Shown here one piece after another: positions 1-64,000 of a DNA stretch of 64,000 bases. A program made the position numbers and the translations under genes. Below the pieces are notes generated by a model that searched no databases, was not told the DNA's origin, and worked only from the letters and a program-made list of their open reading frames with translations. How positions within the stretch are numbered: the stretch's first letter is position 1; each line of letters begins with the position of its first letter. The stretch is from NCBI GenBank assembly GCA_022800625.1, contig JAAWQR010000005.1:19333-83332 (forward strand), in the 5' to 3' direction. Source of the stretch: Clostridiales bacterium (GTDB lineage Bacteria > Bacillota > Clostridia > Oscillospirales > CAG-272).

Positions 1-781
1 TTATAATGCCGTAACGCGCGTTTGCTCACGCAAGACTGAAATGCCTATCATCAGCGCCGATGTCAGCGATAACGGCAGCTATGCTGTGACATATGAATCT
101 AAAGAAGCAAAATATGTTACGGAAATATATAATTCGGCGCTTGTAAAAAACATGAGCATATATAAGGACAAATATGTGGTCGATACGGCGTTGAGCGGGA
201 GCGGAAGCTGTGCTGCGATAGCGGCCGTCGGCGAGAGCGGAGATGATATTTCCTGCGAGGTAACTTTTTGTGAGACGGGTAAAGAAGAGCCGATCGGCAG
301 CTTTTCATACATCGGAGCAATTCCGCTGAGGATTGAAAGTAACGATGACGGATTCGTGCTTTTATGTGACGATGCCGTGAGGTTTTATGATAACTCGGGA
401 AAGGCTGTGTCTGAGCATAACATAAAAGGAGAAAAATCGGCGTTTTTTGATGCTTCGGGGAAAAGCTGCGTTCTCGTTTGCCGAGAAAACAGCGTCGGAC
501 TGAAAAATACGGTTTATTCGTTTGACAATAAGGGAAATATATTATATAATAGCCTTATTGAAATGAAGATCACGGGCGCGGCTGCCGCTTGCAGCACTGA
601 GGGTGCGTATGTCGGATTTTTGTCATCGGACGGCGGCGTTACGGCTCTGAAGTCTGACGGTGAGAGCGAATATGAGAGTATCAGCGGAGAAATACTCGCC
701 GTAACAGATATGGATTCAGGTGCGCTTGTATGCACTCCGACGGCGGCGTACCGTGTATTTGACGGTAAGGCTGAAAAGTAA
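1..781 (+). CDS. Hypothetical beta-rich repeat protein, 5'-truncated by window edge (possibly DUF5711-like)
   Basis: The frame of ORF 41..781 has no stop back to nt 2, so the true start lies upstream of the window. No catalytic motif recognised. The family guess rests on composition only. Confidence 0.4.
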   Translation, partial: YNAVTRVCSRKTEMPIISADVSDNGSYAVTYESKEAKYVTEIYNSALVKNMSIYKDKYVVDTALSGSGSCAAIAAVGESGDDISCEVTFCETGKEEPIGSFSYIGAIPLRIESNDDGFVLLCDDAVRFYDNSGKAVSEHNIKGEKSAFFDASGKSCVLVCRENSVGLKNTVYSFDNKGNILYNSLIEMKITGAAAACSTEGAYVGFLSSDGGVTALKSDGESEYESISGEILAVTDMDSGALVCTPTAAYRVFDGKAEK

Positions 782-872
782 ACTTTAGATCGCCGATTTG
801 ATACGGCACAAAATTTTCTTTCGTATACTAACGGGAAAAACAAAAATTCTAAAGAAAGATGTGGTCAAAATT

Positions 873-1604
873 ATGATTAGCTTAGTACTTGACGCCGTGA
901 TTATAATTATTTGTGCTTTTATTATAATAAGGGCGCTGAAAAACGGACTTATAAAGTCCGCGATGGGAATGATTAAAGGCATTTTGTCATTTATCGCGGC
1001 ATATGCTTTTACACCTGTGCTCGGAGATATAATTTATAAAAATTTTGCTCTTGAGAAAATATCGGAAGGTATACGCAAAACAATAGAATCGCTGTCCGCT
1101 ACGGAATCAGGCACGTTTAATCTTGCCAAAATGGTGGAGGATATGCCAAGTGCGCTTAAACAGATCATCGACAGATACGGCGCGTCGCAGGGAGAGCTTG
1201 AAAAAATGTGCGGCGGAATCACCGACGGCGGCGAAAAGGTTGTCTCGGACGTTGCGGATTATATTGCTCAGCCGGTTGCGGATATGATATCAAGCGCTGT
1301 AGCTTTTATAATAATTTTTATCGGTGTATTTATTGCTCTGACGCTTATTGCGATAGTCCTCGACGCTGTGTTTCACCTTCCTCTGCTGAACAGCGCAAAC
1401 AAATTGCTCGGCTTAGTATTCGGTGTAGCCGAAGCGCTTATTGTAGCCGTATTTTTGAGCAGTGCTCTCGCAGCCTTGTTTACGGCGCTTGGATCTGTAG
1501 ACTCATCTTTGTTTGGTGAACAGGTGGCTGAAAACTCATATGTTGTAAAATTCTTTTCGTCCGTTGATTTGTTCGGACTTATTGAAAATGTATTTAAAAC
1601 CTGA
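873..1604 (+). CDS. CvpA family membrane protein
   Basis: ORF 798..1604. I prefer the ATG at 873 (MISLVLDAVIIIICAFIIIRALKNGLIKS), a typical CvpA N-terminal TM helix. Further TM segments lie near the C-terminus. Confidence 0.65.
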   Translation: MISLVLDAVIIIICAFIIIRALKNGLIKSAMGMIKGILSFIAAYAFTPVLGDIIYKNFALEKISEGIRKTIESLSATESGTFNLAKMVEDMPSALKQIIDRYGASQGELEKMCGGITDGGEKVVSDVADYIAQPVADMISSAVAFIIIFIGVFIALTLIAIVLDAVFHLPLLNSANKLLGLVFGVAEALIVAVFLSSALAALFTALGSVDSSLFGEQVAENSYVVKFFSSVDLFGLIENVFKT

Positions 1605-1789
1605 CGTAAAAATCTAAGATAAGCCGAGAGGTACTTCGCAGTTTTCAGACAGGGTGTTTTCGCAGTGGGGTCAAAAAACACAGGCAAAAACTTTTATGTA
1701 TTGCTGAGTTTTGTGAGAGGTACTGCGGGAACAAAATCTTTGAAAATCGTTAGAGTTTTGTCACCTCAGCTGAAAGCTTAAACGCCGCT

Positions 1790-4147
1790 GTGCGGCTGAC
1801 AATGAAAGGGAATTGTATTCAGATGGTAATGTGCTCCAGATGCCATAAAAGAATGGCTGTAGTTTTTTTAACTAAAATAGAAGGCGGAGAATCGACGCAG
1901 GAGGGACTTTGCATAAAATGTGCAAAAGAGCTGGGAATCAAGCCTATAAACGATATACTTGAACAGACGGGACTTGATGAAGACGCAATAGATAAGCTCG
2001 GCTCTGAAATGGAGGAATTTTTAGAAAGCGCCGAGGAAGATCCCGAAATAGCCTCTCTCATTGAGGGAGAGGCGGCGGGAGAGGACAGCCGCGCTCCTAT
2101 CCTTGATTTTAAAAAGCTCTTAAACGAAGGACTTTTTCAGAAAGGCAATCCGAATTTGCCTGATAATAAAAAAGGTTCAAAGTCCGGGAGAGCCAAAAAG
2201 GATGAGATGAAAAAGAAAAAAGAAAGCAAGTACCTTAAAACATATACGCAAAATCTTACAGAGCGTGCAAAAAACGGCGAAATCGATGCAGTTATAGGGC
2301 GTGACCGCGAGCTTGAACGTGTTATACAGATTCTTTGCAGGCGTCAAAAGAACAATCCGTGCCTTATCGGTGAGCCGGGTGTCGGAAAAACGGCGATTGC
2401 AGAAGCTTTAGCTTCGCGCATAGCTTCGGGAAATGTCCCGTATAAGCTGCGCGGATGCGATATATGTCTTGTTGATCTTACGGCTTTGGTCGCGGGAACG
2501 CAGTTCAGAGGGCAGTTTGAGTCCCGTGTGCTCGGTCTTTTGAATGAAGTCCGTGAGCGCGGAAATGTGATCCTTGTAATCGACGAAGTACACAACATCG
2601 TGGGAGCAGGAGACGCGGAGGGCAGCATGAACGCCGCAAATATCCTGAAGCCTGCGCTGTCACGCGGCGAGATTCAGGTGATAGGCGCGACAACACTGAC
2701 GGAATACAGAAAGTATATTGAAAAAGATTCTGCTCTTGAAAGAAGATTCCAGCCTGTGACAGTCAACGAGCCGTCAGTTGCAGATACGGTTGATATACTT
2801 CGAGGAATTAAAGGATATTATGAAAACTACCACGGTGTTAAAATCCCCTCTTCAGTGGCAGAAAGTGCGGCAAGGCTAAGCGAGAGATACATCACCGACA
2901 GATATTTACCCGACAAGGCAATAGACCTGATTGACGAAGCGGCATCGCACGTGTCGGTCCACTCGCCGTGTATTAACGAGCGCCATGAGCTTGCCGACAG
3001 GCTGAAAGAGATATGCACTGAGCGCGAAGCACTTGAAAGCGAAACGGCGGAAGAAGAAAATTCAGAGGAAAGATACCACAAAATAGCGGAGCTTCGCTCG
3101 GAGGAGCTGAGGGCGGAAAACAGACTTCATGAACTTGACGCAGAGTGCGGAAATGTTGTTCTGTCGGAATCCGATCTTGCCGATGTCATTGAGATCTGGA
3201 CGGGTATTCCCGCTTCAAGTATATCCGAAGACGATTACAGAAAACTTGAAACTCTCGAAGAGCGAATATCAAAGCGGATTGTCGGTCAGAATGAAGCCGT
3301 GTCGGCTGTAGCGAGAGCTGTAAGACGCGGCAGAGCAGGGATCTCATATAAGAGAAAACCCGTGTCATTCATATTTGCGGGACCTACGGGAGTCGGAAAA
3401 ACCGAGCTTGTGAAAGTACTTTCCGAGGATCTGTTTTCATCTCCCGAAACGCTGATAAGACTTGACATGAGCGAATTTATGGATAAATTTTCTGTTTCAA
3501 GGATTATCGGAGCGCCTCCGGGATATGTCGGATACGACGACGCAGGTCAGCTTACCGAAAAGATCAGAAGAAAGCCATACTCTGTAGTACTTTTTGACGA
3601 GATAGAAAAAGCGCATCCCGATGTTATGAATATCCTGCTTCAGATACTTGATGACGGACGGATAACCGATGCTCACGGGAAAAAGGTAAGCTTTGAAAAT
3701 ACGGTTATAGTAATGACGACAAATGCGGGAAGCGGAAGTTCGGCGTCTCCCGTCGGTTTTGCAAAAACCGCAGATGAAGCGGCAAAAGACCGCACTATGA
3801 AGGCTCTTTCTGAATTCCTCAGACCGGAATTTATCAACAGAGTTGACGAGATAATTACATTTAAAGCGCTTACCCGCGACGATTTTGTTTCAATCGCAGA
3901 AATAATGACAGGCGAGCTTGCAGCTATTCTTTCCGAAAAGGGAATAAAGCTGAATGTCGGTGATGAAGTCAACAGACATATAGCTGAGAAGTCTTATTCG
4001 GAAAAGTACGGCGCAAGAAATATGAGAAGATTTATACAGACTGAGCTTGAAGATAAGATCGCAGAGGCAATTATATCGGCAAGGGGAACGCTCGGCGCAA
4101 TATCGGTTGATATGAAAGACGGGGAACTTGTCATAAATTCCATATAA
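1790..4147 (+). CDS. Clp/Hsp100 AAA+ ATPase, ClpE/ClpC-like, with N-terminal zinc ribbon
   Basis: Two AAA+ modules: Walker A GEPGVGKT and GPTGVGKT, Walker B ILVIDEVH and VVLFDEIEKAH. It has a short coiled-coil linker and a VGF ClpP-docking tripeptide. The N-terminus carries CSRC...CIKC instead of Clp_N repeats. The start is ambiguous (1790/1802/1823/1829). Confidence 0.85.
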   Translation: MRLTMKGNCIQMVMCSRCHKRMAVVFLTKIEGGESTQEGLCIKCAKELGIKPINDILEQTGLDEDAIDKLGSEMEEFLESAEEDPEIASLIEGEAAGEDSRAPILDFKKLLNEGLFQKGNPNLPDNKKGSKSGRAKKDEMKKKKESKYLKTYTQNLTERAKNGEIDAVIGRDRELERVIQILCRRQKNNPCLIGEPGVGKTAIAEALASRIASGNVPYKLRGCDICLVDLTALVAGTQFRGQFESRVLGLLNEVRERGNVILVIDEVHNIVGAGDAEGSMNAANILKPALSRGEIQVIGATTLTEYRKYIEKDSALERRFQPVTVNEPSVADTVDILRGIKGYYENYHGVKIPSSVAESAARLSERYITDRYLPDKAIDLIDEAASHVSVHSPCINERHELADRLKEICTEREALESETAEEENSEERYHKIAELRSEELRAENRLHELDAECGNVVLSESDLADVIEIWTGIPASSISEDDYRKLETLEERISKRIVGQNEAVSAVARAVRRGRAGISYKRKPVSFIFAGPTGVGKTELVKVLSEDLFSSPETLIRLDMSEFMDKFSVSRIIGAPPGYVGYDDAGQLTEKIRRKPYSVVLFDEIEKAHPDVMNILLQILDDGRITDAHGKKVSFENTVIVMTTNAGSGSSASPVGFAKTADEAAKDRTMKALSEFLRPEFINRVDEIITFKALTRDDFVSIAEIMTGELAAILSEKGIKLNVGDEVNRHIAEKSYSEKYGARNMRRFIQTELEDKIAEAIISARGTLGAISVDMKDGELVINSI

Positions 4148-4300
4148 ATTACACGTGTCAGACAATTGAAAGCTTACAGTCTTAATATTTTTGCGGAAAA
4201 CCGAAAAGGCTTTAATCAGCGGCGGAAAAATCCTGATTCGGAGCTTTACGGTTTTTTGCATATGTGCTTTGCACAAAAAATATTTTAACGGAGGAAGGTC

Positions 4301-7051
4301 ATGGCAAACCGAAGCAATGAGTGGCATCTGAGGGATGCGGAGACGGTAGCAGCAATTTTAGACAGCGATATTTATAACGGACTGCCGCCCAAAAAGATAC
4401 CGTCTCGCAGGCGGCGCGACGGGAAAAACCGTGTATGGCATGTGAAACATGCGACGGCTGCCGAATATCTTGTGAGCTGCGCCGGAGATCTTACCTCCGC
4501 CGTGCTTATTATAGCTGTTCTGACGGCGGCAGTTTTTGAAAAAACTATTCCGGCATTTTCCGTTTGCGCTATATTGGCGATAGGTATTATATTACGAATT
4601 CTTACATATGCTCTTTCAAGGCGTACCCTTGAGGGAATGGCAGAGGAGGGAATTCCCAGCGCGACTGTTCTCAGAGGCTCGGTTACACATGTAATAAGGG
4701 CTGACGAAATAGTAGTCGGCGATATAATTCTGCTTGAAGCCGGAGACATCGTTCCGTGCGACGGCAGGCTTGTCATAGGCGGAGAAGTGCGAGTAAGCGA
4801 GCGCGGAATTACAGAAAACCGCAGTACCGTTGTCAAGAGCAATACTGTCCTTGTTACGGAAAGCTCGGGGACTGAAGTGCCTTGCGAATACCGTGTTAAT
4901 ATGCTGTATGCGGGATCGGTTATTTTGTCCGGCAAGTGCAGAATGATCGCGACATCGTGCGGAGAAGGTACTCTTGTTTCAATGAGACACGGCGGTCTTT
5001 CAGTACCATCCGGAGAAAAAATTGCAGTGATCGATTCACTTCGGGATAAGTGCAGAGTCATGACGCTTGTTATGCTTGCGTCAGTTTTAATAATCAGCGC
5101 AGTTGCTGCCGCTTTCGGATACATATTCAGACGGGAGGTCGGCTTCGCCGCCGCTTTTATAAATGCGATGGCTCTTGCAGCCTCCTCCGCCGGGGCATAC
5201 CTTTTATCAGGCGTATATGCTTCCCTTGCCGTTTCCCTCAGACGTGCCGCGCGTAAAGGAAACATCCTCGGCAAGGCTGTTGTTAAGGATGCTTCGGATG
5301 TCGAGAAAGTCGCGCGTGTCAGGCGCATGATAGTATCGGGTACAGATGTGTTTAAGTCTGGAAGAGCATCATACACATCATTTTTTGAAAACGGAGAATT
5401 GAAAGAAGTACAAAAAGGCGATAAAGAGGCGGAACGAATTCTGAGACTTGTAAATTCCACGGTAAGCTTTTCGTACTCTTCATCTCTTTCGTCGGGAGAG
5501 GAAAAGCTTCCGTCAGGAAGATCATGCCTTGTCGCGAAACTTGCTGACATGGCTAAAACTCTTGATATCGACGGCGCTCCGAGGTTTACAGGCGGAGAGG
5601 TGATCGTTGATCATAAGGTGACCGATACACTGAACGGTGATTGCGACAATATAATACTTCGCCGCGGAAATTCATATGAAGCATATACAAGCGGCAGGAT
5701 CGAGGATATACTTTCTTTTTCTTCATGTTATTCAATGAACGGAAAAGAAGAGCCGCTCACGCAGGAGATGAGGGCTGAGATTCTTGCAGCTGTTCTTGAG
5801 ATAGAGAAGAGCGGAGGAGAAGTCATAGCAGCGGCACACAGGGATTCTCCGTATACGACTCTCAGGCGCGTATCGGTTCTTCAGAGCGATATGTGTTTTG
5901 ACGGATTTATCGTTTCCGAAGAGGAAACAGCAGCCTGTACCGGCGAATCGATAAATTATATGAAGGAAACAGCTACATCCGTGATACTGCTGTCTTCGCG
6001 TGCGCAAAATGATAAATATTATCTTGAAAAAGCCGGGATTGTTGAAAGCGAAACCCCTATTTTGTCATGCAGTGATGTGATAAGATCGAGTGAACTTCCG
6101 AGCGGCAGCTTTATCGTATCGGTTCCTGAATCGGGAGAAAATGGTAGACTGAACGGAAACCGTAATATGCGCCTTGCGGTTGTTAAGAAAATTACGGAAG
6201 TTTTTGATAACTGTGCAGTTATGTCAAGCGAACCTACTGATGCCGGAATGATGACGGACGGAAATGTAGGCGCGGCGCTCAGCCGTGCAGGTGAGCTTCC
6301 GATCCCTCAGACATTGAAAAGACGTTCTGTGCTGTCAGTATATCCGCGTGATAAAAAGAATACATGCGGCGGCTTTAATGAGCTTATTCAGGCTGTGTAT
6401 GCGTCAGGACTTGCCCTGTTTAACATACAAAGGTCTGTTCTTTATGTGATTTGCTCTCAGTGCGCAAAGATCGTATGCACTGTGCTGTCGGCTCTTTTCG
6501 GTATAAATGCCGTGAATGCCGCCGAAATTTTACTTCTCGGTACTGTGTTTGATTTTTCTGCATTGATTGTGATGGCATTTTCTTCCGCAAAACCGTCGGA
6601 GCTTGGAAAAAATTCGTCGTTTCCTGTTTTTCCGATTAAGAAAAGTTTGATACAAAATGCTTTATACGGTGCACTCTGCGGAGCGATCTGCTTCTCATTT
6701 ACGGCGATATCATCAAGTTTGGTTCCGCAAGGCGTAACTGACGGAGAAAATATATCGGCTTTGTGCATCGCTCTCATTTTAACGCAGCTTGTGATTTTGA
6801 GCGAGCAGCTGTCGGAAGGCTCTTTCCTCGGCAGATCTGTCGTGATAAACAGAGCATATATTATTTATTCCGTGATGACGCTTGTTTTGGCTGTTGCTCT
6901 TATGTTTTCCGTAGGTGTATGCTCGTTTCTCGGAGCTTCGCGCCCGACATGGCAAACAGCTGCCGCCGCTGTTGTATGTGCTCCGCTGATTCTTGCTTCG
7001 TCAGAGATATATAAGCGTATAAATGCCCCGAAAAGCAAAAGCGAAAAATAA
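4301..7051 (+). CDS. P-type (E1-E2) ATPase homolog with degenerate catalytic motifs (probable pseudo-ATPase)
   Basis: It has a Ca-ATPase-like N-terminus (WHL..ETVAAILDSD...GL), an A-domain-like VVGDIILLEAGDIVPCDGRL and about 10 TM segments. DKTGT is replaced by SGTDVFKS, TGES by TENRS, PEGLP by SSAGAY, and GDGxND by TDGNVGA. Confidence 0.7.
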   Translation: MANRSNEWHLRDAETVAAILDSDIYNGLPPKKIPSRRRRDGKNRVWHVKHATAAEYLVSCAGDLTSAVLIIAVLTAAVFEKTIPAFSVCAILAIGIILRILTYALSRRTLEGMAEEGIPSATVLRGSVTHVIRADEIVVGDIILLEAGDIVPCDGRLVIGGEVRVSERGITENRSTVVKSNTVLVTESSGTEVPCEYRVNMLYAGSVILSGKCRMIATSCGEGTLVSMRHGGLSVPSGEKIAVIDSLRDKCRVMTLVMLASVLIISAVAAAFGYIFRREVGFAAAFINAMALAASSAGAYLLSGVYASLAVSLRRAARKGNILGKAVVKDASDVEKVARVRRMIVSGTDVFKSGRASYTSFFENGELKEVQKGDKEAERILRLVNSTVSFSYSSSLSSGEEKLPSGRSCLVAKLADMAKTLDIDGAPRFTGGEVIVDHKVTDTLNGDCDNIILRRGNSYEAYTSGRIEDILSFSSCYSMNGKEEPLTQEMRAEILAAVLEIEKSGGEVIAAAHRDSPYTTLRRVSVLQSDMCFDGFIVSEEETAACTGESINYMKETATSVILLSSRAQNDKYYLEKAGIVESETPILSCSDVIRSSELPSGSFIVSVPESGENGRLNGNRNMRLAVVKKITEVFDNCAVMSSEPTDAGMMTDGNVGAALSRAGELPIPQTLKRRSVLSVYPRDKKNTCGGFNELIQAVYASGLALFNIQRSVLYVICSQCAKIVCTVLSALFGINAVNAAEILLLGTVFDFSALIVMAFSSAKPSELGKNSSFPVFPIKKSLIQNALYGALCGAICFSFTAISSSLVPQGVTDGENISALCIALILTQLVILSEQLSEGSFLGRSVVINRAYIIYSVMTLVLAVALMFSVGVCSFLGASRPTWQTAAAAVVCAPLILASSEIYKRINAPKSKSEK

Positions 7052-7236
7052 AATACGCACCTTAAAACAACAAAAATAAAAGTCCTTTGCATATAAAACA
7101 TAAATATGGTTTATTCGGAATAAAGTTTTATTGCAATAGGACTTGTTTTTTGTAGTATTTTGTACTATAATAATAGTTGCGAAATTGTATCAATTTATCG
7201 CTGATATTTATTATTTTTTTGAAAGGATATACTTTA

Positions 7237-8079
7237 ATGGCTGAAAACAGCAATGAATGTACGCATGACTGCTCGTCGTGCAACGCCGATTGCTCATCCA
7301 GAAATGAAATAGTTCATGAAAAACTTCATCCGGCAAGCAGTGTAAAGCATGTTATCGGGGTTGTCAGCGGAAAAGGCGGCGTCGGTAAATCTATAGTTAC
7401 GTCTATGCTGGCAGTTGCGATGAGAAGAAGAGATTTCCGCACGGCTGTGCTTGATGCCGATGTTACGGGACCTTCCGTTCCGAAGGCGTTCGGTGCTCAC
7501 GGGAAAGTCGGCAGCACAGGGGACGGACTTATTCCGATCACTACCAAAACAGGAATAGATATTATGTCCGTCAATCTTCTTTTAGATGAGGAAACAAGTC
7601 CTGTCGTATGGCGCGGACCCGTTATTGCAGGCGCGGTAAAACAGTTTTGGACAGACGTAATATGGTCTGATGAGGACTATATGTTTATCGATATGCCTCC
7701 GGGAACAGGAGATGTTCCGCTGACTGTATTTCAGTCGATTCCTCTCGACGGAATAATTATTGTTACAACTCCGCAGGAGCTCGTTTCAATGATCGTTGAA
7801 AAAGCGATTAATATGGCTTCTCTCATGAATATTCCGGTCATCGGCATCATTGAAAATATGTCATATGTAAAGTGCCCCGATTGCGGACGCCGTATAGATG
7901 TATTCGGAAAAAGCGGAACCGAGGCTCTCTGTGCAGAGCGCGGAATAAAATTCCTTGGACAGATTCCGTTTGATCCTTCTCTCGCATCGCTTTGCGACCG
8001 AGGAATTATTGAACTTTATGAAAACGACTATGTTGACGCGGCGGCTGATGCTGTGGAGAGCTTTGTCTCTGAAAAATAA
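7237..8079 (+). CDS. Mrp/NBP35 family ATP-binding Fe-S cluster carrier
   Basis: Deviant Walker A GVVSGKGGVGKS and a CPDC motif near the C-terminus. N-terminal Cys-rich CTHDCSSCNADC. The ATG at 7237 follows GAAAGGA with 9-nt spacing. The ORF-track start at 7177 is unlikely. Confidence 0.85.
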   Translation: MAENSNECTHDCSSCNADCSSRNEIVHEKLHPASSVKHVIGVVSGKGGVGKSIVTSMLAVAMRRRDFRTAVLDADVTGPSVPKAFGAHGKVGSTGDGLIPITTKTGIDIMSVNLLLDEETSPVVWRGPVIAGAVKQFWTDVIWSDEDYMFIDMPPGTGDVPLTVFQSIPLDGIIIVTTPQELVSMIVEKAINMASLMNIPVIGIIENMSYVKCPDCGRRIDVFGKSGTEALCAERGIKFLGQIPFDPSLASLCDRGIIELYENDYVDAAADAVESFVSEK

Positions 8080-8162
8080 GCTTTTTAATTGAAGCTGTAA
8101 AAAACAGCGCACATAAGCGCTGTACATAACAATCCAAAAATTATTCAGGAGGAAATATTTAT

Positions 8163-8654
8163 ATGAAGAAACCCATGACGGCAGTTTCTTTCACGGAAAC
8201 AGAAGAGCAAAAAGCGCGTCTTGAGGCGATTATTGAGGCTCACAAGGATGAAAAAGGAGCTCTGATGCCGATACTTCAGGAGGCTCAGGAAATATACGGA
8301 TATCTCCCGAAGGAGGTTCAGAAGCGTATCGCTCTCGGACTTGATATACCCGTGTCGGAGGTGTTCGGCGTTGCGACTTTTTATTCGCAGTTCTTACTTA
8401 ACCCCAAGGGACAGCATCCTGTAAGCGTATGTCTCGGAACGGCATGTTATGTTAAAGGCTCGGGACTTCTTATGGAGAAGCTTGAAGAACTTCTCGGAGT
8501 TTCAAACGGCTCTATTACCGAGGACTTAAAATTCAGTCTTGACGCTACAAGATGTATCGGCGCGTGCGGACTTGCTCCTGTTATAACTATAGGCGAGGAC
8601 GTGTACGGACGTCTTGAACCCGATCAGCTTGAAGGCATTCTTGCAAAATATTGA
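8163..8654 (+). CDS. hydC: NuoE-like thioredoxin-fold [2Fe-2S] subunit of HydABC/Hnd-type hydrogenase (HydC/HndA)
   Basis: Cys pattern VCLGTACYVKG...RCIGACGLAPV is typical of NuoE/HydC. A strong AGGAGG lies upstream. First gene of the hydrogenase cluster. Confidence 0.85.
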   Translation: MKKPMTAVSFTETEEQKARLEAIIEAHKDEKGALMPILQEAQEIYGYLPKEVQKRIALGLDIPVSEVFGVATFYSQFLLNPKGQHPVSVCLGTACYVKGSGLLMEKLEELLGVSNGSITEDLKFSLDATRCIGACGLAPVITIGEDVYGRLEPDQLEGILAKY

Positions 8655-8710
8655 TTTGAGCGGGGAAGGGCGTTTTTTTGCCGCATATAGAACGAAAGGC
8701 TGCTTAAAAA

Positions 8711-9073
8711 ATGAAAATCAACCAAATAAAAGAATTGCTTGACGCAGAGCTTCTCTGCGGAGATGAATACCTTGAAAACGACGTATACTCAGCATGCTGC
8801 AGCGATATGATGAGCGATGTTCTCGCATATGTGAAGGATCAGGGCGTTCTGCTGACAGGACTTGTAAACGCACAGGTCATCAGGACTGCAAGCATGATGG
8901 ATATGGTTTGTATAGTGTTTGTCAGAAGCAAAGTTCCGAGCGACGAAATGATCGAGCTTGCACACGAGTGCGGCATAGTCCTTATGAAAACATCGCGCCG
9001 TGCGTATGAAGCGTGCGGAGAGCTTTATTCTGCCGGACTCAGATCATCCTCGGAGGGATCGCGAAATGTCTGA
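8711..9073 (+). CDS. DRTGG domain protein (stand-alone)
   Basis: 120 aa. Typical DRTGG-type pattern ...LLCGDE...CCSDMMSDVLAY...LLTGL.NAQVIRTA. The stop overlaps the next gene's start by 8 nt. Confidence 0.6.
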   Translation: MKINQIKELLDAELLCGDEYLENDVYSACCSDMMSDVLAYVKDQGVLLTGLVNAQVIRTASMMDMVCIVFVRSKVPSDEMIELAHECGIVLMKTSRRAYEACGELYSAGLRSSSEGSRNV

Positions 9074-9491
9074 CAAGCTTACATTCCATTTTGAGGTTGA
9101 CGGTGAGAATTTTTCATCGGCCGGAGAAGCGTCGGTTATAATGAAAAAGAAGCTGAGACAGCTCGGTTTTTCACCTGATATTATCAGAAGAGTGTCGATC
9201 GCTATGTATGAAGGCGAGATCAATATGGTGATACATGCCGACGGCGGAGCGGCTGACGTGACCGTTACCGATGATGAAATAATTATCGTTCTTGCGGATC
9301 ACGGACCGGGGATACCCGATGTTTCTCTTGCGATGCAGGAGGGATATTCAACAGCGCGCGATAATATAAGGGCGCTTGGCTTCGGTGCGGGTATGGGTTT
9401 GCCGAACATGAAAAAATATACGGACAGCATGGAAATTGAGACTGAGCTCGGTGTCGGAACGACGATAACAATGAAGGTCAGTCTGAATTAA
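9066..9491 (+). CDS. Stand-alone GHKL (HATPase_c) protein, RsbW/SpoIIAB-like serine-kinase size class
   Basis: I prefer the ATG at 9066 (MSDKLTFHFEV) after GGAGGGA. GHKL boxes EGEINMVIHA, DHGPGI and GFGAGMGL are present. No DHp or receiver domain. Confidence 0.7.
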   Translation: MSDKLTFHFEVDGENFSSAGEASVIMKKKLRQLGFSPDIIRRVSIAMYEGEINMVIHADGGAADVTVTDDEIIIVLADHGPGIPDVSLAMQEGYSTARDNIRALGFGAGMGLPNMKKYTDSMEIETELGVGTTITMKVSLN

Positions 9492-9511
9492 GCCGTGCCG
9501 CGAGGTGGGTC

Positions 9512-10852
9512 ATGAAAAACTATAAACATTCGGTTTCACTTGACGTCACAAAATGCAAAGGATGCACAGCATGCCTCAAACGATGTCCAACTGAGGCAAT
9601 ACGTATACGCGACGGACACGCAAAGATAAATTCGGAGCGGTGTATCGACTGCGGAGAGTGCATAAAGGTTTGTCCGCATCGGGCAAAGAGAGCTACGCAC
9701 GATTCGGCGGACGATATGCAAAAGTATAAATTTACAGTTGCACTGCCGGCTCCCGCTCTGTACGGTCAGTTCAATAATATGACGAGCATCGATTACATAA
9801 TCGACGGATTGTACAAGATCGGCTTTGACTATGTCTTTGAGGTAGCCTGCGCGGCGGAGATCGTTTCCGCATATACGAGAATATATCTCGGGAGACAGGA
9901 AGTAAAACGCCCTGTGATAAGCTCTGCATGTCCCGTTATTACGAGAATGATAGGAATGAATTTCCCGTATCTGACAGATCAGATAATGCCGATACTTCCT
10001 CCGATAGACGTTGCGGCAACATCAGCGCTTGATCACGTATTGGAAGAGCATCCCGAACTTACACGCGAGGATATAGGAATATTCTTTATTTCCCCGTGCC
10101 CTGCAAAGGTAAGCTATGTGAAAAACGGCTTTGCGGGAGAAAAAAACAATATTGACCGTGTTATCTCGGTCAGAGACATATATTTCAGACTTCTTGATGT
10201 TATGAAGCATGATGAGGCTCCCGAATACAGCGCAGATTCGGGAATGGTCGGGATAGGTTGGGCAGCGACCGGAGGAGAATCCTCCGCCGTGTTCAACGAG
10301 CGCTACCTTGCTGCCGACGGAATTGAAAACTGTATTCGAGTACTGGAACAAATAGATAACGAGGACTTCACGGATCTTGACTTTATTGAGCTTAATGCGT
10401 GCAGCGGCGGATGCGTCGGCGGAGCTATGACGGTTGCCAACGCATACATAGCGCAGGCAAGGCTTCAGTCGCTTAAGCGATATCTTCCCGTGTCGCCTAA
10501 CCGACCTGAGGGCGGAGAAATACCTGATAAGTTTTTCTCTGACGGTGAAGTTAAATATCAGACGGGGTATAAGTTATCTGAAAACAGAGTCGAAGCTATG
10601 CGCATGATGAGCGAGATTGAAGATATTACGGCAAGTTTACCGGGTATCGACTGCGGTTCATGCGGTGCGCCGACGTGTATGGCGTTTGCCGAGGACATCG
10701 TTAAAAATGAAACAAACGCTGATGAATGTACAATCATAATGCGTCAGCTGTTTCATCAAAGTCTTGATCAGCGAAAGGCTAAAATCATCTCAGACACTAT
10801 ATCGAGGCAGTCGAAAAAAACTGATGAGAAGTCAGAAGGTGAAACAAATTAA
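9512..10852 (+). CDS. HydS-like putative sensory [FeFe] hydrogenase paralog (2x[4Fe-4S] ferredoxin + H-domain + C-terminal 4-Cys Fe-S domain)
   Basis: N-terminal CKGCTACLKRCP and CIDCGECIKVCP. H-cluster motifs are SSACP (for TSCCP), SPCPAK (for MPCxxK) and ELNACSGGCVGG (for ExMxCxxGCxxG). C-terminal CGSCGAPTC...EC motif. Confidence 0.8.
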   Translation: MKNYKHSVSLDVTKCKGCTACLKRCPTEAIRIRDGHAKINSERCIDCGECIKVCPHRAKRATHDSADDMQKYKFTVALPAPALYGQFNNMTSIDYIIDGLYKIGFDYVFEVACAAEIVSAYTRIYLGRQEVKRPVISSACPVITRMIGMNFPYLTDQIMPILPPIDVAATSALDHVLEEHPELTREDIGIFFISPCPAKVSYVKNGFAGEKNNIDRVISVRDIYFRLLDVMKHDEAPEYSADSGMVGIGWAATGGESSAVFNERYLAADGIENCIRVLEQIDNEDFTDLDFIELNACSGGCVGGAMTVANAYIAQARLQSLKRYLPVSPNRPEGGEIPDKFFSDGEVKYQTGYKLSENRVEAMRMMSEIEDITASLPGIDCGSCGAPTCMAFAEDIVKNETNADECTIIMRQLFHQSLDQRKAKIISDTISRQSKKTDEKSEGETN

Positions 10853-10855
10853 CGC

Positions 10856-11242
10856 ATGACTGTAGGCTGTTCACCGAGTGTTGCTCAGTCTGCGGTGCAG
10901 AAAGGCAGGTTTGCTTTGAAAACAGATGCAGTTGTTAAATCTCTCGGACTGAAGGCACTCGTAGGAGATGTTCCCGATGAATTTTCGGGAGTTTATGCAG
11001 GAGATCTGCTCAGCCGTGCGATGAGCCATGTGACTGAAGGCGATCTTTGGATCACTATCATGAATAATGTCAATGTCATTGCCGTTGCAAGCCTTACGGA
11101 AGCTGCCGCAGTTATTTTGGCTGAGGGTGTTGTTCTTCCCGAGGACGTGAAAAACGCTGCCGCGGAAAAAAATATTACAGTATTGTCGTCAGATGATACT
11201 GTGTATGATATCTGCCGCGGTATTGCGGTCTCTCTCTCATGA
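10856..11242 (+). CDS. DRTGG domain protein (second copy)
   Basis: Similar size and pattern to 8711..9073 (LKALVGDVPDE...YAGDLLSRAMSHV...). The start is either ATG 10856 or in-frame TTG 10916. The 3' end overlaps the PHP gene by 4 nt. Confidence 0.55.
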   Translation: MTVGCSPSVAQSAVQKGRFALKTDAVVKSLGLKALVGDVPDEFSGVYAGDLLSRAMSHVTEGDLWITIMNNVNVIAVASLTEAAAVILAEGVVLPEDVKNAAAEKNITVLSSDDTVYDICRGIAVSLS

Positions 11243-11970
11243 ACAGCTATAATTATGATCTGCATATCCATTCCTGTCTTTCGCCATGTGCTGACGATGA
11301 TATGACTCCTGCGAATATTGCGGGAATGGCTCATTTGCAGGGACTTAATATTGTGGCTCTTACAGATCATAATTCGTCAAAAAACTGCCCTGCATTTTTT
11401 GCACATGCGAAAAAATACGGCATAGTCCCGATAGCGGGAATGGAGCTTACGACTGCTGAGGACATACATGTTATCTGCCTTTTTGATACGCTTGACTCAG
11501 CAATGGAATTTGACGGTATTGTTGAAAGAAGGCTCATGTATGTTAAGAACCGCCCCGATATATTCGGATGTCAGCTCATCATGAATGAAAATGACGAGAC
11601 TGTGGGTGAGATCGAGCCGCTTCTCATAAACGCGACGGATATAGACCTTGACGAGGCATATAAAATATGTACTTCAATGGGAGGCGCATGCTATCCCGCT
11701 CATATTGACAGGGATTCGGGCGGTATGATATCCATTCTCGGAAATTTTCCCGATAATCCGAAATATGCGGCATTTGAACTTAATTTTAAGGAATCTCTTG
11801 AAGAATACATGGCAAGATTTCCCGTGACGGAAAAAATGCAGTTTGTCGTGTCATCCGATGCGCATAATCTCTGGAAAATATCAGATGCAGGCAATACATT
11901 ATCCCTTGATGATGAGCCGTACAGTTCTCAGAAAGTCAGAGAATCCCTTATAAAATATTTAAGGGGATAA
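11239..11970 (+). CDS. PHP domain phosphoesterase
   Basis: N-terminal YDLHIHSCLSPCADD and ALTDHNS His/Asp metal-binding motifs, with a later SSDAH motif. 243 aa. Confidence 0.75.
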   Translation: MNSYNYDLHIHSCLSPCADDDMTPANIAGMAHLQGLNIVALTDHNSSKNCPAFFAHAKKYGIVPIAGMELTTAEDIHVICLFDTLDSAMEFDGIVERRLMYVKNRPDIFGCQLIMNENDETVGEIEPLLINATDIDLDEAYKICTSMGGACYPAHIDRDSGGMISILGNFPDNPKYAAFELNFKESLEEYMARFPVTEKMQFVVSSDAHNLWKISDAGNTLSLDDEPYSSQKVRESLIKYLRG

Positions 11971-12006
11971 GTAAATCTCACGACAGTCAAGCGGACGGAG
12001 GTACAG

Positions 12007-12585
12007 ATGGAAGAATTTTCGCTTTATGTTCTTGATATCACTATGAATTCCGTACGTGCAGGCGCCGATAAAATCGATGTGACGCTGGAAGAGAAAAAAT
12101 CTGACGGCGGGGAGCGTATGTTGTATTTTACAGTAAGCGATAACGGCTGCGGAATGAGCGGGGAAATGGTAAAGCGTCTTGCCGATCCGTTCTTTACGAC
12201 AAGAAAGACACGATCCGTAGGACTCGGTGTGCCTTTTCTTAAGATGCTTGCCGAGCAAACTGGCGGAGGTCTTGAAATCGTTTCAAGGTCCAAAGAAGAG
12301 CATCCCGACGATCACGGGACAACGCTTAAAGCAAGCTTCGGAATAGAGCATATAGATTTTATTCCGCTCGGCGATCTTGAGGGCACGTTTATAACTCTGA
12401 TACAGGGAAGTCCCGATATCGATTTTACATTTACTTATATAACTCCGACAGGAAAGGTACATCTTGCTTGCAGTGAGATTCGCGAAATACTCGGAGGGGA
12501 TATTTCACTCGCTGAGTTTGAAGTACTTGAATGGATCAGGGGTTATCTGAGAGAAAGCTATGAAGCTTTAAAACAAAATAAATAA
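12007..12585 (+). CDS. Stand-alone GHKL (HATPase_c) ATP-binding protein (second copy)
   Basis: N-box-like ITMNSVRAGA, G1 DNGCGM and G2 GLGVPFL. No DHp, receiver or DNA-binding domain. Confidence 0.7.
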   Translation: MEEFSLYVLDITMNSVRAGADKIDVTLEEKKSDGGERMLYFTVSDNGCGMSGEMVKRLADPFFTTRKTRSVGLGVPFLKMLAEQTGGGLEIVSRSKEEHPDDHGTTLKASFGIEHIDFIPLGDLEGTFITLIQGSPDIDFTFTYITPTGKVHLACSEIREILGGDISLAEFEVLEWIRGYLRESYEALKQNK

Positions 12586-12609
12586 TAAATCCTGAAAGGA
12601 AATTATCAT

Positions 12610-12981
12610 ATGAAATCTCTTGAAGAATTGATGGCGATCAAAGAAAAGATGCAGGACAAGGTTGCTCTGCGTCACGCATCAGACGAAGTTCGCGTAGTAG
12701 TCGGCATGGCTACATGCGGTATTGCAGCAGGCGCACGTCCTGTACTTAACGCTTTTGTCGAAGGCGTATCCGAAGCAGGACTTGCAAGCCGTGTTACGGT
12801 TACTCAGACTGGCTGCATAGGTATATGTCAGTATGAGCCTGTTGTCGAAATATTTGAAAAAGACAAAGAAAAAGTCACTTATGTAAAAATGACGGCTGAA
12901 AAAGCCCGTGAAGTCATTGAAAAGCATATTAAGGGCGGAAATCCTGTAGCCGAATACACGATCGGCAACGCTAAAATATAA
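12610..12981 (+). CDS. Small thioredoxin-like [2Fe-2S] ferredoxin subunit (HndB-like)
   Basis: GMATCGIAAGA...TGCIGICQYEP pattern. 123 aa. Lies directly upstream of the NuoF-like gene. Confidence 0.75.
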   Translation: MKSLEELMAIKEKMQDKVALRHASDEVRVVVGMATCGIAAGARPVLNAFVEGVSEAGLASRVTVTQTGCIGICQYEPVVEIFEKDKEKVTYVKMTAEKAREVIEKHIKGGNPVAEYTIGNAKI

Positions 12982-13001
12982 CTTAGGAGGAAATATAGGC
13001 T

Positions 13002-14798
13002 ATGTTTCGTATACATGCATTGATTTGCGGCGGTACAGGCTGTACCTCCTCAGGCAGTATGTCGGTCAAGGAGGCTCTTGAAAAAGAACTCGCGGCAAAA
13101 GGACTTGAGGAAGAGGTAAAAATTGTACAGACGGGATGTTTCGGACTTTGTGCGCTCGGTCCGATCATGATCGTATATCCGGAGGGAACATTCTACAGCA
13201 TGGTAAAGGCTGAGGATATCCCCGAGATCGTTGAGGAGCACTTCCTCAAAGGTCGTCCTGTTGAGCGCCTTGTTTATAACGAGGCTGCAAAGGATCATCC
13301 GGCAGAGGCTGTAGCGTCTCTTAATGATACTGCTTTCTATAAAAAGCAGAAGAGAGTTGCGCTCCGCAACTGCGGCGTTATCAACCCTGAAAATATCGAT
13401 GAGTATATAGCTATGGACGGTTATTTTGCTCTCGCCAAGGTTTTGAAGGAGATGACTCCCGATGATGTTATCAAAACCGTTCTTGACTCAGGACTTCGCG
13501 GACGCGGAGGCGGCGGATTCCCGACGGGAAGAAAGTGGCAGTTTGCAAAGGCGAGTGTATCTGATAAAAAGTATGTCGTATGTAATGCCGACGAGGGCGA
13601 CCCGGGAGCATTCATGGACCGTTCGGTTCTCGAGGGTGACCCGCATGCAGTTCTTGAAGCAATGGCTATCGCAGGCTATGCTATCGGAGCTGACGAAGGT
13701 TGGATATATGTCCGTGCCGAGTATCCGATCGCTGTAAGAAGACTTAATATCGCAATAGAGCAGGCAAGAGAATACGGAATTCTCGGAAAGGGAATTTTCG
13801 GTACAGACTTCAATTTTGATATTCATATTCGTCTCGGTGCAGGCGCGTTCGTTTGCGGTGAGGAAACAGCTCTTCTTACATCAATTGAAGGTAACCGCGG
13901 TGAGCCGCGTCCCCGTCCGCCTTTCCCGGCAGTTAAGGGGCTTTGGGGCAAGCCGACCATTATCAATAATGTAGAGACATACGCAAATATTGCTCAGATC
14001 ATTCTGAACGGCGCTGATTGGTTTGCTTCAATGGGTACGGAGACGTCCAAGGGAACAAAGGTATTTGCTCTCGGCGGTAAGATTAAAAATACAGGTCTTG
14101 TTGAGATCCCGATGGGTACAACTCTCCGCGAGATCGTAGAAGAGATCGGCGGCGGCGTTCCGAACGGTAAGAAGTTTAAGGCGGCTCAGACGGGCGGTCC
14201 GTCAGGCGGATGTATTCCGGCTTCTCTCATTGATACGCCTATCGACTATGACAACCTCATAAAGATCGGATCAATGATGGGTTCAGGCGGACTTATCGTA
14301 ATGGACGAGGATACTTGTATGGTTGACCTTGCTAAGTTCTTCCTTGAGTTCACTGTAGACGAGTCTTGCGGAAAGTGTGCGCCTTGCCGTATCGGTACGG
14401 TTCGACTTCTTGAGATTCTGAATAAGATCACATCAGGCAACGGTGAGATGGAAGACCTTGATAAGCTTGAGGAACTTGCAAACTACATAAAGAGCGCTTC
14501 TCTCTGCGGTCTCGGTCAGACAGCTCCGAACCCCGTTCTTTCAACACTTCGTTACTTCAGAGACGAGTATATCGCTCATATCAGAGATAAAAAATGTCCG
14601 GCGGGCGTATGTAAGAAGTTGCTTTCATTTGAGATCGATCCCGAAAAATGTAAGGGATGCACTCTCTGTGCAAGACAGTGCCCAGCAGGCGCTATCACGG
14701 GTAAGGTTAAAGAAGCACATGTTATCGATACCGAGAAGTGCGTAAAATGCGGCGCTTGTATGGAAAAATGTAAGTTCGGTGCAATTTCCAAGAAATAA
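13002..14798 (+). CDS. hydB: NuoF-like FMN/NAD(H)-binding subunit of bifurcating-type hydrogenase (HydB/HndC)
   Basis: N-terminal [2Fe-2S] (CGGTGC...GCFGLCALGP), GRGGGGFPTGRKW FMN/NADH motif, ESCGKCAPCR [4Fe-4S], and C-terminal 2x ferredoxin CKGCTLCARQCP / CVKCGACMEKC. Confidence 0.92.
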   Translation: MFRIHALICGGTGCTSSGSMSVKEALEKELAAKGLEEEVKIVQTGCFGLCALGPIMIVYPEGTFYSMVKAEDIPEIVEEHFLKGRPVERLVYNEAAKDHPAEAVASLNDTAFYKKQKRVALRNCGVINPENIDEYIAMDGYFALAKVLKEMTPDDVIKTVLDSGLRGRGGGGFPTGRKWQFAKASVSDKKYVVCNADEGDPGAFMDRSVLEGDPHAVLEAMAIAGYAIGADEGWIYVRAEYPIAVRRLNIAIEQAREYGILGKGIFGTDFNFDIHIRLGAGAFVCGEETALLTSIEGNRGEPRPRPPFPAVKGLWGKPTIINNVETYANIAQIILNGADWFASMGTETSKGTKVFALGGKIKNTGLVEIPMGTTLREIVEEIGGGVPNGKKFKAAQTGGPSGGCIPASLIDTPIDYDNLIKIGSMMGSGGLIVMDEDTCMVDLAKFFLEFTVDESCGKCAPCRIGTVRLLEILNKITSGNGEMEDLDKLEELANYIKSASLCGLGQTAPNPVLSTLRYFRDEYIAHIRDKKCPAGVCKKLLSFEIDPEKCKGCTLCARQCPAGAITGKVKEAHVIDTEKCVKCGACMEKCKFGAISKK

Positions 14799-14818
14799 GA
14801 AAGGAAACGACATTACAC

Positions 14819-16558
14819 ATGGATATGATGAATATAAAGATCAACGGCGCGGATTATTCAGTTCCTGCCGGAATCACTGTACTTGAAGCTGCAAAGTATG
14901 CCGGAATCGATATTCCGACGCTTTGCTACCTCAAGGATATAAATGAAATCGGTGCATGCAGACTTTGCCTTGTTGAAGTAAAAGGCGCAAGGGGGCTTGT
15001 AACCTCATGCGTATATCCCATTAACGAGGGCATGGAGATATTTACCAATACAGAAAAAGTCAGACGTGCCCGCAAGACAAATATTGAGCTTGTTCTTTCA
15101 GCTCATAAGAAGAAATGTCTCTCGTGTATCAGAAGCACGAACTGTGAGCTTCAGAAGCTTGCACGCGACTACGGTGCAGATGAGGATTACTTCAAAAGCG
15201 ATGATGACAGAGAATATCCGATCGATGTTTCCTCTCCGTCTATCATTCGTGATAACAACAAATGTATTCTTTGCCGCCGCTGCGTTGCTGCATGTAATAA
15301 ACTTCAGGGAATCGGAGCTATCGGTACTCTGAACCGCGGTTACGACACAGAGATCGGAAGCCAGTTCGGTCTTCCGCTTGCTGAGACTTCCTGCATCAAC
15401 TGCGGACAGTGCATAGTTGCATGTCCTGTAGGTGCTCTCTATGAGAAGGATGACACACAGAAGATCATGGAAGCTATCAACGATCCTTCAAAGCACGTTG
15501 CTATCTGTTGCGCTCCGTCAGTCAGAGCTACTATCGGAGAGTGCTTCGGCATGGCTCCCGGCACTGACGCTGAGGGAAAGATGGTTGCAGCTCTAAAGAA
15601 GCTCGGCTTTGACGGCGTATACGACATGAACTTTACAGCTGACCTCACTATCATGGAGGAGGCCACAGAGTTCCTTGGCAGAGTTAAGAACGGCGGACCG
15701 CTTCCGCTTATTACCTCATGCTCGCCCGGATGGGTCAAGTTCTGCGAGCATTACTTCCCCGAAATGACGGAGAATCTTTCAACATGTAAGTCTCCTCAGC
15801 AGATGTTCGGTGCGGTTTACAAGACATACTTCGCTGAAAAGATGGGCATTGATCCTAAGGATATCGTATTTGTATCCGCTATTCCCTGTACAGCTAAGAA
15901 GTTTGAGGTAACACGCGACGGTCAGGACGTTGACGGAATGCCGGGAGTTGATATAGCAGTTACAACCCGCGAGCTCGGACGTATGATAGACGCTGCCGGA
16001 ATCGAATTTACAGCTCTTGCTGACGAGAAGTTTGATACACCTATCGACATCGGATCAGGTGCGGGCGCTATCTTCGGCGCTACAGGCGGAGTTATGGAGG
16101 CAGCTCTCAGAACTGCCGCTGAGGTTATTGAAGGAAAGCCGCTTGAAAAGCTTGATTTTGAGGAAGTACGCGGTACTGACGGCATTAAGTTTGCAACATA
16201 CAAGCTCGGCGATATTGAACTTAACGTTGCTGTAGCTTCAGGTACTGCAAATGCAGCTAAGCTCTTGAAGGGCGTACAGGACGGAACATACAACGTTCAG
16301 TTTATCGAGATCATGGCTTGTCCCGGCGGATGCGTAAACGGCGGCGGTCAGCCGACTCAGCCGGCGTCTGTCAGAAATTCTGTTGATCTTAAGAAGGTTC
16401 GCGCTGAGGTTCTTTACACAGCCGATCGCAATCTTGATCTTCGCAAATCACACGAAAACTCGATTATTAAGCAGATATATGATGAGTTCCTCGGAGAACC
16501 GAACAGCCACAAGGCTCATGAGCTTCTCCACACTCATTACGTAAAGCGCGGTCTGTAA
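14819..16558 (+). CDS. hydA: [FeFe] hydrogenase catalytic subunit (HydA/HndD, NADH-dependent group A type)
   Basis: N-terminal [2Fe-2S] and His-ligated cluster, then CILCRRCVAACN and CINCGQCIVACP. H-domain motifs are TSCSPGW, IPCTAKKFE and EIMACPGGCVNGGGQP. Confidence 0.92.
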   Translation: MDMMNIKINGADYSVPAGITVLEAAKYAGIDIPTLCYLKDINEIGACRLCLVEVKGARGLVTSCVYPINEGMEIFTNTEKVRRARKTNIELVLSAHKKKCLSCIRSTNCELQKLARDYGADEDYFKSDDDREYPIDVSSPSIIRDNNKCILCRRCVAACNKLQGIGAIGTLNRGYDTEIGSQFGLPLAETSCINCGQCIVACPVGALYEKDDTQKIMEAINDPSKHVAICCAPSVRATIGECFGMAPGTDAEGKMVAALKKLGFDGVYDMNFTADLTIMEEATEFLGRVKNGGPLPLITSCSPGWVKFCEHYFPEMTENLSTCKSPQQMFGAVYKTYFAEKMGIDPKDIVFVSAIPCTAKKFEVTRDGQDVDGMPGVDIAVTTRELGRMIDAAGIEFTALADEKFDTPIDIGSGAGAIFGATGGVMEAALRTAAEVIEGKPLEKLDFEEVRGTDGIKFATYKLGDIELNVAVASGTANAAKLLKGVQDGTYNVQFIEIMACPGGCVNGGGQPTQPASVRNSVDLKKVRAEVLYTADRNLDLRKSHENSIIKQIYDEFLGEPNSHKAHELLHTHYVKRGL

Positions 16559-16581
16559 AGAGATACACATGGGAATGACGT

Positions 16582-16611
16582 GGGGGAGACTTTTTGAAAA
16601 AAGTCTCCCCC
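16582..16611. repeat. GC-rich perfect palindrome (13-bp arms) just downstream of hydA; hairpin or REP-like element
   Basis: GGGGGAGACTTTT-TGAA-AAAAGTCTCCCCC. No flanking U-tract, so it is not a canonical intrinsic terminator. Confidence 0.5.
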
Positions 16612-16720
16612 ACACCTCCTTCAAAAACTTTTGAAAAGAGTTTTTGATGAGTTTGTGCCGATACCGAATGATATACTAAGCTCAACTGATTACTTTTTTT
16701 CAGAAGTTTTGGGGAGGGAG

Positions 16721-16759
16721 TTTGAGGGAGGAACTTTTTCAAAAGTTCTCTCCCTCAAA
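16721..16759. repeat. Second G/C-rich imperfect palindrome (about 17-bp arms)
   Basis: TTTGAGGGAGGAACTTT...AAAGTTCTCTCCCTCAAA with one bulge, preceded by GGGGAGGGAG. Confidence 0.45.
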
Positions 16760-16773
16760 AAATCGTATTTCTA

Positions 16774-16802
16774 TTGCAATTTTACTGATATTGCGTTATA
16801 AT
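16774..16802 (+). promoter_or_regulatory. Sigma-A type promoter of the thi operon
   Basis: TTGCAA (16774-16779), 17-nt spacer, TATAAT (16797-16802). Confidence 0.7.
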
Positions 16803-16809
16803 AAGAATA

Positions 16810-16897
16810 TCAAACATGGGGAGCTTGTGTTACAGGCTGAGAGGAAGGTATACCTTCGACCCGAAACCTGATTTGGATAATGCCAACGTAGGGACAA
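16810..16897 (+). promoter_or_regulatory. TPP (THI-box) riboswitch aptamer
   Basis: Contains the conserved GGGGAGC...GGCTGAGA...ACCCGAAACCTGAT..GGATAATGCC..CGTAGGGA elements in canonical order. Located upstream of thiE. Confidence 0.88.
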
Positions 16898-16910
16898 AAT
16901 ACGCTCTTTG

Positions 16911-16950
16911 CGGATATACCGAGGCTTGGTATATCCGTATTTTGTTTATT
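16911..16950 (+). terminator. Riboswitch expression-platform terminator
   Basis: CGGATATACC-GAGGCTT-GGTATATCCG followed by TATTTTGTTTATT. The upstream AAAATACG can pair alternatively. Confidence 0.7.
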
Positions 16951-16979
16951 TCAGTATCGTATCAAGCAGGTAGAAGTAT

Positions 16980-17621
16980 ATGAAAATTAAAAGAGAAGAT
17001 CTATTGCTTTATGGAATAACAGACAGGTCGCGCCTTGGGGGAGCTGAGCTTTACGAGCATGTCAAAATGGCTCTTGACGGCGGTGTGACATTTTTGCAGC
17101 TCAGAGAAAAAAATCGTGAAAAAGATCAGGTTCTCGAAGAAGCGTGCCGAATAGGCGAGCTTTGCAGGGAATATAATGTTCCGTTTATAATAAACGATGA
17201 TCCTGAAATTGCTCGGCTGTCGGGTGCGGACGGAGTTCATGTCGGTCAGCGGGATATGGAGGCGGGACGCGTCCGCGAGATACTCGGAGAAGATAAAATC
17301 ATCGGGGTAACTGCACGTACGGTTGAACAGGCGATTGCTGCCGAGCGCAGCGGAGCGGATTACCTCGGCTGCGGCGCGGTTTTCCCTACAGGCACAAAAT
17401 CGGATGCGGTAGAGCTTGATCATAACACTTTGCGCAAGATATGCGAAGCTGTAAATATTCCTGTCATTGCCATCGGCGGAATTTGTGAAAACAATATTAT
17501 GGAACTTAAAGGCAGCGGAATATGCGGTGTTGCCGTTATCGGCGCGATTTTCGGAAGTGATGATATTAAATCTGCATCTGCGAGGCTTAAAGTTTTTGCA
17601 GAAAAGATGACAAGCTCATGA
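16980..17621 (+). CDS. thiE: Thiamine-phosphate synthase
   Basis: LYGITDR...VTFLQLREK...FIINDD...ADGVHVGQRD...IAIGGI motifs typical of ThiE. Confidence 0.9.
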   Translation: MKIKREDLLLYGITDRSRLGGAELYEHVKMALDGGVTFLQLREKNREKDQVLEEACRIGELCREYNVPFIINDDPEIARLSGADGVHVGQRDMEAGRVREILGEDKIIGVTARTVEQAIAAERSGADYLGCGAVFPTGTKSDAVELDHNTLRKICEAVNIPVIAIGGICENNIMELKGSGICGVAVIGAIFGSDDIKSASARLKVFAEKMTSS

Positions 17622-17640
17622 CAGTGAACAGAGGAAAAAG

Positions 17641-18075
17641 ATGAATATAGAGTACAGAACGCAAAAAGAGCTGCCAAATGATAAATTATATAAATTATTT
17701 CATGCGGTAGGATGGGTTAGGGAAGATACAACGACACAGGAGCTGACATCTCAGGAGATGTTCGATAATTTTAATATCGGATTTATCAATTCGACGTTTG
17801 TTTTTTCGGCATGGTGCAATGATAGATTAGTAGGCTGTGTAAGAGCTTTAAGCGACTTGCATTTCAGATCGGTTATGTATGATTTAGCCGTTTTGCCTGA
17901 ATTTCAGCACAGAGGTATCGGAACAGAGCTTGTAAGAAGATGCAGAAATGCTTGTGAAAATTCAGAATGGTTAGTTCAAACAGATGACGCTAAGGGATTT
18001 TATGAGAAGATCGGATTTAAGGAGAATAAGGATCATTTTCTGACAGTCCCGTGCAAATGGTTTAATAGTATTTGA
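17641..18075 (+). CDS. GNAT family N-acetyltransferase
   Basis: 144 aa. Acetyl-CoA motif FQHRGIGTELVRR and a C-terminal GFYEKIGF. Confidence 0.75.
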   Translation: MNIEYRTQKELPNDKLYKLFHAVGWVREDTTTQELTSQEMFDNFNIGFINSTFVFSAWCNDRLVGCVRALSDLHFRSVMYDLAVLPEFQHRGIGTELVRRCRNACENSEWLVQTDDAKGFYEKIGFKENKDHFLTVPCKWFNSI

Positions 18076-18106
18076 GATTTAATACGATAAACGGATTGGA
18101 ATTACT

Positions 18107-18769
18107 ATGATAAAAGGCGCAATTTTTGATATCGACGGAACGCTGATTGATTCAATGTTTATCTGGAATGACCTTGGAGTGAAGTATGTTAAAAGTCTCG
18201 GAAAGATTCCCGAAAACAATTTAGGTTATGAGCTTTCGCTTCGCAATATTGACGACGGCTCTGAATATATAAGAGACACATATGCGAGAAATTTTGAGGT
18301 ATCGGTGGTAAAGCAGGGGATACTTAATCTGGTACGTGACTTTTACTATCATGAAGTTAAGCTGAAACCGGGAGTACGAGGATTTTTGACAGCTCTGGCA
18401 GACAGAGGAATAAAGATGACGCTGGCAACAGGCGGAGAGAGAGAGCTTGCCGAAGCCGCTCTTTGCAGGCTTGGTGTGCTTGACATGTTTGACGGAATTT
18501 TTACCTGTAATGAACTGAAGACCACAAAAAACTTACCGCTTATATATAATACGGCAGCAGCTCATATCGGTTGTAAGCCATGTGAGACACTTGTATTTGA
18601 AGATGTTTTGCATGCTGTGCAGACGGCAGGTAATGCAGGATTTATAACAGTTGGTATAGCTGACGAAACAAGTGCTTCAGACAGAGAAGAAATAATAGCA
18701 AATTCCGATTATTATTTAGACGGATATGAGAATTTAGACGGATTCCTTGATTTTATTCTAACGAAATGA
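18107..18769 (+). CDS. HAD-IA family phosphatase (candidate thiamin monophosphate phosphatase by context)
   Basis: Motif I FDIDGTLIDS and motif IV-like VFEDVLHAVQTAGNAG. Embedded in the thi operon. Confidence 0.7.
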   Translation: MIKGAIFDIDGTLIDSMFIWNDLGVKYVKSLGKIPENNLGYELSLRNIDDGSEYIRDTYARNFEVSVVKQGILNLVRDFYYHEVKLKPGVRGFLTALADRGIKMTLATGGERELAEAALCRLGVLDMFDGIFTCNELKTTKNLPLIYNTAAAHIGCKPCETLVFEDVLHAVQTAGNAGFITVGIADETSASDREEIIANSDYYLDGYENLDGFLDFILTK

Positions 18770-18893
18770 ACTTACGCAGACTGCAATTACAGTCATTTGC
18801 CTATGATTGCAGATGAACGGAGTACATCAGCGGCAGACTGGGGGCACCACTATCTGCCGCTATATAAAAGTAATGCAAGTTCTAAATGAAAGG

Positions 18894-19727
18894 ATGGTTT
18901 TTACCTTGAAAACTGCATTAACGATCGCAGGAAGCGATTCCTGCGGAGGCGCCGGTATACAAGCAGACATCAAAACAATGACAATGAACGGTGTCTATGC
19001 GATGAGTGCGATTACAGCACTGACCGCGCAAAATACGACCGGCGTTACGGGAATTTCGGAGGTAACTCCCGATTTCCTCGAAGAACAGCTTGACAGAATA
19101 TTTACAGACATACGTCCTGACGCTGTGAAAATCGGTATGGTATCCGCGACAGCTCTGATTGAGGTCATATCGCGCAAGCTGAGAGAGTATGGGGCACAAA
19201 AAATTGTTCTTGATCCCGTAATGGTGGCAACAAGCGGAGCCGTGCTCATAAGCGGCGATGCTGTAGCTGCACTGAAAAGCGAGCTTTTGCCGATAGCAAC
19301 GCTTGCAACACCGAATATTCCCGAATCTGAGGCACTATCAGGAATAAAAATTTTAAGCGAGACTGATATGTTAAAGGCGGCACAGTTGATCTCGGAGAAA
19401 TACGGATGCGCTGTACTCTGTAAAGGCGGTCACAGCTTAAACGATGCAAACGATCTACTGTGGCAGAACGGAGAATATCGGTGGTTCAGGGTACGCAGGA
19501 TAGAAAACAGCAACACCCACGGAACAGGCTGCACGCTGTCAAGTGCTATTGCTTCAAATTTAGCTAAAGGATTCTCTCTCGAAGAATCGGTAGAGAGAGC
19601 AAAAGAATATATCTCCGGCGCGCTTGGCGCAATGCTTGATCTCGGGCACGGAAGCGGTCCGATGAATCACGCGTTTGACCTAAAAGGAAGATTTGCCGAG
19701 AATCCCGATGATTTTACAAACGCCTAA
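18894..19727 (+). CDS. thiD: Hydroxymethylpyrimidine/phosphomethylpyrimidine kinase
   Basis: LTIAGSDSCGGAGIQADIKT...GTGCTLSSAIA motifs. ATG 18894 (MVFTLKTALTIAG) is preferred over the ORF-track start at 18807. Confidence 0.88.
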   Translation: MVFTLKTALTIAGSDSCGGAGIQADIKTMTMNGVYAMSAITALTAQNTTGVTGISEVTPDFLEEQLDRIFTDIRPDAVKIGMVSATALIEVISRKLREYGAQKIVLDPVMVATSGAVLISGDAVAALKSELLPIATLATPNIPESEALSGIKILSETDMLKAAQLISEKYGCAVLCKGGHSLNDANDLLWQNGEYRWFRVRRIENSNTHGTGCTLSSAIASNLAKGFSLEESVERAKEYISGALGAMLDLGHGSGPMNHAFDLKGRFAENPDDFTNA

Positions 19728-19782
19728 GTTGATTATAAATAGCGTAACATTGCATATACACTGAAAGGATACAATTATAAAT

Positions 19783-21087
19783 ATGAGAAACTATACAACA
19801 CAAATGGACGCTGCGAAGCGCGGTATCATAACACCTGAAATGAAAGCTGTCGCTGAGAAGGAATACAGAACAGAAGAGGAAATCAGAGATTTGGTAGCAA
19901 AAGGGCAGGTTGCTATATGTGCTAATAAGCTGCATGAATGTATAGATCCGAACGGAGTAGGATCAATGCTGAGAACAAAAATCAATGTAAACTTGGGCAT
20001 TTCAAAGGACTGCAAGGATTATGATATTGAAATGCAGAAGGTTATGGCGGCAGTTGATATGGGAGCTGAGGCAATAATGGATCTCTCATCTCATGGAAAT
20101 ACACAGCCGTTCCGCAGAAAGCTGATCTCTGAATGCCCTGCAATGATAGGAACAGTTCCCGTATATGACAGTGTTATACACTATCAGAGAGATTTGGCAA
20201 CTCTTACAGCTAAGGATTTTATAGATGTAGTAAGACTTCATGCAGAGGACGGAGTAGATTTTGTCACACTGCATTGCGGCATCACAAGAAAAACGATTGA
20301 GCAGATAAAGAAGCACAAGAGAAAAATGAATATTGTATCTCGCGGCGGGTCACTTGTTTTTGCTTGGATGAGCATGACGGGTGAGGAGAATCCTTTCTAC
20401 GAGTATTATGATGAAATACTTGAAATTTGCAGAGAATATGACGTTACAATTTCTCTCGGAGACGCATGCCGACCGGGATGCCTTGCAGATGCGAGCGACG
20501 TTTGTCAAATCGAAGAGCTTGTGAGACTCGGCGAGCTGACAAAGCGCGCATGGGAAAAAGATGTTCAGGTTATGGTTGAAGGACCCGGGCACATGCCGCT
20601 TGATCAGATAGAAGCCAACATGAAATTACAGCAGACAATCTGCATGGGTGCACCTTTCTATGTTCTCGGACCGATCGTCACTGATATTGCTCCCGGATAC
20701 GATCATATTACATCGGCTATCGGAGGAGCTATCGCAGCGTCAGCGGGCGCCGCATTCCTGTGCTATGTAACGCCTGCCGAGCATCTCGCGCTTCCGAATG
20801 TTGAGGATGTAAAGCAGGGAATCATCGCGTCACGTATAGCGGCCCATGCTGCGGATATCGCAAAGCATATTCCCCACGCAAGAGATATTGACGATGAGAT
20901 GGCAGATGCAAGACGTACTTTTGACTGGGAGCGTCAGTGGGAGTGCTCGATCGATCCCGAGACAGCAAAGCGCATCCGTGATGAGAGAAAGCCTGAGGTC
21001 GAAGAAAGCTGTTCCATGTGCGGTAAATTCTGTGCGGTAAGAAGCATGAATAAAGCGCTGAACGACGAGTATATAGATATACTGTAA
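19783..21087 (+). CDS. thiC: Phosphomethylpyrimidine synthase (radical SAM)
   Basis: 434 aa. N-terminal [16 protein letters not shown] and C-terminal CSMCGKFC cluster motif. Confidence 0.92.
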
Positions 21088-21102
21088 CAATATAAAACAA
21101 TG

Positions 21103-21135
21103 AAAATGCTCAGACTTTTAAGTCTGAGCATTTTT
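21103..21135. terminator. Bidirectional intrinsic terminator between thiC and murE
   Basis: AAAATGCTCAGACT-TTTA-AGTCTGAGCATTTT, with A-tract and T-tract flanks. Confidence 0.8.
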
Positions 21136-21148
21136 GTATATATTTGAT

Positions 21149-22645
21149 TTATTCCCCATGAGCGGCGCTTTGAAGCATAATTGTTCTGCATTCATCGCGA
21201 ATGATCTCCCGCTCGGAAAACGGCACTTTTTCTCCGCGAATCAGCTGATATCTTTCGTGACCTTTTCCGGCGAAAAGCACGATATCGTTTTGTTCAGCCA
21301 TCTGAACTGCCCGCCTTACCGCGTCCTCGCGGTCAATTATAACCTCATACGGCGTTGATTTGTCGTAATGTTCAAGTATTTCGTCGGTTATATCAGACGG
21401 AGCTTCAAAGTCGGGATTGTCGCTTGTTATTATCGAATAATCGGCAAGCGCAGAAGAAGCTTCCGCAAGCTCGCGGCGTCTGTTTTTCGTCCTGCCTCCG
21501 ACAGAGCCGAAAACGCATATCAGCCTTTCCGGCTCATATTTTCTGAGTACGGTAAGCGCGCTTGTCAGGCTTAGTCCGTTATGAGCATAATCAATGATGA
21601 AGGTTCTGCCGGGGATTCCGTCTACTACCTCAAATCTGCCTGTGACAGAGGTCAGAGCAAGAATATCGGCAGCATCTTTTACGCTCACACCGTAGTAGGA
21701 GCATGCGGCAATAGCTGCAAGGCCGTTACATACGCTGAACTCTCCCGGATTTCGCATCTGAACTCTTGTAGTTCTGCCTGCATTTGAGCAGTTAAAGAAT
21801 ATTCCGAGCGAGGTTTCGTCTCGATAGGGCATCGGTGAGGTCCCGACAAAATCGGCGTTTTCGTCTTTTGTAGAAAAAACGAGGGCAGGGCAGGATATTC
21901 CGTCCTTCATAAAGGATGCGGCATCGTCATCCTCATTAAATATTGCAAGCCTGCAGCCGTAATCCGTAAACAGCTTTTTCTTAGCGGCGCGGTATTCTTC
22001 AAATGAAGCGTGCTCGCCCTCTCCGATGTGATCGGGCGAAAGATTTGTAAATATGCAAACGTCGAAGCTTATTCCCTGAACTCTGTTGTGATTGAGCGCT
22101 TGAGACGATACCTCGATTACCGCGTGAGTTACGCCTTCCGACAGCATTATGCTGAAATAATGCTGAAGCTCACGGCTTTCGGGAGTTGTATTTACTGTTT
22201 CCACATGCTTGCCGTTTATTATAACTCCGTTTGATCCTATGTAAGCGCAGGGAATACCGCTTTTTTCAAGTATAGACTGAATCAGCAGGGAGGTAGTTGT
22301 CTTTCCCTTCGTTCCCGTGATTCCGATGATATGGAGCTTTTCGGCGGGATATCCGTAAAACGCGGCGGAAATTTCAGCAAGCGCGCTTCTTGTATCAGGA
22401 GTTGCCGCCTGAAACGCATTTGAGGGAAGATCGAGAGGTCGCTCACATAAAAATGCTCGGCAGCCAGCTCTGTATGCCGCGGCAGCAAAGTCATGACCGT
22501 CCGCACGGGCGCCGGGCAGACAGACAAAAAGCTCGCCTTCATTTATGAGACGTGAGTTGTATTCGATGCGGTCGACTTCACATGCGTCAGCGTTGCCGCA
22601 GAGTACTGTGTATTCGATATTTTTAAATAATTCTGAAAGCTTCAT
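21149..22645 (-). CDS. murE: UDP-MurNAc-L-Ala-D-Glu:diamino-acid ligase MurE (non-DAP type signature)
   Basis: GITGTKGKTT P-loop and Mur ligase architecture. The specificity tetrad reads DNPD (nt 21410-21421) rather than the DNPR of meso-DAP-adding enzymes. Confidence 0.88.
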   Translation of the reverse strand: MKLSELFKNIEYTVLCGNADACEVDRIEYNSRLINEGELFVCLPGARADGHDFAAAAYRAGCRAFLCERPLDLPSNAFQAATPDTRSALAEISAAFYGYPAEKLHIIGITGTKGKTTTSLLIQSILEKSGIPCAYIGSNGVIINGKHVETVNTTPESRELQHYFSIMLSEGVTHAVIEVSSQALNHNRVQGISFDVCIFTNLSPDHIGEGEHASFEEYRAAKKKLFTDYGCRLAIFNEDDDAASFMKDGISCPALVFSTKDENADFVGTSPMPYRDETSLGIFFNCSNAGRTTRVQMRNPGEFSVCNGLAAIAACSYYGVSVKDAADILALTSVTGRFEVVDGIPGRTFIIDYAHNGLSLTSALTVLRKYEPERLICVFGSVGGRTKNRRRELAEASSALADYSIITSDNPDFEAPSDITDEILEHYDKSTPYEVIIDREDAVRRAVQMAEQNDIVLFAGKGHERYQLIRGEKVPFSEREIIRDECRTIMLQSAAHGE

Positions 22646-22707
22646 AAAGGATGACCAACCTTTCCCTGATCGCTTGTGATCTGTAAGGTAAAACGTGCTT
22701 TTAGCTT

Positions 22708-23481
22708 TTATTTTTTCGCTGCGATAAGATTTGATGCTGTTTCTTCAGCCTTAAAATCAGGTGTAAAGCCTGCGGGAGTGTGTCCGAACAGCCTGATAGC
22801 ACACCATGCCAAAACCTCAAGCGAATCTACAAATCTTGTATCCTGAGGAAAGCCGCTTTTCAGTACTGAAAGTTCGGTGCAGCCGAGTATTGCGCATTCA
22901 CAACCCGATTCAAACATCGGATAAGCGACGGAGTACAGCTTTTCGGGAGGAGAAACGAGTCCTTTTTTTACATCGCCGTAAATTATATCGGTTATTATCT
23001 CCTGAGCGTCTCGATTCGGGATCTCCCAAGCAATACCTTCTTTTTCAAGCTCCTTTTGATATGAACCTGATGAAACAGTCCCCTCTGTTGCTAAAATGCA
23101 CGATTTTTTGTATCCGCATCTTTTAATATGCGCAACGGTTTCCGATATGATGCTCGGAACGGGGACGGAAACGGCACGGCGTACCTCTTCTATGAAATAG
23201 TGCGCGGTATTGCACGGTATTACGATTGCGTCAGCTCCGTATTTTTCAAGAAGCTTTGCGTCCTCGATCATGTACGGAAGAGGATCTTCATCGCTTTTTC
23301 CGAGTATAAAATCAGTTCTGTCAGGAGTAGTTGCACGGCTTGATAAAATTATGTCAATATGCTCCTGATCACGCGCTGCCGCCGTTCGTTTTGTGATTAG
23401 TTCGTAGAAGTATGCGCTTGACAGCGGTCCGAGACCGCCGAGTATTCCGAGAATCGAGCGGTTTTTTCCGATTTGGTGCAT
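22708..23481 (-). CDS. Aspartate/glutamate racemase family protein (probable aspartate racemase)
   Basis: Two catalytic-Cys motifs, IPCNTAH and LGCTELS. N-terminal GILGGLGP. Confidence 0.8.
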   Translation of the reverse strand: MHQIGKNRSILGILGGLGPLSSAYFYELITKRTAAARDQEHIDIILSSRATTPDRTDFILGKSDEDPLPYMIEDAKLLEKYGADAIVIPCNTAHYFIEEVRRAVSVPVPSIISETVAHIKRCGYKKSCILATEGTVSSGSYQKELEKEGIAWEIPNRDAQEIITDIIYGDVKKGLVSPPEKLYSVAYPMFESGCECAILGCTELSVLKSGFPQDTRFVDSLEVLAWCAIRLFGHTPAGFTPDFKAEETASNLIAAKK

Positions 23482-23500
23482 CTCGCCGTCCTCCTTTTTG

Positions 23501-24733
23501 TTATTTGTTTACAGGATAATATATCTTGAATTTTTTCTTTTGCCGTCTCAGTTGCTCTGCCGCGCAGAGGAATCGCATCGGATTTGTCCTGAAATCGTGC
23601 TTATACCAAACGGATGAGGCGTGCTTGCCTTCTTTTGCAAGTTTTTTTGCAGTCTCGACAAGCTCTTTGTCTTCTGTATATTTATATGCGACGGAACGCG
23701 GTACATGATGCCAGAAAAATTTCTTTTCGCATTTTTCAAGAGAATCTCCGCCGTCAGTGTAAACTTCTGCGGCAAGACGTGCAATATTCATCCCTGCTGC
23801 TGTTACGTAATAGTTGCTTCTGCCCTGTCTCAGATTTATCTCAAAAACTCTGAAGTCATTTTTTGTTCCGGGGCGGAGCTTGATATCAAAGTTTGAAAAT
23901 CCCGTGTATCCGAGAGCCTCAAGCATTGCTTTCAGCTTTTCCGCAAGCGGGAATCCTGATACAGGCTCTGTCACTATCGCAGCATGGTTGCCGAGTCCGT
24001 GCGGCGTGTGCTCCTCAAGCATCGTATGACCGAGACACATTGCACGGACGCGTCCTTTTTCATCGGAAAAAGCAGTAAAAACGCGCATCTGTGAATCGCC
24101 GCCCTCGATGAATTCCTGCATAACTATCTTATCATCGTAGCCTGAAGCATAAATTTCTTTTATTATTTTTTCGGATTCTTCGGGATCCGCTGAAGTGTAG
24201 ACTTTTTTCATGCTGTCAAACGGGTGCTTCCAATAAGCAACGCTGGAAGATGGCTTTATAATTATCGGATATTTAAAGCCGAGATTGTTTTCCGTAAGCT
24301 CAGAGGCTTTCATTTCCCTGTCCGTAATGTATGTGTCCGGATACGGAATATCATATTTGTCGCACAGCTCGTAAAATTCAGCCTTTTTTGAAATAATCGG
24401 CTGAAGAGCGGCATCGGGATAAGGAATAATGTACTCAGGCAGCTTGCTGCGGCATCTTGCAATAAGTGTAGCATAGTCGTCCGTGCAGCCGAAGAGTACC
24501 AGCTTTTCGCCTTTATGAGACTTAGCAAAATCCGTGAGTGTTTTAAGCATTACAGGCTCAGAATCGATATCGGTAATCTGCGTGAAATTTATAAGCTTTG
24601 AGTATTTGGTGGCAGAAACAGGATATCTGCCGAAAGCATATGAGTGAACGCCGTACTGCTCATGAAAAGCTCTTGCAACATTGTAGCAGTTAAGGTCAGC
24701 TCCGAGAAGCACGGGGGTGATATTTGTATTCAT
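23501..24733 (-). CDS. ATP-grasp carboxylate-amine ligase (candidate D-aspartate ligase)
   Basis: About 410 aa ATP-grasp protein. I prefer ATG 24733 (MNTNITPVLLGADLNCYN) after GGAAAGGA. Lies between the racemase and asnB. Confidence 0.65.
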   Translation of the reverse strand: MNTNITPVLLGADLNCYNVARAFHEQYGVHSYAFGRYPVSATKYSKLINFTQITDIDSEPVMLKTLTDFAKSHKGEKLVLFGCTDDYATLIARCRSKLPEYIIPYPDAALQPIISKKAEFYELCDKYDIPYPDTYITDREMKASELTENNLGFKYPIIIKPSSSVAYWKHPFDSMKKVYTSADPEESEKIIKEIYASGYDDKIVMQEFIEGGDSQMRVFTAFSDEKGRVRAMCLGHTMLEEHTPHGLGNHAAIVTEPVSGFPLAEKLKAMLEALGYTGFSNFDIKLRPGTKNDFRVFEINLRQGRSNYYVTAAGMNIARLAAEVYTDGGDSLEKCEKKFFWHHVPRSVAYKYTEDKELVETAKKLAKEGKHASSVWYKHDFRTNPMRFLCAAEQLRRQKKKFKIYYPVNK

Positions 24734-24762
24734 ATTGATAATTCCTTTCCGAGGGGTTAAGT

Positions 24763-26607
24763 TCAAATTCCGAAGAATTGTTTATGCCATGTGAGGAAGG
24801 TATATGCGGTCCAAATCTTTCGTCCGTTGTTGGCGCGTCCCTCTTTATGGTCGTCAAGCAGAGAAACAAGGCGCTGTGCGTCAAAGTATTCAGCGGCGGT
24901 ATCAGAAGTAAAAGCGTCTTTTACAATTCCGTAGTATTTGTCCTCGCGAAGCCAATTGCGTATCGGAACAGGGAAGCCCTTTTTAGGTCTGTTCGCCCAT
25001 TCATCGGGGAGTGTTCTGTTTGAGGCCGCTCTGAGAACTGCCTTGGTGTTCTCACCGTTTATTTTGTATCCTGTAGGTATAGCGGAAGCTTCTCTCATGA
25101 CTTCGCGGTCGAGATACGGAACTCTCAGTTCAAGCGAATGAGCCATGCTCATTTTATCAGCCTTCAGAAGAATGTCGCCTGGAAGCCAAAGATTCAGGTC
25201 AAGATACTGCTTCTTTTCGACCTCGGAAAGTCCTTTTGTTCTCTCATAAATCGGGCGAGTAATGTCGTCGATTGACGGACCGTTTTTATACTTTCCGCGC
25301 AGCACATCAAGCGCTTCTTTTTCGGGGAATACAAGCGCCTGACCGATAAAGTAATTTTCAGGAACGCCGCTTCCGCGGATAATAAAATCATGTCCCTTGA
25401 AGTACGGAAGAGCGGATGAAGCCGACGCGGCAAGACGTCTCAGCGGAGAGGGGACTTTTTTATATTTTCTCATGAGCGGTGATTCGTCATACCATTCGTA
25501 CCCTGCGTAAATTTCGTCGGCACCCTCGCCCGACAGTACTACCGTAACGTGCTCGGATGCGAGCTTAGCAAGGAAGTACAGCGGAACGGACGACGGATTC
25601 GACTGCGGCTCATCCATATGGTACTGAATTGTGGGAAAAGCCCTAAAGCATTCTTCGGCTGTCAGGTGACGCATGTGATTTTTTATTCCGAGTATATCCG
25701 AGAGAGCCTCAGCTTCGCTCGTTTCATCAAACCGTTCGGCGTTAAATCCGACAGAGAAAGTGTCGTTCGGCATAAGAGCCGCCGTGATGTAGCTTGAGTC
25801 TACACCTCCCGATAGGAAAGAGCCGACTTTAACATCGCTTATACGGTGAGCGGCTACCGATTCTCTGACGCGTGAGTCGATAAGATCTGCGCATTCGTCA
25901 AACGAATACGAGGCTTTTTCTCCGAAATTTACGTCCCAGTAGCGCCCTATATTCATTTTTCCGTCTTTGTATGTGAAAGAATGCGCCGCGGGCAGCTTGA
26001 ATACTCCCTTGAAGAATGTTTCCTCAGTAGCTGAGTACTGGAATGTAAGATACGGTCTGATCGCGTCGGGATTTACTTCCGGTTTAAAGTCAGGATGTTC
26101 AAGGAAGCTTTTAATCTCCGAGCCGAAGAGCAGAGAGCCGTTCTTTGTTACCGTGTAGTAAAAAGGCTTTATACCGAACGGATCACGCGCACCGAATAGA
26201 GTGCGAGTTTTTTTATCCCAAATCACAAAGGCAAACATGCCGCGCAAATGCTCAGTAATCTTTTCGCCGAATTCTTCATAGCCGTGGATTATCGTTTCCG
26301 TGTCGCATTTTGTTTTGAATACGTGACCGCGTGCGATAAGCTTATCGCGAAGGGACATAAAATTATAGATCTCGCCGTTAAAGACGATGACTACAGTTCC
26401 GTCCTCATTGTACATCGGCTGAGCGCCGTCCGACAGGTCTATGATGCTGAGCCTGCGGAAGCCGAGGGTTACGGTGTCGGGCGAGAGTGATTCATCAAGA
26501 AAATATCCTTCAGAATCAGGTCCTCGGTGTATTATACGATCCGCCATTTTGCGGATAACTTCTTTTCTGTGTTCTGTTTCTCCTGTAAAGCCGATAAAGC
26601 CGCACAT
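24763..26607 (-). CDS. asnB: Asparagine synthase (glutamine-hydrolysing)
   Basis: N-terminal MCGFIGF Ntn-Cys and SGGVDSS PP-loop. 614 aa. Confidence 0.9.
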   Translation of the reverse strand: MCGFIGFTGETEHRKEVIRKMADRIIHRGPDSEGYFLDESLSPDTVTLGFRRLSIIDLSDGAQPMYNEDGTVVIVFNGEIYNFMSLRDKLIARGHVFKTKCDTETIIHGYEEFGEKITEHLRGMFAFVIWDKKTRTLFGARDPFGIKPFYYTVTKNGSLLFGSEIKSFLEHPDFKPEVNPDAIRPYLTFQYSATEETFFKGVFKLPAAHSFTYKDGKMNIGRYWDVNFGEKASYSFDECADLIDSRVRESVAAHRISDVKVGSFLSGGVDSSYITAALMPNDTFSVGFNAERFDETSEAEALSDILGIKNHMRHLTAEECFRAFPTIQYHMDEPQSNPSSVPLYFLAKLASEHVTVVLSGEGADEIYAGYEWYDESPLMRKYKKVPSPLRRLAASASSALPYFKGHDFIIRGSGVPENYFIGQALVFPEKEALDVLRGKYKNGPSIDDITRPIYERTKGLSEVEKKQYLDLNLWLPGDILLKADKMSMAHSLELRVPYLDREVMREASAIPTGYKINGENTKAVLRAASNRTLPDEWANRPKKGFPVPIRNWLREDKYYGIVKDAFTSDTAAEYFDAQRLVSLLDDHKEGRANNGRKIWTAYTFLTWHKQFFGI

Positions 26608-26812
26608 AGTTTATATAAACTCCGTTCTGCCGCAAGTCGGCGGCACAAATTGATTTTCCTTCATACATGTTTATGGTATGACCTTATTTATTATATCATG
26701 ATTTTTTCCTTAAAGCCGCCTATGGCGGCATAAAATAGAAAAATCAGTCACGGGTAAAAATTTCATTACATGTTGCCGTGCCGCGTAAGCGGCACTTTGG
26801 CATTCACTGTTT

Positions 26813-26882
26813 TTATTATATCACATTCGGTCCCATAAATAAATACGTAGGATTGATTTTTTGCTTCAATATGTGATATGTG
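26813..26882. repeat. Copy A of a ~70-bp repeat carrying a minus-strand promoter and ATATGTG-ATATGTG tandem heptamer
   Basis: Hand alignment with 29003..29070 gives 51/70 identical positions. TTATTATATC and AATATGTGATATGTG are perfectly conserved. Reverse complement gives TGTGATATAATAA (extended -10) facing asnB. Confidence 0.6.
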
Positions 26883-26910
26883 AGCGCAATTTCATTGTGT
26901 AACTATGTTT

Positions 26911-26939
26911 TTGCAAAATAATAGAAGATATGTTATAAT
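26911..26939 (+). promoter_or_regulatory. Sigma-A type promoter upstream of the S41-like gene
   Basis: TTGCAA, 17 nt, TATAAT with TG at -15/-14 (TGTTATAAT). Confidence 0.6.
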
Positions 26940-27114
26940 AGAGCATAAGCAGAGTTGAAAAATATTTAGGCTTTAAAATAAAAGCTATGACAGATGCAAG
27001 TTGTCTGTATAGATGATCTGGTATCGTTTGACATTATCTAATGCTTTAAATTGTACAAATAATTTTGGAGAACAGGCTTTCTATCAAACTAAAATTTTTA
27101 TATAAAGGGAGAGA

Positions 27115-28413
27115 ATGGAATTGACAGGATTATCGGATTTATATAATGATTTTATATCAGAACAACATTTTATATCCTCTGTTAAAGATAATATAGGGAT
27201 TTATGATGTAAATATTTACACTGTTCAAATGGAAGAAGATATAGATCTATTGGAGTATATTCTAAACAACATATATAGCGGGAAAGATTTCCTTAAACGT
27301 AGAGGGATTTCAATATCAGAAAGTTTGAATACACTAAGGGCAAGAATTAAGTCTGTCAAGTCAATGAATAAGGTCGATTTTTTTAGATTGTTATGTTCTG
27401 CACTTGATGATATTAAAGACAGTCATCTCGTTTTTTCTCTTCCATACTTCAAAAATATACATCAGTTTTGTAGACATAATACCGTATATTTTGCTGACAT
27501 AACATTACAAAAAGATAGCGGTGGATATTTCATATTGTCTTCACAAGATTCGTCGGTAAAATGTGGGGAGCGTGTCATAATAGAAGAAGATTATCTATTC
27601 AGAACAGTTGATGGAAAATTTTTGTACGGAGTTTTCAGCGAAAAGCCGATTAAAACGATTACTTGTAACATTACAGGAGAAAAAGTACAATTGAATGTGT
27701 TACCGTCACCATTAAGACCGATAAAAAATAATGATTTATGGTCACATGAAAATTGTAATGGAATTGACATAGTCACAATATACAGTCTTTGTGCATTTAG
27801 CGTTGATGAAGAACAGAAACTGGAAGAATTAGTTGCACTGGGGAAAGTTCTAAAAGAATCAAAAAAAATCATACTGGATCTCCGAGGAAATAGAGGTGGC
27901 GATTCAGAAATTGCGCGAAGATTTATTGAGAACCTTAACGGCAGTGCATATATGAATTTAAATTATGCGAAACTGAATACGCAAGGAAGCAGATTAGCAG
28001 AAATAAGTCTTTATGCTGAGGATTTTGACAGTTATAGAAAGGTAAAAGAAGAAATTTTCCTTGATCCGGTTTGTAAGTGGCAATGTTCTGAATCTAATTT
28101 TATTTGTGACGGTCAGTATAAGAATCAACTTGTTGTATTAACAGACAGGCATACGGCATCTTCAGCAGAAATTATGTTGAAATGTATTAAGGATAATATT
28201 CCGCAGAGTGTTATAATTGGCGAAAATACAAGCGGGACGCTTAGCACAGGTGACATCAGACATTATTATCTGCCAAATTCTTTGATTTTTTTGGATGTTC
28301 CTACCGCAATATTTGCAGATATATTAGAAGAAGGAACAGGGTTTTGTCCTGATTTTTGGGACAAGGATGATGCCATGCAATCGGCTATAGATTTTTTGTC
28401 ACAAAAAAATTAA
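27115..28413 (+). CDS. S41 (C-terminal processing peptidase)-like protein, no signal peptide
   Basis: LDLRGNRGGD and TDRHTASSAEIM match S41 core motifs. The N-terminus is acidic and non-hydrophobic. The gene is strongly AT-rich relative to its neighbours. Confidence 0.5.
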   Translation: MELTGLSDLYNDFISEQHFISSVKDNIGIYDVNIYTVQMEEDIDLLEYILNNIYSGKDFLKRRGISISESLNTLRARIKSVKSMNKVDFFRLLCSALDDIKDSHLVFSLPYFKNIHQFCRHNTVYFADITLQKDSGGYFILSSQDSSVKCGERVIIEEDYLFRTVDGKFLYGVFSEKPIKTITCNITGEKVQLNVLPSPLRPIKNNDLWSHENCNGIDIVTIYSLCAFSVDEEQKLEELVALGKVLKESKKIILDLRGNRGGDSEIARRFIENLNGSAYMNLNYAKLNTQGSRLAEISLYAEDFDSYRKVKEEIFLDPVCKWQCSESNFICDGQYKNQLVVLTDRHTASSAEIMLKCIKDNIPQSVIIGENTSGTLSTGDIRHYYLPNSLIFLDVPTAIFADILEEGTGFCPDFWDKDDAMQSAIDFLSQKN

Positions 28414-28582
28414 ATATGGTTTATATAACATATACATTCAAAAGAATAGTTATATAAGTTTGAGAATTGAATTTTTGAAAAATATAAATGACGGGACAGA
28501 GCATATAAAATGCAGGGGGATTGAGTCTGAACAATCACCCTGCATAAATTTCGGTTGCAATATATTTGTTTCAACACATATC

Positions 28583-28960
28583 TCAATATCTGTTTCCATT
28601 TTTATTAAAGTTCTTTCTAAGTGCAATTTCAGTGAGAATCATAGTGCATATTATAACAACAATTTGTACCGAACAAACTACTCCGCCGATTATACCTATA
28701 TTAATGATATCTTTTCTGAATGCAAAAAGCATTACAGCTACGGATATAGGCAATATGATCCATCCGCACACTTTCCAAAGTTTCCCGAAGTATTTGTGTG
28801 CAAATTTCCAAGTCTCTTGATTCTTCATAGACATGTTTGTTCTGTATCCGGATGTAGCATTGATTTCTTTTGGAGGATTTTTCTCAAATCGATGTCCAGA
28901 ATAAATCATTGCAAGTGGGATCAATAAGTCCATGATCAACATAAATGTCCGAAATGCCAT
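28583..28960 (-). CDS. SdpI/YhfL family small membrane protein
   Basis: 125 aa. The pattern ...NxxxGYRTxxSMKNxETWxxAH..., followed by TM helices, is characteristic of the SdpI family. A strong AAGGAGG lies upstream. Confidence 0.55.
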   Translation of the reverse strand: MAFRTFMLIMDLLIPLAMIYSGHRFEKNPPKEINATSGYRTNMSMKNQETWKFAHKYFGKLWKVCGWIILPISVAVMLFAFRKDIINIGIIGGVVCSVQIVVIICTMILTEIALRKNFNKNGNRY

Positions 28961-29002
28961 AAAATACCTCCTTAAAGTTGACTTTTATTATATTTTACAA
29001 CA

Positions 29003-29070
29003 TTATTATATCGCAATTGATTATGTAAGTAAATATATGTCTGATTTTTTTCCTGAATATGTGATATGTG
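29003..29070. repeat. Copy B of the ~70-bp promoter-containing repeat
   Basis: See copy A. Reverse complement gives TTTACT, 17 nt, TATAAT facing the SdpI-family gene. Confidence 0.6.
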
Positions 29071-29167
29071 TGATTCTTTGAGGGGCTGAAAAAACGAGTT
29101 ATTTATTTTTTATTTTGTATATCACAAGATGAAAAATACCATAAAAATGCATAATAAAATTTAGGGG

Positions 29168-29196
29168 TTGCAATTTTAATTTGTTTGTGATATAAT
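29168..29196 (+). promoter_or_regulatory. Sigma-A type promoter of the G5/3D gene
   Basis: TTGCAA (29168-29173), 17 nt, TATAAT (29191-29196) with TG extension (TGATATAAT). Confidence 0.65.
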
Positions 29197-29371
29197 AAAC
29201 GCGTTATTGCCTTTCAAGGTCTATGCTCTCGTTGCAAAAGCAGCGCGAACTTTCACCATGAAATACAGCGTCTAAAGCGCAGTCAGACGGGGTATTTCAC
29301 AAATTTCCGGCAGGCAGTCGCAAGGCTTCCGCCGGCGGAAAGGAATCGCCAAACGGCGAGAAGGTGTTTTC

Positions 29372-31087
29372 TTGTATCTACGATCAGATAACTCTGATAG
29401 TACCGATTTAAGCCGCACCGCTATCACCGGGCAATCAGGCAAATTGCTCAGAGAAGGCATTATATCAGAAGAAACTGCAAATCCGCAGACTGAAACGGAT
29501 CAGTTTGACTTTGACGAGTCGGAAATTCCGGCATGTGTAAGGAGGAAGAGTACCAAACGGACAAATTCTGTGCAGACAGGCAATAATAACATCTCAAGCA
29601 CAGAACATATCGGCAATAGGGCCGATATGTCAAAAACCGCAGATATTCCGAATCTCAGAACAGCCGAGGTTGACGTTAAAGCAATCCGTGCAATGCGCAC
29701 GGGAACGTATCCTAAAGTATGCGAGACGAGCAAAAAGCCATCGTGCACGGGGCAGATACCCGTGATAGGTAAGCAGAGGAGAGATACCTCTGAGATACCC
29801 GCAGTGCGCCAAGCAAATTCACGTACGGGCAATATTCCTACAGTGAAGGCGCAAAAAAAATCATTGTTCTCAAAGCTCACATGGAGAACAAAATCCGAGC
29901 GGAGCGGAAAGGCTCCGTGTTTCCATACTATCCGTGGCGCGGAAGATATGGAGAAGTCAGTATACATTCCCGAGAGATTGTTATCTTTCATAGGAAGGCG
30001 GCGAAAAGCTGTATTAGTTGCAGCTTCATGCCTTGTCCTCGTATGCGTAGCTGTTCCGACAGCCGTATATGCGGCCTCAAAGGGTGTCTCTGCTGACAAA
30101 GACTTAGCGGACTTTGAAATTATTGAGACAGGCGATGACTTATATGCCATGAGTCTTGACGGCGTGTCTGCAGACGCGTTCAAACTGTCATCGGCAAATG
30201 TTCTTTATAATGATTTCGAAAAGTCTGATGACGACAAAGATAATGACACAGAAAAGAATGAAACTATTGATGAAGATGTGACATCTGAAGGAGCAATGCT
30301 GCTCAGCACGGATACCGAAGAAGATGCGGCGTCAGCCGAATTTCTGTCTGAAAATTTTTTCACGGTAACACTGCAGTTCTATGATAGAGACAGTATCACA
30401 TGCTCGACCTCCCCCCTGACCTTGAGGGAGCTGTTCGCAAAAGTCGGATATACGCAGCGAGATACTGATAAGATCTACGCAGGACTTGACGATGTGATTG
30501 ATTCAGAATGCACTATAATAATTGACAGCGTTGAATATTCAACTTTGACTGAGACTGAAAGCATACCTTTTGAGGTGGAAACGATCGATGTACAGTCTAT
30601 CCCGCGCGGAACAACTCAGACGGTAACAGACGGCGCAGTCGGTGCGCGCGACGTTGTATACACTGTCGAATATGTAAACGGAGTTGAAGTGTCCCGCGAA
30701 AAGCAGTATGACTATGTTGTGAGTGAGCCTGTAAATCAGGTTGAATACCGAGGAGTCGGCGGGGTGCTTTATGCTCCCGACGGAAATGCGTATTCTTATT
30801 CATATTGCGTAACAGTTCGTGCAACATATTATGATCTTCCGGGAAGAACGGCTTCCGGTATGCCCGTTGGCAATAACATTGTGGCAACCGATCCGTCAGT
30901 TTTCCCACTCGGCACGAATATGTATGTCATGAGCGACTCATACGATATGGGTCTGAGAGTTGCGGCAGATACCGGCGGCGGTGTCAAAGGTAACCTCATT
31001 GACATTTGGATGGATCAGTCATCTCCCAATTTTGCACGTTTTTCATCACAGGGTGTCGCGGAAATGACAGCTTATATTCTTGACTGA
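29372..31087 (+). CDS. Membrane-anchored G5 + 3D (MltA/RlpA-like) domain cell-wall protein, YabE/RpfB-like
   Basis: Apparent TTG start after GAGAAGGTG. About 215-aa cytoplasmic region and one TM helix (AVLVAASCLVLVCVAVPTAVYA). G5-like segment (TQTVTDGAVGARDVVYTVEYVNGVEVSRE) and C-terminal 3D domain (ATYYDL...TASG...VATDPSVFPLGT...AADTGGGVKGN.IDIW). Confidence 0.75.
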   Translation: MYLRSDNSDSTDLSRTAITGQSGKLLREGIISEETANPQTETDQFDFDESEIPACVRRKSTKRTNSVQTGNNNISSTEHIGNRADMSKTADIPNLRTAEVDVKAIRAMRTGTYPKVCETSKKPSCTGQIPVIGKQRRDTSEIPAVRQANSRTGNIPTVKAQKKSLFSKLTWRTKSERSGKAPCFHTIRGAEDMEKSVYIPERLLSFIGRRRKAVLVAASCLVLVCVAVPTAVYAASKGVSADKDLADFEIIETGDDLYAMSLDGVSADAFKLSSANVLYNDFEKSDDDKDNDTEKNETIDEDVTSEGAMLLSTDTEEDAASAEFLSENFFTVTLQFYDRDSITCSTSPLTLRELFAKVGYTQRDTDKIYAGLDDVIDSECTIIIDSVEYSTLTETESIPFEVETIDVQSIPRGTTQTVTDGAVGARDVVYTVEYVNGVEVSREKQYDYVVSEPVNQVEYRGVGGVLYAPDGNAYSYSYCVTVRATYYDLPGRTASGMPVGNNIVATDPSVFPLGTNMYVMSDSYDMGLRVAADTGGGVKGNLIDIWMDQSSPNFARFSSQGVAEMTAYILD

Positions 31088-31102
31088 TAAATTAGAGCAT
31101 AG

Positions 31103-31136
31103 AAAAGAACCGAACTGCGCTTCGGTTCTTTTTTTG
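31103..31136. terminator. Bidirectional intrinsic terminator (G5/3D gene and gatB)
   Basis: GAACCGAA-CTGCGC-TTCGGTTC flanked by AAAA and TTTTTTT. Confidence 0.8.
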
Positions 31137-31155
31137 TATGTTATTTCATTCCTTG

Positions 31156-32577
31156 CTATTCAAAAAATCTGTCAACCTCACGATTTGCAAGCACGGGATC
31201 GGCTTTTCCTCCCGTTTCCCGCATTACATAACCTACTATTACTTTTTTTGCGCCGAGCTTGCCCTTTTTTACTTCACGTACAGCTTCGGGAAGCGACTTT
31301 GCTGCCTTTATTATAAGTGTTCTTATCGTTTCGGCATCGCGTATCATGAACAGATTCATTTTTTCTGCGATCTCTCTCGGGGAATTACCGCTGTTACTGA
31401 CAGATGCAATAAGCTTTTTGGCAGATACAATGTTTATCTCTCCTGCGCTGTACATTGCGGAAATTTCAGAAAGCTTTTCGGGAGACAGGATAGATTTTGA
31501 GTCTTTCATTTTCGGAAAAACTTCACTGACAAATAAATTGGAGAGAGTAAGCGCATCAGATTTATCGGATATTGCCGATTCAAAGTAAGCTGCTGTTTCG
31601 GGAGACGTGCATATTATCCCAGCGTTTCCGTCTGAAATACCGAACTTTCTCATAGAAGCTTTGATCTCTCCCGGCATTCTCGGCATCTCCGCGCGTATTC
31701 TTTCAACATACTCTTTGTCTGTAAGAATCGGAGGAATATCAGGCTCTCTGATATATCTGTAATCAGAACAGCTTTCCTTTGAGCGCATGCGTTCGGTCTT
31801 TCCGGAGGATTCGGAGAATCGGCGTGTTTCACATTCTATTTTGCCGCCGTTCTCAATAATATCGACCTGTCTTTTTAATTCGCTTTCAATTGCTCGTCCG
31901 ATAAAATTTACGGAATTTATATTCTTTATCTCACACCGCGCTCTAAGTGTATTCTCTCCCTCTTTTCTGACTGATATATTAACGTCACATCTGAGCGAAC
32001 CTTCGTTCATCTTACAGTCTGACACACCTGCGAACAGCAGTCTGCTGCGCAGTTCATTTACAAACGCCATAGTTTCGTCAGCGCTTCTCATATCAGGCTC
32101 GGTTACAATCTCAATGAGCGGTACACCGCAGCGATTGTTGTCGATATTGACTCCGTTTTCCGAGTACGATAGTTTGCCCGCGTCTTCCTCCATATGAATT
32201 TCTCGGATTCTTATTTTTTTGTCTTTTTCACCATCGCTGAGTGTAACATATCCGTCAAGGCATAGCGGAGAATAAAACTGTGTTATCTGATACCCTTTCG
32301 GAAGATCGGGATAGAAATAATGTTTTCTGTCAAAATATGATATCTCGGAAATACGGCAGTTTAGGGCTAATCCCGCGCGCACGGCAAGGCTGACGGCTTC
32401 TCCGTTCAGGCAGGGAATAGCTCCCGGCATACCGAGACATATCGGACAGCAGTTTCTGTTCGGCTCATTTCCGTATGCGGTGCTGCATGAGCAAAACGCT
32501 TTTTCGGCAGTTTTTAATTCAACATGGACTTCCGCGCCTATTACGGGTTCATATCCTTTATATAATGTATTACTCAT
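31156..32577 (-). CDS. gatB: Asp-tRNA(Asn)/Glu-tRNA(Gln) amidotransferase subunit B
   Basis: N-terminal YEPVIGAEVHVELKT and a C-terminal YqeY-like tail. 473 aa. Confidence 0.92.
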   Translation of the reverse strand: MSNTLYKGYEPVIGAEVHVELKTAEKAFCSCSTAYGNEPNRNCCPICLGMPGAIPCLNGEAVSLAVRAGLALNCRISEISYFDRKHYFYPDLPKGYQITQFYSPLCLDGYVTLSDGEKDKKIRIREIHMEEDAGKLSYSENGVNIDNNRCGVPLIEIVTEPDMRSADETMAFVNELRSRLLFAGVSDCKMNEGSLRCDVNISVRKEGENTLRARCEIKNINSVNFIGRAIESELKRQVDIIENGGKIECETRRFSESSGKTERMRSKESCSDYRYIREPDIPPILTDKEYVERIRAEMPRMPGEIKASMRKFGISDGNAGIICTSPETAAYFESAISDKSDALTLSNLFVSEVFPKMKDSKSILSPEKLSEISAMYSAGEINIVSAKKLIASVSNSGNSPREIAEKMNLFMIRDAETIRTLIIKAAKSLPEAVREVKKGKLGAKKVIVGYVMRETGGKADPVLANREVDRFFE

Positions 32578-32579
32578 TT

Positions 32580-33998
32580 TTACACGTCCGTACTCATAAT
32601 ATTATTTTGATGAGTTTTAAATATTCTCTCAAGCGCATATGCAGTTCTGCAGAGCTTTTCTTCTTCGCCGTGCTTTGCCGTCAGCTGGATTCCGACCGGT
32701 AATTTGTTTTTGTCTCCTGACGGGATAACCACAGCGGGGATTCCTGTGAGATTAGCATATGCTGTGAATTTGTCACTGCCTGTCGTATCTTCTCCGATAC
32801 GACGGGTATCATTAAGAGACGGTGCGGTGATATCTGATACGGGGGTTAAGATTATATCAAATTTTTCAAACAGATAATCGGTATTTTTTCTCAATCGTCT
32901 TTGCACTTCAAGAGCGGAAACATAAATTTTCCCGTTATCATACGTCAGCACATATGCGCCCTGAGCCAGCCTTTCTTTTACCTTTGTTCCGAATCCCTCG
33001 TTTCTTGTACCTTCAACAGTTCCCATAGCAGAGCTGAAGCCGTACCGCAAGCCGTCGTATCTTGCAAGGGTTGACGATGCTTCGGCGGAGGATATCGCAT
33101 AATATATCTCAGGTATGGTATCGATCATCGGAAGCCTTGTTTCCGAAACGTTTGCTCCTGATTCTTCAAGCAAAGCAAAAAGCCTTTTGTCGCATCCGAG
33201 TCCGGGTATTGAGCCGATTCTCATGCCTTTAAGAGTTTCTGTATCGCTGACTCCATATTTTTTGCCCTGAGAATACAGAGTTGTCATATCTCTCTCGTCT
33301 TTTCCGCAGATCACGCTGTATAGAAGAGCACAGTCTCGTATATCGCGGCTGATCGGACAGATTTGCTCAAGAGACGGAGCCAACCCAGTAAGACCGAACC
33401 GTGATACGCTGCCGTAAGTAGGCTTCAGAGCAGATACTCCGCAGAATGCGGCGGGAAGTCTTGCAGAACCTCCTGTGTCGCTGCCGAGAGACAGCAGAGC
33501 TTCTCCTGCTGCGACACTTGCGGCAGAGCCTGAGGATGAGCCGCCGGGACTTCGCTCTGTATCATGCGGATTCAGCGTCATGCCGAACGCCGATGTTGTT
33601 CCGTCCGCTCCGATTGCAAACTCATCCATGTTCGTTTTGCCGATCGGTACGGCGCCTGCCGCAAGTATTTTTTCATAAACAGACGCGCTGTAGCTCGGTA
33701 TGAAATTTTCAAGCATACGCGATGCACAGGTAGTTTTTATTCCTTTAGTGCAGATATTGTCTTTTATCGAAATTGGAATGCCTGCAAGCGGAAGATTTAC
33801 AAGTTCAGACTTTGACATGCAGTCGATTCGGCTTGCAGTCATTTCTGCTTCTTCGCTGCAAATCGTAATAAAAGAGTTATACTTATTTTTTTCTGCGCGT
33901 TTTATATAAGCTTTCAGCACTTCAAGAGCGCCCAGCCGCCTCTCCCTTACAGCGCATGAAAGCTCTGTCGCACTAAGCTTCAGTATATCGTCTGACAA
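32580..33998 (-). CDS. gatA: Asp-tRNA(Asn)/Glu-tRNA(Gln) amidotransferase subunit A
   Basis: Amidase signature GGSSSGSAASVAAG. Separated from gatB by 2 nt. Confidence 0.92.
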   Translation of the reverse strand: MSDDILKLSATELSCAVRERRLGALEVLKAYIKRAEKNKYNSFITICSEEAEMTASRIDCMSKSELVNLPLAGIPISIKDNICTKGIKTTCASRMLENFIPSYSASVYEKILAAGAVPIGKTNMDEFAIGADGTTSAFGMTLNPHDTERSPGGSSSGSAASVAAGEALLSLGSDTGGSARLPAAFCGVSALKPTYGSVSRFGLTGLAPSLEQICPISRDIRDCALLYSVICGKDERDMTTLYSQGKKYGVSDTETLKGMRIGSIPGLGCDKRLFALLEESGANVSETRLPMIDTIPEIYYAISSAEASSTLARYDGLRYGFSSAMGTVEGTRNEGFGTKVKERLAQGAYVLTYDNGKIYVSALEVQRRLRKNTDYLFEKFDIILTPVSDITAPSLNDTRRIGEDTTGSDKFTAYANLTGIPAVVIPSGDKNKLPVGIQLTAKHGEEEKLCRTAYALERIFKTHQNNIMSTDV

Positions 33999-34082
33999 AA
34001 TTTATTTCACCACGCATTCTTTATCTGTTGCACTGCTTAAAAATCCTGTATTTCAGGAGAGCAGATGCAAATAATAGTGTAG

Positions 34083-34304
34083 TCAGGCATTTTTACTCTC
34101 ACACCGAAGCTCACAGACATTCATTGGTCGTCTGCCATCAAGAACGTCGTTAAGGCAAAGTCTGCCGTTGCAAGAATTTTGACAGGAAGCAATTTCTTCA
34201 ATTTCGTAAAAACCGAAAAATCGGTTTTCGTCAAGCTTCAGCTTCATTAAGTCCGCACATTTTGCGGCATAATCGTTTTTTGTCATATGATGTTTTCCGC
34301 TCAT
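34083..34304 (-). CDS. Small Cys-rich protein; possibly a divergent GatC
   Basis: Sits where gatC is expected. Only weak GatC-like pattern (YAAKCADLMKLKLDEN ... NDVLDGRRP). An 84-nt gap to gatA and 7 Cys residues are atypical. Confidence 0.35.
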   Translation of the reverse strand: MSGKHHMTKNDYAAKCADLMKLKLDENRFFGFYEIEEIASCQNSCNGRLCLNDVLDGRRPMNVCELRCESKNA

Positions 34305-34307
34305 ACG

Positions 34308-35153
34308 TCAGTCTGCCTTTCGCATATCTTTCAGCATTGCGATCTCCTCGGCGTATCCGTCAAGCTCATTCGGGGTTTCAAGATAGAAGGGAAGATCTTT
34401 CAGCTTTGGATGGTTGATAAGCGTTTCCATTGATTTCAGCGAAATATGTCCGAGGCCGAGTTTTTCATGGCGGTCTTTTGCGCTTCCCATGATATTTTTG
34501 CTGTCGTTTAAATGAATCGCAAGAAGTCTGTCCAGACCGATAATACGGTCAAATTCTTCAAGAACGGCGCAGGGATCCTCCGACACGCTGTATCCTCCGT
34601 CATGTATATGACATGTGTCAAGGCATACTCCCACGTTGTCGCGAACCGAAGGATCTGTTTTATCAATGATTTCGGCAATTTCTTCAAAGCTTTTACCGAT
34701 TTCCGTTCCCTTGCCCGCCATAGTTTCAATAAGTACAGTTGTTTTCATTCCGGGAGTTATAATTTTAGAGAGCATTGATGAAGTAAAGCCGATTCCGATG
34801 TCCGCTCCCGCTCCGACATGGCAGCCGGGGTGGAAATTATACATTGCCCCGTCAATGGATTCAAGAAATTCAAGCTCGCTTTTCATAGCTTGTGTGCTGT
34901 AGTCTCTGATTTTTTCATCAGCGGAGCACGGGTTATATGTGTATGGCGCGTGAGCTAAAGGCGCGTGCATTTCATTTTCCTTTAAGATTTCACAAAGTGC
35001 TGAAACATCTGTGGGATCGGGCATTTTTCCGCTGCTCCGTCCGCGCGGGTTTTTTGTAAAAAACTGAAATGTATTAGCACCGATTGACAGAGCGCGGCGT
35101 CCCATAGCCGCATATCCTTCCGAAATAGATAAATGGCATCCTATATAGAACAT
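34308..35153 (-). CDS. nfo: Endonuclease IV (deoxyribonuclease IV)
   Basis: MFYIGCHLS...ANTFQFFTKNPRG and ...CLDTCHIHD metal-site motifs. ATG 35153 has GAAAGGA at 9 nt. The ORF-track start at 35171 lacks an SD. Confidence 0.88.
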   Translation of the reverse strand: MFYIGCHLSISEGYAAMGRRALSIGANTFQFFTKNPRGRSSGKMPDPTDVSALCEILKENEMHAPLAHAPYTYNPCSADEKIRDYSTQAMKSELEFLESIDGAMYNFHPGCHVGAGADIGIGFTSSMLSKIITPGMKTTVLIETMAGKGTEIGKSFEEIAEIIDKTDPSVRDNVGVCLDTCHIHDGGYSVSEDPCAVLEEFDRIIGLDRLLAIHLNDSKNIMGSAKDRHEKLGLGHISLKSMETLINHPKLKDLPFYLETPNELDGYAEEIAMLKDMRKAD

Positions 35154-35387
35154 ATTTTTATTTCCTTTCATTATTATAATATAATTTAACTGTTTTGTAA
35201 TTTATTGATTTCCGTATAAATTATTCGATTGACAAAACAAATAGGGAATGATAAAATAATTTTAATACAGTATCTTACTACAGATATTTTATCATATAAA
35301 CGATTAAAAAACAAGCAGATAAGGCACTTCCGCAACTTTATCATGCCGCGGCAGATTGTGATTTTACAAAATTGAAGCTCTGTCCGC

Positions 35388-36275
35388 GTGAAGTATAATA
35401 CTTCAAAAAATGTATCTATGAAAAAATCAAGATCGCTGAGCATACGAACTCTTACCAATAAATTATCGTCCGCCGCAACTGTAATTTATGAGGACAAAAT
35501 ATCCGTTTATGCGGCGCAGGCATCGTTCTTTATTATTATTTCTTCTATTCCGTTTATAATGCTGCTGTTCAGCCTGAGCAGATACGTAATATCGGATAAG
35601 ATATACGACTTTATTATTGCATTCGGTCAGACGCTTCCTGCGGGAGCTAAGGATTTTTATATGGAGGTAACCGCAGAGCTTTATGCAAGACCTGCAATAA
35701 AGCTCATATCCCTTAGTGCGGTTACAACTTTTTGGAGTGCATCACGCGGCATGGCTGCGGTACGCGGCGGTATTTCTACCGTATACAGATCAAATCCGAA
35801 CGTTGGATTTATAAAAAATATGCTGTTGTCTCTTTTGTATACCGCCGTATTTATAGTAACTATAATTGCGCTTATTGTTTTGCTTTTGTTCGGAGAGCTT
35901 ATCAATGAAAACCTTGCGTCCAAGTTTGCGGTTATTGCCAAGTTCGGTGAAATATTCAAATACAGAAATGTGATATTTTTTGTTCTTCTGACACTTTTTT
36001 TCGCATGTCTTTATTATATTTTGGGACGAAAGGGATTCGGAGCCGGCAGAAAATTTAGGAATTATCTTCCCGGAGCTGCGCTTGCGTCTGCCGGATGGAT
36101 TCTGTTTTCATATTTTTATTCGCTTTATGCGATGTATTTCTCACGCGCTTCGTATATATACGGAAGCCTTACGGCAATTGTTCTTCTTATGTTATGGTTG
36201 TATGCCTGTATGAATATTTTATTCTTAGGCGCGGAGTTCAATAAGTTAATCGGGATAAAAAAGAAGCGTGAATAA
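35388..36275 (+). CDS. YihY/BrkB family membrane protein
   Basis: VYAAQASFFIIISSIPFIMLL and multiple TM helices. The start is ambiguous (35388 GTG or 35418 ATG). Confidence 0.75.
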   Translation: MKYNTSKNVSMKKSRSLSIRTLTNKLSSAATVIYEDKISVYAAQASFFIIISSIPFIMLLFSLSRYVISDKIYDFIIAFGQTLPAGAKDFYMEVTAELYARPAIKLISLSAVTTFWSASRGMAAVRGGISTVYRSNPNVGFIKNMLLSLLYTAVFIVTIIALIVLLLFGELINENLASKFAVIAKFGEIFKYRNVIFFVLLTLFFACLYYILGRKGFGAGRKFRNYLPGAALASAGWILFSYFYSLYAMYFSRASYIYGSLTAIVLLMLWLYACMNILFLGAEFNKLIGIKKKRE

Positions 36276-36280
36276 AACTA

Positions 36281-36310
36281 ACACAGCCGCCGAAAAGTAG
36301 GCGGCTGTGT
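36281..36310. terminator. Hairpin between convergent yihY-like and mltG genes
   Basis: ACACAGCCGCC-GAAAAGTA-GGCGGCTGTGT. Flanking U-tracts are weak. Confidence 0.5.
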
Positions 36311-36320
36311 CAGTTAAATA

Positions 36321-37733
36321 TCAGTTTTGATTTTCATTTTTTGCGGCTATCTTTTTGTTTATCTCTTCAAGAAGTGCATCGTGTTCGTATTTTGAAGCTG
36401 TGAATGTTGTGGTTCCGTCATATGATACAAAGAAGAGATAGTTCGTTTCCGACGGATTGAGAGCCGCCTGTATTGCACTGTTACTGGGATTTGCGATAGG
36501 TCCCGGCGTAAGTCCCGCGTTTGTATATGTGTTATACGGTGAATCATACGTCAAGTCATCGAGCGTAAGATTCGGTCTTTCTCCCGTCGCATGCTGCATG
36601 GCATATACAATGGTAGCATCACTCTCAAGATTCATTGCAGGAACTCTATTCATTCTGTTATGGAAAACAGACGATATATTTCCGAAGTCCGCAGGAGTTC
36701 CTCCCTCTTTTTCGATTATTGAAGCAAGAATCAGGACCTGATCGACGGTGAAGCCAAGTTCTTCTGCCCGTGCTCTGTATTTTTTGGTAAATACGGTTTT
36801 AAACCGTGAGAGCATCTTTTTTATAACCGCTTCTTCGGTTGATGCGTTATAGAATTGATAGGTATCGGGGAAAAGATAGCCGTCAAGTCTGTAAAAACGT
36901 CCGTTTTCTGCCCAATTATCTCCGAGTTCATCAATGAACCAATAGTCAAAATCATAATTGTTTATAACATCTATATATTTTTCTTTTTCTCCGATTCCTT
37001 TTTCAACAAGAAGATCGATGATCTCGTCTGTCGTATAACCCTCGGGAATAGTGATCCATGATACTCCGCTCGGAGCTTTTTCTTTAAATGCGGCAATCAG
37101 CTCTTTGTATCCTGTCTTGGGAGAGATGCTGTAGGTTCCGGCACAAAAGCCTTTGCCGTCATCTCTCTTTTTTGCATATGATTTGAAAAGTCCCTTGTAA
37201 TTGATAACTTTGTTGTCGTGCAGTATGGTTGCAATATCATTTATGGTTGCGTCTTCCGGTATTACGATCTCTACCTCTTCTTCCGATTTTACAAATCCGT
37301 ATATGTCGTTCATTGAAAAAATAACTACAGCGGAAATTACAGCCGCGATTATTACTACAACGGTAATATATGCGATACATTTTATAAGACTGACCATAGA
37401 GTTGTCGGTTTCCGTGTATTGTTTCTTTTTTGACTTTTTGGATTTTTTTGCAGAAGCAATCGTCTTTTTTTCCGGAGTACTGTTTTTCTGCTCGGAAGTT
37501 TTTTTTGCAATATCGTTTATTCTGGTGGCGTCCACAGGCATTTCTCGAGTAGGCTCGCCTGAATTTTCGTTATCGCCGAGCATTGAGCGTTCGGTTAAGA
37601 AGTCCGGATATTCGTCGGGAGATTTTATTCTGCCGTCATCTTTTCGATTTTGCGGCGCTCTGCTCATATTTTTTTCATTTTCATTGCGCGGCTGCATATT
37701 ATTTGCTCTTTCGGTGTTATTTTGATTATCCAT
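36321..37733 (-). CDS. mltG: Endolytic murein transglycosylase MltG (YceG-like) with long disordered N-terminus
   Basis: LASIIEKEGG and PYNTYTNAGLTPGPIANPS motifs. About 130-aa low-complexity N-terminus followed by a TM helix. Confidence 0.85.
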   Translation of the reverse strand: MDNQNNTERANNMQPRNENEKNMSRAPQNRKDDGRIKSPDEYPDFLTERSMLGDNENSGEPTREMPVDATRINDIAKKTSEQKNSTPEKKTIASAKKSKKSKKKQYTETDNSMVSLIKCIAYITVVVIIAAVISAVVIFSMNDIYGFVKSEEEVEIVIPEDATINDIATILHDNKVINYKGLFKSYAKKRDDGKGFCAGTYSISPKTGYKELIAAFKEKAPSGVSWITIPEGYTTDEIIDLLVEKGIGEKEKYIDVINNYDFDYWFIDELGDNWAENGRFYRLDGYLFPDTYQFYNASTEEAVIKKMLSRFKTVFTKKYRARAEELGFTVDQVLILASIIEKEGGTPADFGNISSVFHNRMNRVPAMNLESDATIVYAMQHATGERPNLTLDDLTYDSPYNTYTNAGLTPGPIANPSNSAIQAALNPSETNYLFFVSYDGTTTFTASKYEHDALLEEINKKIAAKNENQN

Positions 37734-37944
37734 AGTTTTGACCGTCTCTTTCTTTGAATTTGTTATTCTCCTGCCGTAAAGAGAAGAAAATTTTTGTTCA
37801 TCGGAACAAAAAGAAACAAATCGGATCTGTAAACATTCTGTATTCTCATATGGCGCAGATTATTTTTCAGACTTTCTCAGTTCCGCTGCCGTAATGCGGC
37901 AATTTATGTGCGGTATTTTTTATTATGATAAATGCGTATATTAC

Positions 37945-38862
37945 TTATTTTCCAATCAATACCGCAATTATGTACACTACCGTGAGAATAATAAATGCAG
38001 GTGAGAGTACAGATGCGGCAGTTCCTGCAAAAAAGCCTTTTTTCTTCTTCGGAACATAATCTGACGGTATATTATTACGTGCATATCCTCTGTATACCGC
38101 TGAGATTTCAAAAGCGGCTACAGCTGCTGAGATAATAGCAACAGCTGCTAAAATAATAACAAAAAGTATACCGCTTATGTTTTGCTTTTCCGAAATATGA
38201 ACGATATAATTTTCAAAGAAAATAATAAATATATTATATAGAGCATGCACTATCATTGCTGCAGTAACGGAACGTGTGGCATAAGTTAATACTGCAAGGA
38301 GCAATCCGCAGAAAAAATACAGGGGAAGATGATACGGATTAAAGTGAGACAGCGCAAACATAACGGAGCTCATGAATACGGAGCAGCCGATGCCGACAGC
38401 ACTGTATTCGGTAAGGATTATTCCTCTGAATATAATTTCTTCGGTGATTGCAGGAAGGAGAGCAAACACAAGTATAATATACATTTTATCGAACAAGCTT
38501 GAGCTTGCGGCAAAAGCTGCGTATTCGATGCTTTGCGATCCCGCTCCGCCGTTCGACAAAGCAGACACTGTATACTCAATAAGACTGCCTCCCGAGATCA
38601 TAAGAAGCAAAACAAAGATCATTATAAGCGCAGAAGACGGAGAGGGAACTCTGATTCTGAGCGATGAGACGTAGCCGGAACCTCTGAGAGTGCAGAAGAA
38701 CAGTGCGGGAAGAGCAAATATGATAAGCTGCAATATAACGGTCGAGAGGTACGGGTTTGTGTCAAGACCTAATACTTCCTTCGGGATTATACCGACGGTT
38801 ATGCTGAGAAGCATGATCGTTAAGAGCAGGAGCGGAGCTGCGATAATTGATTTTATTTTCAT
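37945..38862 (-). CDS. CPBP family intramembrane glutamic endopeptidase (CAAX protease-like)
   Basis: EEIIFRG, FALSHF and HALYN motifs in a polytopic membrane protein. Confidence 0.8.
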   Translation of the reverse strand: MKIKSIIAAPLLLLTIMLLSITVGIIPKEVLGLDTNPYLSTVILQLIIFALPALFFCTLRGSGYVSSLRIRVPSPSSALIMIFVLLLMISGGSLIEYTVSALSNGGAGSQSIEYAAFAASSSLFDKMYIILVFALLPAITEEIIFRGIILTEYSAVGIGCSVFMSSVMFALSHFNPYHLPLYFFCGLLLAVLTYATRSVTAAMIVHALYNIFIIFFENYIVHISEKQNISGILFVIILAAVAIISAAVAAFEISAVYRGYARNNIPSDYVPKKKKGFFAGTAASVLSPAFIILTVVYIIAVLIGK

Positions 38863-38971
38863 AATTTACGACCGTGCCTGATAAAGCTGTAAACAGCTGA
38901 TGCAGGCTTTCTTTCGTTTCAGTGCCCGATCCTATCAGATGGGACGCAAAACTTTCCTGTTTATTTTCTAA

Positions 38972-39577
38972 TTATTTTTTGCGCTTTACAGCCACTGTTC
39001 CTTTTTCCGTCAGAAGAACATCTACGGAAATGTCATACCGTCCTCTCGGAACGGTTGGAACAACATAATCGCTGTATACGACGCCTATTTTGCTCCCGAT
39101 AAATTCGGACAGATATCTGTCGTAGAAGCCTTTTCCGTAACCGAGTCTGAAGCCTGCTTTATCATAAAGAAGACCGGGAACAAAGCAAACAGCGCTTCCT
39201 GTTTCCGTATTGGAGTCGTATATCGGTGCGTCGGCGGGAGGCTCCGATATTCCGTATGCTTCTGGCGAGAGCTCGTCAAGTGAATTTACAAAATGATAGG
39301 ACATGGTGTGGCTTTCTTTATCACAGCGCGGAAAAGCGACCTTTTTTCCGCTTTTCCATGCCGCTTCGGCAATGTATGAGACATCTATTTCGTCATCGGT
39401 TGCGGCGTAGAGAAGAATATAATCTGCATACCTGAAGCTGACAAGCTCAGATGCGGCGCGGCATATACTCAGGTCACGTTCTTCACGCAGTTTCGGTTCC
39501 ATTGCATGACGTTTTGCCTTATATGTTTCTCTGAGGGTATCTTTTTCTTTTTTTATTAAATTCATATTATATATCAT
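38972..39577 (-). CDS. 5-formyltetrahydrofolate cyclo-ligase
   Basis: GYGKGFYDRYL motif and matching size. The start is ambiguous (39577 or 39565). Confidence 0.8.
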   Translation of the reverse strand: MIYNMNLIKKEKDTLRETYKAKRHAMEPKLREERDLSICRAASELVSFRYADYILLYAATDDEIDVSYIAEAAWKSGKKVAFPRCDKESHTMSYHFVNSLDELSPEAYGISEPPADAPIYDSNTETGSAVCFVPGLLYDKAGFRLGYGKGFYDRYLSEFIGSKIGVVYSDYVVPTVPRGRYDISVDVLLTEKGTVAVKRKK

Positions 39578-39722
39578 CGGCCTTTCTGTTTATTTCGGAT
39601 TTCGAGAAAGCAATAACCGTACGCTGTTTAAATTTTGCATCAAAAGATATACGGTTTTTGAGATATTTGCGAATATCACGCACACTGTGAATGATATAAT
39701 TTATACCTCCTTTGATAACAGA

Positions 39723-40322
39723 TCAGCTAAGTCCCATGACCGCAGCTTTTACCGATTCTGCTTTTACAGAGCCGTAAAGACAAGATACAAGCTCAATGGC
39801 AAACGGCAGTGAGGTCCCCATACAGCGAGAAGTGACAATATTTCCGTCTCTGACTACGTCAAGATCTGAAATTTCAGCTCCTGTCAGGTATTTTTCAAAT
39901 CCGGGGAAGCATACGGCGTGCTTACCTTTCAGGTATCCGCGTCTTCCGAGAATCATGGGGGCAGCGCATATCGCGCCTATATATCCGCAGTTTTCAAGAA
40001 CTGTTTTAATATATCCGTCCGTTTTTTCAAAACTGTCAATATTTGAAGCTCCGGGCATTCCTCCCGGAAATACAAGCATTTCGGCTTTTGTTATGTCAAA
40101 GCTGTCATCGGATTCACATAAATCGCATTCAACTGTGATTCCGTGTGCTCCGATAACTTTTTTGCCTGTGATACCAAGCGTCTTTACGTCGGCTCCTGCG
40201 CGTCTTAATACATCGACGGGTGTCATAGCTTCGATTTCTTCAAAGCCGTCGGCAAGAATAACATATACCATATTTTTAATTACCGTATCCTTCTCAGAGA
40301 ATTTGTTTTGCTTGTTTTTCAT
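39723..40322 (-). CDS. DJ-1/PfpI family protein
   Basis: LADGFEEIEA...GAICAAP nucleophile-elbow Cys motif. Confidence 0.82.
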   Translation of the reverse strand: MKNKQNKFSEKDTVIKNMVYVILADGFEEIEAMTPVDVLRRAGADVKTLGITGKKVIGAHGITVECDLCESDDSFDITKAEMLVFPGGMPGASNIDSFEKTDGYIKTVLENCGYIGAICAAPMILGRRGYLKGKHAVCFPGFEKYLTGAEISDLDVVRDGNIVTSRCMGTSLPFAIELVSCLYGSVKAESVKAAVMGLS

Positions 40323-40448
40323 GCTGCAGAAAATATTTATGTCATACTGGCGTTTTTCTGCTTAACCTTGACTATTATCAGTATACCATTATTACCCTGA
40401 TAAGCGGTTAAGAATTCATAAACAATAATATGTTTTTTCGTGATTGTA

Positions 40449-43289
40449 TTATTGTTCCTCTTCAGAAGTCAGATTTTCGTCATTTTTCAGAACCATTTCC
40501 ATGAATTGTTCTTTTGTTATAAGCACGCTGCGAGGTTTTTGACCGTCCGGAGCACTGACATACCCGAGCTGTTCCATTTTATCGATAAGCTTTGCAGCGC
40601 GTCCGTACCCAAGCTGTAATCTGCGCTGAATAAGAGAGGTGGATATTTTTCCGCTGTTGACGGCAAGCTCAAGCGCAGGACGCAGCATTGGGTCGTCATT
40701 TCCTGCATCGGAAATGGAAGCCGCGCCTTTTTTGCCGTTTCCGCATTTTGCAGCTTCGCGTTCGATCTGCTCGATAACATCGTCCGCATACTTCGGCTCA
40801 GAGTCGGAGGATTCACTCTTGATAAATGTTACTATCTTTTCAACATCGTTTTCCGAAACAAACGCGCCCTGAACTCTTATCGGCTTTGCAGCTCCCACGG
40901 GAATATAAAGCATATCTCCTCTGCCTATCAGATTTTCGGCTCCGCTTCGGTCGATAATTGTTCTGGAATCGACCTGCGATGCTACGGTAAACGCTATTCG
41001 AGAGGGAATGTTAGCCTTGATTAGACCTGTAATAACGTCTACCGACGGTCGCTGTGTACCGATAATGACGTGCATTCCTGCGGCTCTCGCTTTTTGCATA
41101 AGGCGGCAGACGGATTCCTCGACATCGTCGGGAGCAGTCATCATAAGATCGGCAAGCTCGTCTATAATTATGACGATATACGGAAGAAATTCATACTCCG
41201 GATCGTTTTCCGTGATTTTATTATACATTCTTATATCTCTGACACCGACAGCCTCTATAAGTCCGAAACGGCGTTCCATTTCGGATACTGCCCATGACAG
41301 AGAGCCTGCGGCTTTTTTCGGATCGCTGACAACAGGCACAAGAAGATGGGGGATTCCGTTGTAAATATTAAGTTCAACCTTTTTCGGGTCAATGAGAATA
41401 AGCTTTACTTCGTCAGGCTTTGCACCGAACAGTATACTTGTGATAAGACTGTTTATACATACGGACTTACCCATACCTGTAGCGCCCGCTATAAGCAGGT
41501 GAGGCATTTTTTCAATGTCCAGATAAACAGGTTCGCCGCCTACGTCTTCTCCGAGTGCACACATGAGCTTAGATGAGGAATTTGTGAATTTATCATCTTC
41601 AAGCAGAGTACGAAGATGGACTACCGCCCGTTTTTTGTTAGGCACTTCGATACCGACGGCTGCCTTACCGGGAATTGGCGCTTCGATTCTGATTCCTGTT
41701 GTCGCAAGATTTAGAGCAATATCGTCGGAGAGATTTAAAATTGACCTTACTCTGATACCCGGCTCAGGAAGAAGCTCGTAACGCGTTATTGTAGGACCGC
41801 GCGACACATTTTCGATTTTCGTTTTAACATTAAAGCTGCGAAGAGTTTCAACAAGCTTTACCGCATTGTCATGAAGCTCGGCTTTTATATTTACATTTCT
41901 GTTTTCCGTGTCTTCGGTAAGCAGAGATATCGGAGGAAATAAATATTCTCTGATTTCGCTTTGTTCGTTCTCCTCGGGTTTAGCTTCCGACTGTGAATCA
42001 TATTCATCTGCCGAATGAGTTATGCTGCCTTGAGATAGTTCGTTTCTTGTAATTTCAAGAGTCTGCCGCGCATTTTGCGGTGCATTTTCGTTTGTTATCG
42101 GCTTATCCGTCATATAAGCCTCGGCAAGCCTGTCGAGCAGTTCTGCGTCTTCGGGGTTGACAAATATTTTTTTGAGGTCGATCTCGGCGCTGTCTTCCGG
42201 AATCTCGGGACTTGCCGCTTCACTCAGCGGTTCAATCGATTCGGACAACGGATCTTCTTTGCTTTGTCCTTCATTTACGATGTTTTCTTCGTCTCTTACC
42301 GTTTCCGCGGCGTTGGATTCTGATGCAGATTCTTCGCGTTCACGGCGTTCTTTTGTGCGGCGCATTACTTCGTCAAATATGCGCTCGTCAATTGCGTTCT
42401 CATCTTCAAAATCCGACTGTAGAGCATTATTGTCTGTATTTTCGGATTGTTTGTCTGATTCATTCTGAAAATCATCTTCATCGATCGGTACATCGGGAGA
42501 AAATTTCTTCTTTTTTCCGCGCTGCGGTTTTTCCTGAGCATCGTATAATGAAACCGGAACATGATTATCGACGGCATTTCTGAGATATTGTTCACGTTCT
42601 TCCGTTTTTTTCAGATTTTCCGTGTAGCGTTCGCTTCGTCTTGCTGCTGCGTCTTCTCCTGCAATCTTCATTTTATACCTTATAAGTATCCAGAGTCCTC
42701 TCGGCGTTATTCCGAAAATAAAGAGAGTTAGTATCGATATCAGCGCAAACATAATTACAAGTGTTCCGGGTTTTCCGAAACCGCGCAACATAGCTTCTCC
42801 GAGTATGCCTCCGATGACTCCGCCTCCGTGTCTTTCGATACCGTTCGACCAGTGTAAAGCGATCGAAAACGTGTGATCCCCGCCGCCGAATATGTGAAGA
42901 AGCACTGACAGGGAAAAATATATTACGGTGCTCGAAATATTTTTTCTTGCGAGTATTCCCGATTCTCTGTCTGCGCTGAACCTGAAAACAGGGAAAATAA
43001 TGAAAACAGGCAGAGCAAATGCAGCGCCACCCGATATTCCGAGCAGGAATTTACGTATTGCGCCGCCGATTATTCCCGCACCATCACCGGCGAACATACA
43101 TATTGCAGTGAAGATCGCTATTATGATCAGCAGATACGGTGTTAGCTGAGCGGCAAAACCCGAAGTTTCACGATTTTCCGTTTTTTTCGTGTTTTTTACA
43201 GGAGATTTCTTTTTATTTGCATTTATTTGTTTGTTTGTTTTTGTACTTCCGGATTTTTTATTGTTATGCATTCCGTTCTCCAAGTGCAA
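40449..43289 (-). CDS. ftsK: DNA translocase FtsK/SpoIIIE
   Basis: N-terminal TM helices, long acidic linker, motor domain GATGMGKS and C-terminal winged-helix gamma domain (SISLIQRRLQLGYGRAAKLID-like). Confidence 0.92.
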   Translation of the reverse strand: MHLENGMHNNKKSGSTKTNKQINANKKKSPVKNTKKTENRETSGFAAQLTPYLLIIIAIFTAICMFAGDGAGIIGGAIRKFLLGISGGAAFALPVFIIFPVFRFSADRESGILARKNISSTVIYFSLSVLLHIFGGGDHTFSIALHWSNGIERHGGGVIGGILGEAMLRGFGKPGTLVIMFALISILTLFIFGITPRGLWILIRYKMKIAGEDAAARRSERYTENLKKTEEREQYLRNAVDNHVPVSLYDAQEKPQRGKKKKFSPDVPIDEDDFQNESDKQSENTDNNALQSDFEDENAIDERIFDEVMRRTKERREREESASESNAAETVRDEENIVNEGQSKEDPLSESIEPLSEAASPEIPEDSAEIDLKKIFVNPEDAELLDRLAEAYMTDKPITNENAPQNARQTLEITRNELSQGSITHSADEYDSQSEAKPEENEQSEIREYLFPPISLLTEDTENRNVNIKAELHDNAVKLVETLRSFNVKTKIENVSRGPTITRYELLPEPGIRVRSILNLSDDIALNLATTGIRIEAPIPGKAAVGIEVPNKKRAVVHLRTLLEDDKFTNSSSKLMCALGEDVGGEPVYLDIEKMPHLLIAGATGMGKSVCINSLITSILFGAKPDEVKLILIDPKKVELNIYNGIPHLLVPVVSDPKKAAGSLSWAVSEMERRFGLIEAVGVRDIRMYNKITENDPEYEFLPYIVIIIDELADLMMTAPDDVEESVCRLMQKARAAGMHVIIGTQRPSVDVITGLIKANIPSRIAFTVASQVDSRTIIDRSGAENLIGRGDMLYIPVGAAKPIRVQGAFVSENDVEKIVTFIKSESSDSEPKYADDVIEQIEREAAKCGNGKKGAASISDAGNDDPMLRPALELAVNSGKISTSLIQRRLQLGYGRAAKLIDKMEQLGYVSAPDGQKPRSVLITKEQFMEMVLKNDENLTSEEEQ

Positions 43290-43457
43290 AGATAAGTTTC
43301 GCTTTGCGATTAAATATATCGTTAGCAGTCAATAATTTTAACAGGAGAAATAATAAATTCCTCCGCTTATATATTTTATCAGATTGGGAACAAATTTTCA
43401 AGTAATAACTTACATTAAATAAGTAAAGATACAAAATTATCGGATAAGGCGGAACAT

Positions 43458-43844
43458 ATGGAAGTCAAGCTGACGGCAAAAGAGAAAACGGTTATTTTTG
43501 CGGCGGTATTAGGAAGCATTGCGGCAGGCTTTATGAACGGCTTGCTCGGAGCGGGCGGCGGTATTATACTGACGTTTGTTTTATCGTATATATTCGGCGG
43601 TACGGGGATTTCGAGAAGCGGTCTCATATCCGCAATGGCGGCGATTCTTCCGATATCGCTGTTTTCGCTTATGACATACGGATTCGGAGAGTATTTTGAA
43701 CCGGGTTTTCTGCTGTCGGTCGCAGTTCCGTCGGCGCTCGGAGGAATTTCGGGAGCGTTTGTGGGAGCACGAATAAAATCTGTGTGGCTTGTGCGGATAT
43801 TTGCCGTTTTGGTTATTTATTCGGGAGTGCGTATGCTGATATAA
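43458..43844 (+). CDS. Half-size (4-TM) TauE/SafE (TSUP) family membrane protein
   Basis: 128 aa. GLLGAGGGII motif, four predicted TM helices, own SD. Confidence 0.65.
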   Translation: MEVKLTAKEKTVIFAAVLGSIAAGFMNGLLGAGGGIILTFVLSYIFGGTGISRSGLISAMAAILPISLFSLMTYGFGEYFEPGFLLSVAVPSALGGISGAFVGARIKSVWLVRIFAVLVIYSGVRMLI

Positions 43845-44046
43845 GCAAAATCTTAAAAGAAACGGAGATTAGCGTGAAAGATATGTTTAGTATCCATAAA
43901 AGAGTATCTGTTTCACAGTCAAATTCTGATAATTCGTATTTATGCGGGCAGCAGAAATGAGATCCGCTCCATTATGTTTCCCTTAAAGTGCAGGAGAATT
44001 TTATTACTGCTTGTGCCGCCGCTTTGGCGGCGGAATGGAGTTATTT

Positions 44047-44448
44047 ATGAGTATCACAGATATGATTGTTATATATACAGTTGCTTTGCTGGCAGGCACG
44101 GGAGTCGGCGGCGGAGGTCTGCTTGTGATTTATCTGACGGCGGTGCTTTCCATGCGTCAGGCTGAAGCACAGGCGATAAATCTTATATTTTTTATTTTTT
44201 CCGCTGCGGCTGCATTGCCGTATCACATAAAACGCGAAAAAATCGACTTAAAGATAACTGTATTCTGCGCAGCTTTCGGTATTTTCGGCTCATTTATCGG
44301 CGGAAGTTTCAGAAGTATTCTTCCCGAAGAGACTGTTCGTGCGATTTTCGGAGCTATGCTCATAGCAACGGGAACGGTATCTCTCTTCAAAAGACAAAAA
44401 GAAGCGGAAGTTTCAGTGAGCGCCGATAAAAGCTGTAAGAATGTCTGA
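44047..44448 (+). CDS. Second half-size (4-TM) TauE/SafE (TSUP) family membrane protein
   Basis: GTGVGGGGLLVIYL motif. The ATG at 44047 lies 6 nt after GGAG. ORF track 44011..44448. Confidence 0.65.
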   Translation: MSITDMIVIYTVALLAGTGVGGGGLLVIYLTAVLSMRQAEAQAINLIFFIFSAAAALPYHIKREKIDLKITVFCAAFGIFGSFIGGSFRSILPEETVRAIFGAMLIATGTVSLFKRQKEAEVSVSADKSCKNV

Positions 44449-44449
44449 A

Positions 44450-45412
44450 TTAGGCAAGAATCGGAGCTGTGAAAAGCAGCTCTCGCAAATTTTCGTAAAT
44501 TCCGTGATAGTCTTCAAGGGGAAGAGGATTTTCACCTTTTCCGCACTCGATTGTGAAGGACGGCTTTTTAATTTCACGTATGTACCAGTCCGTGAGTCCT
44601 CCGTATGCCGCCATTCCGTCAGGCTTTGAGAGAGTGTATCCCGTCATGCGGCTCATCAGTCTGCCGAGCGATGCAGCTCTCGGCGGAACGATATTGCCGC
44701 TGCTGTAGTATATTTCTTCGCCCTGTGAGTGAAGAGTCAGGATCATGGATATTTCATTGCAATATCTCAGGAAAGAGCACATAGATGCGATCTCAGGTTC
44801 GGATTCGGGAGAGCAGCCGCTGTATCTTGTCGCACAGCCTCCGTCTATTCCCGCTTCGACTTCTAATTTTTTGTATTCAAAAAATCCTGCGTCGTAGTTG
44901 TGATTGAGATCGACACCTCTTGCATTAGCTTGCCATTTTGTAAAGTTATCGCTGCCGTTCATCGACAGTAGCCTGTCTTTCATCAGAGAATCTCCCGCGC
45001 CGTTTATTTGAATGTCAACTCCGTCAACATTAAGTTGTGGGATAACGTAGATCGTTCGTGAATTAAAAAGTCTTTTAATATTTACTCTGCATATGCGATC
45101 GCCTGATTTGAAAGCTTCGCAGTATTCGTTGATAAAACGCAGCAGAACAACCGATGTGATCCATTCCATTCCGTGATGAGCGCCGACGTACAGGACGCTG
45201 CGGCGGTTTCTGCCTCCTTCTCCTAAGGTTACCATAGGTATTCCGCGTCCGAGTACCGATGTGCCCATATATGATATGCTTATGAACGGATATCTTTCAC
45301 TGAACATTTGAAGAGTATTCATAAGCGACGAATAATCAAGAGGAGAAGTATACTTAATTATATTGCCTCCGTCGATTCTGTTATGGAAATTATCATGCAA
45401 GTCTTTTTTCAT
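44450..45412 (-). CDS. M14 zinc carboxypeptidase family (gamma-D-glutamyl-diamino-acid peptidase I-like)
   Basis: HHGMEW zinc motif, NVDG and HSQGEEIYY. ATG 45412 (MKKDLHDNF) is preferred over 45547. Confidence 0.75.
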   Translation of the reverse strand: MKKDLHDNFHNRIDGGNIIKYTSPLDYSSLMNTLQMFSERYPFISISYMGTSVLGRGIPMVTLGEGGRNRRSVLYVGAHHGMEWITSVVLLRFINEYCEAFKSGDRICRVNIKRLFNSRTIYVIPQLNVDGVDIQINGAGDSLMKDRLLSMNGSDNFTKWQANARGVDLNHNYDAGFFEYKKLEVEAGIDGGCATRYSGCSPESEPEIASMCSFLRYCNEISMILTLHSQGEEIYYSSGNIVPPRAASLGRLMSRMTGYTLSKPDGMAAYGGLTDWYIREIKKPSFTIECGKGENPLPLEDYHGIYENLRELLFTAPILA

Positions 45413-45646
45413 ATAAATTACCGTGCCTTTCACTCTTTTTTGATTTTGTATGCTGTTTAATACATATGCCGGTTTCTTGTGATAAATCCGTTTTACGGAA
45501 AAAATCACAGAATGATTCATACGGTGCGGTGAAAATCTAAAATTCACTATTGATATGAGCGGCGTAATGTTGTATAATTATTTTGTAATTTGGTGTTTTG
45601 CCTAAATATATTAACGAATAATAATTGTGAAAGAAGGATGTTTATT

Positions 45647-46081
45647 ATGCTTAAAGGAATTAACAAAATTATATCGCCCGAGCTTCTTTGCGTACTTGAT
45701 AAGATGGGACACGGAGATGAGATCATTCTCTCCGACGGAAACTTTCCGGGGGAGGCTATCGGCGCAGGCAGCGGAGCCGTAGTTCTCAGAAGCGACGGAA
45801 CTGGCGTACCGGAACTGCTTTCTGCAATTCTTGAACTGTTCCCGCTTGACGCATATGATAACAATGTATTTCTCATGGACAAGACCGAGACGGACCGCGA
45901 TCTGAAAGTTGAAATTTGGGATACATACCGCGATATCGTATCAAAGCACACGGATAAAGAGCCGGTGTTTCTTGAAAGATTTGAGTTTTACGAAAGAGCG
46001 AAAAAGGCATATTCTATCGTGGTTACGGGAGAGGGCGCAATCTACGCTAATGTTATTCTCAAAAAAGGCGTCGTGAAATAA
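45647..46081 (+). CDS. RbsD/FucU family sugar mutarotase
   Basis: MLKGINKIISPELL..LDKMGHGDEIILSDGNFP. ATG 45647 follows AAGAAGGA. Confidence 0.8.
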   Translation: MLKGINKIISPELLCVLDKMGHGDEIILSDGNFPGEAIGAGSGAVVLRSDGTGVPELLSAILELFPLDAYDNNVFLMDKTETDRDLKVEIWDTYRDIVSKHTDKEPVFLERFEFYERAKKAYSIVVTGEGAIYANVILKKGVVK

Positions 46082-46122
46082 CGTCTGCGGCATACGTTAA
46101 ATCTTTCGGAGGTTGTTTTCAC

Positions 46123-47205
46123 ATGAGCGATCGTGACAATAAAGATGAGATCATATCTATGCAGCTTGATCTTATAAGACATATGACAGAGCAGAATGTC
46201 AGACGGCTGAGCGAAGATATTTGGGGAGTGAGCGACAGGAAAAAATCTGCGGAAGAATCCGAGCTTCCGAAGCGCAAACCGGATAAAAATGCGGGACAAG
46301 CCGTCACAGACGGCGCTCAGAACGAAGACAGAACAGAAAGCACTGCTTTTTCTCCGAATACGGGGAAAGTTAATGCCGAAACTTCGCCTGCCGAAAATAT
46401 TGATGATCTGACGGCGGAGCTTGACGGATATATCGGACTCGGAAAAGTTAAAGATGAAGTCCGTTCGCTTATCAACATGGCGAAGGTGCTGAAAATGCGT
46501 CGGGAGTACGGTCTGCCTGTAACTGATATGTCTTTGCACATGGTTTTTTCGGGAAATCCCGGTACCGGCAAGACGATGATCGCACGATTCATGGCGCGTG
46601 TTTATCACTCTATCGGACTTCTTTCAAAAGGACATCTTGTAGAAACAGACCGGTCGGGACTTGTTGCCGGATATATCGGACAGACAGCTGTAAAAACTCA
46701 GGCTGTGCTGAAAAGCGCTCTCGGCGGAGTGCTTTTTATCGACGAGGCGTATTCGCTGACTACGGGGGCTGAGAATGATTTCGGCGGAGAAGCTGTTGAT
46801 ACACTGCTCAAGTTCATGGAAGACAACCGCGATGATATCGTGGTAATAGTTGCGGGATATACGGAGCTTATGGAGGATTTTGTAAACTTCAATCCGGGAC
46901 TCAGATCGAGGTTCAACAAATATATAGAATTTTCCGATTATACGCCTGAAGAGATGTGCGAAATTTTTCTTTTGCAGTGTAAAAGCGGATTATATGAAGC
47001 GGGGGATGACGCGCTTTCCCTTGTTAAAGAATATTTTGAGAGCAGAATTTTTGATTCAGAAGAATTCGGAAATGCAAGAGGTGTGCGGAATACCTTTGAA
47101 AAGGTTCTCGCACAGCAGGCTAACAGACTTGCAGATTTGAAAGATGCAGACAGGGACGAACTTGTGAAAATAAAGCGCGAGGACGTGAACACGGCTCTGT
47201 TTTGA
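46123..47205 (+). CDS. SpoVK/CbbX-type AAA+ ATPase with disordered N-terminal region
   Basis: Walker A GNPGTGKT, Walker B VLFIDEAY, and a GY(T/V)..M...NPGL.SRF signature typical of the SpoVK/CbbX/EccA clade. Confidence 0.85.
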   Translation: MSDRDNKDEIISMQLDLIRHMTEQNVRRLSEDIWGVSDRKKSAEESELPKRKPDKNAGQAVTDGAQNEDRTESTAFSPNTGKVNAETSPAENIDDLTAELDGYIGLGKVKDEVRSLINMAKVLKMRREYGLPVTDMSLHMVFSGNPGTGKTMIARFMARVYHSIGLLSKGHLVETDRSGLVAGYIGQTAVKTQAVLKSALGGVLFIDEAYSLTTGAENDFGGEAVDTLLKFMEDNRDDIVVIVAGYTELMEDFVNFNPGLRSRFNKYIEFSDYTPEEMCEIFLLQCKSGLYEAGDDALSLVKEYFESRIFDSEEFGNARGVRNTFEKVLAQQANRLADLKDADRDELVKIKREDVNTALF

Positions 47206-47250
47206 TGCGGTGAAAAGCAGTATTGCAGGTATTTAAAGCGGAGGATGTAT

Positions 47251-47757
47251 ATGAATAACGAAGAACTTATAATAAAAATGCTCGGCGATCTTGCCGAGTC
47301 ACAGGCGGAAACAAGTAAAAACATCGCCGACATAAAAGATCGGGTTATAAATCTTGAAAACGGTGTAACCAATATTGAAAATCGGGTTACAAGTCTTGAA
47401 AACGGTGTGACCAATATTGAAAGTCGGGTCACAAATCTTGAAAACGGTGTGACCAATATTGAAAATCGGGTTATAAATCTTGAAACGAATATGTCGGAGA
47501 TTAACGAGTGCACGGTCAGACTTGAAACAAATGTATCCGACATAAAAACTCGGGTTACAAGCCTAGAAGTGAATCAGGAAACGGTCATAATTCCGCAGAT
47601 AAAGCTTCTCGCAGAAGGTCACGGTACTATAATAGACCATATCAAACGGCTTGATACATATCCTATCCAAGAAATGCAGGATGATATAGTACTTTTGAAA
47701 TCAGCGGTGAAGGCACTGCTCTCTGAGGTTGCAGAACTTAAAGCTGCAAAGCAATAG
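47251..47757 (+). CDS. Heptad-repeat coiled-coil protein, function unknown
   Basis: About 11 consecutive heptads N-[LI]-E-N-x-V-T. The ATG at 47251 lies 6 nt after GGAGG. Confidence 0.6.
   Translation: MNNEELIIKMLGDLAESQAETSKNIADIKDRVINLENGVTNIENRVTSLENGVTNIESRVTNLENGVTNIENRVINLETNMSEINECTVRLETNVSDIKTRVTSLEVNQETVIIPQIKLLAEGHGTIIDHIKRLDTYPIQEMQDDIVLLKSAVKALLSEVAELKAAKQ
47338..47490 (+). repeat. Intragenic tandem repeat, 42-bp unit (two 21-bp subunits), about 3.3 copies
   Basis: Units at 47350-47391, 47392-47433 and 47434-47475 differ at only a few positions. Each encodes NLENGVTNIENRVT. Confidence 0.85.
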
Positions 47758-47807
47758 TATTACATAGCCTTCGGCTCAAAGCTTTATTTCGGGAAGGACG
47801 CTGTCTG

Positions 47808-48638
47808 ATGTTTGTAATTATAACCGTGCTTTTTGCAGCTGTTCTGCTTTATCTGTGGCTTATTGCTCCGTCGTTTATACGGCGGGATATTTCGCCGTTT
47901 CTGTCAAAGCCTGCAGCACATCGCGGAGCGCATGGAGACGGGATACCCGAAAACAGTCTCAGAGCATTTGAAGCGGCAGTACAGAATGGTTATCCGATAG
48001 AGCTTGATGTAAGACTTAGTGCTGACGGAATTCCCATGGTTATCCATGATGACAGCCTTTTCAGACTTTGCGGAGATATAAGGCACGTATCCGAATTGAC
48101 AGCAGGTGAGCTGTCGAATCTCTTTATCGGAGAAACAGAAGAAAAAATTCCGATGCTCTCTCAGGTTCTTGAAACGGTTAATGGCAGAGTTCCGCTTCTT
48201 ATTGAATTGAAGAGCGGCGGCAATACAGCAGAACGCGCTTTTGAAATTCTTAAAAATTATACGGGATATTATGCTGTAGAATCATTTGATCCTTACTGTC
48301 TTTACAGATATCGCAGAAAAGATAAAAACACTCCGATCGGTATTCTTGCACGAAGGTCGTCAGGAGTTGGGAGAGCAAAGGAAAGAATTTTTTGGATTCT
48401 CTCCGGCAGAGTTATATTTAATTTTTTGTGCCGTCCGGATTTTATCTGTTACAGAATTTCTGACAGCCTGCCATTTTCAGTAAAGTTGGCTTCTTTGCTC
48501 GGGGCTTCACTTATCGGATGGACGGCAAAGGATAGGGCAGAGTATATTTCTGCAAAATTTCGCTTTAACGGCGTAATATGCGATAATATTTATAAAATTG
48601 AAAAAAATAACGGCTCAGAGTTTACGGATTCTCTCTGA
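47808..48638 (+). CDS. Glycerophosphodiester phosphodiesterase family protein, N-terminal TM anchor
   Basis: AHRGAHGDGIPENSL.AF..A...G..IELDV....DG.PMVIHD motif. Confidence 0.82.
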   Translation: MFVIITVLFAAVLLYLWLIAPSFIRRDISPFLSKPAAHRGAHGDGIPENSLRAFEAAVQNGYPIELDVRLSADGIPMVIHDDSLFRLCGDIRHVSELTAGELSNLFIGETEEKIPMLSQVLETVNGRVPLLIELKSGGNTAERAFEILKNYTGYYAVESFDPYCLYRYRRKDKNTPIGILARRSSGVGRAKERIFWILSGRVIFNFLCRPDFICYRISDSLPFSVKLASLLGASLIGWTAKDRAEYISAKFRFNGVICDNIYKIEKNNGSEFTDSL

Positions 48639-48656
48639 GCCGTTATTTTAGGTGAA

Positions 48657-49184
48657 TCAAAAATTAATTTTATCCAGACTGTCGGTGAATGCAACATCAT
48701 TATCAATAATATAGTCTGCATATTTTATTGTCGGAAGACAAAACTTCGCTTCTCTGTGACGCGCACACTTCAAATAGTAGTCTCCGATGGACTGAGGTGT
48801 TTGTGAAAACAATGACATATTTCGTATGATCCTGCGGTACAGGCACGTTTCGGGTTCAGCAGTAACAAAAATTTTGCAGTCAAAAAGCTCTCTGATTTCA
48901 CGCACGTAAAAAATTAGCAGTCCCTCAACAATAATAGTTTTATATTTTTTGCTGTTCGACGCCCTTTTTACGCCTGACAAAAGACGGGTGTAGTCTATCG
49001 AATCGGGAGAGTTCCGGTCAGTGTACATTTTTCCGTTATCCGGAGATATCATATCGGGAAGCTCATTCTTAAAATAGCGATCGGCGCTGATGACTTTGCC
49101 GTTATGGAGCTTTGCAAGTTCTGCAGCAATAGTTGATTTTCCACTTCCTGACGGACCTGAAATTCCTATTATCTTTGTTTTCAT
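48657..49184 (-). CDS. P-loop kinase of the uridine kinase / NRK-like family
   Basis: GISGPSGSGKST P-loop. 175 aa. The substrate cannot be assigned. Confidence 0.55.
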   Translation of the reverse strand: MKTKIIGISGPSGSGKSTIAAELAKLHNGKVISADRYFKNELPDMISPDNGKMYTDRNSPDSIDYTRLLSGVKRASNSKKYKTIIVEGLLIFYVREIRELFDCKIFVTAEPETCLYRRIIRNMSLFSQTPQSIGDYYLKCARHREAKFCLPTIKYADYIIDNDVAFTDSLDKINF

Positions 49185-49258
49185 CGGTAACTTTACCTTT
49201 CTTTATTTGTATCTTTCGGTAAAAGTATTCCACATCTATATCGCAAACTTAAATACGA

Positions 49259-49624
49259 CTATACAAACAAACACCAAAATACACCAAATTTGTCAATCAA
49301 AGAAAACATACACGGACTGTAATCACATGGACCGATAGGCTCATAAATTGTCGCTCCGTTTTTTAATACTTCAAAAGCTTTTTTGACAAGTTCTTCGCTG
49401 CCTTTTCCGAGTTCAAAGCAAAACTGCATGGTATTACCGATAACAGAATTCTCGGTAAGCTCAGATACAGCTAATATTTGACCGTAAGCGTTTAACTCAG
49501 AGTGCATGTATCCTCCGTTATCATCGGGGTATAGACCTAGAATTTCAGCGTCAAAAGCTTTTTGATAAGTATTGACTGCTTCAACACTTCCTTTAACGTA
49601 TACTTGCATCATCGATCTTAGCAT
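49259..49624 (-). CDS. VOC (glyoxalase/PhnB-like) family protein
   Basis: 121 aa. The pattern YQKAFDAE...GGYMHSEL...GQIL is typical of PhnB-like VOC proteins. Confidence 0.6.
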   Translation of the reverse strand: MLRSMMQVYVKGSVEAVNTYQKAFDAEILGLYPDDNGGYMHSELNAYGQILAVSELTENSVIGNTMQFCFELGKGSEELVKKAFEVLKNGATIYEPIGPCDYSPCMFSLIDKFGVFWCLFV

Positions 49625-49821
49625 GTTTAATCACCTTTTCAGCCATTTTTGTCGAATTATATTATAGATTATAGCAAAGCGTTCAGCTCTTGTCAACAGA
49701 CTGCACGGAAAAACACAGCGCAAATTATAATTTACAAAATAGTTACATTTTAAATTATCGTAAATTTACAGTGAGTAATATGTAAATCCTCAAAAAAACG
49801 CCTTATATATTAAAAGGTTGA

Positions 49822-49850
49822 TTGACTTTTAGGAAAAAGTGTGATAAAAT
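49822..49850 (+). promoter_or_regulatory. Sigma-A type promoter of rpoBC
   Basis: TTGACT, 17 nt, TAAAAT with TG extension (TGATAAAAT). Confidence 0.6.
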
Positions 49851-49986
49851 AGTAAACTGCATTAGATTCGCTATCGTGGAGATCACGATTGACTTTTTTG
49901 ATGTTTTTCGTGTAAAAACATACTGTGTCCTCGTTTTTTGAAGTAAAAAACGAGGACAGAGATCCATCTAACAACAAAAGAATGGA

Positions 49987-52900
49987 GTGATGGCTTTAAT
50001 GATCAAACCGCAGCAGGTCGAAAAAATGGTTAAGCCTCAGAGCGTCGGTAAAAAGACCAGAATGAGCTTTTCAAAAATCGATGAGGTTCTTGAAATGCCG
50101 AATCTCATTGAGATTCAGAAAAACTCTTACGAGTGGTTTTTAAAGACCGGTCTTATGGAGGTTCTTGAGGACGTATCGCCGATTACGGACTATTCAGGGA
50201 ATCTTATTATTGAGTTCGTGGGATACTCTCTCGATTCGGGTGCGAAATACCCTGTGGAAGAATGCAAGGAACGCGTTGTTACGTATTCCGTACCTCTGAA
50301 GGTTGACGTTCGCCTTTCAAACAAGCTTACGGGCGAGGTGAAGCAGTCATCGATATTTATGGGAGATTTCCCGATCATGACAGATAAGGGCACGTTCGTT
50401 ATAAACGGAGCGGAGCGTGTTATCGTATCTCAGATCACGCGTTCTCCCGGTATGTATTACGACAGTGCGCTTGACAAGACGGGTAAGCGTACGTTTTCTG
50501 CAACGGTTATTCCGTACAGAGGCGCATGGCTTGAATATGAAACTGACGCAAATGATGTTTACTATGTACGCATAGACAAAAACCGCAAGCTTCCCGTTAC
50601 TGTCCTGATCCGTGCGCTCGGCATCGAGTCTCAGGCTGATATTGAAGCTGTTTTCGGCGAAGAGCCTAAGCTTTATGCGACGCTCGAAAAAGACATATGC
50701 GAGCGCGAGGCTCTTGAAAACAATACGTCCATCAGAGACGAGGCTCTCAAAGAAATATACAAGAAGCTGCGTCCGGGCGAGCCTGCTATCGTTGAGTCGG
50801 CTGAGATTCTTATAAATAATCTGTTCTTTGACGCTAAGAGATACGATCTCGCTCCTGTCGGACGTCATAAGTATGACAAAAAGCTTGCTCTCGGAGCAAG
50901 AATTGCAGGTCAGACACTTTCCCGTCCTGCTGTAAATCCTCTGACAGGCGAGTTCCTTTTTGACGCGGGAGTTACGCTTTCAAAGGCGGATGCGCTTGAA
51001 ATAGAGCATTCGGGAATAGGCGAGGTTTACTTAAAGCGCGGCGATGCGGAAGAGACAAAGGTGTTCTCGAACGGTGCTGTCGAGCCCGAATATGTTCTCG
51101 GATATGATCTGAAGGACATAGGTATAACAGGCAAAGTAAAGCTTTCGGTTCTTCTTGAAATAATGGAAGAGTGCGGAGATGACAGCGATGCTGTAAAGGA
51201 TGCAGCCCGCCGCAGAATTCATGAGCTTTGCCCCAAGCATATCACAAGAGATGATATTTTAGCATCAATCAACTATTTGCTTGCGCTGTCCCACGACGTC
51301 GGAGTTACCGACGATATAGACCACCTCGGAAACAGAAGACTTCGCTGCGTAGGCGAACTTCTTCAGAACCAGGTGAGAATCGGTCTTGCGAGAATGGACA
51401 AGATCATTAAAGAGAGAATGACTGTTCAGGACAGCGATACTCTCTCTCCTCAGACGCTTATAAATATTCGTCCCGTAGTTACCGCTATCAGAGAATTCTT
51501 CGGATCTTCTCCTCTTTCTCAGTTTATGGATCAGAACAACCCGCTGGCTGAACTGACGCACAAGAGAAGAATATCAGCTCTCGGTCCCGGAGGTTTGTCG
51601 CGTGACAGGGCTTCATTTGAAGTTCGTGACGTTCACTATACTCACTACGGCAGAATGTGTCCGATTGAGACTCCCGAAGGACCTAACATCGGTCTTATCT
51701 CCTACCTTTCAACTTATGCTAAGATATCCGATTTCGGATTTATTGAAGCTCCGTACAGAAAGGTGATTCATGAAACGCTTGAAGACGGTTCGGTTATACA
51801 CCGCGTTACCGATGAGATCGAGTATATGACGGCTGACATCGAGGACGGATTTACGGTTGCTCAGGCAAATGAGCCGCTTGACGAAAATAAGTGTTTTGCA
51901 AACAAGAAAGTTACCGCACGCAACCGCGCAGAGATCATTCAGGTTGATCCGATGAATGTCGATTATATGGACGTTTCACCTAAAATGGTTGTATCCGTTG
52001 CAACCGCAATGATCCCGTTCCTTGAAAACGACGATAACTCGCGTGCTCTTATGGGATCAAACATGCAGAAGCAGGCGGTTCCGCTGATGACTACCGATTC
52101 TCCTATCGTCGGTACGGGAATGGAGTATAAGGCTGCCGTCGACTCAGGAGTTGTTGTGCTCGCTAAGAACGCAGGATGGGTTGAGACGGTAACGGCTGAT
52201 GAGGTCGTTATTCACTGTGATGACGGACATAAGGACACATACCACCTGATTAAGTTTAAGCGTTCCAACCAGGGAACATGCGTAAACCAGCGCCCGATAA
52301 TTGAGCAGGGTGAGAGAGTTGAAAAAGGTCAGGTCATAGCCGACGGACCGGCAACTGCTGACGGCGAGATCGCGCTCGGTAAGAATGCTCTTATCGGCTT
52401 TATGACATGGGAAGGTTACAACTACGAGGACGCCGTACTTCTCAATGAGCGTCTTGTGCGAGATGATGTTTACACGTCTATCCATATTGAAGAATATTCG
52501 CACGAGGCAAGAGATACAAAGCTCGGACCTGAAGAGATAACTCGCGAGATCCCGAATGTCGGCGACGACGCACTGAAGGATCTTGACGCCGACGGTATCA
52601 TCAGAAAGGGTACTGAGGTAAGATCGGGGGATATTCTTGTCGGAAAGGTAACGCCTAAGGGTGAAACCGAGCTTACCGCCGAGGAAAGACTGCTTCGCGC
52701 AATCTTCGGCGAAAAGGCTCGCGAAGTTCGCGATACCTCTCTTAAAGTTCCTCACGGGGAATCGGGAATAGTTGTTGACGTTAAAGTGTTCTCACGCGAG
52801 AACGGCGATGATCTGTCTCCCGGAGTTAATAAAGTAGTAAGAGTATATATTGCTCAGAAGAGAAAGATATCTGTCGGAGATAAGATGGCAGGTCGTCACG

Positions 52901-53964
52901 GTAATAAGGGTGTCGTATCAAGAATACTTCCTCCCGAGGACATGCCGTTCCTTGCAGACGGAACACCTCTTGATATCGTTCTGAACCCGCTGGGTGTGCC
53001 TTCACGAATGAACATCGGTCAGGTCCTTGAGGTTCACCTCGGAATCGCTGCGCGCAAGCTCGGCTGGAAGATCATGACTCCTGTATTCGACGGTGCAACC
53101 GAGAAAGACATACTTGACTGTCTTGAGCTTGCCGGACTTGAGCGCGATGTGCTTCCCGGTGAGAATGTAAACGGTAAAAACATTTTTGAAGAAATGTTTG
53201 ATGAGTCAGGCGAGCGTACGCTCCGCTCAATTGAAGGCGAAGAACGTGAAGATGCGGCTCATCTTGAAGAGTTGCGTTTGGCAGGCAAGCTGAAAGTAGT
53301 CGACGGAAAGACAATCCTTTACGACGGCAGAACGGGAGAGCCGTTTGACAATCCTGTAACCGTCGGTATCATGTATTACCTCAAGCTTCACCATCTAGTC
53401 GACGATAAGATTCACGCCCGCTCGACCGGTCCTTACGGACTTGTAACACAGCAGCCTCTCGGAGGTAAAGCTCAGTTTGGCGGACAGAGATTCGGAGAAA
53501 TGGAGGTATGGGCGCTTGAAGCATACGGCGCTGCTTATACTCTCCAGGAGATCCTTACCGTTAAGAGTGACGATGTAACAGGACGTGTCAAGACATACGA
53601 GGCAATTGTTAAGGGACAGAATATACCGACTCCGGGCGTTCCCGAGGCTTTCAAGGTTCTTGTTAAAGAACTTCAGTCTTTGGCGCTTGATATCCGTGTG
53701 CTTAACCGTGACGGAGAAGAAATCGAGCTTGCGACACTCGGTGAAGATGCAGAGCCGCCGCAGATACGCCGCAGCAATGAAGTTACGGAAGAGGACGTCG
53801 GCGAGACTGTAGCAACCGACGACATATACGATTCGTATACTCCGGGCGATTTTGACAGCGATTCGGCGTCTGAGGAATCTCCGTTTGATGACGGCGCAGA
53901 TGACGAAATTATTGAGGTGTCCGAAGATGGCGGAGACTTCAATGATATAGACTCGGATTTCTGA
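49987..53964 (+). CDS. rpoB: DNA-directed RNA polymerase subunit beta
   Basis: Canonical RpoB motifs throughout ([47 protein letters not shown]). The start is ambiguous (49987/49990/49999). About 90-aa acidic C-terminal extension. Confidence 0.97.
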
Positions 53965-54115
53965 TCCAAGTGATTCAGCAGATTTCATGTTCGATTAAAA
54001 AAATGAAATTAACATTCCGACAGGGGAATACCCTGTCGGAAAAGCAAGCGATACCGCGCTGATACAGGCTCGGTCAGCTTGATTTCAGTTATAAACAGGA
54101 GAAGGTATACTGCCG

Positions 54116-57100
54116 ATGGAACGCAATGTTTTTGATTCTATAAAAATAGGTCTGGCGTCTCCCGAAATGATCAGAAGTTGGTCATACGGCGAAGTCAAAA
54201 AGCCTGAAACAATAAATTACCGTACTCTCAAGGCGGAGCGTGACGGCCTTTTCTGCGAGCGTATTTTCGGTCCTACAAAGGACTGGGAATGTCTCTGCGG
54301 AAAATACAAGAGAATTCGCCACAAGGGTAAAATATGTGAAAAGTGCGGCGTTGAGGTAACTCAGAAAAAGGTACGCCGCGAGAGAATGGGTCACATTGAG
54401 CTTGCAGCTCCCGTTTCACATATTTGGTATTTCAGAGCTATCCCGTCAAGAATGGGACTGCTCCTTGATATTTCACCGAGACTTCTTGAAAAGGTTTTGT
54501 ATTTTGCTCAGTACATTGTTATTGATCCGGGTTCAACCCCCCTTGCAAAATATCAGCTTTTGAAGGAATCTGAGTACCGCGCGGCATATGAGCGTTATGA
54601 GAACGATTTCAGAGTCGGAATGGGCGCCGAAGCCGTTAAGGAATTGCTTGCGGAGCTTGATATAGATGCCCTCGCAGAGCAGCTTCGCGGCGAGCTGAAA
54701 AATGCCTCGGGACAAAAGAAAATCCGTATTATAAAGCGCCTTGAGGTCGTTGAAGCATTTAAAAAGTCGGGGAACAAGCCGGAATGGATGATTCTTGATG
54801 TAATTCCCGTTATTCCTCCGGATATCCGTGCGATGGTTCAGCTTGACGGCGGACGTTTTGCGTCAAGCGACCTTAATGACCTTTACAGACGTGTAATCAA
54901 CAGAAATAACCGTTTGAAGAGACTTATGGAGCTTCGTGCGCCGGATATTATTATCCGCAACGAGAAGAGAATGCTTCAGGAGGCTGTTGATGCGCTTATC
55001 GATAACGGCCGACGCGGCAAGCCTGTTACAGGTCCGTCAAACAGACCGCTTAAATCTCTCTCTGAAATGCTTCGCGGTAAGCAGGGACGTTTCCGTCAGA
55101 ACCTGCTCGGTAAGCGTGTTGACTATTCGGGACGTTCGGTTATCGTTGTCGGTCCTGATCTGAAGATATATCAGTGCGGACTTCCGAAAGAAATGGCACT
55201 TGAGCTGTTTAAACCCTTTGTTATGAAGAGACTTGTTGAGACAGGCAAGGCATCAAACATTAAAGAGGCGAAGAAAAAAGTTGAAAGAGTAAATTCAGAC
55301 GTTTGGGACGCTCTTGAGAATGTTATTAAGAATCATCCCGTACTTCTGAACCGTGCTCCGACGCTTCACAGACTGTCTATTCAGGCGTTTGAGCCTGTGC
55401 TCGTTGAAGGAAGAGCTATTAAGCTTCATCCGCTCGTTTGTAAGGCGTTCAACGCTGACTTTGACGGCGACCAGATGCCTGTTCACGTACCGCTTTCAGC
55501 GGAAGCTCAGGCAGAGGCTCGTTTCCTCATGCTGTCTGCAAACAACCTCTTGAAGCCTGTTGACGGACGTGCTATCGCAGTACCTTCACAGGATATGGTC
55601 CTCGGTTCTTTCTATCTTACACTTGATAAGCCGGGTGAACCGGGTGAGGGAATGATGTTCCGCGACTTTGACGAAGCTATGATGGCTTATCAGTCGGGCG
55701 TTCTCGGACTGCATGCTCCGATCAGGGTAAGAGTCGAAAAAGAAGTAGACGGCGAGATGCGCTCGAAGGTGATCGATGCAACTCTCGGAAGACTTATATT
55801 TAACAGACAGATCCCTCAGGATCTCGGATATGTTGACAGAAGCGATCCCGATAAGTTCTTTGATCTTGAGATCATGTTTGTCACAACTTCAAAGGAGCTT
55901 GGTGATATAGTTGACCGTTGTATAAAGGTTCACGGCTTCTCTGTTGCCGCAGAAGTTCTTGACAGCATTAAGTCTATGGGATATAAGTATTCCACAAAAG
56001 CTTCGATTTCAATTTCGGTTGCCGATATGACGATACCGAAAGAGAAATATTCACTTATCAGTGAAGCTGAGAAAAAGGTTGACCGTATTTCTCATCACTT
56101 CCTGCGCGGTGAGCTGACCGATGAAGAACGATATGAAAATGTTATTGCTGTTTGGGAGCAGACAACTAAAGACGTTGTTGCAGCTCTTCAGAGCAACTTT
56201 GACAGATACAATTCAATCAAGATGATGAGTGACTCAGGAGCCCGCGGTAGTATGACACAGATGCGTCAGCTTGCCGGTATGCGCGGACTTATGTTTGCTA
56301 CATCAGGTAAGACGATGGAAATTCCGATCAAATCGAACTTCCGTGAAGGTCTTACGATCCTTGAGTATTTTGTAGCGGCGCGCGGTGCGCGTAAGTCGCT
56401 GTCAGATACTGCGCTTAAAACCGCTGACTCAGGATACCTTACAAGACGACTTGTTGACGTATCTCAGGATGTTATTATCCGCGAGGATGACTGCGGTTCG
56501 GAACACGGAATCTGGGTATCTGATATCGTTGAAGGAAACGAAGTTGTCGAGCCGCTTCGCGACAGACTTGTCGGAAGATATACTATCGGCGATGTGATTG
56601 ATCCTGCTACAGGTGAAGTTATAATCGGAAATAATGAGATGATTTCAGATTCTGTTGCACGCAGAATCGTTGCAGCGGGAATTAAGAGCGTACAGATCAG
56701 AACCGTTCTTCAATGTAAGTCACGTCACGGTGTATGTGCGCATTGCTACGGAGCTGACCTTGCAAACGATAAGCCTGTCAATGTCGGTGAAGCTGTCGGT
56801 ATCATTGCCGCACAGTCTATCGGTGAGCCGGGTACACAGCTTACGATGCGTACGTTCCATACGGGAGGCGTTGCTGCGGCAAACATTACACAGGGTCTTC
56901 CGCGAGTTGAGGAACTGTTTGAGGCAAGAAAGCCGAAGAAAGTTGCAATTGTTGCGGAAACAACCGGTATGATAAGTATTCAGGATGTTAAAAAACTCCG
57001 CAATATAACGCTTACTCCCGATGACGGAAGCGAACCTGTTGTATATCAGATCCCGTTCGGAACGCGAATCGTTGTTGAGGACGGACAGCATGTCAGAGCA

Positions 57101-57829
57101 GGACGTGAGCTGACAGAGGGTGACAAGTCTCCTGCAGATATTCTCAGAATCAACGGAATTGACGCGGTATATGACTATATTATCCTTGAAGTTCAGAAGG
57201 TTTACCGCTCACAGAGCATCAATATTAACGATAAGCACATTGAGGTTATTGCACGCCAGATGACGCGTAAGGTGCGCGTTGTAGACGAGGGTGATACCGA
57301 GCTTCTTCCCGGTTCGATTGTCAGCATAAGCGATATGATAAGCGAAAATGACAAGATCAGAGAACGCGTTGAGGCAGGAGAGATCGAGCTTAAAGAAGCT
57401 ACAAGCGAGCCTGTTCTTCACGGTATTACAAAGGCATCGCTTCTCACAGACTCATTCCTGTCGGCTGCATCTTTCCAGGAGACCACGAAGGTTCTTACCG
57501 AGGCTGCGATCCGTGGAAAAGTCGATCATCTTATGGGACTTAAAGAGAATGTTATTATCGGTAAGCTGATTCCTGCCGGAACAGGTATGGAGCGGTACCG
57601 TAATATTGAAGTAGAATGTGATGAAGACCATAAATTCAATCTTGATATTACAGATGAGGATGACATATGTGAAGATGAGGACTTCATTGTTTCCTCTGAT
57701 GATGCTGAAGCATATGAAACTGCGGACGATGATATAATCGGAGATGATATATCTGAGGCTGAGGATATTGATGCGGACGGTGAGTATACCGAAGAAGCAA
57801 CAGACATTGAAGACGGTATAGAAGAATAA
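54116..57829 (+). CDS. rpoC: DNA-directed RNA polymerase subunit beta'
   Basis: Zn-binding CLCGKY...CEKCGVEV, catalytic NADFDGDQM, trigger loop and bridge helix regions. Acidic C-terminal extension. Confidence 0.97.
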
Positions 57830-57837
57830 GCTGAACG

Positions 57838-57930
57838 AAAGAGAATCCGACCGAAAGGTCGGTTCTCTCTTTAAATAAAAACCTCTTTAACCGTATTGCT
57901 TTTAATCGGTTAAAGAGGTTTTTATTTATT
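57838..57930. terminator. Two tandem hairpins forming a bidirectional terminator region (rpoC and asnS)
   Basis: The first hairpin is 57838-57872 (GAGAATCCGACC-GAAA-GGTCGGTTCTC). The second is 57880-57920 (AACCTCTTTAACCG...CGGTTAAAGAGGTT), with A-tract and T-tract flanks. Confidence 0.75.
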
Positions 57931-57935
57931 TGCAA

Positions 57936-59327
57936 TTACAGCTCGCAGTTGCCTACTGTTCGCGGGAAGGGAAGTACGTCACGAATGTTTGAAACTCCTG
58001 TCAGATACATTACGCATCTTTCAAATCCTAGACCGAATCCTGCATGTCTTGCAGAGCCGTATTTCCTCAGATCAAGATAAAATCCGTATGATTCTTCATC
58101 GAGTCCGAGTTCAGCCATGCGTCCTTTCAGCTTTTCAAGGTCATCTTCACGCTGTGAGCCACCGATGATCTCGCCGATTCCGGGCACAAGACAGTCCATA
58201 GCGGCAACTGTCTTTTCGTCCTCGTTCAGCTTCATATAGAAAGCTTTGATTTCCTTAGGATAGTCAGTTACAAATACGGGACGCTTGAAAATTTCCTCTG
58301 TAAGATATCTTTCATGCTCTGTCTGAAGATCACAGCCCCAATATACCTTATAGTCAAATTTATCGTTGTTCTCTTCAAGCAGACGTACAGCTTCAGTGTA
58401 TGTTACGCGCCCAAAATCAGAGCTTGCAACATGTTCAAGGCGTTCGAGTAGTCCTTTATCAACAAAGCTGTTAAAGAATTTCATTTCTTCAGGCGCATTT
58501 GCCATAACATAGCGGATAATGAACTTGATCATATCTTCTGCAAGATCCATGTCGTCGTTAAGGTCAGCAAAAGCGATCTCAGGCTCGATCATCCAAAATT
58601 CTGCCGCATGACGCGTGGTGTTTGAATTTTCCGCACGGAATGTCGGTCCGAATGTGTAGATATTCTTGAACGCCATAGCATAGGTTTCACCGTTAAGCTG
58701 TCCCGATACTGTGAGATTTGCGCTTTTTCCAAAGAAATCTCCGCTGAAATCGACTTTTCCGTCATCTGTTTTCGGAACATTTTCCATGTCAAGCGTCGTT
58801 ACGCGGAACATCTCCCCTGCACCTTCGCAGTCGCTTCCCGTAATGATCGGCGTGTGAACGTATACGAAATTTCTCTCTTGGAAGAATTTATGGATAGCGT
58901 AAGCTGCAAGAGAGCGTACACGGAATACTGCCTGGAACAGATTTGTGCGCGGACGAAGGTGAGATATAGTTCTGAGGTATTCAGGACTGTGGCGCTTCTT
59001 TTGAAGCGGATAATCGGGTGTTGACGCACCTTCAAGCACAACGCTGTCAGCATGGATTTCAAACGGCTGCTTTGCGTCAGGGGTAAGAACGATACGACCT
59101 ACCACAACTATTGCCGAGCCTACGTTATATTTTGAGATTTCAGAAAAATTATCAAGGTTATTATCATATACTATCTGAACGGGTTCAAAAAATGTACCAT
59201 CCGAAAGTGTAATAAATCCAAATGTTTTTGAGTCTCTGATGCTTCTGACCCAGCCGCCGACTTTTACACTGTCTTTAGATACCGAATCCATATCGCGGTA
59301 CAGGGTTCTTACTGAAGTTAGCTCCAT
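57936..59327 (-). CDS. asnS: Asparagine--tRNA ligase
   Basis: Class IIb synthetase of 463 aa with [21 protein letters not shown] and GFGLGFER motifs. AGGAGG SD. Confidence 0.92.
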
Positions 59328-59697
59328 ATACGGACCTCCTGAAATTTATTTTGCGCTGAGTATAGGAGATACGGGGATACGCTTACTTTTTTGTAAAAAG
59401 TAAGACAAAAAACTTTAAAATGGATTTTATTTCCTTTGTTTATTGTATTTGTTGCCTCATATCTTCTCACATCAGCACGCTAACATATAATATATTTATT
59501 CTATCACAATTTATAGCTTTTGTAAACGGCTTGAATAGTATTTTTTTCCTTAAAAACTTGAACTCTAAGTTAAGGTCGACTCATATTTTAGTGCAAAGCA
59601 ATAAAACCGGCGGTTGAATTATTTTTTACAAGCTATGCTTGAAAAACACGGTAACTGCTGATATACTTGACTGTAAAGAGTAAGTGCGTCGAAAGGT

Positions 59698-60603
59698 ATG
59701 ATAATTTTGAAAAATAACAGGCTTTTATGCTCGACGGGAGCAATGGTCGGACGGGAAAACGGATATAATTATAAAAGAGCGCTGTCGGTTATTGCAAAGC
59801 TTAAAGAAAAAGAACTTTTATACGGCGGCGAGCTTATGATGCTTAAATTTTATTATGATAAGCGCGAAAGTATAGTATCGGAGGTTCTCAGATCTGATGT
59901 GCCGTTTCCTCTGATTCACTGTGAAAAGGGAATCGGAACGGATCTTTCACATGCCGCTTATCTTGACTCTGCAGGTGAGTATAAGAGTGCAGAAGCTCTG
60001 CTTTTCGATACAATTGAGCATTTTCGCTTGAATTGCCGTTTCGGAGAAGATATAGGCGCTCGATATATGGTACTTCATCTTTGGGGCGGTCTCGATTCGG
60101 ACAGCTATGTTCAATATAATATATCAAAGCTCGGCTTGCTTACGGATATTGCGTCGGGGCACGGTATTGATTTGCTTCTTGAAAACGTTCCGTGTACAAC
60201 GCGCGATCCTTTGTCAAATTGGCTGAGCATAATAGAAAGATATCCCAAGTCCGAGTTGATATTCGATACAAGATTTGCAACGGTGCATGAACAGGCGGAA
60301 GCGACGCTTTCGTGCGTCGGCATAATTGACAGGCTTCGTCATATTCATGTCAGCGACTGTGCATATACATTGTTTGAGAATGCATATATGCAAAACGGTA
60401 TGCGTGATTTTTCGTGCTTGCGTCCGATACTTCATCCGTATGAAGGAATAGTAAAGCTTGATGATATAGCCGCGTCTCTCGCAAAGCTTGGTTATACGGG
60501 AACAGTTACGCTGGAATCACCCGTAATGGAGGGAGAAGAACTTAATACCGCGCGTCTCGAATCATCATTCAGAAAATTATCCGATATTTTTCATGCGGAT
60601 TGA
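59698..60603 (+). CDS. Sugar phosphate isomerase/epimerase (xylose isomerase-like TIM barrel) family protein
   Basis: Weak motif-level match (LHLWGG...LLLENVP...IHVSD...TLE). The start codon is uncertain because the SD spacing is very short. Confidence 0.45.
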   Translation: MIILKNNRLLCSTGAMVGRENGYNYKRALSVIAKLKEKELLYGGELMMLKFYYDKRESIVSEVLRSDVPFPLIHCEKGIGTDLSHAAYLDSAGEYKSAEALLFDTIEHFRLNCRFGEDIGARYMVLHLWGGLDSDSYVQYNISKLGLLTDIASGHGIDLLLENVPCTTRDPLSNWLSIIERYPKSELIFDTRFATVHEQAEATLSCVGIIDRLRHIHVSDCAYTLFENAYMQNGMRDFSCLRPILHPYEGIVKLDDIAASLAKLGYTGTVTLESPVMEGEELNTARLESSFRKLSDIFHAD

Positions 60604-60613
60604 CCTTTGAACA

Positions 60614-60642
60614 TTGTAATTTTCTCACACCTGTGATAAAAT
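60614..60642 (+). promoter_or_regulatory. Sigma-A type promoter upstream of the MutS-like gene
   Basis: TTGTAA, 17 nt, TAAAAT with TG extension (TGATAAAAT). Confidence 0.55.
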
Positions 60643-60684
60643 AATAAGTAATATTTTCGGTGCGTGAAGATGCGGCAGCCTCTT

Positions 60685-60760
60685 GAAACTGCGTTTTAAC
60701 GAAACGAGCGTTTCAATGAAACGAGCGTTTCAACAAAATGAGCATTTCAATGAAATGATC
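60685..60760 (+). repeat. Tandem array (about 4.5 copies) of a 17-bp unit, each an internal palindrome GAAACG-AG-CGTTTC
   Basis: Units at 60685, 60701, 60718, 60735 and 60752. The two central units are near-identical (one mismatch at the last base). The array is enclosed by long-range complementary arms, 60662-60677 and 60761-60785. Confidence 0.8.
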
Positions 60761-60819
60761 TTGCCGCAAGTCGGAGCTTCACGCTTCGTTCAGAAAATGG
60801 TTCTGTAAAACAAATATAT

Positions 60820-62454
60820 ATGTCAGAAAACAGTATAATAACAGATACGGCGGATATAAGCCTTTTGTATCCCACCGACGCGGCGAGAGAACATTCGCTT
60901 AACCGCAGATGTCGGGATGCCTTATCGGAATATACGGCAGAACAGCTTGAGCTTTACCGTCTGATAGATGTGAAAAATTCACCCGTCGGAGAATTCTTTA
61001 CCGATGACCGTGATGTGCTGCTATACCGTCAGGAGACATTTCGCGATATACTTGCCTTTCCTGAACTGTCGGAGCTTTTGAAGGGGCTTATTCCTTTGCT
61101 TGAGGATATAGTTGAGCTACGGCGCATGAGCCATGAAAACTCTGCATCGGCGGAGTCATATCTTTACAGCATAACAGAAGTGGAGCTATATACCTCAATT
61201 ATATCAATGATGAAAGAGACTCTGATTCCGCTGAAGGATAAAGTATCGGGCAGAGCGTTCGGAAATCTTGCGAAGGCGGTAGACATTCTGACCGAAAGCG
61301 AGTATTATAAAAATATAAACCGTCAGCTTGAAGATCTGACCTCTCGCGTCAGGGAAGTAAAGAGCGTTACTATCGGTGTGAATCTCGATTCAAGGCTGAA
61401 AGCCGAATCGGCAGGTGTCTTGTCAGTTAATAACGATAAATTCAAGTCCGGACAGCTCATTGACCGCGTTCTGAGATTGGATTTTAAGCAAGGAGACATG
61501 ACCTGCATAGCTCCGCTCGTTCCGTTCAGACGTGACCAGTCGGAAAATCAGCAGCTTGCGCTGACATACGCGCTCAGCTCCGCGCTCAGCGAGGTATATA
61601 AATCGTCTATACGTTCGTGGAAAAAAGTTATACGCTCGTACGTGCTTGAAAATACGGATTTTCTCATAAAGCTGCTTCCCGAGATAGAATTTGTGACAAA
61701 GGCTGCAGAAACTCTTACAGATCTTGTTTCTCACGGCTGTCCTCTTTGCTATCCCGAGATTGTAGCTCCGAATGAACTTAAATTTTCCGCGCGCGGACTT
61801 TGCAATCCTGTAGTATCAATGAAGCTTGAGGGAGAAGTCGTGCCGAATGATTTCACATTTGATGAAAACGGCATGATTTATATTCTTACAGGTCCTAACA
61901 GAGGCGGAAAATCGGTCATAACATGCGCTGTCGGTATTGCTTTTGCGATGGCAGGACTCGGACTTCCGGTTTGCGCCGAATCGTGTAAGGTAAGTCCTGC
62001 GGACGCAATATTTACACATTTTCCGCAGGGAAGCGAGGATACGATAGACAAGGGCAGACTCGGAGAGGAATGTGCGCGTCTTGAAGGCGTGCTTGATCTT
62101 GTGACCTCTCACAGTCTTGTGCTGCTCGACGAGTCGTTCTCATCAACGGGAGCATATGAGGGTTCTGTCATAGCGGGAGAGGTAATATGCGGATTTGCCG
62201 CAGTAGGATGCCGTGCGATCTTTTCAACACATCTTCATGAGCTTGCCTCACGAACCGATGAGCTGAACGCAAGATGTGCTGAGGCGGGCGGTGTCAGGAT
62301 AGATAATCTTGTAGCTGAGGTTGACGGATCTAAGCGCAGCTTTAAAATCGTAAGGAAATCTCCCGACGGAAAGAGCTATGCGGCAGACATAGCGGGAAAA
62401 TACGGACTTTCATTTGATAAAATAAGAGAAAAAATAAAAGGCGGAAGAGCCTGA
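60820..62454 (+). CDS. MutS family ATPase paralog (domain V only; no mismatch-binding or Smr domain recognised)
   Basis: Walker A LTGPNRGGKSV, Walker B LVLLDESFSSTG and STHLHEL motif in the C-terminal third. The N-terminal ~330 aa are unassigned. No obvious SD. Confidence 0.75.
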   Translation: MSENSIITDTADISLLYPTDAAREHSLNRRCRDALSEYTAEQLELYRLIDVKNSPVGEFFTDDRDVLLYRQETFRDILAFPELSELLKGLIPLLEDIVELRRMSHENSASAESYLYSITEVELYTSIISMMKETLIPLKDKVSGRAFGNLAKAVDILTESEYYKNINRQLEDLTSRVREVKSVTIGVNLDSRLKAESAGVLSVNNDKFKSGQLIDRVLRLDFKQGDMTCIAPLVPFRRDQSENQQLALTYALSSALSEVYKSSIRSWKKVIRSYVLENTDFLIKLLPEIEFVTKAAETLTDLVSHGCPLCYPEIVAPNELKFSARGLCNPVVSMKLEGEVVPNDFTFDENGMIYILTGPNRGGKSVITCAVGIAFAMAGLGLPVCAESCKVSPADAIFTHFPQGSEDTIDKGRLGEECARLEGVLDLVTSHSLVLLDESFSSTGAYEGSVIAGEVICGFAAVGCRAIFSTHLHELASRTDELNARCAEAGGVRIDNLVAEVDGSKRSFKIVRKSPDGKSYAADIAGKYGLSFDKIREKIKGGRA

Positions 62455-62475
62455 TAAAAAGAGAGGGCGAAAACT

Positions 62476-62952
62476 ATGAATGAAGTTCTGAAAATGCTTG
62501 AAAACGACGGCAGACTGAGTCATGAGTCTATAGCAAGAATGCTTGACAAGGAAACGGGCGATATAAAAAAGATGGTAGAGGATTATGAGCGCGACGGCGT
62601 AATTCTCGGATATAAGGCGATAATCGACTGGGACAAAACGGACAGGGAATATGTGTCCGCGCTGATTGAGCTGAAGATCACGCCGCATATCGGTCACGGC
62701 TATGACCGCGTTGCCGAAAAAATATACGGTTATCCCGAGGTTGAGAGCCTGTATTTGATGTCGGGAAGCTTTGACCTTGCAGTTTTGATCGAGGGCAAAA
62801 CAATGCGCGAGGTTGCGTTCTTTGTTGCGGAAAAATTGGCGGCTCTTGAAGATGTTATTTCAACATCTACGCATTTTGTACTGCGTAAATATAAGGATAA
62901 GGGCATTGTTTACGGTGCTGTTCCGGTTGACGAGCGAGGAAATATTATCTGA
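62476..62952 (+). CDS. Lrp/AsnC family transcriptional regulator
   Basis: N-terminal HTH (LENDGRLSHESIARMLD) and a C-terminal RAM/AsnC_trans_reg-like domain. Confidence 0.85.
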   Translation: MNEVLKMLENDGRLSHESIARMLDKETGDIKKMVEDYERDGVILGYKAIIDWDKTDREYVSALIELKITPHIGHGYDRVAEKIYGYPEVESLYLMSGSFDLAVLIEGKTMREVAFFVAEKLAALEDVISTSTHFVLRKYKDKGIVYGAVPVDERGNII

Positions 62953-64000
62953 TGATCGACTACAGTAAAATTTTAACTCCTACGATACAGGAAATGAAGC
63001 CTTCGGGAATTCGCAAGTTTTTTGATCTTTTAGAGACTCATAAAAACGCGATATCGCTTACGATAGGCGAGCCTGATTTTACAACTCCGTGGCATATTCG
63101 CGAAGCGGGAATCCACAGTCTTGAAAAGGGACGAACGTACTATACTTCCAACAGCGGAACGCTTGAGCTTCGCGAAGCTATATCGGAATATTTGTCGCGT
63201 AAGTTCAATCTTTCGTATTGTCCTAAAAATGAGATTGTGGTAACCGTCGGAGGAAGCGAAGCGATTGACGCGGCGATGAGAGCCGTAGTTGCTCCCGGTG
63301 ACGAGGTGATTATCCCACAGCCTTCGTTCGTATGCTACGGACCTCTTTGCACGCTTTGCGGCGGCGTGCCTGTATATATAAATACAAAGGAAGAGAATAA
63401 ATTTAAGCTTACTGCCGATGAGCTGAGATCGGCGATAACCCCGAGGACAAAACTGCTCGTGCTTCCGTATCCGAACAATCCGACGGGAGCTGTTATGACC
63501 AGAGCGGAACTTGAACAGCTTGCCGAAGTCCTCAGAGAAACAAACATCATGGTGCTTTCCGATGAAATATACGGAGAGCTTACATACGGCATGAGGCATA
63601 CGTCTATTGCGGAGCTTGACGGTATGCGTGAGAGAACGATCCTCGCCAGCGGCTTTTCCAAAGCATACGCCATGACGGGCTGGAGACTCGGCTACCTCTG
63701 CGCGCCGCGTGAGCTTGCAGTGCAGATGCTGAAGATACATCAGTATGCGATAATGTGCGCGCCGACGACTTCTCAGTTTGCGGCAATTGAGGCAATGCGC
63801 AACGGAGACTCTGACATTGATATGATGCGCGAAGAATATAACAGGCGCAGAAGATTTCTTGTAAGCGGTCTTCGCAAGATCGGTATATCCTGCTTTGAGC
63901 CGGAGGGCGCGTTCTACGCATATCCGAACATTTCGTCATTCGGAATGACAAGCGAGGAATTCTGCAAGCGGCTTCTTGACGAATACAATGTGGCGATCGT
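62952..64000 (+). CDS. Class I/II pyridoxal-phosphate aminotransferase, 3'-truncated by window edge
   Basis: Not in the ORF track because it has no stop. ATG 62952 overlaps the Lrp stop (ATGA). My translation gives MIDYSKILTP...KPSGIRKFFDL...NNPTG...SGFSKAYAMTGWRLGY (PLP-Lys motif). Confidence 0.85.
   Translation, partial: MIDYSKILTPTIQEMKPSGIRKFFDLLETHKNAISLTIGEPDFTTPWHIREAGIHSLEKGRTYYTSNSGTLELREAISEYLSRKFNLSYCPKNEIVVTVGGSEAIDAAMRAVVAPGDEVIIPQPSFVCYGPLCTLCGGVPVYINTKEENKFKLTADELRSAITPRTKLLVLPYPNNPTGAVMTRAELEQLAEVLRETNIMVLSDEIYGELTYGMRHTSIAELDGMRERTILASGFSKAYAMTGWRLGYLCAPRELAVQMLKIHQYAIMCAPTTSQFAAIEAMRNGDSDIDMMREEYNRRRRFLVSGLRKIGISCFEPEGAFYAYPNISSFGMTSEEFCKRLLDEYNVAI

Follow-up and report, generated by a model that had tools for sequence, protein, structure and literature searches.

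The 64-kb window (the whole 64,000-nucleotide stretch of clostridial DNA analysed here) contains a tandem array of palindromic 17-nt units in the leader of a MutS-like gene. The question raised by this locus is whether the array is a regulatory element in its own right, as an initial annotation had proposed, or a variable insertion within a leader whose other parts are the conserved ones. The gene order is rpoC, a class II aminoacyl-tRNA synthetase gene (minus strand), and then the following four genes:

59698-60603, plus strand, xylose-isomerase-like TIM-barrel gene (AP_endonuc_2, by Pfam), the upstream neighbour
60820-62454, plus strand, MutS-like gene encoding 544 aa with MutS domain V only (Pfam PF00488)
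62476-62952, plus strand, Lrp/AsnC-family regulator gene (Pfam, NCBIfam), predicted to lie in the same operon as the MutS-like gene
62952 to beyond the window end, plus strand, aminotransferase gene (NCBIfam, and gene order in L001, another assembly of the species)

The MutS-like protein matched no specific family in NCBIfam. The intergenic region ahead of its gene is 216 bp long, and a consensus scan recovered in it the TTGTAA-17-TAAAAT promoter originally placed at 60614-60642:

60614-60619, plus strand, promoter -35 element TTGTAA, followed by a 17-nt spacer to the -10
60634-60642, plus strand, extended -10 element TGATAAAAT (TAAAAT at 60637-60642, with TG ahead)

Transcription from this predicted promoter would start near 60649, with the array spanning roughly +37 to +111 on the putative transcript. 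The absence of a Shine-Dalgarno (SD) sequence at the start codon was likewise borne out, in that the 16 nt preceding the ATG at 60820 hold no purine-rich SD.

The array comprises about 4.5 head-to-tail copies of the 17-nt palindromic unit at 60685-60759 on the plus strand. The units coincide exactly with those first described:

60685-60700, plus strand, unit 1, GAAACTGCGTTTTAAC
60701-60717, plus strand, unit 2, GAAACGAGCGTTTCAAT
60718-60734, plus strand, unit 3, GAAACGAGCGTTTCAAC
60735-60751, plus strand, unit 4, AAAATGAGCATTTCAAT
60752-60759, plus strand, partial unit 5, GAAATGAT

Each unit consists of GAAACG-AG-CGTTTC and a 3-nt linker, and the units are in register. The unit core GAAACGnnCGTTTC is a palindrome, and so is the junction CGTTTC-AAT-GAAACG; along the array, the half-site GAAACG flips orientation every 8-9 nt. 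Tandem Repeats Finder reported the array at 60691-60755 with a period of 17, 3.8 copies, 83% matches and a score of 88, and in an alternative period-34 reading at 60684-60755 with a score of 102; only one array in the 64 kb scored higher, and it lies within a coding region. An exact 16-mer is repeated at a 17-nt offset, for which our own arithmetic, made without a dedicated tool, gave a chance expectation of about 1e-5 per 64 kb. The array was seen in 5 further assemblies, representing 5 sequencing runs, beyond the window itself and therefore is no assembly artefact. No second copy of the array was found within the window.

The array had also been described as bracketed by complementary arms. 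All four arms are present, but two had been placed one base too high: CTTCACGC lies at 60777-60784 (not 60778-60785) and TGCGGCAG at 60671-60678 (not 60672-60679). Comparison with related species showed that these arms are the helices P1 (GCGTGAAG/CTTCACGC) and P2 (TGCGGCAG/CTTGCCGCA) of an older leader, the parts of which are as follows:

60658-60669, plus strand, P1 5' arm, CGG-T-GCGTGAAG (GCGTGAAG at 60662-60669), supported by folds and covariation and pairing with 60777-60788
60671-60678, plus strand, P2 5' arm, TGCGGCAG, with the conserved core TGCGGC at 60671-60676 defined by ortholog comparison
60679-60759, plus strand, 81-nt insert in the P2 apical loop, which carries the array and is absent from orthologs
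60760-60768, plus strand, P2 3' arm, CTTGCCGCA, with the conserved core GCCGCA at 60763-60768, supported by folds and covariation
60769-60776, plus strand, 3' side of the asymmetric internal loop between P2 and P1, AGTCGGAG, the first three bases of which (AGT) are conserved
60777-60788, plus strand, P1 3' arm, CTTCACGC-T-TCG, supported by folds and ortholog covariation
60791-60805, plus strand, P3 hairpin, CAGAA-AATGG-TTCTG, a hairpin found in all nine leaders compared
60806-60819, plus strand, AU-rich spacer without SD, followed by the ATG of the MutS-like gene at 60820-60822

Relatives in which the MutS-like protein is 64-77% identical were retrieved, and among them eight distinct orthologous loci with 68-77% protein identity (L004, L005, L006, L127, L128, L130, L131 and L134) were compared with the window. 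An AsnC-type gene follows the MutS-like gene in all eight, and the TIM-barrel gene lies upstream in most, though not all. Every one of the eight also has a promoter of the form TTGTA[AT]-17-TGnTA[AT]AAT at the equivalent place. The array is absent upstream of the orthologous MutS-like gene in 8/8 loci, and the distance from the -35 to the ATG is 114-130 nt in the orthologs versus 209 nt in the window. When folded singly, each ortholog leader produced P1, the 3' internal loop, P2, a separate P3 and an AU-rich, SD-less stretch, and the window leader with 60679-60760 removed folded into the identical architecture. The difference between the window and its relatives resides in the P2 loop, which measures 3-10 nt in the eight orthologs versus 86 nt in the window, of which 81 nt are the insert. 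This loop is already variable in length and sequence among species.

On the 3' side, an internal loop of roughly 6-11 nt occurs in 9/9 leaders. The sequence of the P2 base together with the next three bases (UGC...GCA-AGU) is conserved in seven of the eight orthologs, the exception being L134, with GCCC/GGGC then AAT; examples are TGCGG-CTTT-CCGCAAGT in L128, TTGCGGC-TGC-GCCGCAAGT in L127 and TGCGGCAG-array-CTTGCCGCAAGT in the window. GCAAGT is invariant across an alignment (A4) of the window without its array and five orthologs. P3 comprises 4-7 bp that are fully Watson-Crick, with a sequence that differs from leader to leader among all nine; between its end and the ATG lie 12-14 nt, the distance being exactly 14 nt in 7/9 leaders. 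Among 76 orthologs at greater distance (51-64% identity), 70 have an SD-like sequence ahead of the gene, versus none of the nine leader-bearing ones, the latter judged partly by eye. The leader motif was not found among these SD-bearing distant orthologs, and L135, at 64% identity, is without the leader. Within the window, a crude survey gave a rough indication that SD-like sequences are common among the genes. On the sequences compared, the structured leader is restricted to a small clade of Clostridia and present in every relative examined with at least 68% identity.

The helices are supported by covariation. On alignment A4, 85.9% of the P1 and P2 cells were paired, compared with 34-46% when the 3' partners were slid by 1-3 columns; both sides had changed in 9 of 17 pairs, and the observed values were reached by none of 500 shuffles. 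Over nine leaders and three helices, 172 cells were Watson-Crick, 7 were G-U, none was A-C and 8 were other combinations. This nine-sequence helix table and P3 were aligned by hand, MAFFT having misaligned L130, L131 or L006 in several attempts and yielded only two usable alignments, A4 and A7. The ratio of 7 G-U to 0 A-C cells is the pattern expected of RNA from the plus strand, and neither RNA from the minus strand nor a cruciform in the DNA would produce it. An element on the minus strand was considered and rejected: it folds slightly better (z = -3.8 versus -2.3), but both neighbouring genes lie on the plus strand and the same 7 to 0 ratio opposes it. P1, P2 and P3 thus display what distinguishes a conserved structured leader RNA, namely cross-species helices with compensatory changes and a strand-specific signature, and the enclosing helices that had been proposed are real. 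The array does not belong to this conserved core, as no ortholog carries the repeat. A covariance model built from four orthologous leaders and run with default filters recovered just its four seeds among 78 loci and was judged powerless; it also missed the window leader, the 81-nt insert of which was assumed to be out of its reach.

Folding analyses were then compared with and without the array. The pairing probabilities of P1, P2 and P3 were 0.97, 0.95 and 0.61 in the window allele, 0.97, 0.94 and 0.61 in the L001 allele and 0.97, 0.93 and 0.61 with the array deleted; in the L136 allele P1 and P2 reached 0.97 and 0.94. Shuffled inserts of equal composition lowered P2 to a mean of 0.61, with values of at least 0.9 in 32% and below 0.5 in 35%. 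The insert by itself had a predicted free energy of -22.8 kcal/mol (z = -3.45). Because its units are self-complementary and adjacent units are complementary to one another, the array is predicted to fold on itself and to leave P1, P2 and P3 intact. The form of that fold differs by allele. In the window allele, the array would form one long hairpin stacked on P2 and, with P1 and P2, a stem of some 55 bp, most of it paired, whereas in L001 and L136 it would form several small hairpins. The closed multi-hairpin domain of the initial annotation is therefore the minimum free energy structure in two alleles but not in the window allele, where one long hairpin takes its place.

Variation within the species was examined in three alleles of the array. 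The identical AsnC-type protein was found on 16 contigs, the majority of which end before the leader. The five bases after each CGTTT core are:

window, L002 and L137: TAACG, CAATG, CAACA, CAATG
L001 and L003: CAATT, TAACA, CAACA, CAATG
L136: CAATG, TAACA, CAACA, CAACA, CAATG, which amounts to one extra 17-nt unit

Beyond the extra unit of L136, array differences between alleles are confined to two linkers. The locus thus has the two properties of a variable-number tandem repeat, in that a single unit is repeated head to tail and its copy number differs from strain to strain. In contrast to the array, the promoter is invariant among the three alleles; across the 135 non-array intergenic bases the window is identical to L001, and L136 differs by one base, located in the P3 loop.

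These differences were compared with the synonymous divergence of the MutS-like gene, which is 0.036 between the window and L001 and 0.060 between the window and L136. In the 135 non-array bases, 0 substitutions were observed between the window and L001 where 4.9 were expected (Poisson probability about 0.007), and 1 was observed between the window and L136 where 8.1 were expected (about 0.003), both probabilities being from our own arithmetic. In the 81-nt insert, by contrast, 6 substitutions separate the window from L001 where 2.9 were expected, and 5 substitutions plus a 17-nt indel separate the array from that of L136 where 4.8 were expected. With a rate below synonymous in the non-array part and at or above synonymous in the array, it is concluded that purifying selection acts on the promoter and on P1, P2 and P3, but not on the array taken as a whole. 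The array substitutions are clustered in the two linkers far beyond what independent hits would give, which points to a few multi-base events. These probably involved units lost from or added to an array that was once longer, conversion of one unit by another, or template switching; a simple inversion between alleles was rejected, as the reverse complement of 60697-60718, worked out by hand, does not yield the L001 sequence.

The initial annotation had itself specified that absence of the repeat upstream of orthologs, with no constraint on its copy number or sequence, would speak against a regulatory element. That is what was found: the eight orthologs do not carry the array, and within the species its copy number and sequence vary at a rate that is not below synonymous. 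The claim that the array is a regulatory element is not upheld. On balance, the array is probably a recent, tolerated, self-folding, strain-variable tandem-repeat expansion in the variable P2 loop and no conserved regulatory element. As judged from the sequence comparisons and folding models, it would lack a function of its own.

One alternative holds that the transcribed array is a functional extension of the leader RNA, a strain-variable module that tunes the MutS-like operon as an RNase III duplex, as a set of protein-bound hairpins or as a spacer. We regard this as unlikely. The array does sit in a leader under purifying selection, contributes to the predicted stem of the window allele and differs in copy number between strains, and RNase III has been reported to target palindromic repeats that are transcribed, Correia elements among them (PMC3049150). 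Related species nevertheless carry the leader without the array, the predicted array fold switches between one long hairpin and several branches depending on the allele, and the array shows no reduction in substitution rate. The pattern of change within the array can be read both ways. All array substitutions sit in linkers, leaving the AAACGnnCGTTT cores untouched, and the dyad symmetry of unit 3 has been kept by a double change, C..G to T..A, as has that of linker 2. The intact cores and the paired change in unit 3 could reflect selection on the palindromes instead of conversion between units. However, quasi-palindromes acquire paired changes by template switching without selection, and the paired changes seen here are also explicable in that way. 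The array occurs in two length classes exactly one unit apart, and two alleles are of equal length despite a differing unit order, which could hint at a length constraint.

A tandem-repeat expansion without a role of its own also fits the data better than an array of DNA operators, in which the GAAACG half-sites would bind a dimeric regulator, either the AsnC/Lrp-type protein of the operon or a TetR-type protein encoded elsewhere, and act as a roadblock or loop anchor. This we consider quite improbable. Lrp/AsnC-type sites have the form abcdeWWWedcba (Yokoyama et al., PMC2715240), and two junction palindromes, GTTTC-AAT-GAAAC (60710-60722) and ATTTC-AAT-GAAAT (60744-60756), fit this 13-bp form perfectly, with an AAT centre and a separation of 34 bp (about 3.2 turns); the AsnC-type regulator gene is, moreover, predicted to be co-transcribed with the MutS-like gene. 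Yet no comparable site, allowing up to 2 mismatches, was found in or near the leaders of the eight orthologous loci, although their AsnC orthologs are 77-87% identical and all retain, in the N-terminal region, KExGDIK, a stretch taken to be the DNA-reading helix of the AsnC-type protein. The form itself is satisfied whenever a hairpin has an A/T loop of 3 nt, for example in P2 of L006 and P3 of L130. Between alleles, L001 loses one of the two perfect sites and the outer base of the half-site varies. The phasing that had been suggested for such an array does not hold either: a 17-bp period corresponds to 1.6 helical turns and sets adjacent sites on nearly opposite faces of the helix, and the array lies inside the transcribed leader and not over the promoter.

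For a TetR-type regulator, the resemblance lies in the 12-bp palindromic core AAACGnnCGTTT, which occurs at the 17-bp period in the window (60702-60713 and 60719-60730) and also as pairs at that period directly upstream of TetR-family genes in two unrelated genomes, L020 and L030, the two inspected cases with a clear neighbour. In those genomes, the two copies of AAACGnnCGTTT-N5-AAACGnnCGTTT lie at a promoter beside TetR_N/TetR_C_30 and TetR_N/CecR_C genes and efflux genes, whereas the window has 4.5-5.5 degenerate copies in a 5' UTR. A phmmer search with the L020 and L030 TetR proteins against all ORFs of the 64-kb window found no match at E values up to 1, and the neighbouring genes are AP_endonuc_2, MutS_V and AsnC, with no TetR gene adjoining. 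The likeness is also partly imposed by the search pattern.

A third alternative supposes that a small dispersed palindromic element (MITE, REP or BOX type) landed in the P2 loop, that the insert represents such an element, whole or in part, and that the copy number of its internal module changed afterwards, which is very unlikely. The 81-nt insertion is abrupt relative to all orthologs and folds strongly on itself, and its tandem core is modular and varies in copy number, as does pneumococcal boxB (PMC3049150). However, a dispersed element would be expected elsewhere, and the window holds no second copy; no related tandem array was seen among 185,579 species genomes (the genome of origin not being among the matches) or among viral contigs. 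There was no sign of a target-site duplication, nor of terminal inverted repeats other than the units themselves. The genome search was a two-unit scan for AAACGnnCGTTT-N5-AAACGnnCGTTT and returned 37 matches, none of which was this locus or a tandem array; they comprised terminator hairpins, a Chloroflexota AAACGGCCGTTT pair and paired operators, which about a dozen appear to be. Phage, plasmid and viral collections likewise contained nothing above chance that resembled the array.

Several known classes of element were excluded. The initial annotation had not recognised the array as a known element, and Rfam covariance models match neither the array nor the leader. With Rfam release 15, the window at the gathering threshold contained a TPP riboswitch elsewhere only, the region 60400-61000 at E values up to 10 gave only chance-level matches, and the eight insert-free orthologous loci at E values up to 1 gave just tRNAs and noise outside the leader. 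An intrinsic terminator or attenuator was rejected: 60300-61000 contains no terminator-like site, and the sequence after P1 and P3 is A-rich in the nine leaders. A terminator of the upstream gene was likewise rejected, none being predicted in the same interval. The array is not a CRISPR array, as its units abut directly with no spacers. A coded peptide was also dismissed; the 41-aa ORF that begins with TTG at 60683-60808 lacks an SD, 17 is no multiple of 3, and the array is absent in orthologs.

The array and its leader resemble several known systems in part. As in bacterial intergenic variable-number tandem repeats or minisatellites, slightly differing units in the range of 10-100 bp are arranged head to tail and vary in copy number and order among strains. 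Here, in contrast to those, the unit itself is palindromic, and the array occupies precisely the apical loop of a helix that is conserved in the RNA, of which it forms a self-contained extension. rRNA, RNase P and some riboswitches tolerate insertions at the tips of conserved helices, known as expansion segments or variable loops. The leader resembles these in having a covarying helix with a variable terminal loop (3-10 nt) that in one lineage has received a large self-folding insertion; it differs in that the host is a short mRNA leader and the insertion consists of tandem repeats that are polymorphic within one species. Pneumococcal BOX elements, composed of boxA, boxB in n copies and boxC, are also hairpin-forming intergenic elements with an internal tandem module that spares the rest of the fold, and they may be co-transcribed with neighbouring genes (PMC3049150). 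Unlike BOX, the array was found at a single locus and has no A or C modules, and its flanking arms are ancestral helices that exist in repeat-less species. The similarity to Lrp/AsnC sites extends to the two junction palindromes and to the AsnC-type gene in the operon, but the sites in the array are absent from orthologs, are lost or changed between alleles, recur with a 17-bp period and lie inside the transcript (compare PMC2715240).

In the model supported here, the older leader consists of the promoter, P1, the internal loop, P2, P3, an AU-rich spacer of 12-14 nt and an SD-less ATG, and it stands ahead of the MutS-like/AsnC/aminotransferase operon. In this species only, a minisatellite of 17-nt units would have grown inside the P2 apical loop. 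Once transcribed, the array would pair internally, giving either a long helix stacked coaxially on P2 or two to three small hairpins. It would evolve as units are added or lost and as substitutions cluster in the linkers, the mutational route probably being slippage, conversion or template switching between quasi-palindromes. Regulation by the leader, whatever its kind, would be carried out by the conserved parts. The role of the leader is most likely in translation initiation at the SD-less start, through a binder of the P1/P2 internal loop or of P3. A more far-reaching proposal, that the conserved P1-P2-P3 leader is an undescribed RNA controlling translation and the array a heritable rheostat that is set by gain and loss of 17-nt units, has only a very slight chance of being correct. 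If it were true, the number of units would affect which proteins bind, how RNase III processes the RNA or what geometry the switch adopts, and strains would differ in expression of a MutS-family gene, much as at a contingency locus, here one made of a minisatellite.

The initial annotation was thus partly right, in that the element is one of RNA, the helices that enclose the repeat are real and Rfam does not contain it; its emphasis fell on the repeat, where conservation is lowest. To classify the array as a new regulatory element would first require experiments. The case shows how a self-complementary tandem repeat may grow inside a constrained RNA without disturbing the predicted core fold. 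What the clade shares is a leader outside Rfam, with covarying helices, a conserved UGC...GCA-AGU internal-loop junction, a P3 hairpin that mostly lies 14 nt from the start codon and the loss of the SD. This SD-less leader is a candidate regulator of translation for a MutS-family paralog and a better object for follow-up than the array.

The leader of the MutS-like/AsnC/aminotransferase operon was found in the window and at all eight orthologous loci (MutS-like proteins 68-77% identical), L005, L006, L130 and L134 among them, with the following coordinates at the others:

Window 60649-60822, structured leader
L004 2418-2503, structured leader
L127 1419-1503, structured leader
L128 1503-1590, structured leader
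L131 1420-1503, structured leader

The junction UGC...GCA-AGU of helices P1 and P2 is characteristic of these leaders, and hairpin P3 ended 12-14 nt ahead of the ATG. A Shine-Dalgarno-type (SD) site was missing from them, and the structure has no family in Rfam. The leader was limited to the clade with MutS-like proteins at least 68% identical; among 76 more distant orthologs the motif was found in none, and 70 carried an ordinary SD.

Unlike the operon and its leader, which were conserved, the upstream gene order differed. A tRNA gene lay upstream of the xylose-isomerase-like TIM-barrel gene in five orthologous loci, a position occupied in the window by an aminoacyl-tRNA synthetase gene:

L004 1265-1336, minus strand, tRNA gene
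L005 1326-1397, minus strand, tRNA gene
L006 1263-1334, minus strand, tRNA gene
L127 261-332, minus strand, tRNA gene
L128 346-417, minus strand, tRNA gene
Window 57936-59327, minus strand, aminoacyl-tRNA synthetase gene

Within the operon, one ortholog (L127, 3148-3660) had an additional gene between the MutS-like and AsnC genes, whose 170-aa product gave a weak AAA_18 match.

Between the window and L001, a same-species assembly, strain differences clustered at a second site as well: within the plus-strand aminotransferase gene, the 33 bp at 63677-63709 carry 10 substitutions. This cluster may be a small recombination tract. A minus-strand ORF overlapping this gene (63030-63740, 236 aa) is probably spurious.

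Two further features were located in the window:

16807-16911, plus strand, TPP riboswitch (RF00059; its 58 bits exceed the gathering threshold)
47339-47485, 21/42-bp tandem repeat (seven copies of 21 bp) inside plus-strand ORF 47245-47757

The tandem repeat is coding: the 170-aa product carries a 7-residue repeat (VTNIENR / VTSLENG ...) and is probably a coiled coil.

In the two-unit pattern scan of other genomes, the 12-bp palindrome AAACGnnCGTTT recurred across unrelated phyla in pairs with a 17-bp period, the two copies joined by 5 nt of A/T-rich linker:

L020 3487-3515, palindrome pair
L030 5434-5462, palindrome pair
L007, L011, L016, L017, L019, L021, L024, L025, L032 and L041, palindrome pair in each

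The L020 and L030 pairs immediately preceded TetR-family genes (TetR_C_30 and CecR_C types) adjoining efflux genes, and the L017 pair was located where an ABC-2 transporter gene begins. The AAACGnnCGTTT pairs look like a double operator that is widely distributed and belongs to a single TetR subfamily.
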